Assembly (NCBI GenBank): GCA_036845085.1
Contig: DAIUEN010000008.1
Coordinates: 1-9,687, forward strand
Length of the DNA stretch: 9,687 bases
Direction of reading: 5' to 3'
Source of the DNA: Candidatus Nanopusillus sp.
GTDB lineage: Archaea > Nanobdellota > Nanobdellia > Nanobdellales > Nanobdellaceae
Shown here: piece by piece, positions 1 to 9,687 of the stretch
Layout: each line of letters begins with the position of its first letter
Position numbering within the stretch: the first letter of the stretch is position 1
The notes under the pieces: generated by a model
What the model saw: only the letters and a program-made list of their open reading frames with translations
Database searches by the model: none
What the model was told of the DNA's origin: nothing
Position numbers and translations under genes: made by a program

Positions 1-24
1 GAATGGTGGGGAGTTGATAAAATA

Positions 25-1920
25 ATGATAAGAAAATATACTAATCCAGAACCTTTATATACTTTAGGAATAGAACAAATAGGTTCTATATTCAATATAC
101 TAAATAAAAGACCAAATGAATCAATAAATTCAGTTAATGTAACATATGGTTTATTTAGTAAAAATAATACAAATGTTATAGTAAACTTTTATTTAAATAA
201 TACTCTAGTAGCTCAAAAAACTTATACTCTTTCGGCATTGCAAACTCTAATAGATTCTTTTGTTTATATTTTAGATCAGGAAGGAACATTCAACATAACT
301 CTTGTAGCAAATTTTATAGATGTTAATCGTACATCATCTGATAGTTTTAGAATTCTTATAGACCTTAAAGATCCTGTTTTATATTTTATAAACGGAATTC
401 CATATGTTTATGATGTATCACCTTCAGATTGTTATACTAAACCAGATAAAGTAATATGTATAGATGCATTCAACCATACTTCTGAGTATTCTTATAATTA
501 TATATTATCGAATATTAGCATACAAAATTCGGATTTATTTTTATATTTATTTGCAACAAATAATCCTAGAAATATCTCTATAAACTTTACTAATGTTTCA
601 TTAATAGAATCTAATTTTAGTAATGTAAGGGTTGTATGTACTAATTGTACTTTTGGTAGAACTAATCAAATAATATATATTAATAATTCGGCATTAATTT
701 ATATCATCAGAGACAAAAATTTATTATTTAATAGCTTAACTTTGAGTAATACTTCAAATTATACAGTTGGTAAAACAGATTTAATTTTGATCAGAGATTA
801 TTATCCTATACTAAATGTATATGGAGATAATGATCGAATAATATCATGGCTATTTATTTCATATATAAATAGGAATAATTTTCAAGAAATATTAAATAAT
901 GGTAATTTTAGAATATATACAGATGTAGAATTTTCAGTAAGAGATTATTTCAGTTTATCTACTCTACAATTTCATAGACTACCTCTCGGAACAACAACAA
1001 CAATAACAATAAACCTTAGTGGTTATCCAATAATTACTAGAACATTTCCTTTTGCATTCTCGAATTTTATATTAGCAAATGAAACACCAAAACTACAAAT
1101 ATTATTACCTAGATTGGAAACTGCAAGAATCCTAAGAATATATGTAAAACCAGCAGGATATTATGTTTATCTCTATAAAAGAGCTGGAAATAATTGGGAA
1201 TTAGTAAGTTTTGCAAAATCTCAACCAACACTCGCAGGAGAACTCCTATTTATAATACCAGAAACAGATTATCTAAGATTTGAATTTTATGATCAAAATG
1301 CAAATCTCGTTTATTGGCATGAAGATATTATTTCTGGAAATGATTATGAGTTCAACTTAGAAGAAAAATCTACTGTTTCATATTCAGTAACAAGGAAAGA
1401 AATGATACCATTATATATATTAGGTAATCCTTATGAATTTAATGCTACAAATATGACCTTTATATTTAATAAAAATGTAACATCTGTGGAATTATGGTAT
1501 TTACAAGGAAATAAATGGTATAGAAAATCATTAGGAATTTCAAATACACCAGTAGTATTTATTAATACTTCGAAAGAGATAAATCTAGAAAATGTATACA
1601 GAGTAGTATATGTATTTAAATTTGAAGATAACAGAACAATTTGGTTAGAATATAGAATTGTACCACCATATTTAGGTTTTGAAGAAATCAAAAATTTAGT
1701 ATCTAGCGATACTGTTATAAAACTAATATTTATATTATCTGCATTATTATTCTTAGCAATAGTCTATGTCTCAACTCTAAGTGAATACTTCCATATTGGT
1801 ACTACTATAATCACAATAATATTTTTAATGTTACTTGGAGCAGTAACACTAGATTTCGGCATTGTTTTAATAATATTAACAATATTAACATATAGTGGAC
1901 TAAGTAAATATAGTATATAA
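25..1920 (+). CDS. Large sequon-rich, C-terminally membrane-anchored surface or spike-like protein (631 aa from the first ATG; may be 5' truncated by the window edge)
   Basis: Long uninterrupted ORF. By manual count about 23 N-x-S/T sequons, all N-terminal of the hydrophobic C-terminus (VIKLIFILSALLFLAIVYV and IITIIFLMLLGAVTLDFGIVLIILTILTY). The central segment NISINFTNVSLIESNFSNVRVVCTNCTF...IIYINNSALIYII looks like parallel beta-helix repeats. No N-terminal signal peptide follows the ATG at 25, and frame 1 is open from nt 1 (EWWGVDKI-M), so the true start may lie upstream of the window. Confidence 0.8.
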   Translation: MIRKYTNPEPLYTLGIEQIGSIFNILNKRPNESINSVNVTYGLFSKNNTNVIVNFYLNNTLVAQKTYTLSALQTLIDSFVYILDQEGTFNITLVANFIDVNRTSSDSFRILIDLKDPVLYFINGIPYVYDVSPSDCYTKPDKVICIDAFNHTSEYSYNYILSNISIQNSDLFLYLFATNNPRNISINFTNVSLIESNFSNVRVVCTNCTFGRTNQIIYINNSALIYIIRDKNLLFNSLTLSNTSNYTVGKTDLILIRDYYPILNVYGDNDRIISWLFISYINRNNFQEILNNGNFRIYTDVEFSVRDYFSLSTLQFHRLPLGTTTTITINLSGYPIITRTFPFAFSNFILANETPKLQILLPRLETARILRIYVKPAGYYVYLYKRAGNNWELVSFAKSQPTLAGELLFIIPETDYLRFEFYDQNANLVYWHEDIISGNDYEFNLEEKSTVSYSVTRKEMIPLYILGNPYEFNATNMTFIFNKNVTSVELWYLQGNKWYRKSLGISNTPVVFINTSKEINLENVYRVVYVFKFEDNRTIWLEYRIVPPYLGFEEIKNLVSSDTVIKLIFILSALLFLAIVYVSTLSEYFHIGTTIITIIFLMLLGAVTLDFGIVLIILTILTYSGLSKYSI

Positions 1921-1961
1921 TAATACGAAAAGAATATTAATCTAAAAAATAATAAAAAATT

Positions 1962-2432
1962 ATGGGTCTTTCAGAAACTACAGGCTGGGATGCTTTAGTA
2001 TTTCTTATGGTATTTGGTTTTTTACTTCAGCTTATAGGTCTAGTCGAAGGTCCTTTTAATATACAATCTTTATTTAAATTAGAATCTGTAACAATTAGCA
2101 TTGGATCTGTTGATATTATAACTGTACCCTACGCAATTGCAGTAGTTCTAGGTGAAGTTGCAAAAACAACAGCAACTTTATTAACTGTTTATCTAGGTGG
2201 AACTACAGTAATTGGATTATTAACTGGTAGAAGTATGACTACTGGATTTGACTTTCCAGTAATATATAGAATCGTAATGTGGGGAGTACTTATTGCAATA
2301 TTTGCACCAGTCTTTTCAATGTTAGAAGCTTTAGCAACTTTACCATATATTGGAACTTTCTTAATGATAATAATATTATTCTTATACTTATTGGCTATGT
2401 ATAGTATCGTATATGCTCATGCTACAAGATGA
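1962..2432 (+). CDS. Integral membrane protein, about 4 TM helices, unknown function
   Basis: 156-aa ORF with four long hydrophobic stretches (ALVFLMVFGFLLQLIGLV, PYAIAVVLGEV..LLTVYLGG, IVMWGVLIAIFAPVFSML, IGTFLMIIILFLYLLAMYSIVY). Its TGA stop overlaps the next ATG (ATGA at 2429-2432). Confidence 0.8.
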   Translation: MGLSETTGWDALVFLMVFGFLLQLIGLVEGPFNIQSLFKLESVTISIGSVDIITVPYAIAVVLGEVAKTTATLLTVYLGGTTVIGLLTGRSMTTGFDFPVIYRIVMWGVLIAIFAPVFSMLEALATLPYIGTFLMIIILFLYLLAMYSIVYAHATR

Positions 2433-2677
2433 TACAATTGGATCCAGATTTTGTTTTGATTCTTGTTATATCTTTTTTAGTTATTTCAAATTTATTTGTA
2501 TTTAAATATGGTCCTGTACGAACTAAAATAATATATATGATTGTATCTATATTATTATTAGGTAAATTTTTAGCAAGTTTTGATAAAACTTGGAGTACTT
2601 TATTAATGTTGGTAGGAGCAGTATTCATTACATATTATGTTGCTGATAAGTTTCAAAATCTGTTGCGAAAGTTTTAA
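2429..2677 (+). CDS. Small integral membrane protein, about 3 TM helices
   Basis: 82-aa ORF with hydrophobic segments FVLILVISFLVISNLFVF, IIYMIVSILLLGKFLA and LLMLVGAVFITYYV. ATGA coupling to the upstream gene. Confidence 0.75.
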   Translation: MIQLDPDFVLILVISFLVISNLFVFKYGPVRTKIIYMIVSILLLGKFLASFDKTWSTLLMLVGAVFITYYVADKFQNLLRKF

Positions 2678-2702
2678 AAGTTTTGTGATAATAATAATTA
2701 AT

Positions 2703-3533
2703 ATGAATCCGGAAAACAGAAAACCTATCTCATTGATATATAGTCTATTTGAAGATAAAACTTATTTAGAGATACTTAAAGAAACTATAGAGAAAAGTAT
2801 ACAGATACATGAAGAACTTTTAAATTGGATTTCTGTACAACTAGCTAACGTTGAAGAAAAAATAAAATATGTTGTATTGGATATGTATACAATATATAAA
2901 TCTGAAATCAAAAGAGATCCTTTAACTAGTGATCAAAAACAAGAATTATTATTATTGACTAATGAACAACTAAAAGAAAAGTTAAAAGATTTTTATGTTA
3001 CTGAAAAAGATTTAAACAAATTATCTGGAGAATATAGAATAAGATTCTTAGAATTAGAAAATGAATTAATCAGATTATTAAATGAATATAGAGAATTAGC
3101 ATATGCAAGAGAGAAATTAACTGAAGAATTAAGATATAGAGAATCTTTAAAAGAAATCTATAAAAAAGTTCTAGATTTATTACAATTATATCCTAAACAT
3201 ATTAGATTAGGAAATCTAGATCAATTAGAACTTACAGCAATGAGATATTTCACAGATGCATATCTCTCATTACTGGCAAATGGATTATTATATGGGGATG
3301 TAGAGATTATGGAAGTTGCTAACCTTATAGTATTGCCATATATTTTGAATCTACAAGAAACTTCTCTATCTAGAGATGGTTTCTTCCTAAAATTAGTACA
3401 TAATGCACCTTTAATTACTGAATTAGGACCAAGAAAAGATGAATTAAAACAACAATCTGCCTCAGAAATCTTTCCTTTATTTTCAAAAGATAAAGAATAT
3501 TCAGGCCTAATAAATTGGTTTATTAAAAAATGA
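2703..3533 (+). CDS. Coiled-coil-rich hypothetical protein (276 aa)
   Basis: The track ORF starts at 2637, but its first 22 codons overlap the previous gene by 41 nt and read as low-complexity sequence. The ATG at 2703 (MNPENRK...) lies after the upstream stop. The central part has strong heptad-like E/K/L composition (LKEKLKDFYVTEKDLNKLSGEYRIRFLELENELIRLLNEYRELAYAREKLTEELRYRESLKE). The 2637 start cannot be excluded. Confidence 0.75.
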   Translation: MNPENRKPISLIYSLFEDKTYLEILKETIEKSIQIHEELLNWISVQLANVEEKIKYVVLDMYTIYKSEIKRDPLTSDQKQELLLLTNEQLKEKLKDFYVTEKDLNKLSGEYRIRFLELENELIRLLNEYRELAYAREKLTEELRYRESLKEIYKKVLDLLQLYPKHIRLGNLDQLELTAMRYFTDAYLSLLANGLLYGDVEIMEVANLIVLPYILNLQETSLSRDGFFLKLVHNAPLITELGPRKDELKQQSASEIFPLFSKDKEYSGLINWFIKK

Positions 3534-4141
3534 TTCTAAAAATATTTGGTAATAAAAAAAATAATACTAAGGACCAACAAAATTTTGAAAACTATTATAT
3601 TTTATTAGAGATAGATAGTGGTGGTAATATTAATATGATAAAAGCAAAGCCTGAAGAATTACCTAAATCATTATTAGTTTCAGGTTACTCTCTATTAAGG
3701 ATTGATGATCAAGTATATAGATGTTATGTTGTTGTAAAAAATTATTTAACTCCAACTCTAGATATACCTCTAATAAGAGAATTAATTGCAAAAAATCCAT
3801 ATATACCACTAAATACAGTAAATATGCATTATTCAACTGTACATAGATTCAAAAAACAAATATATGAATTTGTAGAAGTTGCACAAGCCTCAAAGTGGAA
3901 TAGAATAATTATGGAAAAAGGTTTAATGTCAAAATCATTCCAATTATCTGATTTAGCAAAATATATCTTTATTGCTATAATAATTGCCGGACTTATTGGA
4001 ATTGCATATGTATTATTCTTTAAACCACAATCAAATACACCGGCACCATTAATGCCATTACCAACAAATACAACCAATATAACAAATATAACAAATAACC
4101 TTGAAGCTGGCCATAATACAACAGAACAAATTAACTTATGA
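3530..4141 (+). CDS. Single-pass, C-terminally anchored membrane protein with a short sequon-rich extracytoplasmic tail
   Basis: 203-aa ORF with ATGA overlaps at both ends (3530-3533 and 4138-4141). One TM helix (YIFIAIIIAGLIGIAYVLFF) is followed by PQSNTPAPLMPLPTNTTNITNITNNLEAGHNTTEQINL, which carries 4 N-x-T sequons. Confidence 0.8.
   Translation: MILKIFGNKKNNTKDQQNFENYYILLEIDSGGNINMIKAKPEELPKSLLVSGYSLLRIDDQVYRCYVVVKNYLTPTLDIPLIRELIAKNPYIPLNTVNMHYSTVHRFKKQIYEFVEVAQASKWNRIIMEKGLMSKSFQLSDLAKYIFIAIIIAGLIGIAYVLFFKPQSNTPAPLMPLPTNTTNITNITNNLEAGHNTTEQINL
4074..4100 (+). repeat. Imperfect 9-bp tandem repeat (CCAATATAA / CAAATATAA / CAAATAACC) inside the CDS
   Basis: Read directly from the sequence. 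It encodes the NITNITNN glycosylation-sequon run of the tail of the 3530-4141 product. Confidence 0.6.
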
Positions 4142-4620
4142 TGATGAATGAAAATACAAAAAAAGAAGAATTTGTTAGTCTAGATCTAAGAGTTTTACCA
4201 TATTGGAATCTAATAAGAATTGCAAAAATTATTGAAGATAGAGTTCTAAATATAGATAGTACTGAATATTTATTAAGATTAACACATGAAATTCCGAATC
4301 CAGATATAATAAAAAATGAGATTTTAAAAAGATTAAAAAACTTATATTCAATTTCACTTGCAATATTATCAATTTATGGTAGAGAAAAAGAAATATTAAA
4401 GGATTATAAAGAAATTATGAGTATACCTAATATTGATGAAATACTACCTAGAATCTCATATTATACAACTAAAATATTAACAGAATTATATCAATTAATG
4501 AAAGATTTAGGTTTATTACCAAAAGAAAGAGAAAGAGACGAATTAGAAGAGCTTGAAGATTTCTTAAGTACAAAATTATACGAAGAAGATGGAACTACTG
4601 GAGAAACAACTAATAGATAA
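4138..4620 (+). CDS. Helical hypothetical protein with acidic C-terminus
   Basis: 160-aa ORF whose start overlaps the upstream stop (ATGA). Composition is consistent with the neighbouring genes. The C-terminus is RERDELEELEDFLSTKLYEEDGTTGETTNR. No motif recognised. Confidence 0.7.
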   Translation: MMMNENTKKEEFVSLDLRVLPYWNLIRIAKIIEDRVLNIDSTEYLLRLTHEIPNPDIIKNEILKRLKNLYSISLAILSIYGREKEILKDYKEIMSIPNIDEILPRISYYTTKILTELYQLMKDLGLLPKERERDELEELEDFLSTKLYEEDGTTGETTNR

Positions 4621-5422
4621 ATTTTTTAATGTAGAGATTCCAAAAAAATCAGTCTTAGAATTTTTTAAATCAAAATATCCACATATTTTTTTTGCATATT
4701 TAATAAAAAGAACTTTTAGAGAAGATTGGAATCTAGAAATTGTCATTGATGGGAATAAAGGTGTAGGGAAATCTTATTTAGGATTTAAAATATTAGAAAC
4801 TTTTACTTATTTAGATTCAAAAGAAAAATATTCTCAAGACATCATCAAAAAATCTTTTATTGTTCCTTTACCTGTTACATCATTATCAGATAAAGAAGAA
4901 ATAAACTTAATAGTAGAACAAATCAAAGAAGCTTTAGAAGATGATAATATTAAATTGATTGTTTTTGATGAAGCAGGAGATTTATTATTTACTTATGATA
5001 GAATGACAAAAGAAGCGAAATTATTAGTAAAAATATTAAGGAAAGTTAGAAAATATAAAAAATCATTTATATTTATTCATCCGCATATTTTTGAATTAAA
5101 TCCTAATATAAAATATAGATCTTTTAGTTTATGGATACATGGCTTATATAGAGTTTATAATAAATATTCAAGGTTTGTAGTATTAAGAGGTATTGACTAT
5201 AAAAAAGAATTTGTTTATTCTTTGGATCATATAAAGCATGCTTTGGATGTTTATAACATACAAGGTTGGTTTAAAAATAAATATTATTTATTTTCTTTTA
5301 ATTTTAATTATAATCCTGATGATTATTCAAATTATAAAGAATTATTAAGGGAAAAACAACAAGAACTTATCTTATCTAAAGAAACAAAAATTTATGGAGT
5401 AACTATAAGAGAAATTTATTAA
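4589..5422 (+). CDS. P-loop NTPase (candidate virion-assembly, packaging or replication ATPase)
   Basis: Walker A is GNKGVGKS (aa 55-62, nt 4751-4774). Walker B is IKLIVFDEAG (D127/E128, nt 4967-4972). The only in-frame ATG before the P-loop is at 4589, overlapping the upstream gene by 32 nt. It is the last gene of the operon and is followed by T-tracts. Confidence 0.85.
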   Translation: MELLEKQLIDKFFNVEIPKKSVLEFFKSKYPHIFFAYLIKRTFREDWNLEIVIDGNKGVGKSYLGFKILETFTYLDSKEKYSQDIIKKSFIVPLPVTSLSDKEEINLIVEQIKEALEDDNIKLIVFDEAGDLLFTYDRMTKEAKLLVKILRKVRKYKKSFIFIHPHIFELNPNIKYRSFSLWIHGLYRVYNKYSRFVVLRGIDYKKEFVYSLDHIKHALDVYNIQGWFKNKYYLFSFNFNYNPDDYSNYKELLREKQQELILSKETKIYGVTIREIY

Positions 5423-5424
5423 AA

Positions 5425-5450
5425 TTTTTAGTACAACTCAATAATTTTTT
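5425..5450 (+). terminator. Oligo-T tracts downstream of the operon (archaeal-type terminator candidates)
   Basis: T5 at 5425-5429 and T6 at 5445-5450 lie just after the TAA at 5420-5422. Archaeal RNA polymerase terminates at oligo-T. The background is very AT-rich, so specificity is low. Confidence 0.35.
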
Positions 5451-5485
5451 AAATATTAGTGAGTATATTACTCCATTCTCGTGAT

Positions 5486-5495
5486 GCACATGTGC
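5486..5495. repeat. Perfect 10-bp palindrome GCACATGTGC inside a locally GC-rich island (about 5478-5510)
   Basis: Read directly. It is embedded in ctcgtgatGCACATGTGCtacctctgatcgg, which is far more GC-rich than its surroundings. Confidence 0.5.
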
Positions 5496-5555
5496 TACCT
5501 CTGATCGGTAAAAAATAGAAAAGATAATATTTTAAATTATAAATTATAGGGAACA

Positions 5556-5645
5556 CTTTGGGTACCTTTTGGGTACCCATGTCATCAAAAAAATTTTTTT
5601 TTTTGAAAATCGAGGGTAACGAATGGGTACCCAAAGAGTACCCAT
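5556..5645. promoter_or_regulatory. Inverted, helically phased GGGTACC-box array flanking an A7T11 tract (candidate origin of replication or operator)
   Basis: Two perfect 10-bp palindromes TGGGTACCCA sit at 5570-5579 and 5624-5633. Each has a degenerate copy 11 bp further out (TGGGTACCTT at 5559-5568 and AGAGTACCCA at 5635-5644). TTTGGGTACCCAT (5568-5580) is the exact reverse complement of ATGGGTACCCAAA (5623-5635). The spacer contains TCA7T11GA (5585-5606) and a degenerate GGGTAAC (5614-5620). Confidence 0.6.
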
Positions 5646-5734
5646 CCATTAGACTTAACCTAGATAAATTTTTTGTGTCTTTCTGTTGTTACTATTCAAT
5701 ACTAAAACGTTAGTTTTATAAAATATGATGTTCG

Positions 5735-5760
5735 TTGATTATCATTATTGATTATCAATA
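5735..5760. repeat. TTGATTATCA direct repeat (13-bp period) overlapping a 15-bp palindrome
   Basis: TTGATTATCA occurs at 5735-5744 and 5748-5757. TATTGAT-T-ATCAATA at 5746-5760 is a palindrome with perfect 7-bp arms. Confidence 0.5.
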
Positions 5761-5770
5761 TCAAAATTTG

Positions 5771-5814
5771 GAAACCTCACGCGTAGGTGGACGTCCACTC
5801 CTGTATGAGATTTC
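5771..5814. other. GC-rich imperfect inverted repeat or hairpin with a central perfect 12-bp palindrome (candidate structured RNA or protein-binding site)
   Basis: GAAACCTCA (5771-5779) pairs with TGAGATTTC (5806-5814) at 8 of 9 positions. The centre is GTGGACGTCCAC (5787-5798), a perfect palindrome. Local G+C is far above the window background. Confidence 0.45.
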
Positions 5815-6126
5815 AAAAATTGCATTTTTGTTACTTTTTAGTGACAAAATTATCAAAATTTATTCATAAATATATACGATAATTTTAACCATAATTTAGT
5901 GGTGTATGTGTGTCTCTACTGATATATCAAACAATAAAAATAAATAATATATATATTTTCTTTTTTAGAATTTTGTTATAATATAAATATTCCTATTAAT
6001 AATATTATTAATTAGTAATAAAACAAAACTATTACAAAGCTAACATATATTATCACAATATTTCAGATTATTTTTAAATAATAAAAAGACGTTAAATTTT
6101 TAAATTTTAAGGTATAATAATATAAT

Positions 6127-6768
6127 ATGGCACTTGAAAAGATATCAGATCCAAATCCTCAAGAAGCAGAAGGCAAAGATATAGATGAAATAAAGCTAAT
6201 AGAAACGGCCAAGTTTGATCCAAAAGAAGTAAGAGATCTAGTAAATACTTTAAATTCTCGGGGTATAGAACTTCAAAAATTATATCTTAGTTATATATTC
6301 GAAAAGGATCAAAATGAAAAAGAAAGATTAAAACAAGAATTCAACAAAATAAAAGAACAGAATGACAATCTAATAAAAGAACTCGAGCAAAAAAGTAAAG
6401 ATTTTATTAAAGATGCAGAAAATATTATAAAGCATCTCCAAGTATATGAAATATGGTTCAAGAAAGATAAATCTAATAATACCTATGCAATATTATATAG
6501 TAAAATATATAATGATATATTTAATAGGCTGGAAGATTTAGATAATGCATATAAAATATTAGAAAAAGAAAGTATAACAGATTATGCAAAAGAAAAATTT
6601 AGAGAAATTAGAATGAAACTAAAAGAGATTGTTGACGAATTATACAAAATAAAAGATGAAACTGAAAAAATGTATGACCTTGCTTATTTAATAAAAACTA
6701 CTTTAGGTATTAACAAAGCAGAAGGACATATTTTATCTAATCTTGCTAACAAAAGACGCCTTATATAA
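6127..6768 (+). CDS. Alpha-helical, coiled-coil-rich hypothetical protein (213 aa)
   Basis: Clean ORF after the long non-coding interval, with AT-rich TATA-like boxes upstream (tttttaaatttta). K/E/L-rich heptad-like segments (EKERLKQEFNKIKEQNDNLIKELEQKSKDF and KEKFREIRMKLKEIVDELYKIKDETEKMYD). Two T6 tracts follow the stop (6787-6792 and 6799-6804). Confidence 0.8.
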   Translation: MALEKISDPNPQEAEGKDIDEIKLIETAKFDPKEVRDLVNTLNSRGIELQKLYLSYIFEKDQNEKERLKQEFNKIKEQNDNLIKELEQKSKDFIKDAENIIKHLQVYEIWFKKDKSNNTYAILYSKIYNDIFNRLEDLDNAYKILEKESITDYAKEKFREIRMKLKEIVDELYKIKDETEKMYDLAYLIKTTLGINKAEGHILSNLANKRRLI

Positions 6769-6809
6769 TAGTATAATATTTAAATATTTTTTATTTAATT
6801 TTTTATAGC

Positions 6810-7061
6810 ATGTTAAACAATTATCAAAAAGGACGTGCTAAAGAATATCGAATCAAACAAAAATTAAAAAAAGAAGGATATTATACTATTAGAAGTGCAG
6901 GATCACATTCATATTTTGATTTGATTGCAATAAACAAAGAAAAAAAAGAAATATTACTTATACAAGTAAAATCAAATAAAACCAAAAAAATAGAAGAATT
7001 TTATCAAAAATTAAATAATGAGTTTAGTGGACAATACACTGTTAAAGTTGTATTATTGTAA
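6810..7061 (+). CDS. hjc: Minimal archaeal Hjc-type Holliday-junction-resolvase-like PD-(D/E)xK nuclease (83 aa) with QxK in place of ExK
   Basis: YQKGRAKEYRIKQKLKKEGYYTIRSAGSHSYFDLIAINKEKKEILLIQVKS aligns by eye with my recollection of Pyrococcus Hjc ([48 protein letters not shown]). E12, the RSAGS motif, D37 and K54 are conserved. The position of catalytic Glu46 is Gln52 (CAA, 6963-6965). The protein stops about 40 aa short of the roughly 120-140 aa typical of Hjc. Confidence 0.7.
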   Translation: MLNNYQKGRAKEYRIKQKLKKEGYYTIRSAGSHSYFDLIAINKEKKEILLIQVKSNKTKKIEEFYQKLNNEFSGQYTVKVVLL

Positions 7062-7064
7062 CAA

Positions 7065-7412
7065 TTAGCTAGTGTAATTTTGTTTTTGTTTCTTTTTATT
7101 TTGTAGAGTCAACTTATATGTTACTATTACTAACTCATCTTTAAATTCAACATTTGTAACTTGCATGCTTTTGATTTCTATATTATTATCGTCATAATAT
7201 TTACTTTTTAGTTCTTTTTCTATATATTGTTTTAGATAATCTTTAACATGATTTTTCTCAAAATAATTTTTTACTATTTCCCGTATAATAAATCTTCTTT
7301 GTAATTGGTAATACCATCTCATTGTTTGTAAAATATCTTGAGCTTTGATACTAATATCACTAAATAAATTGCCATCTTGATCAAAATAAACACTAACGTA
7401 TACATAACTCAT
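7065..7412 (-). CDS. Hypothetical protein (115 aa from the internal ATG; the track ORF extends to 7544)
   Basis: This is the only convincing minus-strand gene. It converges on the hjc-like gene with a 3-bp gap. The track start at 7544 would overlap the divergent gene's ATG (7536) and adds 44 low-complexity codons across the intergenic AT-rich region. The ATG at 7412-7410 (MSYVYVSVYFDQDGN...) begins the part with protein-like composition. No motif recognised. Confidence 0.6.
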   Translation of the reverse strand: MSYVYVSVYFDQDGNLFSDISIKAQDILQTMRWYYQLQRRFIIREIVKNYFEKNHVKDYLKQYIEKELKSKYYDDNNIEIKSMQVTNVEFKDELVIVTYKLTLQNKKKQKQNYTS

Positions 7413-7467
7413 ATTCCTATATATTATGTAAAAAAATTTATTAGTTTTTGTGTTTATGTTTTTAAAA

Positions 7468-7531
7468 CTACAATGTAGTACTAGTATATACACTAGTAGC
7501 AAAAATTTATTAATATTTCGTATTAATATTT
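7468..7531. promoter_or_regulatory. Palindrome-rich and repeat-rich divergent control region
   Basis: CTACA-A-TGTAG lies at 7468-7478. TACTAGT (7479-7485) and ACTAGTA (7492-7498) are inverted repeats around ATATAC, giving two ACTAGT cores 12 bp apart. TATTAATATTT is directly repeated at 7508-7518 and 7521-7531, ending 5 nt before the ATG at 7536 (TATA-like, compatible with a short or absent leader). Confidence 0.4.
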
Positions 7532-7535
7532 TATT

Positions 7536-7790
7536 ATGGCTCAATTGGTTCAGATACCTACAAGCGAAATTTTGTCTAAGCTGAGAGATACAATAAAGAG
7601 CCTAGAAGTATTAGAGAACAGCAGTATGAATATAATTCTTGGCTTTGAGGTTAAAATAACCAAAGTATCACAATATAGGTATTTAGCGAATTTATCAAAA
7701 TTTGAAATAACTGAAAAAGATAAATTAGTTGGAATAAGGATAAAAGATTTATTGATATTCTTAATAAAGAAAAATGAGAGATCCAATTGA
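7536..7790 (+). CDS. Small hypothetical protein (84 aa), first gene of a three-gene overlapping cassette
   Basis: ORF with composition like its neighbours. It overlaps the next gene by 17 nt. The N-terminus QLVQIPTSEILSKLRD is faintly AbrB/SpoVT-like, but I cannot support that call. Confidence 0.65.
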   Translation: MAQLVQIPTSEILSKLRDTIKSLEVLENSSMNIILGFEVKITKVSQYRYLANLSKFEITEKDKLVGIRIKDLLIFLIKKNERSN

Positions 7791-8343
7791 ACAAATAAAA
7801 TTTTATCTAGATCAAGTAAAAGCAGATATACTAGAGCAAATAAAACAAACTAAAAAAGAGATAATAGAATATATTGACAAAAATCTAAATAAAATATCAG
7901 AAACTAAACCAAAAAGAAATTTCAACATCGAAAACTATATTAAAATAACAGATTATTTATTACAATTACACAAAGAAAAACCAACCAAAGCATATTTATA
8001 TAATCAACTAATAAAAGATATAAACAATAAACTAAATATAGAACAAGATGAAATCAAAAATATACTTAATTTATTAATTAAAAAAAGAATATTATTTAAA
8101 ATAGATTCTCCAAATAATGAGGAATTATATATAATATCTAAAAAAATACTGAGATATCAAAATAAAAAATCAAATACTAATCAAGATAATAAAAAACAAG
8201 AAACACAAAGTACTCAAGATCAACAACAAGATCAAAACAAAAATGAAAGTACAGTGAAACCAGCTGAAGTTCTTGATTTATCAGTATCTAAAAAATATGT
8301 TTCTAGACAAGCAGTTGATCAGTATTCTAGAGAAATCTATTAA
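7774..8343 (+). CDS. Hypothetical protein with a possible winged-helix DNA-binding core and a Q/N/K-rich low-complexity region
   Basis: 189-aa ORF. The segment ITDYLLQLHKEKPTKAYLYNQLIKDINNKLNIEQDEIKNILNLLIKKRILFKIDSPNNEELYIIS has a helix-helix-helix-hairpin pattern typical of wHTH domains (inference only). The low-complexity stretch is NKKSNTNQDNKKQETQSTQDQQQDQNKNES. Confidence 0.7.
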   Translation: MRDPIEQIKFYLDQVKADILEQIKQTKKEIIEYIDKNLNKISETKPKRNFNIENYIKITDYLLQLHKEKPTKAYLYNQLIKDINNKLNIEQDEIKNILNLLIKKRILFKIDSPNNEELYIISKKILRYQNKKSNTNQDNKKQETQSTQDQQQDQNKNESTVKPAEVLDLSVSKKYVSRQAVDQYSREIY

Positions 8344-9687
8344 AAGAAGAGAAGATATAGCTGCATTCTATGAATTAGCAAGTTTAGTATCTAATAACAA
8401 AAGCATAGATTTAAAAGAACTAGAAAGATTATTTCAAATTTATATAAAAAGTAAGAATGATACACTATTAAAATTGGAGTTATCAAAATATGGAAAAACT
8501 ACATTTTTTGGAAGGATACAAGCATGGAAAGTAGATATTTCTAGAAAACTAATAATTGTAAGATTGTCAGATAAATTAAGGGCAATAATTCCATTAGATT
8601 TATTTGAATCTTTAGATCCCTACGAAATAATACGAGAATTAGATAACCTAATAGAAATGCAAATAGTACGAAATGGTGGAAATAATCTTGTGATATCACT
8701 AACTACGTATAATATAAATGAAGACAAAAATTCTGCACAAAAAATATTAGAACAAGAACATCCAATTAAAGTTTTAGTAGAAGCATTAGGATTTTACTTT
8801 AATTATAATACATTTAGGGCAAACCTACCGAGAATAATTGCATTATTTAAGGTTCCTGTTGATGTCTATGCATCTTCAGCAATTCATCTACTACAATTTA
8901 CATTACCTGGAACAGGAAAATCAACAACAATGTACAAATTATGGAATATTTTAAATTTAGAGATCATAGGAGGTGGTCTACCATCTCCTGCTAAACTTAT
9001 TTATAATGCACAAACTCATGAAAAAGGATTAGTATATACAAGAGATTATATTATATTAGATGAATTTGATAAAAGTATCAAAAAAGAAAACTATGAATTT
9101 TTTAGTATGATACAATCAGGTATGGCTAATGGAATATGGACAAGAGAAAAATCTACAAAACTTCCATTAGGTAAACTTAAAAAAGATACTACTTTAATAT
9201 TCTTCGGAAATATAGAAGGAAATCTACTTAGAAATACAGAAAACTTTAGAGATTATATTGAAAGATATATACACGGTGTTCTAGAATCGGAAAATATAGC
9301 AAAAGCTTTTACAGATAGAATTTCAATAATCGATTTATATACTGGCAAACCATTAGTAGAATATACACATGATAAAATACCAATAGCTGCCATATTACGA
9401 GGTATCTTTAGAATTTTAGAAGAAAAAGCATATCAAATTGAAGCTCCAAACTTTGATCTAATTGGAAGACAGAGAATTCATGCAAAACAAATATACAAAG
9501 TTATAAGAGCATTAGGAATAGAAGAACCTCTAGCATATGAATTTACTCAAAATTTAGTTACTGGTGATGCTAACATAGAAAATACGTATAAAGAAGTATA
9601 TAAACAGATTACAGGAAAAGATCCTGATTCAGAATCTAATAAAAAATCAGATACATCGGAACTTGTCAAAAAAATAGAGATAAAAGA
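8297..9687 (+). CDS. AAA+ ATPase of the MCM / BrxL(Lon-like) / MoxR clade with an N-terminal domain of about 200 aa; 3' partial (runs off the window); candidate replicative helicase or initiator
   Basis: Not in the supplied track. I translated frame 2 by hand. There is a stop at 8255-8257, the first ATG is at 8297, and no stop follows through 9687 (463 codons). Walker A is LPGTGKST (nt 8906-8926). Walker B is YIILDEFDK (nt 9050-9073), matching the MCM-style DEFDK. The next segment FFSMIQSGMANGIWTREKS resembles the helix-2-insert region. The sensor-1-like motif is TTLIFFGN (N305, nt 9209-9211). The Arg-finger-like motif is AFTDRISIIDL (R341, nt 9317-9319; compare MCM LLSRFDLIF and MoxR LLDRF). 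Confidence 0.85.
   Translation, partial: MFLDKQLISILEKSIKRREDIAAFYELASLVSNNKSIDLKELERLFQIYIKSKNDTLLKLELSKYGKTTFFGRIQAWKVDISRKLIIVRLSDKLRAIIPLDLFESLDPYEIIRELDNLIEMQIVRNGGNNLVISLTTYNINEDKNSAQKILEQEHPIKVLVEALGFYFNYNTFRANLPRIIALFKVPVDVYASSAIHLLQFTLPGTGKSTTMYKLWNILNLEIIGGGLPSPAKLIYNAQTHEKGLVYTRDYIILDEFDKSIKKENYEFFSMIQSGMANGIWTREKSTKLPLGKLKKDTTLIFFGNIEGNLLRNTENFRDYIERYIHGVLESENIAKAFTDRISIIDLYTGKPLVEYTHDKIPIAAILRGIFRILEEKAYQIEAPNFDLIGRQRIHAKQIYKVIRALGIEEPLAYEFTQNLVTGDANIENTYKEVYKQITGKDPDSESNKKSDTSELVKKIEIK

What the first reader, a model, noticed from the sequence alone, without database searches (positions are those of the whole stretch)
1..9687. The window looks like a fragment of an uncharacterised archaeal virus, provirus or plasmid
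Every gene is either unrecognisable or matches a family only at motif level. The content is typical of a mobile element: an envelope or morphogenesis-like operon, a long repeat-laden non-coding region, a resolvase-like nuclease and an AAA+ replication-type ATPase. No cellular core gene is present. Gene packing with ATGA and longer overlaps is virus-like. The very low G+C, abundant N-glycosylation sequons and Hjc/MCM-clade motifs point to an AT-rich, probably thermophilic archaeal host, for example nanoarchaeotal, Sulfolobales-associated or Methanococcales-like lineages. That host guess is speculation.
Basis: inference. Interest (0 to 1): 0.75.

Follow-up and report, generated by a model that had tools for sequence, protein, structure and literature searches.

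The report
Fragment of unclassified archaeal virus-like element
The window is part of a previously uncatalogued mobile genetic element of archaea, most likely a membrane-containing virus. It joins a new seven-gene particle-building module to a swappable DNA-replication module, and matters mainly as a new lineage, not a new kind of biology.

Summary

- **Left module (1-5422).** Seven co-oriented genes: a large sequon-rich surface protein cut at its 5' end by the window edge, three small membrane proteins, two soluble helical proteins and a P-loop ATPase. The ATPase's only detectable relatives are the core ATPases of spindle-shaped archaeal viruses (SSV1 B251, ATV ORF286). All seven genes recur in two other metagenomic lineages. 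Six recur in a third, and the first five on a short contig of a fourth.
- **Control region (5423-6126).** It holds two mirrored sets of three GGGTACCC-like sites around an A/T tract.
- **Right module (6127-9687).** It encodes an Hjc-type nuclease and a full-length homologue of rudivirus SIRV2 gp18 (BrxL/Lon-like ATPase).
- **Mosaicism.** Relatives with the same left module carry different replication genes (SNF2, UvrD, PCNA, an integrase-like protein). The right module turns up next to a different structural module.
- **Classification.** Nothing matched in IMG/VR, GenBank phage records or PLSDB. Tests against Fuselloviridae, Pleolipoviridae, PAV1, His1 and pT26-2 plasmids failed except for the ATPase.
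- **Still open.** Virus versus plasmid is unresolved because no capsid protein was identified. The host is unknown; the complete lack of Shine-Dalgarno motifs argues against Methanococcales.

The parts
1..1920 (+). 3' two-thirds of a gene for a large secreted, N-glycosylated surface protein (candidate receptor-binding or terminal-fibre protein) with 2-3 C-terminal transmembrane helices. It is truncated at the window's left edge.
   Evidence: The frame is open from base 1 and the alignment with longer homologues runs through the ATG at 25. P0159 (1095 aa, signal peptide, DUF2341 at 2e-23) is 46% identical over 100% of the window ORF. It has 23 sequons against 9.7 expected. Hydrophobic segments lie at 557-627. 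The N-terminal part varies while the C-terminal ~360 aa is conserved across relatives.
1962..2432 (+). 156-aa integral membrane protein with four hydrophobic segments, a conserved member of the module.
   Evidence: phmmer 1e-25 to L020/L021, 1e-12 to L035. Alignment, hydropathy. No Pfam or PHROG match.
2429..2677 (+). 82-aa small hydrophobic protein with a conserved KYG loop. It is a candidate major virion or membrane protein; this role is an inference.
   Evidence: Conserved in five lineages. No similarity to SSV1 VP3, or to any ORF of 65 aa or more in His1 or PAV1. PDB profile search empty.
2703..3533 (+). 276-aa soluble alpha-helical protein of unknown role, well conserved across the module's lineages. 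An upstream ATG at 2637 would give 298 aa.
   Evidence: phmmer 3e-54 to L023. Alignment shows a conserved C-terminal 'NxQETSLS...FFL' block. Only chance-level PDB hits.
3530..4141 (+). 203-aa protein with one transmembrane helix followed by a sequon-rich tail (NTTNITNITN).
   Evidence: phmmer 1e-17 to L023. Transmembrane segment 137-168. Five sequons.
4138..4620 (+). 160-aa soluble protein, net acidic (19% D+E against 14% K+R), a module member.
   Evidence: phmmer 4e-14 to L023. No family match.
4589..5422 (+). 277-aa P-loop ATPase of the SSV1 B251 / ATV ORF286 type ('DnaA-like' ATPase of spindle-shaped archaeal viruses).
   Evidence: phrog_5484 at 9.8e-7. hhalign against SSV1 B251: probability 94%, E = 1.1e-7 over 135 columns. 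Against ATV ORF286: 88%. AlphaFold model pLDDT 72, pTM 0.80. Best BFVD match is ATV ORF286, E = 1.4e-8, TM 0.49. PDB matches are RecA/RadA/FlaH/KaiC-type cores with TM about 0.33. Only 3 strong relatives among 1.84 billion representatives.
5423..6126 (.). Non-coding control region, a candidate replication origin and/or promoter region. Two sets of three GGGTACCC-like 8-mers with 11-nt spacing (5549-5578 and 5614-5643) mirror each other around an A7T11 tract. A tandem TTGATTATCAwTA lies at 5735-5760. AT-rich palindromes lie at 5923-6050.
   Evidence: Function is inferred from the architecture only.
6127..6768 (+). 213-aa charged coiled-coil-like protein of unknown role.
   Evidence: Only sub-threshold coiled-coil Pfam hits. 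No relative found outside near-identical contigs.
6810..7061 (+). 83-aa minimal PD-(D/E)XK nuclease of the Hjc (archaeal Holliday junction resolvase) type.
   Evidence: PF01870 at 3.9e-7, 30.4 bits, above the 21.1 cutoff. phrog_6591 at 3.5e-6. Aligns to P. furiosus Hjc 1GEF residues 2-52. By my numbering of the Hjc catalytic residues (E9, D33, E46, K48; own knowledge), E12, D37 and K54 are kept and Q52 replaces the motif's acidic residue.
7065..7544 (-). The only minus-strand ORF: 159 aa from a TTG start, or 115 aa from the ATG at 7412. Function unknown.
   Evidence: called as 115 aa in JGI contigs. No family match.
7536..7790 (+). 84-aa protein, first gene of the module shared with L001/L002.
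   Evidence: phmmer 5.8e-7 to L001 5667-5897.
7774..8343 (+). 189-aa protein with weak winged-helix hints and a Q/N/K-rich tail, conserved upstream partner of the gp18-like ATPase.
   Evidence: phmmer 6e-6 to L001 6144-6677, in the same position. HTH_9/HTH_69 hits only at E = 0.09-0.4. No similarity to SIRV2 gp17.
8297..9687 (+). ATPase of at least 463 aa, homologous to rudivirus SIRV2 gp18/ORF436 (BrxL/Lon-like ATPase family). It is a candidate replicative or recombination helicase. It runs off the window end a few codons before its expected stop.
   Evidence: PF13337 at 3.8e-14. phrog_6542 at 4.6e-24 over 382 of 435 positions. tblastn to SIRV1/2/3 at 25% identity, 83% coverage, E = 4e-15. 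45% identical to P0001 on L001/L002. Alignment shows Walker A GTGKS/T and Walker B DE.

Best explanation
The window is roughly 10 kb of a double-stranded DNA mobile element of an AT-rich archaeon. Most likely it is a membrane-containing virus (spindle-shaped or pleomorphic type) of a family not yet described.

**Module 1 (1-5422), particle formation and host attachment (inferred).**
- A protein of about 1100 aa is exported (signal peptide in the full-length homologue). It carries DUF2341 and beta-rich domains, is heavily N-glycosylated, and is anchored by C-terminal helices.
- Its distal part varies and recombines between lineages, as expected of a receptor-binding protein.
- Three small membrane proteins and two soluble helical proteins would form or organise the particle.
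- The B251/ORF286-type P-loop ATPase would provide the energy-dependent step: replication initiation or loading the genome into particles.

**Control region (5423-6126).** Mirrored iterons around an A/T tract are the likely origin and/or regulatory hub.

**Module 2 (6127-9687), genome replication and recombination (inferred).** It encodes an Hjc-type junction nuclease, small DNA-binding candidates and a gp18-like ATPase.

**Shown:** the homologies, the conservation of each module, and their independent assortment.
**Inferred:** virion formation, the role of each protein, and origin function.
For: - **Module conservation.** All seven left-module genes recur in order in L020/L021/L023 (phmmer 1e-8 to 1e-100). 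L035 matches six of the seven, with a same-sized ORF in the w160 slot. L031, a 5.5-kb contig, carries the first five genes. G+C ranges from 24.6% to 34%.
- **ATPase.** Its closest relatives by HMM, profile-profile and fold comparison are core ATPases of spindle-shaped viruses. B251 belongs to the absolute core of fuselloviruses (PMC9608457).
- **Surface protein.** Sequon enrichment, a signal peptide and DUF2341 in the full-length homologue, and a variable N-terminal against a conserved C-terminal part. L001 and L002 are 99.8% identical but switch sequence abruptly inside this gene.
- **Replication-module swapping.** The window carries Hjc plus gp18-like. L020/L023/L035 carry a UvrD-type helicase; L020 and L023 add an SNF2 helicase, and L020 also PCNA and an integrase-like gene. 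L001/L002 carry the window's right module next to a diverged structural block. Their ATPase links weakly to the same family (1.1e-5 to L035). The same pattern is reported for Thermococcales spindle-shaped viruses (PMC12934983).
- **gp18 homologue.** It is otherwise found in rudiviruses and lipothrixviruses.
- **Archaeal signals in relatives.** PCNA (PF00705, 1.2e-15) and a histone fold.
- **Iteron cluster.** Statistically real.
Against: - No capsid protein was identified. None of the six non-ATPase module proteins resembles any SSV1, His1, PAV1 or HRPV-1 ORF by hhalign; only the large protein was also compared with long ATV ORFs.
- The structure model of the large protein was too poor to test a VP4-like fold (pLDDT 46).
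- A B251-type ATPase is also carried by the satellite pSSVx (PMC9608457), so it does not prove autonomous virion formation.
- Membrane-protein-plus-ATPase modules also define the pT26-2 plasmids, for which no virions are known (PMC6972569).
- No contig is demonstrably complete, circular or flanked by att sites, and no integrase lies in the window.
- The ATPase model's PDB matches are generic RecA-like cores (TM about 0.33). The 'DnaA-like' label is therefore weak.
- The Hjc-like protein has Q in place of the motif's acidic residue and may be inactive or non-canonical.
Confidence: 0.6

Rival explanations
1. It is an integrative or vesicle/conjugation-transferred plasmid, not a virus. The seven-gene block would be a membrane-embedded DNA-transfer or secretion apparatus, as proposed for the core module of pT26-2 plasmids. 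The right half would be the plasmid's replication and maintenance module.
For: The module is dominated by membrane proteins plus one ATPase and has no recognisable capsid protein. The pT26-2 family has the same logic of a conserved membrane/ATPase core with variable replication modules (PMC6972569). Nothing matched in IMG/VR.
Against: hhalign found no similarity between six of the module families (the large protein was not compared) and 27 of the 34 annotated proteins of pMEFER01, a pT26-2 family member. There was no tblastn hit for the ATPase in PLSDB. The ATPase's nearest relatives are viral core proteins. A hypervariable, heavily glycosylated, signal-peptide-bearing protein fits an attachment protein better than a transfer channel.
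Confidence: 0.27
2. It is a member of a known virus family, diverged beyond easy recognition: a rudivirus/lipothrixvirus relative (Adnaviria), a fusellovirus or a pleolipovirus.
For: A gp18 homologue plus an Hjc-type nuclease is a rudivirus-like pairing (PMC5537682). The ATPase is B251-like. Spike, membrane proteins and NTPase in one block resemble the pleolipovirus morphogenetic module (PMC10919331).
Against: Only replication-type genes are shared with rudiviruses. SIRV2 gp17 and gp19 have no counterparts flanking the gp18 homologue. Only B251 is shared with SSV1, and no HRPV-1 protein matches, VP8 included (probability 1.5%). The large protein does not match SSV1 VP4, HRPV-1 VP4, PAV1 ORF676/678 or His1 ORF27.
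Confidence: 0.08
3. It is not archaeal. It would be a phage or island of an AT-rich bacterium with SD-independent translation.
For: The best tblastn hits of the small nuclease are in Bacillus-group phages at 42-48% identity. I recall DUF2341 and BrxL-type ATPases also occurring in bacteria (own knowledge). The window has no SD motifs.
Against: Relatives carrying the same modules encode PCNA and a histone-fold protein. The full-length homologies are to Sulfolobales virus proteins. No bacterial hallmark such as a terminase, portal or sigma-70-type organisation was seen.
Confidence: 0.05

Closest known systems
Spindle-shaped archaeal viruses (Fuselloviridae SSV1; Bicaudaviridae ATV): core 'DnaA-like' ATPase B251/ORF286
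   Same: The 277-aa ATPase matches phrog_5484 and SSV1 B251 (hhalign 94%). Its best viral fold match is ATV ORF286. Both have a large glycosylated, membrane-anchored terminal protein beside small hydrophobic proteins (SSV1 VP4, VP1 and VP3 are glycosylated; PMC9608457).
   Different: hhalign found no similarity to any other SSV1 ORF of 65 aa or more, annotated core genes among them; the large protein was compared with C792/VP4, and the 82- and 156-aa proteins also directly with VP3. No SSV-type integrase lies in the window. The replication genes differ.
Rudiviridae / Lipothrixviridae (Adnaviria): SIRV2 gp18 (ORF436) and the Holliday junction resolvase
   Same: A full-length gp18 homologue (25% identity, 83% coverage, E = 4e-15) and an Hjc-type nuclease. 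G+C is similarly low (SIRV2 stretch 24.9%).
   Different: The neighbours gp17 and gp19 are not conserved. No rudiviral capsid or structural gene is present. The nuclease is a minimal 83-aa form. The structural module is membrane-protein-based, unlike rod-shaped virions.
Pleolipoviridae / 'Thalassapleoviridae' (HRPV-1, AvPV1) morphogenetic module
   Same: One block holds spike, integral membrane proteins, conserved unknowns and an NTPase, and there are relatives in hydrothermal vents (PMC10919331).
   Different: No sequence or profile similarity to HRPV-1 VP3, VP4, ORF6/7 or VP8. The gene order differs (here the spike comes first). The VP4 fold could not be tested because the model was poor.
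PAV1-type Thermococcales spindle viruses
   Same: The order and sizes of genes look alike: large lectin-like protein, small membrane proteins, small soluble proteins, then an ATPase (PAV1 ORF678-138-89-180b-137-375).
   Different: No detectable homology. PAV1 uses SD motifs (21/24) and the window family does not (0/12).
pT26-2 family of integrative plasmids (Thermococcales / Methanococcales)
   Same: A conserved core rich in membrane proteins with one ATPase, joined to variable replication and integration modules, in a vent habitat (PMC6972569).
   Different: No similarity to the pMEFER01 proteins compared. That ATPase is described as HerA/VirB4-like, not B251-like. pMEFER01 has SD motifs before 21 of 27 genes.

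Membership tests
Fuselloviridae | VP1/VP3-type major capsid protein | tested here: not met
   hhalign of the 82-aa and 156-aa families against SSV1 VP3 and all SSV1 ORFs of 65 aa or more gave probability of at most 1.8%. These are short hydrophobic proteins, so sensitivity is low.
Fuselloviridae | B251-type AAA/P-loop ATPase (absolute core gene) | tested here: met
   hhalign 94%, E = 1.1e-7. phrog_5484 at 9.8e-7.
Fuselloviridae | VP4 (C792) end-filament protein and the other SSV1 core genes named in PMC9608457 | tested here: not met
   No hhalign hit to any other SSV1 ORF.
Fuselloviridae | SSV-type integrase | tested here: not met
   None in the window. An integrase-like 189-aa ORF exists only in relative L020 (phrog_9208, 7.5e-22).
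Rudiviridae (Adnaviria) | SIRV2-type helical major capsid protein and linear genome with inverted terminal repeats | not testable with these tools
   The window is a fragment. No window ORF matched a PHROG structural family. No termini are available.
Rudiviridae (Adnaviria) | gp17-gp18-gp19 operon | tested here: not met
   Only gp18 is conserved. The flanking genes show no similarity.
Pleolipoviridae / Thalassapleoviridae | VP4-like fusogen with V-shaped fold | tested here: inconclusive
   No profile similarity to HRPV-1 VP4. The AlphaFold model of the large protein had pLDDT 46 and pTM 0.27, so fold matches are meaningless.
Pleolipoviridae / Thalassapleoviridae | VP3-like membrane protein and VP8-type NTPase | tested here: not met
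   hhalign probabilities of at most 1.5%.
pT26-2 plasmid family | Seven core genes (t26-5p, 6p, 7p, 11p, 13p, 14p, 15p) | tested here: not met
   No hhalign match above 7.5% probability between six of the module families (the large protein was not compared) and 27 of pMEFER01's 34 annotated proteins. No PLSDB tblastn hit for the ATPase.
Hjc (PF01870) archaeal Holliday junction resolvases | PD-(D/E)XK core with catalytic E...D...E-x-K and a dimeric protein of about 120-140 aa | tested here: inconclusive
   It passes the Pfam threshold. E12, D37 and K54 align with the catalytic residues of 1GEF as I recall them, but Q52 replaces the acidic residue. The protein is only 83 aa. Activity is untested.
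BrxL/Lon-like ATPase family (PF13337), SIRV2 gp18 group | ATPase domain with Walker A/B motifs, homologous over the full length to gp18 | tested here: met
   No Lon protease domain was detected in the 463 aa seen.

The most novel reading that the evidence does not exclude
The seven-gene block defines a new family-level group of membrane-containing archaeal viruses whose capsid and membrane proteins have no detectable relatives. It is spread across vent (and perhaps hot-spring) archaea, including hosts with SD-independent translation and very AT-rich genomes such as Nanoarchaeota/DPANN. The window lineage would then be one of the few candidate viruses of such hosts, with a tractable attachment protein and origin.
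Probability: 0.3. Interest if true: 0.7.

Novelty: new variant of a known kind. Interest (0 to 1): 0.5.

Why it matters
Archaeal viruses outside the Sulfolobales, haloarchaea and Thermococcales are poorly sampled.

- The conserved, syntenic seven-gene module can serve as a marker for mining vent and hot-spring metagenomes. It ties a group of otherwise orphan contigs to the B251/ORF286 ATPase lineage of spindle-shaped viruses.
- The family gives a clean example of replication-module exchange around a fixed morphogenetic module, and of domain swapping in a probable receptor-binding protein.
- Different lineages appear adapted to hosts with and without Shine-Dalgarno-led translation.
- None of this is a new principle. 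The value is a new lineage and a set of testable parts: the iteron origin, a minimal Hjc-like nuclease with a Q-x-K motif, and a gp18-type ATPase outside the Adnaviria.

Tried and rejected
- **Source contig.** Exact-protein look-ups returned only shorter, near-identical JGI/ENA contigs (L018, L019, L024). An NCBI copy of the ATPase, which looks identical by eye to the window's, sits on a 19,461-bp contig but could not be retrieved.
- **IMG/VR.** Four scans found only rudiviruses for the gp18 profile and nothing for the other queries.
- **Metagenome scans.** Two scans found nothing new.
- **Genome scan.** It found only a SIRV-like contaminant contig in a Streptomyces assembly.
- **BLAST searches.** Megablast of the window, and tblastn of the large protein and the ATPase, against phage records gave no match. 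tblastn of the ATPase against plasmids gave none either.
- **Structural-protein searches.** Profile searches against PDB sequences gave nothing meaningful. hhalign against SSV1, His1, PAV1, HRPV-1 and pMEFER01 ORFs (plus long ATV ORFs for the large protein) gave only the B251 match, even after adding two divergent lineages.
- **Sample accessions.** They could not be traced in the paper library, except ERR1679394, which is a Manus Basin vent sample. The readings 'ANDE17' as Anderson 2017 and 'TREM19' as Trembath-Reichert 2019 are my guesses only.
- **Rejected ideas.** tRNA-linked integration in the available loci (no tRNA). An Rfam RNA in the intergenic region (only sub-threshold hits). A Methanococcales or Thermococcales host for the window lineage (no SD motifs).

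Full report
**What is in the window**

The 9687-nt window has 21-29% G+C in 500-nt windows and 24.6% overall. It holds 13 ORFs, 12 of them on the + strand, covering about 91% of the sequence. Three gene pairs overlap by ATGA and three more by 17-47 nt. No tRNA was found and no Rfam family reached threshold.

The single long gap, 5423-6126, is non-coding. It contains two sets of three GGGTACCC-like octamers with 11-nt spacing, at 5549-5578 and 5614-5643. The two sets mirror each other around an A7T11 tract. The motif with at most one mismatch occurs 4 times against 0.18 expected, and 0 of 200 shuffles reached 4. The region folds as a long imperfect hairpin with z = -5.9.

- The first ORF is not complete. 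Its frame is open to base 1, and the residues before the ATG at 25 still align with longer homologues: 'VDKIMIRKY' against 'IDWIRVRKY'.
- The only database relative covering the whole ORF is P0159, 1095 aa, at 46% identity. It starts with a signal peptide and a DUF2341 domain. The window therefore begins inside a gene of about 1100 codons.
- This protein carries 23 N-X-S/T sequons against 9.7 +/- 2.75 expected. No other ORF is clearly enriched; the next highest count is 5, in the tail of the 203-aa protein.
- It ends in two long hydrophobic stretches (557-627) that the structure model resolves as three helices.
- Two genes do better than motif-level matches. The 83-aa ORF passes the Pfam Hjc threshold. 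The last ORF passes BrxL_ATPase, matches phrog_6542 over nearly its whole length and aligns over 83% of its length with SIRV1/SIRV2 gp18 (E = 4e-15).

**Relatives and modularity**

Near-identical copies of the window (99.3-99.9%) occur in two JGI metagenomes and one ENA metagenome (L018, L019, L024). More distant relatives show that the window is built from two modules that travel separately.

Module 1, the large protein through the 277-aa ATPase, is conserved gene for gene. The table gives gene products in amino acids, in gene order.

| Lineage | Large protein | Membrane | Small hydrophobic | Helical | One TM helix | Acidic | ATPase | G+C |
|---|---|---|---|---|---|---|---|---|
| Window | at least 631 (cut) | 156 | 82 | 276 | 203 | 160 | 277 | 24.6% |
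| L020/L021/L023 | at least 976 (cut) | 152 | 82 | 274 | 194 | 134 | 272 | about 30% |
| L031 | 1095 | 154 | 79 | 268 | at least 134 (contig ends) | not on contig | not on contig | 30.5% |
| L035 (26-kb contig of NCBI assembly GCA_054036315.1) | 694 | 149 | 77 | 262 | 194 | 148 (no significant match) | 257 | 34% |

Downstream of module 1, these relatives do not carry the window's right half. L020, L023 and L035 carry a UvrD-type helicase. L020 and L023 add an SNF2 helicase, and L020 also PCNA and an integrase-like gene.

Conversely, the window's 84-189-463 block recurs in L001/L002 (5.8e-7, 6e-6 and 1e-129). There it sits next to a diverged structural block. That block's ATPase links only weakly to the family (1.1e-5 to L035). 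L002 also has a histone-fold gene near by.

L001 and L002 are 99.8% identical over 8.3 kb but switch sequence abruptly inside the large-protein gene. The switch lies next to the segment that the window shares with L002 at 50% identity. In the alignment of large proteins, the N-terminal part is variable and the C-terminal ~360 aa is conserved. This is the pattern expected of a receptor-binding protein.

**The ATPase of module 1**

- Pfam gives only sub-threshold AAA hits.
- PHROGs gives phrog_5484 at 9.8e-7.
- hhalign of a four-member profile gives 94% probability (E = 1.1e-7) against SSV1 B251 and 88% against ATV ORF286. It gives only 7%, 5% and 1.5% against the His1, PAV1 and HRPV-1 ATPases.
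- An AlphaFold model (pLDDT 72, pTM 0.80) has ATV ORF286 as its best viral match (E = 1.4e-8, TM 0.49). Next come two unnamed proteins of 286 and 290 aa, Zot-type ATPases of inoviruses and, lower, a Nitrosopumilus spindle-shaped virus protein.
- Against solved structures it matches only generic RecA/RadA/FlaH/KaiC cores (TM about 0.33). I treat 'DnaA-like' as a label, not a finding.
- A full HMMER pass over 1.84 billion representatives found only three strong members, then a tail of distant P-loop proteins.
- B251 is one of nine absolute-core genes of fuselloviruses, is implicated in replication or packaging, and is also carried by the satellite pSSVx (PMC9608457).

**The other module-1 proteins**

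They have no detectable relatives. Single-sequence scans of Pfam and PHROGs, profile searches of PDB sequences, and hhalign of family profiles were all negative. The hhalign targets were every ORF of 65 aa or more in SSV1, His1, PAV1 and HRPV-1, and 27 of the 34 annotated proteins of pMEFER01. Long ATV ORFs were compared for the large protein only. This held after adding the divergent L031 and L035 sequences.

The model of the large protein was too poor to use (pLDDT 46). Its fold matches have TM scores of 0.08-0.15 and mean nothing.

**Module 2**

- By my numbering of the Hjc catalytic residues (own knowledge), the 83-aa nuclease aligns with P. furiosus Hjc (1GEF) through E12, D37 and K54, but has Q52 where the motif has an acidic residue. 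It is about 40 residues shorter than Hjc.
- Its best tblastn hits are in phages of Bacillus and related Bacillales genera, at 42-48% identity.
- The gp18 homologue has Walker A and B motifs, and the window holds almost all of it.
- Its SIRV2 neighbours gp17 and gp19 are not conserved here or in L001.
- In rudiviruses gp17 and gp18 were suggested to act in replication, and a Holliday junction resolvase resolves replicative intermediates (PMC5537682). I infer a comparable replication and recombination role here.

**Host**

PCNA and a histone-fold gene in relatives point to Archaea. One distant relative of the ATPase comes from a Manus Basin hydrothermal vent sample. Other sample names suggest vents, but I could not verify them.

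SD-like motifs (GGTG, GAGG, AGGT or GGAG at 3-16 nt upstream of the start codon) gave a useful contrast.

| Element | Genes with an SD-like motif |
|---|---|
| Window | 0 of 12 |
| L023 | 0 of 16 |
| L031 | 0 of 5 |
| L020 | 1 of 16 |
| L001 | 1 of 19 |
| pMEFER01 (Methanococcales plasmid) | 21 of 27 |
| PAV1 (Thermococcales virus) | 21 of 24 |
| SSV1 | 19 of 25 |
| SIRV2 | 5 of 25 |
| L035 | 10 of 15 |

The window lineage therefore probably infects an archaeon that does not rely on SD-led initiation. This disfavours Methanococcales and Thermococcales. DPANN/Nanoarchaeota-like or other lineages remain possible; that such hosts are SD-poor is my recollection and was not tested here. L035 suggests that the family also reaches SD-using hosts.

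**Verdict**

I favour a membrane-containing virus (confidence about 0.6), for three reasons:
- The ATPase has viral affinities.
- The large protein is secreted, hypervariable and glycosylated.
- A fixed structural block combines with exchangeable replication modules, as described for Thermococcales spindle-shaped viruses (PMC12934983).

A plasmid with a membrane transfer module of the pT26-2 kind remains a serious rival (about 0.27), because no capsid protein or particle evidence exists.

The element fails membership tests for Fuselloviridae, Pleolipoviridae, the PAV1 and His1 groups, Rudiviridae and pT26-2. It is best described as a new family-level variant of a known kind of element. Interest is moderate.

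Noticed in passing
window 2469-2493 and 7698-7722: A 25-nt inverted repeat, 24/25 complementary, links the coding regions of the 82-aa membrane protein and the 84-aa protein 5.2 kb apart. The best match in 60 dinucleotide-type shuffles was 21 nt (mean 17.8). No explanation; relatives lack one or the other gene, so conservation could not be tested.
   Followed up: partly
window 9687 (right end); L018 9315; L019 7057: The window and two independent JGI assemblies all end at exactly the same base, a few codons before the expected stop of the gp18-like gene. This suggests a systematic assembly break, such as a repeat or a strain-variable junction.
   Followed up: no
L001 1-362 against L002 2853: Two contigs are 99.8% identical over 8.3 kb but diverge abruptly inside the large DUF2341 protein gene, next to the conserved 'WIRVRKY' junction. 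This looks like domain swapping in the probable attachment protein.
   Followed up: partly
L002 1247-1489: A histone-fold ORF (PF00125 5.6e-7, PF00808 1.4e-5) lies just upstream of the large surface-protein gene in a related element.
   Followed up: no
L020 13395-14725: A 189-aa integrase-like ORF matches only the C-terminal two-thirds of phrog_9208 (7.5e-22) and is followed directly by a PCNA gene. It could be a short integrase or half of a split SSV-type integrase at an integration junction. No tRNA is near by.
   Followed up: partly
L017 (NZ_JBHSPB010000054.1, 2.3 kb): A rudivirus-like gp18 gene sits on a small contig of a Streptomyces gamaensis genome assembly, probably contamination of that assembly.
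   Followed up: no
L035 (GCA_054036315.1, JBPLNB010000023.1, bases 12631-26013): A divergent copy of the module lies on a 26-kb contig of an NCBI assembly: six of the seven genes match, with a same-sized ORF in the remaining slot. It has 34% G+C and SD-like motifs before 10 of 15 genes, unlike the window lineage. The first 12.6 kb of that contig could not be read and may hold host flanks or the rest of the element.
   Followed up: partly
window 5735-5803: The intergenic region also holds a tandem 13-mer (TTGATTATCAwTA, two copies) and a G+C-rich palindrome, GGTGGACGTCCAC, separate from the GGGTACCC iterons.
   Followed up: no

What the first reader, a model, noticed from the sequence alone, without database searches (positions are those of the whole stretch)
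25..5422. Seven-gene coupled operon: anchored glycoprotein, membrane proteins and a terminal P-loop NTPase (envelope or morphogenesis-like module)
The order is a large C-terminally anchored sequon-rich protein, a 4-TM protein, a 3-TM protein, a coiled-coil protein, a tail-anchored protein with a glycosylated ectodomain stub, a helical acidic protein and a Walker A/B NTPase. Most junctions are coupled (ATGA at 2429, 3530 and 4138; a 32-nt overlap at 4589). Membrane-containing archaeal viruses show a similar arrangement. As I recall it, the conserved pleolipovirus block has a spike protein with a C-terminal anchor, a small polytopic internal membrane protein, unknown ORFs and a putative NTPase. 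I see no sequence-level similarity by eye, so any relationship would be remote, and this may be a new virion architecture.
Basis: partly seen in the sequence, partly recalled or inferred. Interest (0 to 1): 0.7.

Follow-up and report, generated by a model that had tools for sequence, protein, structure and literature searches.

The report
Hot-spring archaeal virus assembly gene cassette
This is a conserved block of seven genes from an uncultivated, very AT-rich hot-spring archaeal virus that most likely builds and exports the virus particle. Its only recognisable part is an ATPase of the kind carried by lemon-shaped fuselloviruses, so it looks like a new lineage of a known kind of module, not a pleolipovirus relative.

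Summary
The seven co-directional, tightly coupled genes are real. They recur in the same order, at 25-52% protein identity, in at least four other hot-spring metagenome lineages, and they are the only genes those contigs share with the window.

Two corrections apply. ORF1 is cut by the window edge: it is the C-terminal ~58% of a ~1,100-aa secreted protein, and a full-length homolog carries a signal peptide and a DUF2341 domain. The coiled-coil gene starts at 2703, not 2637.

The terminal NTPase is a member of the fusellovirus B251 ("DnaA-like") ATPase family (hhalign 96.5%, E 8e-10; PHROG 5484, best E 3e-11). Its predicted fold is closest to the ATV and APSV1 homologs, then to inovirus Zot/pI assembly ATPases and RecA-like proteins. 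It does not match pleolipovirus VP8 (1.4%) or DnaA/Cdc6.

The other six proteins match nothing known. The 276-aa family has only 9 representatives among 1.84 billion proteins.

The layout of adhesin, five small genes, then a TM-less ATPase repeats the morphogenetic module described for wyrdviruses and, loosely, for fuselloviruses.

Best reading: the virion-assembly and egress module of a new family-level archaeal virus group. No spindle-type capsid protein was found, so virion shape is open. The host is also unknown.

The parts
1..1920 (+). C-terminal 639 codons of a ~1,100-aa secreted, membrane-anchored, sequon-rich protein (putative receptor-binding adhesin or terminal-fibre protein). It is truncated by the window's 5' edge.
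   Evidence: The frame is open to base 1. P0005 (1095 aa) aligns over all 639 codons at 46% identity, with window Met-1 at P0005 residue 461. P0005 has an N-terminal signal-peptide-like sequence (MKLRWIILLGLLFIANSVYS) and DUF2341 (E 2e-23). The window part has 23 sequons against 9.8 expected and 2-3 C-terminal hydrophobic helices at 557-631. The DUF2341 region weakly matches minor or putative structural proteins of rudiviruses and Los Azufres archaeal virus 1.
1962..2432 (+). 156-aa polytopic membrane protein with about 4 hydrophobic segments. It is a candidate virion membrane, matrix or capsid component.
   Evidence: Hydropathy. Orthologs at 30-32% identity in the same position in four lineages. 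No match to SSV VP1/VP3, His1 VP21 or HRPV-1 VP3.
2429..2677 (+). 82-aa membrane protein with 2-3 hydrophobic segments and a conserved LKYGxxxTK loop. Its start overlaps the upstream stop (ATGA).
   Evidence: In a spindle-virus capsid-protein HMM search it was the top hit, but not significantly (E 0.13).
2703..3533 (+). 276-aa soluble helical protein, with two predicted ~55-residue helices and conserved motifs LFEDKxY, LYPKHLRxG and ETSLSxxGFFL. Function unknown.
   Evidence: The start is set by homologs. There are only 9 representatives in 1.84 billion proteins. Alignment A3. AF2 pLDDT 61. No fold or profile match.
3530..4141 (+). 203-aa protein with a ~135-aa N-terminal domain, one TM, and a short C-terminal stub carrying sequons.
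   Evidence: TM at 137-168 and 4 sequons in the stub. The TM is conserved in all lineages, and sequons in the stub in 3 of 4. ATGA coupling at both ends.
4138..4620 (+). 160-aa acidic soluble protein that overlaps the ATPase gene by 32 nt. It is the positional counterpart of fusellovirus A153.
   Evidence: No profile similarity to A153 or APSV1 orf11, but those two also fail to match each other in the control.
4589..5422 (+). 277-aa P-loop ATPase of the fusellovirus B251 ('DnaA-like') family, with no TM domain. Putative genome-packaging or virion-assembly motor.
   Evidence: PHROG 5484 E 9.8e-7 for the window protein, 4 of 4 family members matched, best 3.2e-11. hhalign against the B251 alignment gives 96.5%, E 7.6e-10, 144 columns including Walker A and B. 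The reciprocal B251 HMM hits only these orthologs among 301 ORFs. AF2 pLDDT 72.6, pTM 0.80. Foldseek top hits are ATV ORF286 and a 290-aa protein I take to be the APSV1 homolog, then inovirus Zot.

Best explanation
The seven genes are the conserved virion-morphogenesis and egress cassette of an uncultivated, extremely AT-rich (24.6% GC) archaeal virus from hot springs. The group is new at about family level.

Proposed working (inferred, not shown):
1. The ~1,100-aa signal-peptide-bearing, N-glycosylated product of gene 1 is exported and held in the membrane by its C-terminal helices. It ends up on the particle as the host-recognition adhesin.
2. The two small polytopic proteins (156 and 82 aa) and the single-TM 203-aa protein insert into the host membrane. 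There they form the particle's hydrophobic shell or matrix, or the assembly site.
3. The soluble 276-aa helical protein and the 160-aa acidic protein act on the cytoplasmic side as scaffold or DNA adaptor.
4. The B251-type ATPase, which has no TM segment and must be recruited by these partners, uses ATP to load or extrude the viral DNA into the nascent particle at the membrane. This is the role proposed for fusellovirus B251 and wyrdvirus ATPases, by analogy with protein I of filamentous phages.

Shown: gene reality, conserved order and coupling, topology features, ATPase family membership and fold neighbours, and cassette behaviour.

Inferred: virion association of each protein, the ATPase's substrate, and particle shape.
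For: 1. Cassette behaviour. The same seven genes occur in the same order in the window/L001/L002, L003-L005, L006 and L007-L009/L018, at 23-52% identity. They are the only genes shared, and everything downstream differs: Hjc plus a BrxL-like ATPase here, against SNF2 helicase, UvrD-like helicase and PCNA there.

2. ATPase family. Evidence comes (E 4.7e-8, sole hit among 80 SSV1 ORFs). In the 'phages' collection this family is found in Fuselloviridae, Bicaudaviridae, Guttaviridae, APSV1, STSV2 and the Sulfolobus super-elliptical virus.

3. Fold. Best matches are ATV ORF286 (E 7.5e-9, TM 0.51) and a 290-aa protein (G3CAX5) that I take to be APSV1 orf12 from its length. Next come Inoviridae Zot proteins (5.5e-6) and a Nitrosopumilus spindle-shaped virus protein. 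PDB hits are RecA/RadA, FlaH, KaiC and the Zot N-domain 2r2a. At sequence level, pI of M13 (PHROG 1675) reaches 3.2e-4 and Pfam Zot 0.0029, each in 2 of 4 members.

4. Layout. Wyrdviruses are described as having an adhesin, then 'a block of five genes', then an AAA+ ATPase that lacks a TM domain like B251 (preprint 10.1101/2021.07.29.453957). SSV1 runs from end-filament protein C-792 through small membrane and capsid genes to B-277, A-153 and B-251, with A-153 and B-251 overlapping by 32 nt. APSV1 has orf10-319, orf11-134 and orf12-290.

5. Packaging role. B251 and A154 are also carried by the satellite pSSVx, which is packaged into SSV2 particles (PMC9608457; 10.1101/2025.02.15.638363).

6. 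Surface protein features of gene 1.

7. No cellular counterpart. Nothing was found in GTDB species genomes or IMG/VR, nor in Pfam, NCBIfam or PDB.
Against: - Six of the seven proteins have no detectable homolog in any characterised virus, so their structural role rests on position and physico-chemistry only.
- No homolog of the spindle-virus hairpin capsid protein was detected in the window or related contigs. F2 and F3 against VP1, VP3 and VP21 give 1.2% or less, while the VP1-against-VP21 control gives 39.7%.
- No capsid, portal or other hallmark protein is present.
- No complete genome, terminal repeats or virion data are available.
- The function of the B251 family has never been shown biochemically and has historically been read as replication initiation.
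- A large palindrome lies just downstream of the ATPase gene, and one lineage's ATPase carries a winged-helix extension. Both features would also suit an initiator.
Confidence: 0.6

Rival explanations
1. Mixed operon. The terminal ATPase is a replication initiator (the classical 'DnaA-like' reading). It would act on the 100-bp palindrome directly downstream as origin, while the upstream genes are structural or membrane proteins.
For: - The B251 family is annotated as a DnaA-like replication initiator, and a review says B251 and A154 are 'implicated in replication and packaging'.
- The 704-bp non-coding region after the gene holds six GGGTACCC-like 8-mers in 11-bp phase. They form two arms around an A7T11 tract (0 of 200 shuffles reach 4 matches). 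The region folds with z = -6.9. This layout resembles an origin.
- The Great Boiling Spring lineage's ATPase has a C-terminal winged-helix (PCI) domain, E 1.1e-6.
Against: - Fold neighbours are RecA-like and Zot-like, not DnaA, Orc or Cdc6. None of those appears in the top 50 PDB hits.
- No Bac_DnaA Pfam hit appears, even at E of 10 or less.
- The gene travels with the membrane-protein block while the replication genes next to it are exchanged between lineages.
- The palindrome is not conserved in L003 or L006, where a different palindrome sits further away, upstream of the SNF2 helicase.
- A DNA-binding domain would equally suit a packaging motor.
Confidence: 0.15
2. A non-viral mobile element. 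This could be a plasmid, a vesicle-forming plasmid or a virus satellite that carries a surface adhesin and a B251-type ATPase in order to be exported in vesicles or in a helper virus's particles.
For: - B251-type ATPases occur on satellites and plasmids such as pSSVx, SRCEs and PL6-family plasmids.
- No recognisable capsid protein is present.
- Contigs are incomplete and lack termini.
- There are no hits in IMG/VR.
Against: - Known satellites carry only the ATPase, with or without a capsid protein or A153, not a 5.4-kb seven-gene block with a 1,100-aa secreted glycoprotein.
- The related contigs are 13-19 kb or more and carry helicases, PCNA and a resolvase, which is typical of autonomous archaeal viruses.
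Confidence: 0.12
3. A remote pleolipovirus-like pleomorphic virus, with spike, internal membrane protein, unknown ORFs and a VP8-like NTPase.
For: The two share only component types: an anchored glycoprotein, a ~4-TM small protein, and two or three unknown ORFs before an ATPase (HRPV-1 map; module description).
Against: - hhalign gives 1.4% for ATPase against VP8, 0.1% for ORF1 against VP4, 0.1% for ORF2 and ORF3 against VP3, and 2% or less for ORF4-6 against ORF6 and ORF7.
- The fusellovirus B251 alignment likewise does not match VP8 (1.1%), but it does match His1 ORF16 (95.5%), so F7 sits on the B251 side (96.5%).
- Gene order differs. In HRPV-1 the membrane protein precedes the spike.
Confidence: 0.07
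4. A cellular envelope, pilus, secretion or S-layer biogenesis operon.
For: The only support is the generic composition of membrane proteins plus an NTPase. DUF2341 also occurs in cellular proteins.
Against: - There is no match to any cellular family in Pfam or NCBIfam.
- The block is absent from one genome per 185,579 species, tested with two different baits.
- The neighbouring genes are of mobile-element type, and the flanks vary.
Confidence: 0.03

Closest known systems
Fuselloviridae late block (SSV1 C-792/VP4 ... A-82, C-84, B-277, A-153, B-251)
   Same: - The ATPase is homologous (96.5% hhalign probability; PHROG 5484).
- A large terminal adhesin gene lies upstream, followed by small membrane proteins.
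- Just before the ATPase come a ~276-aa protein and a ~150-aa acidic protein (sizes 276/160/277 here against 277/153/251).
- The ATPase gene overlaps the preceding gene (32 nt in both).
- The ATPase has no TM domain.
   Different: - No detectable similarity exists for any of the other six proteins.
- No VP1/VP3-type capsid gene lies within the block.
- There is an extra single-TM 203-aa gene.
- No integrase follows the ATPase.
- GC is 24.6%, and the flanks encode Hjc and BrxL-like or SNF2, UvrD and PCNA genes not typical of fuselloviruses.
Wyrdviridae (Asgard spindle-shaped viruses) morphogenetic module
   Same: The literature describes the same arrangement: a receptor-binding adhesin, a conserved block of five uncharacterised genes, then an AAA+ ATPase that lacks a TM domain and resembles pI of filamentous phages.
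   Different: - Homology could not be tested because no wyrdvirus sequences were available, and the tblastn of the ATPase against the phage collection found nothing.
- Wyrdviruses have recognisable His1-like capsid proteins, and none was recognised here.
- They come from a different habitat, deep-sea sediment.
B251-like ATPases of ATV (ORF286), APSV1 (orf12-290) and His1 (ORF16)
   Same: - These are the best structural matches (E 7.5e-9 to 2e-7, TM about 0.5). Assigning the 290-aa hit G3CAX5 to APSV1 rests on its length only.
- hhalign against APSV1 orf12 gives 69.8%.
- APSV1 also has 319-aa and 134-aa genes directly upstream.
   Different: - Sequence identity is only 15-20%.
- hhalign against His1 ORF16 gives only 9.4%.
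- The C-terminal ~100 residues are specific to the lineage.
Protein I / Zot assembly ATPases of filamentous phages (Tubulavirales)
   Same: - The P-loop domain is similar at fold level (Foldseek 5.5e-6; PDB 2r2a 1.3e-4).
- It is weakly similar at sequence level (PHROG 1675 3.2e-4; Pfam Zot 0.0029).
- The proposed role is the same: ATP-driven loading of DNA into membrane-embedded coat proteins.
   Different: - There is no C-terminal TM or periplasmic domain.
- TM-scores are only about 0.35.
- No secretin partner is present, and the host is archaeal.
Pleolipoviridae core (VP3, VP4, ORF6, ORF7, VP8)
   Same: The two share component types only: an anchored glycoprotein, a small polytopic membrane protein, unknown ORFs and a terminal ATPase.
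   Different: No homology was detected for any component. The ATPase belongs to a different family. Gene order differs.

Membership tests
Fusellovirus B251 / 'DnaA-like' ATPase family (PHROG 5484), tested for gene 7 | Significant profile similarity across the N-terminal helices and the P-loop core, reciprocal and specific | tested here: met
   PHROG 5484 is matched by 4 of 4 members, best E 3.2e-11. hhalign gives 96.5%, E 7.6e-10, over 144 columns. The B251 HMM hits only the gene-7 orthologs (7e-12 to 2.5e-5), and the next ORF scores 0.1.
Fusellovirus B251 / 'DnaA-like' ATPase family (PHROG 5484), tested for gene 7 | Walker A and B motifs present and no transmembrane segment | tested here: met
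   GNKGVGKS and LIVFDEAGD are invariant. No hydrophobic segment is present.
Fusellovirus B251 / 'DnaA-like' ATPase family (PHROG 5484), tested for gene 7 | Predicted fold closest to family members | tested here: met
   In BFVD, ATV ORF286 ranks first and the 290-aa G3CAX5 (APSV1 homolog by length) ranks third. The model has pLDDT 72.6 and pTM 0.80.
Fuselloviridae (virus family) | VP1/VP3-type two-helix hydrophobic major capsid protein | tested here: not met
   ORF2, ORF3 and the membrane ORF upstream in L018 score 1.2% or less against VP1, VP3 and His1 VP21. The VP1-against-VP21 control scores 39.7%. The HMM's best hit has E 0.13. The gene could lie outside the sequenced stretches.
Fuselloviridae (virus family) | Homologs of core genes VP4/C792, C166, A82, A92, B277 and A153 | tested here: not met
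   All hhalign probabilities are below 6%. Power is low: APSV1 orf10 and orf11 also fail against B277 and A153.
Fuselloviridae (virus family) | SSV-type integrase next to B251 | tested here: not met
   After gene 7 the window has 704 bp of non-coding DNA. Relatives have an unrelated 155-aa gene on the opposite strand. The only trace is a weak Phage_integrase hit (E 0.004) far downstream in L003.
Spindle-shaped virus morphogenetic module in the broad sense (hairpin capsid protein + AAA+ ATPase; adhesin ... ATPase layout) | ATPase of the B251/His1 type at the end of an operon that begins with a large adhesin | tested here: met
   describe the known layouts. describe this one.
Spindle-shaped virus morphogenetic module in the broad sense (hairpin capsid protein + AAA+ ATPase; adhesin ... 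ATPase layout) | Spindle-shaped particle | not testable with these tools
   This needs electron microscopy of particles carrying this genome.
Pleolipoviridae | VP8-like ATPase | tested here: not met
   hhalign gives 1.4%.
Pleolipoviridae | VP4-like spike or fusion protein, VP3-like membrane protein, and ORF6/ORF7 homologs | tested here: not met
   Probabilities are 0.1%, 0.1% and 2% or less. The targets were single sequences, so sensitivity is limited.
Zot / protein I assembly ATPases | Zot-type P-loop domain | tested here: inconclusive
   Pfam Zot scores 0.0029 in 2 of 4 members, below the curated cut-off. PHROG 1675 scores 3.2e-4. Foldseek gives 5.5e-6 with TM 0.35, and 2r2a gives 1.3e-4.
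Zot / protein I assembly ATPases | C-terminal transmembrane and periplasmic domain | tested here: not met
   No TM segment is present.
DnaA / Orc1-Cdc6 AAA+ initiators | AAA+ core with helical lid plus a DNA-binding domain, and similarity to DnaA or Cdc6 models | tested here: not met
   There is no Bac_DnaA or Cdc6 hit in Pfam at E of 10 or less. None appears among the top 50 PDB fold hits. After Walker B the model shows beta strands, not a helical lid. A winged-helix extension is present only in P0002.

The most novel reading that the evidence does not exclude
The block encodes a previously unseen kind of archaeal virion. Its shell would be built from the 156-aa four-segment and 82-aa membrane proteins, which are unrelated to the hairpin capsid proteins of spindle viruses and to the matrix proteins of pleolipoviruses. 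It would be assembled by a B251-type motor. The virus would belong to a new family infecting very low-GC hyperthermophiles, possibly Nanoarchaeota or other DPANN, for which almost no viruses are known.
Probability: 0.3. Interest if true: 0.7.

Novelty: new variant of a known kind. Interest (0 to 1): 0.5.

Why it matters
- **Reach of the ATPase family.** B251-type ATPases are so far known from Sulfolobales, Aeropyrum and haloarchaeal viruses. This finding extends them, and the 'adhesin, small membrane proteins, ATPase' assembly cassette, to a separate hot-spring lineage with 24-31% GC.
- **Function of B251.** The block supplies independent comparative evidence on a long-unresolved question. The ATPase stays with the membrane-protein block while replication genes are swapped. 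Its fold neighbours are Zot, pI and RecA rather than DnaA. Both points favour a morphogenesis or packaging role over replication initiation.
- **New targets.** The six orphan families are concrete candidates for structural and proteomic work on how membrane-derived archaeal virions are built. One of them has only nine representatives among 1.84 billion proteins.

Tried and rejected
- DNA and protein searches of the phage collection with the whole window and the ATPase found nothing.
- IMG/VR and GTDB genome scans, using ATPase and 276-aa-protein patterns, found nothing (searches failed for lack of conserved stretches). The metagenome scan returned only the window's own lineage.
- I hypothesised that genes 4 and 6 are B277 and A153 orthologs and that genes 2 and 3 are VP1, VP3 or A82 equivalents. 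Profile-profile tests were all negative, so I keep this only as a positional analogy.
- I hypothesised that the L003 SNF2 helicase and 451-aa pair equals SSV7 A583 and B471. phmmer found no similarity, so I rejected it.
- I tested for an internal duplication in ORF2 and for paralogy between ORF2 and ORF3. Neither was found.
- The structure route for the 276-aa protein failed. The model had pLDDT 61 and the fold search was meaningless.
- PDB sequence searches with the ATPase, the adhesin and the 276-aa family found nothing.
- tRNA and Rfam scans found nothing credible. The only Rfam hit was a below-threshold match on the palindrome.
- The bacterial promoter and terminator scan was uninformative in this AT-rich archaeal DNA.
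- I tried to reach the 19,461-bp NCBI contig that carries the identical ATPase, but its gene is not on record. A search for a paper describing it also found nothing.
- The NAV1 (nanoarchaeal virus) paper is not held.

Full report
**Observation**

The window (24.6% GC) carries seven co-directional ORFs between 25 and 5422. Start/stop overlaps of the ATGA type occur at 2429, 3530 and 4138, and a 32-nt overlap occurs at 4589. A simple hydropathy and sequon analysis gave these results:
- ORF1 has 23 N-x-S/T sequons against 9.8 expected from composition. All lie before a C-terminal hydrophobic block (557-631) that holds two or three helices.
- ORF2 (156 aa) has four hydrophobic segments.
- ORF3 (82 aa) has two or three.
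- ORF5 has a single TM (137-168) followed by a short stub with four sequons.
- ORF6 is acidic.
- ORF7 has invariant Walker A and B motifs.

Two points need correction.
1. The ORF1 frame is open to base 1, and a full-length homolog exists. P0005 is 1095 aa, shows 46% identity over all 639 codons, and aligns window Met-1 to its residue 461. The codons before that Met also align. P0005 starts with a signal-peptide-like sequence and has a DUF2341 domain (E 2e-23). The window therefore holds only the C-terminal ~58% of a ~1,100-aa secreted protein.
2. The fourth gene starts at 2703 (276 aa), as in all its homologs.

**Are these real genes, and is the block a unit?**

The ATPase has only three non-identical cluster representatives among 5.8 billion clusters. 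Their contigs all carry the same seven genes in the same order. These contigs come from Great Boiling Spring 85 °C samples, from 'ANDE17' ENA assemblies and from other JGI metagenomes. Identities to the window range from 23% (ORF5) to 52% (ORF7).

An all-against-all comparison shows that these seven are the only genes the window shares with the 13-16 kb relatives.
- Downstream, the window has a 704-bp non-coding stretch, a coiled-coil protein, an Hjc resolvase and a BrxL-like ATPase.
- The relatives instead have an opposite-strand 155-aa gene, an SNF2 helicase, a UvrD-like helicase and PCNA.

The block is therefore a conserved cassette next to exchangeable replication and repair genes. This is the usual behaviour of a viral morphogenetic module.

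**The ATPase**

Pfam gives only sub-threshold generic AAA hits. The best PHROG is 5484, 'DnaA-like replication initiation protein', at 9.8e-7. All four family members match it, best 3.2e-11. That PHROG corresponds to fusellovirus B251, as several tests show:
- A profile of the four orthologs hits only B-251 among 80 SSV1 ORFs (4.7e-8).
- hhalign against a five-virus B251 alignment gives 96.5% and E 7.6e-10. The match covers 144 columns, spanning the N-terminal helices, Walker A, Walker B and the following strand.
- The reciprocal B251 profile picks out only the ORF7 orthologs among 301 six-frame ORFs. It ignores the SNF2, UvrD-like and BrxL-like P-loop proteins.

In the phage collection the B251 family occurs in Fuselloviridae, ATV, APOV1, APSV1, STSV2 and the Sulfolobus super-elliptical virus.

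The AlphaFold model (pLDDT 72.6, pTM 0.80) is closest to the following:
- ATV ORF286 and a 290-aa protein (G3CAX5) that I take to be APSV1 orf12 from its length.
- Inovirus Zot proteins and a Nitrosopumilus spindle-virus protein.
- In the PDB: RecA/RadA, FlaH, KaiC and the Zot N-domain. No DnaA or Cdc6 appears in the top 50.

Weak sequence links to M13 protein I (3.2e-4) and Pfam Zot (0.0029) appear in two of the four members. Against pleolipovirus VP8 the probability is 1.4%.

**The other six proteins**

None matches Pfam, PHROGs, NCBIfam or PDB. Profile-profile comparisons all gave probabilities below 6%. The targets were:
- Fusellovirus A82, C84, A92, B277, A153, VP1, VP3, C792, B78 and C166.
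- APSV1 orf8-11.
- HRPV-1 VP3, VP4, ORF6 and ORF7.
- His1 VP21 and its neighbours.

The controls matter for reading these negatives. APSV1 orf10 and orf11 also fail against B277 and A153, so the negatives for ORF4 and ORF6 are uninformative. SSV VP1 against His1 VP21 gives 39.7%, so the negative for a spindle-type capsid protein carries some weight.

An exhaustive HMM search with the 276-aa family found nine representatives among 1.84 billion proteins. They share the motifs LFEDKxY, LYPKHLRxG and ETSLSxxGFFL. The AlphaFold model for this protein is poor (pLDDT 61), and its fold search was meaningless.

The N-terminal DUF2341 region of the full-length adhesin weakly matches proteins of rudiviruses and a 'putative structural protein' of Los Azufres archaeal virus 1. 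The rudiviral matches are SBRV1 ORF38-582, which lies next to the 1064-aa ORF36, and SIRV4.

**Comparison with known modules**

- SSV1 encodes, in order: end-filament protein C-792, B-78, C-166, the capsid genes, A-82, C-84, B-277, A-153 and B-251. A-153 and B-251 overlap by 32 nt.
- APSV1 has orf10-319, orf11-134 and orf12-290.
- For wyrdviruses, the literature describes an adhesin, a conserved block of five unknown genes, and an AAA+ ATPase that, like B251, lacks a TM domain and resembles protein I of filamentous phages.
- The signature of spindle viruses is stated to be a hydrophobic hairpin capsid protein plus this ATPase. Satellites such as pSSVx carry the ATPase in order to be packaged.

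The present block reproduces this layout: an adhesin, five small genes (three of them membrane proteins), then a TM-less B251-type ATPase. It does not have the recognisable capsid protein.

**Interpretation**

I read the block as the morphogenesis and egress cassette of a new, roughly family-level group of hot-spring archaeal viruses (confidence 0.6). The ATPase would act as the DNA-loading or extrusion motor at the membrane.

The main rival is that the ATPase is an initiator acting on the adjacent palindrome (0.15). That rival is weakened in three ways:
- The fold neighbours are not initiator-like.
- The ATPase is linked to the membrane-protein block rather than to the exchangeable replication genes.
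- The palindrome is not conserved in the other lineages.

A plasmid or satellite (0.12), a pleolipovirus relative (0.07) and a cellular system (0.03) are less likely. The block is absent from 185,579 species genomes and from IMG/VR.

Particle shape and host remain unknown. The very low GC and hot-spring origin suggest DPANN/Nanoarchaeota or low-GC Thermoproteota, but that is only a guess from composition.

**Novelty and score**

The kind of module is known. The ATPase is a new, deep member of a known family. The rest is orphan sequence. I rate this a new variant of a known kind, interest 0.5. It would rise to about 0.7 if the small membrane proteins prove to build a new type of virion.

Noticed in passing
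window 5545-5648 (within the non-coding stretch 5423-6126): A ~100-nt imperfect palindrome. It holds six GGGTACCC-like 8-mers (5549, 5560, 5571 | 5614, 5625, 5636) in 11-bp phase, as two arms around an A7T11 tract. GGGTACCC with one mismatch or fewer occurs 4 times here and nowhere else (0 of 200 shuffles). The region folds at -45 kcal/mol, z = -6.9. It could be an origin, an operator or a bidirectional terminator next to the ATPase gene.
   Followed up: partly
window 5486-5495 and 5787-5798: Two more GC-rich perfect palindromes (GCACATGTGC and GTGGACGTCCAC) lie in the same AT-rich intergenic region. The second sits in a modest hairpin (z -1.8 to -2.5). No tRNA or Rfam family matches.
   Followed up: partly
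window 8297-9687 (open at the 3' edge): An ORF of at least 463 aa with a BrxL-like (Lon-related, BREX) ATPase domain (Pfam E 3.8e-14; TIGR02688 2.4e-12). It has Walker A LPGTGKST and Walker B IILDEFDK. It may be the element's replicative or DNA-handling ATPase.
   Followed up: partly
window 6810-7061: An 83-aa archaeal Holliday-junction resolvase (Hjc) homolog (Pfam E 3.9e-7; PHROG 6591). It confirms an archaeal mobile-element context.
   Followed up: partly
window 6127-6768, 7065-7412 (-), 7536-7790, 7774-8343: Four further ORFs (213-aa coiled-coil, 115 aa on the minus strand, 84 aa, 189 aa) have no family match and no homolog in the related contigs.
   Followed up: partly
L003 5429-5476 and L006 5979-6034: A different conserved palindrome (…GTAACAAAAGTTTAAAAACCGGTTTATAAAT…) lies upstream of the SNF2 helicase gene in both related lineages. 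It may be the functional counterpart of the window's palindrome.
   Followed up: no
P0002 (L007 3665-4693): In the Great Boiling Spring lineage the ATPase is 342 aa. Its C-terminal extension matches the PCI winged-helix domain (E 1.1e-6) and weakly matches HTH_24. This suggests a DNA-binding add-on.
   Followed up: partly
L018 1-255: A strongly hydrophobic ORF of at least 84 aa, with about 3 hydrophobic segments, lies directly upstream of the full-length adhesin gene. The corresponding region lies outside the window. It shows no similarity to spindle-virus capsid proteins or to ORF2 and ORF3.
   Followed up: partly
window as a whole; L001, L002: The window's ATPase and 276-aa protein are identical to NCBI-derived proteins (P0015, P0018) recorded on a 19,461-bp contig, so about 10 kb more of this genome exists publicly. 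Two JGI contigs (99.4-99.5% identical) end at exactly the window's 3' end, which points to a common assembly break there.
   Followed up: partly
L003 5571-11181 and 13973-14725; L006 6129-11739: The related contigs (about 30% GC against 24.6% here) carry an SNF2-family helicase, two unknown genes (about 451 and 363 aa) and a UvrD-like helicase. L003 also carries PCNA and a 189-aa protein with a weak integrase hit. None of these is shared with the window.
   Followed up: partly

What the first reader, a model, noticed from the sequence alone, without database searches (positions are those of the whole stretch)
5556..5645. Phased inverted TGGGTACCCA boxes bracketing an A7T11 tract: candidate replication origin or repressor-controlled switch
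Two perfect 10-bp palindromes sit 54 bp apart centre to centre, about five helical turns. Each is accompanied 11 bp outward by a degenerate copy, giving a mirror-symmetric arrangement of degenerate, perfect, spacer, perfect, degenerate. The spacer holds an 18-bp pure A/T run (A7T11). G/C-containing 10-mers repeated like this are very unlikely by chance in sequence of about 25% G+C. The layout resembles inverted origin-recognition boxes around an unwinding element in archaeal origins. It also resembles tandem or inverted operators bound by small RHH or wHTH regulators in archaeal viruses. It lies between the morphogenesis-like and replication-like modules. The T11 run could also act as a strong archaeal terminator for the upstream operon.
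Basis: seen in the sequence. Interest (0 to 1): 0.75.

Follow-up and report, generated by a model that had tools for sequence, protein, structure and literature searches.

The report
Phased GGGTACC box array, viral control region
A short non-coding stretch in a small, uncultivated hot-environment archaeal virus carries two arms of 11-bp-spaced GGGTACC boxes that almost certainly dock a DNA-binding protein, most likely as part of the replication-origin/control region; this is a familiar kind of element in an unfamiliar virus.

Summary
TGGGTACCCA occurs perfectly at 5570 and 5624, with degenerate copies at 5559 and 5635 and A7T11 at 5587-5604, far beyond chance. The true anatomy is two arms of 11-bp-phased GGGTAC units (5549/5560/5571 and 5614/5625/5636) forming a 22-nt inverted repeat.

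It is non-coding: the 66-aa ORF is broken in three 99.4%-identical contigs. It is also the divergence hotspot of the genome. Those contigs carry an extra 11-bp unit, T6 instead of T11, and box spacing of 49 rather than 54 bp. So the "five helical turns" and the T11 are not conserved. A7T11 is not a weak duplex. The least stable DNA in the window lies 300 bp downstream (5922-6022) in the same 704-bp intergenic region, which also holds every GC-rich palindrome of the window.

The boxes occur nowhere else in the window or in relatives, and relatives carry their own different iterons or palindromes.

Best reading (about 0.4): a docking array for a virus-encoded dimeric protein within an origin/control region, upstream of an Hjc, winged-helix-like and gp18/BrxL-like ATPase module. 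Pure operator, centromere- or maturation-type site and RNA hairpin/terminator remain open. It is a new member of a known kind, of moderate-low interest.

The parts
5423..6126 (.). The 704-bp intergenic control region, the largest non-coding stretch of the window, between the P-loop ATPase gene (4589-5422) and the 213-aa gene (6127-6768)
   Evidence: ORF map. No ORF in it is conserved in L011. Gene calls on L011, L012 and L023 leave it empty.
5549..5581 (.). Left arm: three 11-bp units GGGAACACTTT / GGGTACCTTTT / GGGTACCCATG. L011, L012 and L023 have a fourth unit, GGGTACTCTTT.
   Evidence: (D1), alignment
5570..5579 (.). Left perfect palindromic box TGGGTACCCA
5587..5604 (+). A7T11 tract. It is A7T6 in the three other variants. 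It is a rigid A-tract/T-tract spacer, not a low-stability segment.
5614..5646 (.). Right arm: three 11-bp units GGGTAACGAAT / GGGTACCCAAA / GAGTACCCATC
   Evidence: (D1)
5624..5633 (.). Right perfect palindromic box TGGGTACCCA
5559..5644 (.). Inverted repeat with arms 5559-5580 and 5623-5644 (22 nt, 91% complementary). The arms are a perfect 21-bp match in L011, L012 and L023.
   Evidence: I7; sequences
5486..5495 (.). Separate GC-rich perfect palindrome GCACATGTGC
5735..5760 (.). Tandem 13-bp repeat TTGATTATCATTA / TTGATTATCAATA, each near-palindromic
   Evidence: (D3)
5771..5814 (.). Second imperfect palindrome (44 bp) with the perfect 12-bp core GTGGACGTCCAC at 5787-5798. The core TGGACGTCCA shares the TGG-N4-CCA frame with the boxes.
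5922..6022 (.). Least stable 100-bp duplex segment of the whole window (-92.9 kcal/mol against a mean of -111.8, sd 5.3). It is the best candidate for a melting region.
   Evidence: GC 0.16 for 5851-6150
5660..5676 (-). Promoter-like motif ACAAAAAATTTATCTAG on the minus strand, pointing into the right arm. It resembles GCAAAAATTTATTAATA, which lies 30 nt before ATG 7536.
   Evidence: AAAAATTTAT occurs 6 times on both strands; 3 are in intergenic DNA. Read by eye; weak in 20% G+C DNA.
6810..7061 (+). Hjc-type Holliday junction resolvase gene, part of the downstream DNA-metabolism module
   Evidence: Pfam Hjc 30.4 bits (cutoff 21.1); PHROG and NCBIfam hits
7774..8343 (+). 189-aa protein with an N-terminal long helix and a three-helix HTH/winged-helix-like core. 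It overlaps the ATPase gene and is the best candidate for the box-binding protein.
   Evidence: 29% identity (E 9e-6) to the 177-aa protein at the same position in L021. AF2 helices 52-103, low confidence. Weak Pfam HTH_9 hit. No significant Foldseek hit, but the top of the list is wH/HTH domains. Orphan in 1.84 billion representatives.
8297..9687 (+). BrxL-like (MCM-fold) AAA+ ATPase, homologous to rudivirus SIRV2 ORF436 (gp18). The gene runs off the window end.
   Evidence: Pfam BrxL_ATPase 3.8e-14; phrog_6542 4.6e-24; tblastn to SIRV1/2; annotation

Best explanation
The element is a non-coding, symmetric docking array for a sequence-specific, probably dimeric, virus-encoded DNA-binding protein.

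Each arm offers three or four GGGTAC(C) boxes spaced 11 bp apart, about one helical turn. Several protein dimers can therefore line up on one face of the DNA. The two arms are mirror images around a stiff A7Tn tract.

I think the array is the recognition part of the element's replication-origin/control region. That region also includes the neighbouring palindromes (5486, 5735-5760, 5771-5814) and the most easily melted DNA of the window (5922-6022). In this model, bound protein marks the site and helps the host replisome, or the virus's own gp18/BrxL-like ring ATPase, gain access to the adjacent A+T-rich DNA.

Shown:
- the repeat architecture and its statistical significance;
- that it is non-coding;
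- that it is unique in the window;
- its position in the largest intergenic region, at a mosaic junction;
- the adjacent minimum of duplex stability;
- rapid change by unit slippage.

Inferred: that a protein binds, which protein it is, and that the outcome is replication initiation rather than transcription control only.
For: 1. Boxes and phasing are far beyond chance.
2. Perfect spacer-less palindromes suit dimer binding to duplex DNA and cannot form good hairpins on their own (sequence).
3. All four perfect >=10-bp palindromes with >=6 G/C in the window lie in 5486-5798. Three of them share TGG-N4-CCA.
4. The same intergenic region holds the window's least stable 100-bp duplex, 5922-6022, 3.6 sd from the mean.
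5. GGGTAC/GTACCC occur only in the element, apart from one GTACCC at 2124. The protein therefore has one address, as expected for an origin or centromere and not for a regulator of several promoters.
6. The nearest start codon downstream is about 480 bp away, and its own promoter-like TATA lies directly before it. The boxes are therefore not a promoter-proximal operator for any conserved ORF.
7. No ORF across the element is kept in L011.
8. Relatives of this virus group have their own lineage-specific 10-11-bp iteron arrays or large palindromes in long non-coding regions. L013 has TCGTCAAATA x6 plus further direct and inverted copies. L021/L022 have a 34-bp perfect palindrome upstream of the homologous wH + ATPase module. 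This matches fast co-evolution of a site with its binding protein: the wH proteins are only 29% identical.
9. 4 of 28 substitutions and all 3 indels between the window and L011 fall in 5499-5609. Unit gain/loss and homopolymer slippage are typical of iteron arrays.
10. The general definition of archaeal origins is an AT-rich DUE flanked by repeats of variable number, orientation and spacing (PMC5333045).
Against: - No recognisable initiator (Orc1/Cdc6, Rep, primase-polymerase) is encoded in the window.
- The ATPase just upstream is a generic RecA/Zot-like P-loop protein by structure. TM scores are about 0.3.
- The rudiviral homologue of the BrxL-like ATPase, SIRV2 gp18, is described as an ssDNA-annealing protein of a recombination/maturation operon, not an initiator (PMC5062984). 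BrxL itself has no demonstrated helicase activity (PMC10164562).
- Cumulative GC skew shows no turning point at the element.
- The tract between the boxes is not a weak duplex.
- The inter-arm distance changes by 5 bp, about half a turn, among natural variants. Any mechanism needing fixed phasing across the spacer is unlikely.
- If the window is only half of a 19.5-kb genome, a better origin candidate may lie in the unseen half.
- Promoter-like motifs face into both arms, which fits an operator equally well.
Confidence: 0.4

Rival explanations
1. Transcription operator or switch only. A small virus-encoded repressor (RHH, wH or AbrB-like) binds cooperatively to the phased boxes. It blocks inward-facing promoters whose start sites fall on the outermost boxes, controlling short transcripts or a leaderless micro-ORF. 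Replication is not involved.
For: - SSV1 F55 (RHH) binds sites made of two tandem 11-bp repeats overlapping BRE/TSS (PMC5569661).
- Promoter-like motifs flank both arms and point inward. On the plus strand, GAAAAG-ATAATATTTTAAATT lies at about 5515-5536. On the minus strand, ACAAAAAATTTATCTAG lies at 5660-5676. The latter resembles the motif 30 nt before ATG 7536.
- In L021 the palindrome is likewise framed by inward-facing GAAAAGTTTAAATA / GAAAAATTTATAAAG motifs.
- Central T-runs on both strands (T11/T6 and T7) would stop such transcripts.
Against: - No conserved ORF or known RNA family would be controlled.
- The boxes are absent from the other promoter regions, for example 7413-7535.
- TATA-like strings are abundant in 20% G+C DNA: the sigma-70-type scan found no excess of promoter-like sites, and AAAAATTTAT also occurs inside genes.
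- No RHH or other small regulator family was detected in the window proteins.
Confidence: 0.27
2. Centromere-like, packaging or genome-maturation site. The phased arrays assemble a higher-order nucleoprotein complex, as ParR does on parC. That complex is used for segregation of an episome, for genome packaging, or as the target of the Hjc + gp18-like recombination/maturation proteins.
For: - The layout closely mirrors parC of plasmid R1: two sets of 11-bp iterons separated by a 39-bp promoter-bearing spacer, one dimer per iteron, forming a U-shaped complex (PMC2241845). Here there are 3-4 + 3 units of 11 bp with a 27-32-bp gap.
- The boxes occur at a single site.
- The downstream module contains Hjc and a homologue of SIRV2 gp18, which is assigned to recombination and/or genome maturation.
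- The AnTn tract would bend the DNA.
Against: - No ParM/ParA-type or terminase-type gene follows the site, and no gene starts within 480 bp.
- The flanks are not mirror images, and four independent assemblies read straight through the palindrome. It is therefore not a hairpin-telomere junction in most of the sequenced molecules.
- The middle of the palindrome is asymmetric: 7 nt between the left box and the A-run, against 19 nt between the T-run and the right box.
Confidence: 0.13
3. RNA-level element. The inverted repeat is transcribed and works as a hairpin, either a bidirectional terminator together with the T-runs or a small structured RNA.
For: - The strand folds far better than shuffles: RNA -45 kcal/mol, z -6.7; DNA -26.5 kcal/mol, z -5.9.
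- T11/T6 on the plus strand and T7 on the minus strand sit at the tip.
- G+C is raised (0.28-0.32) relative to the neighbouring non-coding DNA.
Against: - Any long inverted repeat gives such z-scores.
- Rfam finds only sub-threshold generic hairpin (miRNA-precursor, WsnRNA46) matches, and on both strands.
- The T-run lies in the loop rather than after the stem, so no terminator-like site is called.
- T5 and T6 runs already follow the upstream stop codon.
- The two substitutions in the inner stem, 5582 and 5609, are not compensatory: both pair in L011 and neither pairs in the window.
- Unit indels change the arms unequally.
Confidence: 0.1
4. It encodes a small protein. The minus-strand micro-ORF 5544-5645 (33 aa) is translated from a leaderless mRNA, and the repeats are a by-product of its sequence.
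For: - The ORF keeps its frame and both ends in L011 (35 aa) despite a +11 and a -5 indel.
- A promoter-like motif lies 24-28 nt upstream of its ATG.
Against: - A net indel divisible by 3 has a one-in-three chance.
- The ends are conserved because they are the boxes themselves, while the middle of the peptide is completely different in the two variants.
- There are no family hits for the overlapping ORFs 5449-5649 (-) and 5558-5713 (+); the 33-aa micro-ORF itself was not searched against any protein database.
- G+C-rich boxes are naturally free of stop codons.
Confidence: 0.04

Closest known systems
Iteron-type origins of plasmids and viruses, and archaeal ORB/DUE origins
   Same: Short repeats in helical phase lie in direct and inverted orientation in a non-coding region, next to the least stable A+T-rich DNA. 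Archaeal origins are defined as an AT-rich DUE flanked by repeats whose number, orientation and spacing vary (PMC5333045).
   Different: - The boxes are self-complementary (dimer-type), not polar ORB elements.
- There is no Orc1/Cdc6 or Rep gene nearby.
- The tract between the boxes is not the weak duplex; that lies 300 bp away.
- Initiation has not been mapped.
parC centromere of plasmid R1 (ParR/ParM, type II partition)
   Same: Two clusters of 11-bp repeats are separated by a roughly 30-40-bp spacer, in intrinsically curved DNA, at one site per replicon (PMC2241845).
   Different: - There are 3-4 + 3 units instead of 5 + 5.
- The arms are mirror-symmetric.
- No par operon follows.
- No actin-like or ParA-like ATPase is present.
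Operators of archaeal-virus RHH/wH regulators (SSV1 F55, SIRV1 SvtR, AFV6 AvtR)
   Same: These are tandem 11-bp or imperfect inverted-repeat sites bound by small dimeric regulators of archaeal viruses (PMC5569661).
   Different: - Those sites overlap promoters of known genes and usually recur at several promoters. Here there is a single site far from any conserved ORF.
- No RHH protein was detected.
Papillomavirus/polyomavirus-type core origins (recalled from general knowledge, not tested)
   Same: Palindromic boxes of an adaptor or initiator protein lie beside an A/T tract and are used to load a ring ATPase symmetrically. Papillomavirus E2 sites (ACC-N6-GGT) have the same 'triplet-spacer-triplet' style as TGG-N4-CCA.
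   Different: The proteins are unrelated (SF3 helicases versus a gp18/BrxL-like AAA+). There is no evidence here for helicase activity or loading.

Membership tests
Archaeal Orc1/Cdc6-dependent origin (ORB + DUE) | An A+T-rich duplex unwinding element lying between the repeats | tested here: not met
   A7T11 is of average stability, rank 2645 of 9667 for 20-bp windows. The element-centred 100 bp is among the most stable, rank 9583 of 9587.
Archaeal Orc1/Cdc6-dependent origin (ORB + DUE) | An adjacent orc1/cdc6 initiator gene | tested here: not met
   No Orc1/Cdc6 hit in Pfam, NCBIfam or PHROGs. The upstream ATPase is RecA/Zot-like by AF2 + Foldseek.
Archaeal Orc1/Cdc6-dependent origin (ORB + DUE) | Repeats matching an ORB or mini-ORB consensus | not tested
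   No ORB model was available. The two-arm pattern found nothing in 185,579 genomes.
Iteron-type origin | Three or more short repeats in helical phase | tested here: met
   Six units (seven in L011) at an 11-bp period
Iteron-type origin | A neighbouring low-stability A+T-rich region | tested here: met
   5922-6022 is the least stable 100 bp of the window.
Iteron-type origin | A linked initiator gene whose product binds the iterons, and initiation mapped at the site | not testable with these tools
   There is only a candidate: the wH-like 189-aa protein paired with the AAA+ ATPase.
Operator of a viral RHH/wH repressor (F55-like) | Tandem or inverted short repeats | tested here: met
   comparator in PMC5569661
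Operator of a viral RHH/wH repressor (F55-like) | Overlap with the BRE/TATA/TSS of a promoter of a gene | tested here: inconclusive
   Promoter-like motifs face both arms, but no conserved ORF or known RNA lies downstream of them.
Operator of a viral RHH/wH repressor (F55-like) | Further copies at other regulated promoters | tested here: not met
   GGGTAC/GTACCC are confined to the element.
Type II partition centromere (parC) | Two clusters of 11-bp iterons around a short spacer | tested here: met
   PMC2241845
Type II partition centromere (parC) | Sits directly upstream of a parM/parR-type operon | tested here: not met
   The next ORF starts 480 bp away, and no actin-like or ParA-like protein is present.
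Known structured RNA (Rfam) | A match reaching a family's gathering score | tested here: not met
   The best hits are 32 bits against thresholds of 65-100. They are generic hairpin families and match on both strands.
Intrinsic terminator of the upstream operon | A conserved oligo-T run as the first termination signal after the stop codon | tested here: not met
   T5 (5426) and T6 (5444) come first. T11 is T6 in three variants. No terminator-like site is called.
Hairpin-telomere resolution junction (N15 telRL or poxvirus/rudivirus type) | A perfect or near-perfect palindrome at its centre, with a protelomerase gene or mirrored flanks | tested here: not met
   The centre is asymmetric and the flanks are unique. 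Four assemblies read through the site. Hjc is present, but no protelomerase is.

The most novel reading that the evidence does not exclude
The array would be the loading site of a previously unrecognised origin-initiator pair. A winged-helix-like adaptor (the 189-aa protein) binds the TGG-N4-CCA boxes as dimers. It then recruits the overlapping-gene partner, a gp18/BrxL-like MCM-fold ring ATPase, symmetrically onto the two arms. This would give the first cis-acting target for this ATPase family, which is also found in rudiviruses and, as BrxL, in BREX defence. It would also define replication in a new, very rare family of small viruses from hot springs and hydrothermal vents.
Probability: 0.15. 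Interest if true: 0.6.

Novelty: new member of a known kind. Interest (0 to 1): 0.35.

Why it matters
The host element belongs to a very rare, undescribed group of small archaeal viruses or plasmids from 85 °C springs and deep-sea vents. Its proteins have at most a handful of relatives among billions of sequences. Almost nothing is known about how such elements start replication or control their genes.

A well-delimited, statistically solid protein-docking array gives experimenters a concrete DNA probe. So does a short list of candidate binding proteins. The natural unit-number and spacing variants already show which features are dispensable.

If the wH + gp18/BrxL-like pair proves to act here, it would also bear on what the BrxL/gp18 ATPase family does on DNA. 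Otherwise the element is an ordinary example of a repeat-rich control region.

Tried and rejected
1. **Coding explanation.** The 66-aa (-) and 51-aa (+) ORFs are broken or truncated in L011 and have no family hits.
2. **tRNA, tmRNA or known RNA.** ARAGORN found none. Rfam gave only sub-threshold generic hairpins.
3. **Shared boxes elsewhere.**
   - The viral-contig scan gave 10 unrelated phage contigs (39-70% G+C) with other TGGGTACCCA arrays and no protein similarity.
   - The metagenome scan gave only this virus and a histone-H3-bearing eukaryotic contig.
   - The genome scan found nothing.
   - A literature search for the box gave only cloning primers.
4. **Upstream ATPase as an Orc/DnaA-like initiator.**
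   - There is a weak PHROG 'DnaA-like' hit.
   - AF2 + Foldseek give generic RecA/RadA/KaiC/FlaH/Zot folds with TM about 0.3.
   - The PDB profile search was empty.
   - No relatives were found in phage, plasmid or genome collections.
5. **Restriction-site avoidance (GTAC, GGTACC).** GTAC is not depleted: 24 observed against 14-20 expected.
6. **A7T11 as the melting site.** Rejected on nearest-neighbour stability.
7. **GC-skew origin signal.** The skew is monotonic and dominated by one-strand coding.
8. **Compensatory change in the hairpin.** None was found.
9. **Host or source identification.** JGI sample numbers were not found in the literature. The Nanoarchaeota-virus lead went nowhere.
10. 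**Retrieving the 19,461-bp NCBI contig.** It is not in the index.
11. **Circularity of the window.** Unresolved; see noticed items.

Full report
**1. The observation**

- Perfect TGGGTACCCA boxes lie at 5570-5579 and 5624-5633.
- Two-mismatch copies lie 11 bp outward, at 5559 and 5635.
- A7 is at 5587-5593 and T11 at 5594-5604.

The pattern has 5 matches at <=2 mismatches against 0.81 expected, and none of 200 shuffles reached 5. In 1500 first-order Markov simulations the window is expected to hold 0.18 perfect 10-bp palindromes with >=6 G/C. It holds four. No simulation reached four or repeated one.

**2. The real anatomy**

The repeat unit is an 11-bp unit headed by GGGTAC. Units start at 5549, 5560 and 5571 on the left and at 5614, 5625 and 5636 on the right (D1).

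Because the core is self-complementary, the arms also read as a 22-nt inverted repeat, 91% complementary (I7). This repeat sits inside a 95-bp imperfect palindrome (I2).

GGGTAC and GTACCC occur nowhere else in the 9.7 kb, except one GTACCC at 2124.

**3. What the window is**

The window is 25% G+C and almost all genes are on one strand. The left part encodes a large N-glycosylation-motif-rich protein with C-terminal membrane helices, small membrane proteins and a P-loop ATPase (4589-5422).

The right part encodes:
- an Hjc-type resolvase, above the Pfam cutoff;
- a 189-aa helix-turn-helix/winged-helix-like protein;
- overlapping it, a BrxL-like AAA+ ATPase.

The ATPase is homologous to SIRV1/2 ORF436. 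That protein is gp18, from an operon credited with ssDNA binding, annealing and nuclease activities in recombination or genome maturation (PMC5062984). BrxL has an MCM-like fold and binds DNA, but no helicase activity has been shown (PMC10164562).

Relatives are extremely few and come from 85 °C spring sediment and vent metagenomes.

The genome is mosaic. The left module is shared with L013/L016/L017 at 30-52% protein identity. On the right, the ATPase (45%) is shared with L021/L022, and the 189-aa protein matches L021's 177-aa protein at 29%. The switch lies in the 704-bp intergenic region that holds the element.

**4. Natural variants**

Three independent contigs (L011, L012, L023) are 99.4% identical to the window. 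Between the window and L011 there are 28 substitutions and 3 indels in 9.3 kb. Four substitutions and all three indels fall in 5499-5609.

The other variants differ in three ways:
- They carry an extra left unit, GGGTACTCTTT, which makes the two arms a perfect 21-bp inverted repeat.
- They have T6 instead of T11.
- They lack a 7-bp duplication, AAATTAT.

The consequences are:
- The distance between the perfect boxes is 49 bp, not 54 bp, in 3 of 4 variants. Phasing across the spacer is therefore not conserved, while the 11-bp intra-arm period is.
- The T11 is not a conserved feature.
- The 66-aa minus ORF and the 51-aa plus ORF are disrupted, so the element is non-coding.

**5. The neighbourhood**

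All four GC-rich perfect palindromes of the window lie within 5486-5798: GCACATGTGC, the two boxes, and GTGGACGTCCAC. The last is the core of a second, 44-bp imperfect palindrome (5771-5814). Its core, TGGACGTCCA, shares the TGG-N4-CCA frame with the boxes. That frame has 6 matches against 0.47 expected.

A tandem 13-bp near-palindrome lies at 5735-5760.

Nearest-neighbour stability shows that A7T11 is unremarkable and that the element as a whole is one of the most stable 100-bp stretches. The least stable 100 bp of the entire window is 5922-6022, in the same intergenic region.

T5 and T6 runs directly follow the upstream stop codon. The central T-run is therefore not needed to end the upstream operon.

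**6. Relatives**

None of the relatives has the GGGTACC boxes, but each has its own repeats.
- L013 has six 10-bp TCGTCAAATA iterons, plus about eight more direct and inverted copies, in an 800-bp non-coding region. It also has a dense CCACGTAC array upstream of a small gene.
- L021/L022 share the wH + ATPase pair. They carry a 34-bp perfect palindrome about 90 bp upstream of that module, framed by inward-facing BRE/TATA-like motifs.
- The wH-like proteins are only 29% identical. The window's protein is an orphan among 1.84 billion representatives.

Site and candidate binder thus diverge together. This is expected for a specific protein-DNA pair, but it does not say what the pair does.

**7. 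RNA and other alternatives**

The strand folds much better than shuffles, as any inverted repeat must. Rfam gives only sub-threshold generic hairpin matches on both strands. No tRNA was found and no terminator-like site. The two inner-stem substitutions are not compensatory.

Searches of viral, metagenome and genome collections for the box architecture returned only this virus plus unrelated phages and a eukaryotic contig. TGGGTACCCA arrays have therefore arisen independently elsewhere and carry no homology signal.

**8. Interpretation**

The safest statement is that this is a single-copy, non-coding, fast-evolving docking array for a dimeric sequence-specific protein.

I rank the origin/control-region reading first, at about 0.4, for these reasons:
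- It is the only site of its kind.
- It is not promoter-proximal to any conserved gene.
- It sits in a cluster of other palindromes, next to the window's weakest duplex.
- It lies at a module junction upstream of the DNA-metabolism genes.

A pure operator is second, at about 0.27. The F55-type precedent is documented in PMC5569661, and inward-facing promoter-like motifs are present. A parC-like centromere or maturation site is third, at about 0.13. The architecture is strikingly like R1 parC (PMC2241845), but no par genes are present. An RNA hairpin/terminator (about 0.1) and a micro-ORF (about 0.04) follow.

Three specifics do not: five-turn phasing, A7T11 as the unwinding element, and T11 as a strong terminator.

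**9. Completeness of the genome**

Joining the window end to its start closes the ATPase ORF at 470 aa, against 467 aa for the homologue. The stop codon overlaps ATG 25 as TAATG.

The only NCBI contig carrying these proteins is 19,461 bp, which equals 2 x 9,687 + 87. This suggests a 9.7-kb circular unit.

Against this, the frame upstream of ATG 25 (VDKIMIRKY) is homologous to the DWIRVRKY strand that ends a DUF2341 domain in 943-1095-aa homologues. The gene may therefore simply be cut by the window start.

This remains unresolved. It matters because in a 9.7-kb circle this intergenic region would be the only sizeable non-coding DNA.

**10. Verdict**

The feature is real, and its class, a repeat-rich protein-binding control element, is well known. 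It is a new member of a known kind, in a poorly known virus group. Interest is moderate-low (0.35).

Noticed in passing
window 9687 joined to 1-27: Joining the window end to its start completes the BrxL-like ATPase ORF at 470 aa (homologue 467 aa), with the stop overlapping the next gene's ATG as TAATG. The NCBI contig carrying these proteins is 19,461 bp, which equals 2 x 9,687 + 87. The window may therefore be one unit of a circular or concatemeric 9.7-kb genome. Against this, VDKIMIRKY upstream of ATG 25 is homologous to the DWIRVRKY end of a DUF2341 domain in 943-1095-aa homologues, so the gene may be cut by the window start.
   Followed up: partly
window 9687; L011 and L012 contig ends: Two independent JGI contigs end at exactly the last base of the window, inside the ATPase gene. 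Divergence between the window and L011 is raised in 372-900, with 7 substitutions. This suggests a common assembly-graph branch (strain-variable adhesin N-terminus or a deletion junction) or a physical end.
   Followed up: partly
window 5544-5645 (-): A 33-aa minus-strand micro-ORF over the element keeps its frame and both ends in L011 (35 aa) despite +11 and -5 indels. It has a promoter-like motif 24-28 nt upstream. It is probably a by-product of the conserved boxes.
   Followed up: partly
window 5771-5814 and 5486-5495: There are further GC-rich palindromes in the same intergenic region. GTGGACGTCCAC lies inside a 44-bp imperfect palindrome, followed by a T5 run, with a fold z-score of only -1.8. 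GCACATGTGC lies within a C/D-box-like string (GTGATGC...CTGA) whose Rfam sR28 hit is only 9.5 bits.
   Followed up: partly
window 5735-5760: A tandem 13-bp near-palindromic repeat, TTGATTATCATTA/TTGATTATCAATA, lies about 20 nt after a TATA-like TTTTATAAAA (5714-5723). It could be an operator of its own.
   Followed up: no
L013 11305-11709 and 12670-12850: A relative carries about 14 copies of a (T)CGTCAAAT iteron at 10-11-bp spacing, in two clusters that include inverted copies. It also has a dense array of about 15 CCACGTAC motifs directly upstream of a 72-aa gene.
   Followed up: partly
L019 4649-4679, L020 1361-1396 (ends of contigs): All four contigs of the P0002 lineage stop 60-100 bp after the ATPase gene. 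Two of them run into a pure G/C tract, GGGGCCGGGGGGAGGGGGGGAGGGGCCCCCCC. This is either a real GC-rich element at the syntenic position or a poly-G sequencing artefact.
   Followed up: no
L021 5536-5611; L013 5429-5476; L016 5979-6034: Relatives have large palindromes whose arms contain the motif AAAAGTTTAAA(A/T)AC, which is BRE/TATA-like. The motifs face inward in L021 and lie in a divergent-gene interval in L013/L016.
   Followed up: partly
window 8297-9687 and 6810-7061: The Hjc plus gp18/BrxL-like ATPase combination mirrors rudivirus and lipothrixvirus gene content, at 25-28% identity to SIRV1/2, SRV and AFV-type proteins. Yet it sits in a genome whose structural module looks unrelated to those filamentous viruses.
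   Followed up: partly
L001, L006-L008 (69% G+C phage contigs); L004, L010 (39% G+C): Unrelated phages carry their own triplets of (A/G)TGGGTACCCA(C/T) boxes at about 23-bp spacing around TTGACA/TATATT-like hexamers. These are probably repressor operators and represent convergent use of the same palindrome.
   Followed up: no

Follow-up and report, generated by a model that had tools for sequence, protein, structure and literature searches.

The window, by which we mean the whole stretch of 9,687 nucleotides analysed, derives from a hot-spring element of roughly 24% GC and carries a short gene for an 83-amino-acid (aa) protein related to the Holliday junction resolvase Hjc, followed downstream on the same strand by an ATPase gene. 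The features referred to below, with Pyrococcus furiosus (Pfu) Hjc equivalences taken from a HMMER alignment to PDB entry 1gef, are:

6779..6786, + strand: TTTAAATA, a candidate archaeal TATA box centred approximately 27 nt before the ATG of the 6810 gene
6810..7061, + strand: the mini-Hjc-like nuclease gene, ATG at 6810 and TAA at 7059-7061, encoding a protein of 83 aa, 9.9 kDa and pI 9.8
6843..6845, + strand: the E12 codon (GAA), helix 1 Glu, equivalent to Pfu Hjc E9
6891..6908, + strand: codons 28-33 (R28-S-A-G-S-H33), strand 1 and loop, with R28 equivalent to Pfu R25
6918..6920, + strand: the D37 codon (GAT), strand 2 Asp, equivalent to Pfu D33
6963..6971, + strand: Q52-V53-K54 (CAA GTA AAA), strand 3, counterpart of Pfu E46-V-K48, with the Q52 codon CAA at 6963-6965 and the K54 codon AAA at 6969-6971
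7774..8343, + strand: a 189-aa ORF, a weakly conserved partner overlapping the start of the ATPase gene
8297..9687, + strand: a BrxL-type AAA+ ATPase gene, homologous to SIRV2 gp18 (ORF436) and cut by the window end

The 6810 gene is real: no rival ORF of at least 40 aa overlaps 6810-7061 in the ORF list of the window, and the protein with Q52 is encoded identically on three independent contigs/assemblies. The initial annotation had placed a Gln at the position of the ExK glutamate, and this holds, the CAA codon having been read directly and aligned to Pfu E46. A sequencing error at codon 52 was rejected since the same protein recurs in three independent assemblies and homologues also carry Q. 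Sequence inspection revealed no visible Shine-Dalgarno motif ahead of the ATG, and a leaderless mRNA would follow from the candidate TATA box; chance alone would produce a TTTAWA motif at such spacing for 4.5% of window positions.

Sequence profiles place the 83-aa protein inside the Hjc/PD-(D/E)XK group, as had been proposed. It matched Pfam PF01870 (Hjc) with 30.4 bits (E 3.9e-7), passing the gathering cut-off of 21.1, over profile positions 3-54 of 93 only, and PHROG 6591 ('Holliday junction resolvase') at E 3.5e-6. P. furiosus Hjc (1gef) was matched at E 0.0056 by the single sequence and at 1e-10 by the family profile of the protein, and all five PDB sequences retrieved by that Q-type family profile were Hjc. 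Judged from these comparisons, the likeness to Hjc is well beyond chance. The HMMER alignment sets E12/R28-S-A-G-S/D37/Q52/K54 on Pfu E9/R25-S-A-G-S/D33/E46/K48, in exact agreement with the E9/D33/E46/K48 equivalences claimed earlier. The accompanying description of the N-terminal core as matching Hjc almost motif for motif stands for E12, RSAGS, D37 and xVK but is too strong, because the Pfu-essential R10 is a Tyr here (Y13, with Y in 138/153 representatives). Other candidate relatives were discarded: Pfam matches to HicA_toxin (E 0.003), HSDR_N_2 and RicinB were sub-threshold, and SPP1 G44P is RusA-like and irrelevant. The Pfam profile search gave no Mrr_cat (PF04471) match even at E<=10, and no match to VRR-Nuc (PF08774).

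The 83-aa protein is not an Hjc orthologue, because its score of 26.7 bits against the NCBIfam Hjc equivalog NF040854 lies far below the 70-bit cut-off. The Hjc catalytic set E-D-E-K is altered to E12/D37/Q52/K54, and Pfu K81 has no aligned residue, the nearest Lys being K79 at a weakly conserved position, so that four of the seven Pfu-essential residues are kept, R25 (as R28) among them. Nor does the protein have the full-length Hjc architecture of ~120-145 aa, in which one or more strands and a helix follow at the C-terminus, and this confirms the shortening noted initially (83 aa compared with 123 aa in 1gef and 123-147 aa across PDB Hjc chains). The motifs of the wider Hjc/Mrr family (Aravind 2000), published as I (G/P)x4E, II hDhh and III hhh(E/D/Q)hK, are all found, as G8-x3-E12 (one residue short of x4), F-D37-L-I and L-L-I-Q52-V-K54. 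These data support the description of the protein as a pared-down, Hjc-like member of the PD-(D/E)XK superfamily in which Gln takes the place of the ExK Glu.

An AF2 monomer model built from a 106-sequence alignment (pLDDT 85.4) consists of a minimal core with helices at residues 3-21 and 59-72 and strands at residues 25-28, 38-42, 47-52 and 77-82, and stops with this fourth core strand. A first model, from a 3-sequence alignment, had given meaningless Foldseek matches with Hjc at rank 21 and was superseded. With the later model the top Foldseek matches in the PDB were Hjc from Sulfolobus, Pyrococcus, S. tokodaii and Archaeoglobus (probability 0.98-1.00, TMq 0.51-0.62), the first five all being Hjc chains at probability 1.00, and the matches in BFVD included the resolvase of rudivirus SSRV1 (second-best) and VRR-NUC proteins. 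The predicted fold is restriction-endonuclease-like, with Hjc as its nearest structural neighbour in the model comparison. The initial proposal that the protein ends just past the equivalent of the Hjc AVKF strand is supported by topology and Foldseek superposition, as distinct from a residue-level alignment. Residues V24 and V35 of the Pfu dimer align to I27 and I39, positions that are hydrophobic throughout the family, which is indirect evidence for a dimer.

The protein carries every signature residue of what we define here as the Q-type mini-Hjc clade, namely proteins of ~83-100 aa with Y-x2-G-R-x2-E-Y, R-S-A-G-S-H-x3-D and (I/V)-Q-x-K. This clade comprises 2461 representative clusters at E<=1e-3 (213 at E<=1e-10), with members spanning viral, cellular and CPR-associated contigs. 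Position 52 is Q in 145/149 aligned divergent representatives, and in every one of 106 metagenome proteins, 80 IMG/VR viral loci and 15 genome loci, with Glu in none of these sets; Q52 being fixed across the aligned relatives, the 83-aa protein therefore belongs to the Q-type clade. Conservation extends to E12, invariant in the same sets (153/153, 106/106, 80/80 and 15/15), to G8, R28, S32 and D37, which like E12 are invariant among divergent representatives, and to K54 (142/150 representatives). The Lys that Pfu has after RSAGS is replaced by a clade-specific His, H33, in 126 of the 153 representatives, 79/80 of the viral loci and all 15 genome loci. The clade holds thousands of proteins and Q is an ancient trait of all of it, rather than the recent one-nucleotide change from GAA that the CAA codon had suggested. 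Q at motif III is already allowed by the published Hjc/Mrr motif. Literature searches found neither an E-to-Q mutant of Hjc nor a biochemical study or assay of any Q-type clade member.

The genomic settings of clade members differ. In small tailed phages the mini-Hjc gene usually lies directly upstream of the large terminase gene (TerL): at 38 of the 80 IMG/VR loci it either runs into the start of TerL on the same strand or stops no more than 20 nt from it, and at 50 the TerL start is at most 300 nt downstream. The Bacillus, Geobacillus and Rossellomorea phage homologues lie in a DNA polymerase/Cas4-like nuclease module with no terminase beside them. A debranching enzyme would fit either position. 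In Nitrososphaerota, homologues occupy one syntenic chromosomal locus among housekeeping genes.

In the window, the conserved neighbour is the ATPase encoded 1.2 kb downstream, which matched Pfam BrxL_ATPase with 52.6 bits and, by tblastn, proteins of SIRV1/2/3, SRV and lipothrixviruses at E-values down to 4e-15, the SIRV2 homologue being annotated as SIRV2gp18. A protein search with it also returned at least one match. A role in ssDNA annealing is ascribed to gp18, which, like the resolvase of rudiviruses, has been implicated in recombination and in the maturation of genomes (PMC5062984). The sister element L004 retains mainly the mini-Hjc and the gp18-like ATPase, the latter being the only other gene common to the window and L004 at high similarity; it also occurs in a third related element (L112/L113), in the 11 kb of which available to us there is no mini-Hjc. 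The gp18-like ATPase is a probable recombination partner of the mini-Hjc within the same module. Between the two genes, the 189-aa ORF showed 28-29% identity by blastp to the pre-ATPase ORF of L004, L112 and L113 (E 1.6e-5 to 3e-4), and no family assignment was obtained for it. ORFs of the window and L004 gave no significant similarity to SIRV2 gp17 or gp19, and therefore a complete gp17-19 operon is not established.

The element, only partly sequenced, is a putative archaeal virus, and a 19.5-kb contig carrying the 83-aa protein is also on record; as a guess, the host may be a low-GC archaeon such as a nanoarchaeote. Inspection revealed neither a capsid gene nor terminal repeats or hairpin ends. 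Phage and archaeal-virus genomes gave no match to the entire window by megablast, nor to the 277-aa ATPase, the large N-terminal ORF and the 298-aa ORF by tblastn, and a search of the 277-aa ATPase against IMG/VR was likewise negative. The first ORF of the window extends upstream past the window start. A link between a giant ORF (via L113) and SIRV2 gp39 amounted to a shared DUF2341 Pfam label and was not relied upon because the pairwise E-value was 0.62. A WsnRNA46 Rfam match in an intergenic palindrome (32 bits, gathering cut-off 65) was taken as chance.

We favour, with moderate confidence, the reading that the 83-aa protein is an active enzyme which, as a Mg-dependent dimer, resolves branched DNA in the service of replication and genome maturation. 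Its 83 residues would represent the catalytic core alone, that is helix 1 (E12), strands 1-3 (R28, D37 and Q52-x-K54), helix 2 and strand 4, and two copies probably pair through the hydrophobic sheet face and helix 2, as in Hjc and stand-alone VRR-Nuc proteins, so that two active sites could nick opposite strands of four-way or otherwise branched DNA. In each site D37 and E12, together with the carbonyl of the Q52 side chain, would hold Mg2+, K54 and R28 would contact the scissile phosphate, and the clade-specific H33 and Y13 take the place of the Lys and Arg of canonical Hjc. On an element with a gp18-like ATPase, such an enzyme would convert branched or concatemeric intermediates of replication and recombination into unit genomes. 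That Gln could be catalytically acceptable at motif III has precedent in related enzymes: the family motif, as given by Aravind (2000) and relayed in PMC8805305, proposes 'Glu or Gln' as metal ligand, and BtgZI is a functional restriction enzyme with Q for E (PMC4081073).

The main rival to an active resolvase, and one that we consider unlikely, is a nuclease-dead binder of junctions or other DNA, in which the E-to-Q and R10-to-Tyr changes and the loss of the K81 region abolish hydrolysis and the protein instead marks or protects branched DNA, or recruits the gp18-like ATPase or a terminase to it. E46, R10 and K81 are each essential in P. furiosus Hjc and all three are changed in the alignment (to Q52, to Y13, and absent or shifted to K79), which argues against activity, and the protein is very basic, as a binder might be. 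Conserved motifs are no guarantee of activity, since a distant Hjc/UPF0102 homologue bound DNA but showed no nuclease activity despite its intact D-E-K set (PMC10140301). Set against this, there is little or no variation at E12, D37, Q52 and K54 over hundreds of clusters below 50% identity, and the same conservation is seen across viral, cellular and CPR contexts. Inactivated homologues normally let their remaining catalytic residues drift. Gln is, moreover, accepted as a metal ligand at this position, both in BtgZI and in the motif published for the family. Of the three functions initially envisaged, a stripped-down viral resolvase and a nuclease with a variant active site gain support because of the gp18-like ATPase neighbour and the strict conservation of these four residues, whilst an inactive junction binder is weakened.

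It is improbable that the protein acts instead as a packaging nuclease together with terminase, as most of its phage relatives may do, clearing branches ahead of the motor or making the genome-end cut. The frequent abutment or overlap with TerL in IMG/VR loci would suit such a role, but searches of the 9.7-kb window and the sister contigs detected no gene for a terminase, a portal or an HK97-type capsid, the conserved neighbour on the element is the gp18-like ATPase, and the Bacillus, Geobacillus and Rossellomorea phage homologues sit in their replication-type module. A restriction, defence or toxin nuclease of Mrr-like type, paired with the BrxL-type ATPase, is very improbable, since the QxK motif typical of the Mrr side of the family, a precomputed Mrr_cat match in a single distant clade member (P0213), the BrxL matches of the ATPase and the sub-threshold HicA_toxin match are outweighed by the absence of Mrr_cat from the 83-aa protein itself, PADLOC matches that are marginal (~17 bits) and yield no credible defence assignment for the nuclease, an ATPase context closer to the rudiviral gp18 operon, the conserved housekeeping locus of the Nitrososphaerota homologues, and the lack of any partner antitoxin or methylase among the genes seen.

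If the 83-aa protein is indeed an active resolvase, then a Holliday-junction-type resolvase can be reduced to a bare 83-residue PD-(D/E)XK core and can run on an E-D-Q-K site, both of which bear on database calls of 'inactive' nuclease homologues. The clade is large, and as the literature searches found no experimentally studied member, a single biochemical study would serve to annotate a great number of genes. A broader proposition, which we put forward as speculative, is that the Q-type mini-Hjc proteins are a distinct and widespread group of minimal resolvases with a Gln-ligated metal, tied to packaging or maturation machines: translationally coupled to TerL in small tailed phages as a previously unrecognised terminase-associated nuclease, and coupled to a gp18-type annealing ATPase in the archaeal element, whilst the Nitrososphaerota member may be the cell's own junction resolvase. 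The TerL linkage seen in small phages offers a lead, open to testing, on branch clearance before packaging. As for the element itself, otherwise unannotatable, it is chiefly the mini-Hjc and the gp18-like ATPase that link it with the recombination machinery of archaeal rod-shaped viruses.

Among known systems, the N-terminal core and motif order (helix 1 Glu, R-S-A-G-S, strand 2 Asp, strand 3 x-V-K) are those of Hjc (P. furiosus 1gef, S. solfataricus 1hh1/4tkk, A. fulgidus 2wcw), the structures of which are the best PDB matches in both sequence and fold. The 83-aa protein differs from these in having Gln for the ExK Glu, Tyr for R10 and His for the Lys following RSAGS, in its 83 residues against 123-143, with the C-terminal strand(s) and helix absent, and in the absence of the PCNA-binding tail of Sulfolobus Hjc. 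Functional nucleases of the superfamily that have Gln at the motif III (D/E) position are the Mrr-type catalytic domain and BtgZI, but these restriction enzymes carry extra domains and depend on sequence or on modification. HinP1I may be a further QxK precedent, to which no weight is given here. Stand-alone VRR-Nuc proteins (PF08774), PD-(D/E)XK enzymes of comparably small size from phages and bacteria, form dimers and resolve Holliday junctions, and several are BFVD fold neighbours of the 83-aa protein; the likeness is at the level of fold only, and they differ in having an E-PD-ExK site, a further conserved Gln at another position and one more helix at the C-terminus.

Geobacillus phage GBK1, Rossellomorea phage phiT1 and Bacillus phage PK2 encode proteins that belong to the same Q-type branch (motifs FIQAK, LIQAK and LVQVK, with 42-48% identity over the N-terminal 60 residues), are annotated as 'Holliday junction resolvase family' and adjoin DNA polymerase and Cas4-like nuclease genes, but are 123-130 residues long with a C-terminal extension and come from bacterial tailed phages. 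Hjc_15-6 of Thermus phage Tth15-6 (7bgs/7bnx), the sole phage archaeal-type Hjc with both a structure and demonstrated junction cleavage, has an E-SD-EVK motif with Glu in place of Gln, and was not retrieved from the PDB by the Q-type family profile at E<=0.01. The SIRV2 resolvase Hjr (gp35/ORF121), not reached by tblastn of the 83-aa protein against the phage and archaeal-virus collection at E<=1e-3, shares 29% identity with it over 59 residues by BLASTP (E 6e-4). Hjr differs in its canonical IEVK motif and length of 121 residues. Like the mini-Hjc, the virus-encoded rudiviral Hjr is an Hjc-type enzyme that shares its element with a gp18-type ATPase.

The initial annotation described an 83-aa Hjc-like nuclease with Gln in place of the ExK Glu. 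The ORF list, Pfam and the HMMER alignment to 1gef, the Holliday junction resolvase of Pyrococcus furiosus (Pfu Hjc), bore out the ORF, its motifs and Gln52; the finding of an Hjc-like Gln52 protein is real and its reading correct. The window features considered here are as follows.

1 to 1920, + strand: giant first ORF, open from base 1
4589 to 5422, + strand: P-loop ATPase, 277 aa, just upstream of a repeat-bearing intergenic region
6810 (ATG) to 7061 (TAA), + strand: mini-Hjc ORF, 83 aa
8297 to 9687, + strand: BrxL-type AAA+ ATPase, truncated at 9687 (Pfam BrxL_ATPase, 52.6 bits)

The mini-Hjc product is MLNNYQKGRAKEYRIKQKLKKEGYYTIRSAGSHSYFDLIAINKEKKEILLIQVKSNKTKKIEEFYQKLNNEFSGQYTVKVVLL (computed mass 9.9 kDa, pI 9.8), codon 52 is CAA (6963-6965) and the ORF list of the window contains no overlapping ORF of ≥40 aa. 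A TTTAAATA box lies ~27 nt 5' of the ATG, the chance expectation for such a box at this promoter distance being 4.5%, and no Shine-Dalgarno motif is visible in the upstream sequence, a combination that fits a candidate archaeal leaderless promoter.

The possibility that Gln52 was a sequencing error for GAA at 6963-6965 can be set aside, since three contigs from three samples (JGI 3300022545, JGI 3300025058 and ENA ERZ27245618), 99.4-99.9% identical to the window DNA, encode the identical product. The closest homologues (84 aa, 72% and 67% identity) carry the motifs LLIQVK and LLVQVK, and a profile of these two and mini-Hjc, searched against 1.84 billion representative proteins, retrieved 2461 clusters (E ≤ 1e-3), 213 of them at E ≤ 1e-10. 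Proteins in the best 150 of the 2461 clusters were mostly 80-110 aa long. When these were combined with the three profile sequences, G8, E12, R28, S32 and D37 were invariant (153/153), K54 was found in 142, and position 52 was Q in 145 of the 149 sequences aligned there, S in two, N in two and E in none. Whether homologues also carry Q, a question raised at the outset, is answered by Q52 in 106/106 proteins of a 90%-clustered collection, in 80/80 IMG/VR viral loci (L014-L093, the best 80 of 178 stretches with a relative) and in 15/15 GTDB genome loci. The seeds were all Q-bearing, biasing the profile slightly towards Q, but this concerns only one column and does not explain the total lack of Glu. 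Gln at position 52 is thus genuine and ancient; it had been taken for an oddity of one protein, but is the norm across a very large clade with the signature Y-x2-G-R-x2-E-Y ... R-S-A-G-S-H-x3-D ... (I/V)-Q-x-K.

Kinship with Hjc is supported by both sequence and predicted fold. Pfam Hjc (PF01870) matched mini-Hjc with 30.4 bits (E 3.9e-7), above the gathering score of 21.1, which places it inside the Hjc/PD-(D/E)XK superfamily as initially proposed, and PHROG 6591 ‘Holliday junction resolvase’ matched at E 3.5e-6. HMMER aligned residues 5-58 with 1gef 2-52, pairing E12/E9, RSAGS/RSAGS, D37/D33, Q52/E46 and K54/K48, whilst the clade profile recovered only Hjc among PDB sequences (1gef at 1e-10). 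An AlphaFold2 model from a 106-sequence alignment (mean pLDDT 85.4, pTM 0.73) predicts a helix (3-21), three strands (25-28, 38-42 and 47-52), a second helix (59-72) and a final strand (77-82). Its best Foldseek matches in the PDB were Hjc structures from S. solfataricus (4tkk), P. furiosus (1gef), S. tokodaii (2eo0) and A. fulgidus (2wcz, 2wiz), with probability 0.98-1.00 and TMq 0.51-0.62, other PD-(D/E)XK nucleases ranking below. In a viral model library an unnamed 102-aa viral protein ranked first (42% identity, TMq 0.75) and the putative resolvase of Saccharolobus rod-shaped virus 1 second, followed by many VRR-NUC proteins. A model from three sequences gave uninformative Foldseek matches and was discarded. 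Mini-Hjc is a PD-(D/E)XK superfamily member of Hjc lineage; judged by the NCBIfam Hjc equivalog model (26.7 bits, cut-off 70) it is not an Hjc orthologue.

Precedent says that Gln at this site should be compatible with catalysis: motif III of Hjc/Mrr, in the form quoted from Aravind et al. (2000) in PMC8805305, is hhh(E/D/Q)hK, and the restriction enzyme BtgZI is a PD-D/EXK variant with Q for E (PMC4081073). Stand-alone VRR-Nuc proteins are dimers that cut four-way junctions and their cores superpose over 86 C-alpha (PMC4103454), so the small size of mini-Hjc is also compatible with function. No assay of any Q-type clade member was found in the literature. A nuclease-dead DNA binder finds a parallel in a distant Hjc/UPF0102 homologue that bound DNA without cutting it despite an intact D-E-K (PMC10140301), which counts against an active site. 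Strict conservation of E12, D37, Q52 and K54 across hundreds of clusters at <50% identity argues for a working site, and we regard the binder as unlikely.

Many of the best 80 IMG/VR loci lie on 10-12.6 kb contigs of small tailed phages, with TerL (large terminase), portal and HK97-type capsid genes. TerL starts ≤20 nt from, or overlaps, the mini-Hjc stop on the same strand in 38/80, and ≤300 nt downstream in 50/80; in locus L040, for example, mini-Hjc occupies 4916-5209 and TerL 5209-6501. The slot directly upstream of TerL usually holds a small terminase or HNH nuclease. Three cultured phages of the Bacillus group, Geobacillus phage GBK1, Rossellomorea phage phiT1 and Bacillus phage PK2, encode clade versions of 123-130 aa (motifs FIQAK, LIQAK and LVQVK respectively), two of the three annotated as Holliday junction resolvase. 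The gene adjoins DNA polymerase III alpha and a Cas4/PD-(D/E)XK nuclease in GBK1 and phiT1, and in PK2 DNA polymerase I is nearby. The clade also occurs on contigs binned to Candidatus Dojkabacteria and on other metagenome contigs, mostly among small unannotated ORFs, single contigs adding a serine recombinase, tyrosine integrase or NUMOD3-domain protein. Homologues in Nitrososphaerota MAGs (GTDB loci L097-L111, e.g. L104 2986-3285; 98-105 aa in most) are flanked by translin-like, riboflavin-kinase, thioesterase and YjeF genes. Synteny over these 6 kb holds in eight MAGs drawn from different studies, and the copy is therefore cellular and vertically inherited; it may be a cellular resolvase of the lineage.

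The window itself (GC 21-29% throughout) contains almost no annotatable genes. In tblastn its BrxL-type ATPase matched a protein conserved in SIRV1, SIRV2, SIRV3, SRV, other rudiviruses and two lipothrixviruses (25% identity over 82% of length, E about 5e-15), the SIRV2 counterpart being gp18/ORF436, and this is the element's chief link to known archaeal viruses. The sister element (L004-L006, including a contig of sample 3300000084, record GBSCSSed85C) shares mini-Hjc (72% identity), the ATPase (about 42% identity) and, with a weak match, the 189-aa ORF that precedes it. A third element (L112/L113, GC 33.5%) has the ATPase, the 189-aa partner ORF and the C-terminal end of the giant first ORF in common with the window, and has no mini-Hjc within the 11 kb examined. 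L113 also encodes an 80-aa protein (1247-1489) with weak Pfam histone-fold matches (CBFD_NFYB_HMF, Histone), which hints that these related elements replicate in archaea. The window element showed neither a capsid gene nor a genome terminus. We read it as an archaeal virus or plasmid borrowing the rudiviral recombination toolkit; our guess at the host is a low-GC hot-spring archaeon.

The giant first ORF extends upstream of the window to at least 798 aa (locus L095, 1-2397) and has a hydrophobic C-terminus and 23 N-x-S/T sequons where about 10 would be expected. In L113, a 943-aa DUF2341 protein (1606-4437) shares 50% identity with the C-terminal 127 aa of this ORF; DUF2341 also labels SIRV2 gp39, yet pairwise comparison with gp39 was not significant. 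The 277-aa ATPase was matched only weakly (PHROG 5484 ‘DnaA-like replication initiation protein’, E 1e-6; Pfam AAA families below threshold) and is possibly an initiator. Downstream, ~700 nt are free of genes (5423-6126; features mainly at 5549-5644 and 5757-5828). Repeats of GGGTACC(C) type, spaced by 11 nt, occur there four times and form two inverted pairs around an A7/T11 tract; after them comes another imperfect palindrome, GC-rich at its core. The stretch may serve as a replication origin or operator; the sole Rfam match there was far below threshold. A 25-nt inverted repeat (96% complementary; 2469-2493 and 7698-7722, arms 5.2 kb apart), both of whose arms fall within ORFs (2429-2677 and 7536-7790), might be a recombination site or a chance occurrence in AT-rich DNA. 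The window and two independent contigs (L001, L002) end at one identical base (9687), just short of the expected ATPase gene end, reflecting either a shared assembly break (at a repeat or variable region, for instance) or the true end of the molecule.

On balance we lean towards mini-Hjc being a dimeric, Mg2+-dependent nuclease of branched DNA that resolves replication intermediates. Two subunits would pair as a homodimer via a hydrophobic surface made by the sheet and helix 2; V24 and V35, residues of the Pfu dimer, align to conserved I27 and I39. Each active site would comprise E12, D37, Q52 and K54, the first three holding the metal, R28 and the clade-specific H33 would contact the phosphate backbone, and the dimer would place nicks in two strands of four-way or branched DNA. 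In rudiviruses the Hjc-type resolvase Hjr processes branched, concatemeric replication intermediates, and gp18 is the ssDNA-annealing part of the gp17-gp19 operon, implicated in recombination and genome maturation (PMC5062984). On the window element, mini-Hjc and the gp18-like ATPase would convert recombination-dependent replication intermediates into unit genomes, and in those phage relatives with the gene ahead of TerL this activity would rid the DNA of branches so that it can be packaged. A terminase-linked role in the window element itself, modelled on those phages, seems improbable, and a defence or toxin role, for which PADLOC gave nothing solid, very improbable.

Seven residues are reported as essential in Pfu Hjc (E9, R10, R25, D33, E46, K48 and K81; PMC10956419), and mini-Hjc retains four. 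R10 is replaced by Tyr, as in 138/153 clade sequences, E46 by Gln, and the region of K81 is shorter; the Lys that stands two residues before that position is poorly conserved. Also absent is the C-terminal third, within which the PCNA-binding tail of Sulfolobus Hjc lies (PMC10956419). That Q is allowed was already known from the family motif as quoted, and automated pipelines already label clade members ‘Holliday junction resolvase’. The novelty lies in a minimal Q-type clade failing Hjc orthology, with two striking contexts, TerL coupling among small phages and, in Nitrososphaerota, a chromosomal locus kept in synteny, and differing from Hjc systematically in Q52, Y13, H33 and the lack of the C-terminal third.

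What the first reader, a model, noticed from the sequence alone, without database searches (positions are those of the whole stretch)
8297..9687. Untracked ORF of more than 463 aa: divergent MCM/BrxL-clade AAA+ ATPase
The largest gene of the right half is absent from the ORF track because it has no stop within the window. It combines a classical GKS/T P-loop with the MCM-style Walker B DEFDK. It also has an M-x-x-x-MA-x-G-x-W-T-R-x-K segment after Walker B, an FFGN sensor-1 strand and an F-x-D-R-I Arg-finger motif. As far as I recall BREX BrxL (Lon-like) ATPases, they show a very similar run: DE..., ...MASG.F.RGK..., ...F.GN..., ...AFFDRF.... BrxL is structurally MCM-like. One reading is a mobile element using a BrxL-like rather than a canonical MCM helicase. 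The other is a stand-alone BrxL-like defence ATPase carried by a virus. Either would be unusual. The N-terminal region of about 200 aa has no motif I recognise.
Basis: partly seen in the sequence, partly recalled or inferred. Interest (0 to 1): 0.75.

Follow-up and report, generated by a model that had tools for sequence, protein, structure and literature searches.

The report
Archaeal-virus gp18/BrxL-type ring ATPase gene
The open-ended gene is real and encodes a 475-residue DNA-handling AAA+ ATPase related to the BREX defence protein BrxL, but it belongs to a family already known as a core replication/recombination gene (gp18) of archaeal rod-shaped and filamentous viruses, so it is a new distant member of a known kind, here on a probable mobile element or virus tentatively linked to Nanoarchaeota.

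Summary
The ORF at 8297-9687 (+) is real. It has 463 stop-free codons, and chance would give this with P~5e-21. It is intact in four independent assemblies. Two short contigs extend past the window end and close the ORF 12 codons later, giving 475 aa. Assemblies break at base 9687 because two strain variants diverge exactly there.

Pfam BrxL_ATPase (PF13337) is the only hit and is above its cut-off. The family profile hits BrxL 8emc at 5.6e-11. A high-confidence AF2 model (pLDDT 90) matches BrxL first (E~1e-15) and MCMs second (E~1e-10). No MCM, MoxR or Lon profile matches.

The closest relatives are the gp18/ORF436 proteins of Rudiviridae and Lipothrixviridae (PHROG 6542 E=4.6e-24; whole-chain TM 0.71-0.78). 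These are a documented core "ssDNA-annealing ATPase". The protein has no Lon-like C-terminal domain and no BREX neighbours. Relatives sit on small virus-like contigs, some beside Cas4-like nucleases or a fusellovirus VP2 gene. The only genomic relatives are in a Candidatus Nanopusillus MAG.

Verdict: a replication/recombination ring ATPase of an uncharacterised archaeal mobile element. It is a new member of a known kind, of moderate-to-low interest.

The parts
8297..9687 (+). gp18/BrxL-type AAA+ ATPase gene. The window holds codons 1-463 of 475; the stop lies 36 nt plus TAA beyond the window end.
8297..8716 (+). N-terminal domain (aa 1-140): four helices (5-65) followed by a beta-barrel (strands 67-138). 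It matches the N-terminal parts of gp18 proteins and of short BrxL models.
   Evidence: AF2 secondary structure with pLDDT 79-96. PHROG 6542 alignment starts at aa 29. PADLOC BrxL PDLC02505 aligns aa 36-312. Foldseek alignments to BrxL span about 490 columns.
8906..8926 (+). Walker A P-loop, PGTGKST (aa 204-210)
   Evidence: K208 invariant 48/48, G207 44/48
9053..9073 (+). Walker B, ILDEFDK (aa 253-259)
   Evidence: D255 46/48, E256 41/48 (5 members have Ala), D258 41/48, K259 43/48. Aligns with BrxL FDEVAG, which contains E280.
9107..9154 (+). Helix plus insert before sensor 1, MIQSGMANGIWTREKS (aa 271-286). Candidate DNA-contacting pore loop (inferred).
   Evidence: G275 47/48, W281 45/48, R283 42/48. 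Aligns with BrxL MASGSFARGRE. Lower pLDDT (71) in the 281-290 block fits a loop.
9194..9211 (+). Sensor-1 strand, LIFFGN (aa 300-305)
   Evidence: N305 invariant 48/48, G304 44/48. Strand 299-305 in the model.
9305..9334 (+). AFTDRISIID (aa 337-346), containing the candidate arginine finger R341
   Evidence: R341 47/48. It lies between helix 332-340 and strand 344-348 of the model. The role is inferred from its position in the AAA+ fold.
9464..9481 (+). Start of a lid-domain helix, GRQRIH (aa 390-395), containing the candidate sensor-2 R391
   Evidence: R391 44/48. Helix 390-405 in the model. Role inferred.
7774..8343 (+). Upstream 189-aa ORF overlapping the ATPase start by 47 nt, so probably translationally coupled. 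A syntenic homologue exists in L004/L005. Function unknown, with only faint HTH signals.
   Evidence: (29% identity to the 177-aa ORF upstream of P0001). No similarity to SIRV2 gp17. AF2 model unusable, pLDDT 59.6.
6810..7061 (+). Hjc-like PD-(D/E)xK nuclease ORF (83 aa) in the same gene block. Possible recombination partner.
   Evidence: Pfam Hjc 30.4 bits against a cut-off of 21.1; PHROG 6591 Holliday junction resolvase 3.5e-6

Best explanation
The ORF encodes a 475-aa, two-domain AAA+ ATPase of the PF13337 (BrxL_ATPase) family. It belongs to the short, virus-borne branch typified by SIRV2 gp18/ORF436.

Shown here: homology, domain architecture, intact catalytic motifs, absence of a Lon-like C-terminal domain, and mobile-element context.

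Inferred: like BrxL, it assembles into a hexameric or heptameric ring around DNA. ATP is bound and hydrolysed at subunit interfaces through K208, D255/E256, N305, R341 (acting in trans) and R391. DNA is contacted in the pore by the conserved G-x-W-x-R loop (W281/R283). Because it lacks the BrxL C-terminal domain that joins two rings tail-to-tail, it probably works as a single ring.

Most likely role: DNA remodelling (strand annealing or translocation) during replication-coupled recombination or genome maturation of an uncharacterised archaeal virus or plasmid. It probably acts with the translationally coupled upstream 189-aa protein and the nearby Hjc-like nuclease. This mirrors the rudiviral gp17-gp18-gp19 cassette plus Hjc resolvase. 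The host is probably a Nanoarchaeota (Nanopusillus-like) cell, on weak evidence.
For: Family placement:
- Pfam BrxL_ATPase is the sole hit, above its cut-off, and 39 of 48 family members hit it.
- PHROG 6542 matches at E=4.6e-24 over aa 29-409 of a 435-position profile.
- tblastn to SIRV1/2/3 gp18 gives E 4e-15 at 83% coverage.
- The family profile scores SIRV2 gp18 at 282 bits nearly end to end.

Structure:
- AF2 model with pLDDT 90.3 and pTM 0.90.
- Whole-chain matches to the SIRV9 protein (TM 0.73/0.78) and AFV2 ORF425 (TM 0.71/0.77, rmsd 3.6 A).
- BrxL at E~1e-15 and MCMs at E~1e-10.

Catalytic residues are conserved.

Function of relatives:
- gp18 is an ssDNA-annealing protein within an ssDNA-binding/annealing/nuclease operon (PMC5062984; PMC8093625; bioRxiv 10.1101/2020.01.16.907410).
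- BrxL is a DNA-dependent ATPase with DNA in its pore, and its C-terminal domain mediates ring dimerisation (PMC10164562).

Context:
- An Hjc-like gene lies 1.2 kb upstream in the window.
- Relatives lie near Cas4-like/PD-(D/E)xK nucleases: L007 and L017.
- One relative lies next to a fusellovirus VP2-type gene: L015/L016.
- No BREX genes occur anywhere.

Host hint: the only two genomic relatives are in a Candidatus Nanopusillus MAG. Those contigs share a DUF2341-type large protein with the window. Window GC is 24.6%.
Against: - No biochemical data exist for this protein. Identity to gp18 is only about 25%, so activity may differ.
- The primary gp18 paper (Guo et al. 2015) could not be read. 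Its results are known here only through citing papers.
- The window lacks recognisable gp17-like and Cas4-like partners. The downstream 186-aa ORF has no Pfam match.
- The upstream partner protein could not be modelled.
- Ring assembly and pore-loop roles are inferred from BrxL, not computed.
- The element is incomplete, so viral versus plasmid nature is unresolved. No capsid signature was found.
- Host assignment rests on MAG binning alone.
Confidence: 0.65

Rival explanations
1. It is the element's replicative helicase. It would be an MCM analogue that unwinds DNA at a fork, loaded at an origin in the 5423-6126 gap by the 277-aa P-loop protein or the coupled 189-aa protein.
For: - MCM subunits are the second-best structural class (E 1e-10 to 1e-9).
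- The subfamily consensus has MCM-like DEFDK and G-M-E-x-G-x-W-x-R motifs.
- No other replication protein is recognisable in the 9.7 kb.
- An origin-like structure lies 2.7 kb upstream: four GGGTACCC-type sites against 0.18 expected, arranged as an inverted repeat around A7T11, with a DNA fold z-score of -5.9.
- The adjacent P-loop ORF has a weak DnaA/DnaC-like PHROG match at 1e-6.
Against: - No MCM profile match at E<=10 in this protein or in 48 relatives.
- No Cys residues, so no MCM-type zinc finger.
- Helicase activity could not be demonstrated for BrxL.
- gp18 is reported as an annealing protein, not a helicase.
- The element is incomplete, so other replication genes may lie outside the window.
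Confidence: 0.2
2. It is a stand-alone BrxL-like defence or superinfection-exclusion ATPase carried by a mobile element. It would block replication of competing viruses.
For: It shares homology with the BREX factor BrxL. Mobile elements often carry defence genes.
Against: - It scores far below the NCBIfam BrxL equivalog cut-offs: 46 against 329, and 22 against 628.
- No PglZ, PglX, BrxA, BrxB or BrxC is found in the window or in seven related loci.
- The gene keeps a conserved position beside a syntenic upstream partner in related elements.
- Its viral homologues are core genes of Rudiviridae, not accessory ones.
Confidence: 0.07
3. It is a Lon-type protein unfoldase or chaperone, as the old 'Lon protease' or 'protease' annotations suggest, or else a genome-packaging motor.
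For: The family carries legacy 'Lon protease' and 'protease' labels. The AAA+ ring architecture is compatible with any translocase role.
Against: - There is no protease domain. The ORF ends at 475 aa.
- No Lon, Lon_C or other Pfam AAA family matches.
- BrxL holds DNA, not protein, in its pore, and its C-terminal domain lacks protease residues.
- gp18 acts on ssDNA.
- A separate small P-loop NTPase at 4589-5422 is the better packaging or assembly candidate.
Confidence: 0.05

Closest known systems
SIRV2 gp18 (ORF436) and orthologues in Rudiviridae and Lipothrixviridae (PHROG 6542), the 'ssDNA annealing ATPase' of the gp17-gp18-gp19 cassette
   Same: - Same length class (425-440 aa against 475 aa).
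- Same two-domain architecture, with whole-chain TM 0.71-0.78.
- Near-full-length profile match.
- PF13337 domain and no Lon-like C-terminal domain.
- Carried by an archaeal mobile element that also encodes an Hjc-type resolvase.
   Different: - Only about 25% identity.
- Walker B is DEFDK rather than DEIQTW.
- No recognisable gp17-like ssDNA-binding or Cas4-like nuclease neighbours in the window. The upstream partner is an unrelated 189-aa protein.
- The host lineage is probably Nanoarchaeota rather than Sulfolobales.
- No Adnaviria capsid genes were recognised.
BrxL of BREX systems (PDB 8emc/8emh; TIGR02653 long form, TIGR02688 short form)
   Same: - Homologous N-terminal domain plus AAA+ module.
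- Best solved-structure match, E~1e-15.
- Aligned motifs: GTGKS, DE, MAxGxxxR and F(V/F)GN.
- Probably a DNA-encircling ring.
   Different: - Lacks the C-terminal Lon-like domain (BrxL residues 498-679) that dimerises the rings.
- Far below the equivalog cut-offs.
- No BREX gene neighbourhood.
- TM to BrxL is only 0.5-0.59, against more than 0.7 to viral gp18 proteins.
MCM replicative helicase (PF00493; superfamily 6)
   Same: - Second-ranked structural neighbours.
- The AAA+ core has an insert before sensor 1.
- DEFDK Walker B and an arginine following an F-x-D motif, reminiscent of SRFD.
   Different: - No sequence-profile match.
- No zinc-binding cysteines.
- No winged-helix C-terminus recognised.
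- TM about 0.45-0.5 with rmsd 9-16 A.

Membership tests
PF13337 BrxL_ATPase domain family | Score above the Pfam gathering threshold for PF13337 | tested here: met
   52.6 bits against a cut-off of 25, aa 145-343. 39 of 48 relatives also match.
gp18 / PHROG 6542 (rudiviral and lipothrixviral ssDNA-annealing ATPase) | Near-full-length sequence-profile match | tested here: met
   E=4.6e-24, aa 29-409 against profile positions 28-409 of 435. tblastn to SIRV1/2 gp18 gives 4e-15 at 83% coverage. The family profile scores gp18 at 282 bits.
gp18 / PHROG 6542 | Same whole-chain fold (N-terminal domain plus AAA+ plus lid, no C-terminal protease-like domain) | tested here: met
   Foldseek against BFVD: SIRV9 protein TM 0.73/0.78; AFV2 ORF425 TM 0.71/0.77 with rmsd 3.6 A. 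Query model pLDDT 90.3.
gp18 / PHROG 6542 | Cassette with an upstream gp17-type ssDNA-binding protein and a downstream Cas4-like nuclease | tested here: not met
   The upstream 189-aa ORF has no similarity to gp17. The downstream 186-aa ORF has no Pfam hit. However, relatives L007 and L017 have Cas4-like/PDDEXK genes nearby, and the window has an Hjc-like nuclease.
gp18 / PHROG 6542 | ssDNA-annealing activity | not testable with these tools
   Known for SIRV2 gp18 only through citing papers. The primary paper is not held.
BrxL (BREX system component) | Score above the NCBIfam equivalog cut-off (TIGR02688 or TIGR02653) | tested here: not met
   46.2 bits against 329.3, and 22.2 bits against 628.25.
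BrxL (BREX system component) | Neighbourhood with BREX core genes (pglZ/brxZ, brxC/pglY, pglX) | tested here: not met
   None in the window or in related loci L004, L005, L007, L012, L014-L017.
BrxL (long form, 8emc type) | C-terminal Lon/RadA-like domain | tested here: not met
   The ORF stops at 475 aa in L008 and L010. The complete homologue P0001 is 467 aa, and the family is mostly 400-480 aa. The BrxL C-terminal domain spans residues 498-679.
MCM helicase | PF00493 MCM domain match | tested here: not met
   No hit at E<=10. 0 of 48 relatives match. No MCM chain at E<=1 with the family profile against PDB sequences.
MCM helicase | Zinc-binding N-terminal domain (Cys/His cluster) | tested here: not met
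   The 475-aa protein contains no cysteine.
MCM helicase | Structural similarity of the N-terminal domain plus AAA+ module | tested here: met
   Foldseek E 1e-10 to 1e-9 and TMq 0.42-0.50, ranked after all BrxL chains.
MoxR / Mg-chelatase / Lon AAA+ families | Pfam profile match | tested here: not met
   No such hit at E<=10. A MoxR-like viral protein reaches only E 1e-6 with TM 0.26.

The most novel reading that the evidence does not exclude
A group of small, very AT-rich mobile elements or viruses of Nanoarchaeota lack MCM, Rep and primase genes. They use this gp18/BrxL-type ring ATPase as their replicative helicase. It would be loaded at the GGGTACCC inverted-repeat/A7T11 structure (5549-5644) by the adjacent P-loop protein or by the translationally coupled 189-aa protein. 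This would make the gp18/BrxL clade a third functional lineage of MCM-like replicative helicases. It would also suggest that BREX BrxL was recruited from a viral replication protein.
Probability: 0.15. Interest if true: 0.6.

Novelty: new member of a known kind. Interest (0 to 1): 0.3.

Why it matters
- It extends the gp18/PF13337 ATPase family well beyond Sulfolobales viruses. The family was previously tied to rod-shaped and filamentous viruses of Sulfolobales and, separately, to BREX defence. Here it appears on very AT-rich elements tentatively linked to Nanoarchaeota, for which few viruses or plasmids, to my knowledge, have been described.
- The family is rare: 91 clusters at 50% identity among 1.84 billion representatives.
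- The high-confidence model makes explicit that viral gp18 proteins are BrxL without the C-terminal domain and share an MCM-like core. The BrxL structure paper does not mention this link (no occurrence of 'SIRV', 'rudivirus' or 'archaeal virus').
- This offers a simpler, single-ring system for asking what BrxL-type rings do to DNA: annealing, translocation or unwinding.
- It does not overturn anything. A virus carrying this ATPase is expected rather than unusual.

Tried and rejected
1. Circular closure. Joining the window end to its start closes the ORF after 8 codons with a neat TAATG overlap onto the ORF at base 25. I rejected this because L008 and L010 show a different, real continuation, and the window ends share no overlap or terminal inverted repeat.
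2. Physical genome terminus or att site at 9687. Rejected. The break is an assembly bubble between variants about 5% apart, and the 127-nt overlap fits adjoining edges of an assembly graph. No tRNA was found.
3. Relatives in IMG/VR. None were found by pattern scan or by an exact match to the window end. The window DNA has no match among phage records.
4. gp17-like upstream partner. No similarity. The single-sequence AF2 model is unusable (pLDDT 59.6). The protein database search found only the protein itself.
5. Cas4-like downstream partner. The 186-aa ORF has no Pfam hit.
6. Capsid or virus hallmark genes in the window. None were found with Pfam or PHROGs. The 277-aa ATPase has no phage tblastn hit.
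7. RNA gene in the 5423-6126 gap. The only Rfam hits are below threshold and lie on the inverted repeat.
9. A 19,461-bp contig said to carry the 189-aa protein could not be retrieved.
10. The primary gp18 biochemistry paper is not held.
Full report
**Observation**

Translating window 8297-9687 (+) gives 463 codons without a stop. The mechanical ORF list omits it only because it runs off the window. At 24.6% GC the per-codon stop probability is 0.096, so an open stretch this long has a chance probability of about 5e-21. The same gene occurs in independent assemblies from other samples. L001 has 2 nucleotide differences, L002 has 3, and L003 has none over its overlap. None has a stop. The one slip is trivial: the spacing is M-x4-MA rather than M-x3-MA.

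**Completing the ORF**

The window, L001 and L002 all end at the same base. I first noticed that joining the window end to its start would close the ORF after 8 codons. A metagenome scan with the last 34 nt then found two 1189-nt contigs, L008 and L010. They overlap window 9561-9687 and continue for 1062 nt. Both extend the ORF by 12 codons, DWRDLFK(S/N)(K/T)AEL-stop, giving 475 aa. They differ from each other at 53 positions, and the first difference is the base right after 9687. So the shared contig end is an assembly bubble caused by strain variation. It is neither a genome terminus nor a circular junction. A 186-aa ORF with no Pfam match follows. The complete homologue P0001 (467 aa) and the other close relatives end within a few residues of the same point. 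No Lon-like C-terminal domain follows.

**Family placement**

- Against Pfam at E<=10, the only hit is PF13337 BrxL_ATPase, 52.6 bits against a cut-off of 25. No MCM, MoxR, Mg-chelatase, Lon, SF3 or Orc/Cdc6 model appears.
- The NCBIfam BrxL equivalogs match only partially and far below their cut-offs: 46 against 329, and 22 against 628. PADLOC BrxL models match weakly, although PDLC02505 aligns aa 36-312.
- PHROG 6542 matches nearly end to end, at E=4.6e-24 over aa 29-409 of 435 profile positions.
- tblastn against phage records finds only Rudiviridae and Lipothrixviridae. The best are SIRV1 and SIRV2, at 25% identity, 83% coverage and E 4e-15. The SIRV2 gene is gp18/ORF436, lying between gp17 and the Cas4-like gp19.
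- An exhaustive phmmer search of 1.84 billion representatives finds 91 clusters at E<=1e-3, nearly all 400-480 aa. The family is rare and uniformly short.
- A 48-sequence alignment (A1) gives the consensus HVxQFTxPxTGKT, IDEFDK, LLTGMExGxWxR, FxGN, AFxDRxAxVD and GRxxRH. DEFDK is therefore a consensus of this alignment, although SIRV2 gp18 has DEIQTW at that position.
- The A1 profile hits BrxL 8emc at 5.6e-11 and no MCM chain at E<=1. It scores SIRV2 gp18 at 282 bits over nearly its full length.

**Structure**

AlphaFold2 with A1 gave pLDDT 90.3 and pTM 0.90. The model has these parts:
- a helical N-terminus (aa 5-65);
- a beta-barrel (aa 67-138);
- an AAA+ core, with strands at 198-202, 221-224, 251-254, 299-305 and 344-348;
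- a helical lid (aa 364-462).

**What is already known about the family**

- gp18-type proteins were tabulated as 'Lon protease' ATPases of Rudiviridae and Lipothrixviridae in 2014 (PMC4124505).
- SIRV2 gp17, gp18 and gp19 are cited as ssDNA-binding, ssDNA-annealing and ssDNA-nuclease proteins. They are proposed to act in recombination or genome maturation (PMC5062984).
- The cassette is treated as a rudivirus core module (bioRxiv 10.1101/2020.01.16.907410).
- ORF436 is explicitly noted to carry PF13337 and to be the only characterised archaeal viral single-strand annealing protein (PMC8093625).

A virus-borne BrxL-type ATPase is therefore expected, not unusual. The primary biochemical paper could not be read.

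**Context**

The window is a one-strand gene array with these ORFs:
- a 631-aa protein with 23 N-x-S/T sequons (9.8 +/- 2.7 expected) and C-terminal hydrophobic segments;
- small multi-pass membrane proteins;
- a 277-aa P-loop NTPase, with only weak AAA hits and a DnaA-like PHROG at 1e-6;
- a 700-bp gap;
- a coiled-coil protein;
- an Hjc-like nuclease (Pfam 30.4 against 21.1);
- two small ORFs, the second being the 189-aa ORF that overlaps the ATPase start by 47 nt.

The 189-aa protein has a syntenic homologue upstream of P0001. It shows no similarity to gp17.

No BREX gene occurs here or in any related locus. Instead:
- P0025 is followed by a Cas4-like nuclease.
- P0008 has a PDDEXK_1 gene upstream.
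- P0006 lies beside a fusellovirus VP2-type gene (49.7 bits) and behind an AlkZ-related winged-helix protein.

The only relatives found in 185,579 reference genomes are on two contigs of a Candidatus Nanopusillus MAG. One of those contigs also carries a DUF2341 protein homologous to part of the window's 631-aa ORF, plus a P-loop NTPase. Together with the 24.6% GC, this suggests a Nanoarchaeota-associated element. However, the link rests on binning, and no host marker genes were seen on those contigs.

**Mechanism**

Shown: homology, fold, an intact nucleotide-binding site and mobile-element context.

Inferred:
- assembly into a ring around DNA, as in BrxL;
- ATP hydrolysis through K208, D255/E256, N305, R341 in trans and R391;
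- DNA contact through the conserved G-x-W-x-R loop before sensor 1;
- operation as a single ring, because the dimerising C-terminal domain is absent.

The most likely role is DNA annealing or translocation in replication-coupled recombination or genome maturation, as proposed for gp18 (confidence 0.65).

Rivals:
- A true replicative helicase (0.2). This is supported by the MCM-like core, the lack of other replication genes in view and an origin-like repeat structure. It is weakened by the negative helicase data for BrxL and the annealing report for gp18.
- A defence role (0.07).
- An unfoldase or packaging role (0.05). These last two have little support.

**Verdict**

The family call is correct. 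The claim of unusualness is not supported. This is a new, distant member of a known virus-borne ATPase family, in an uncharacterised and probably nanoarchaeal mobile element.

Noticed in passing
window 5549-5644 (within the ORF-free gap 5423-6126): Four GGGTACCC-type sites at 5560, 5571, 5625 and 5636, spaced 11 nt apart within each pair (0.18 expected; 0 of 200 shuffles reach 4). They form an imperfect inverted repeat around an A7T11 tract. The DNA fold is -26.5 kcal/mol, z=-5.9. This is a candidate replication origin or operator. The related elements L004 and L005 have a different inverted repeat with 37-nt arms in the equivalent gap. L001 and L002 carry small indels just upstream (about 5499-5545).
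   Followed up: partly
window 9687 / L008 and L010: The window, L001 and L002 all end at the same base because two co-occurring strain variants (53 differences in 1062 nt) diverge exactly there. The 127-nt overlap with the window fits adjoining edges of an assembly graph. The element therefore continues beyond the window, with a 186-aa ORF of unknown function next.
   Followed up: yes
window 25-1920 (+): A 631-aa ORF with 23 N-x-S/T sequons (9.8 +/- 2.7 in shuffles) and C-terminal hydrophobic segments (aa 558-627). A 127-aa stretch is 50% identical to a 943-aa DUF2341 protein in L005, and it is 34% identical to a 1131-aa DUF2341 protein on the Nanopusillus-MAG contig L012. It is probably a glycosylated surface, spike or adhesin protein.
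   Followed up: partly
window 6810-7061 (+): An 83-aa Hjc-like PD-(D/E)xK protein (Pfam Hjc 30.4 bits against 21.1; PHROG Holliday junction resolvase 3.5e-6). It is short and covers only the first 54 of 93 model positions. The motif reads QVK where I recall EVK in archaeal Hjc.
   Followed up: partly
window 4589-5422 (+): A 277-aa P-loop NTPase (GNKGVGKS; DEAGD) just before the repeat-bearing gap. It has only sub-threshold AAA hits and a DnaA-like PHROG at 1e-6, and no tblastn hit among phage records. It could be an initiator, loader or assembly ATPase.
   Followed up: partly
alignment A1, column of window aa 256: Five of 48 family members, including the close relatives P0003, P0004, P0006 and P0007, have Ala in place of the Walker B glutamate (DAFDK). 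D258 and K259 stay conserved in them. Either these are hydrolysis-deficient variants or another residue acts as the catalytic base.
   Followed up: no
L011 and L012 (JBMSAQ010000037.1 and JBMSAQ010000013.1, Candidatus Nanopusillus MAG): Two paralogous contigs in one MAG carry the ATPase at the same offset (478) behind a 147-aa ORF, which again suggests strain variants or assembly breaks. L012 GC rises from 25% to 35% along the contig. No host marker genes were seen, so these may be viral contigs binned by composition.
   Followed up: partly
L005 1247-1489: The related element encodes an 80-aa histone-fold protein (weak precomputed Pfam hits to CBFD_NFYB_HMF and Histone). This would be a virus- or plasmid-borne archaeal histone candidate.
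   Followed up: no
window 7065-7544 (-): This is the only sizeable minus-strand ORF (159 aa from TTG; called as 115 aa in L001 and L002). It has no family match and lies between the Hjc-like gene and the ATPase block.
   Followed up: no
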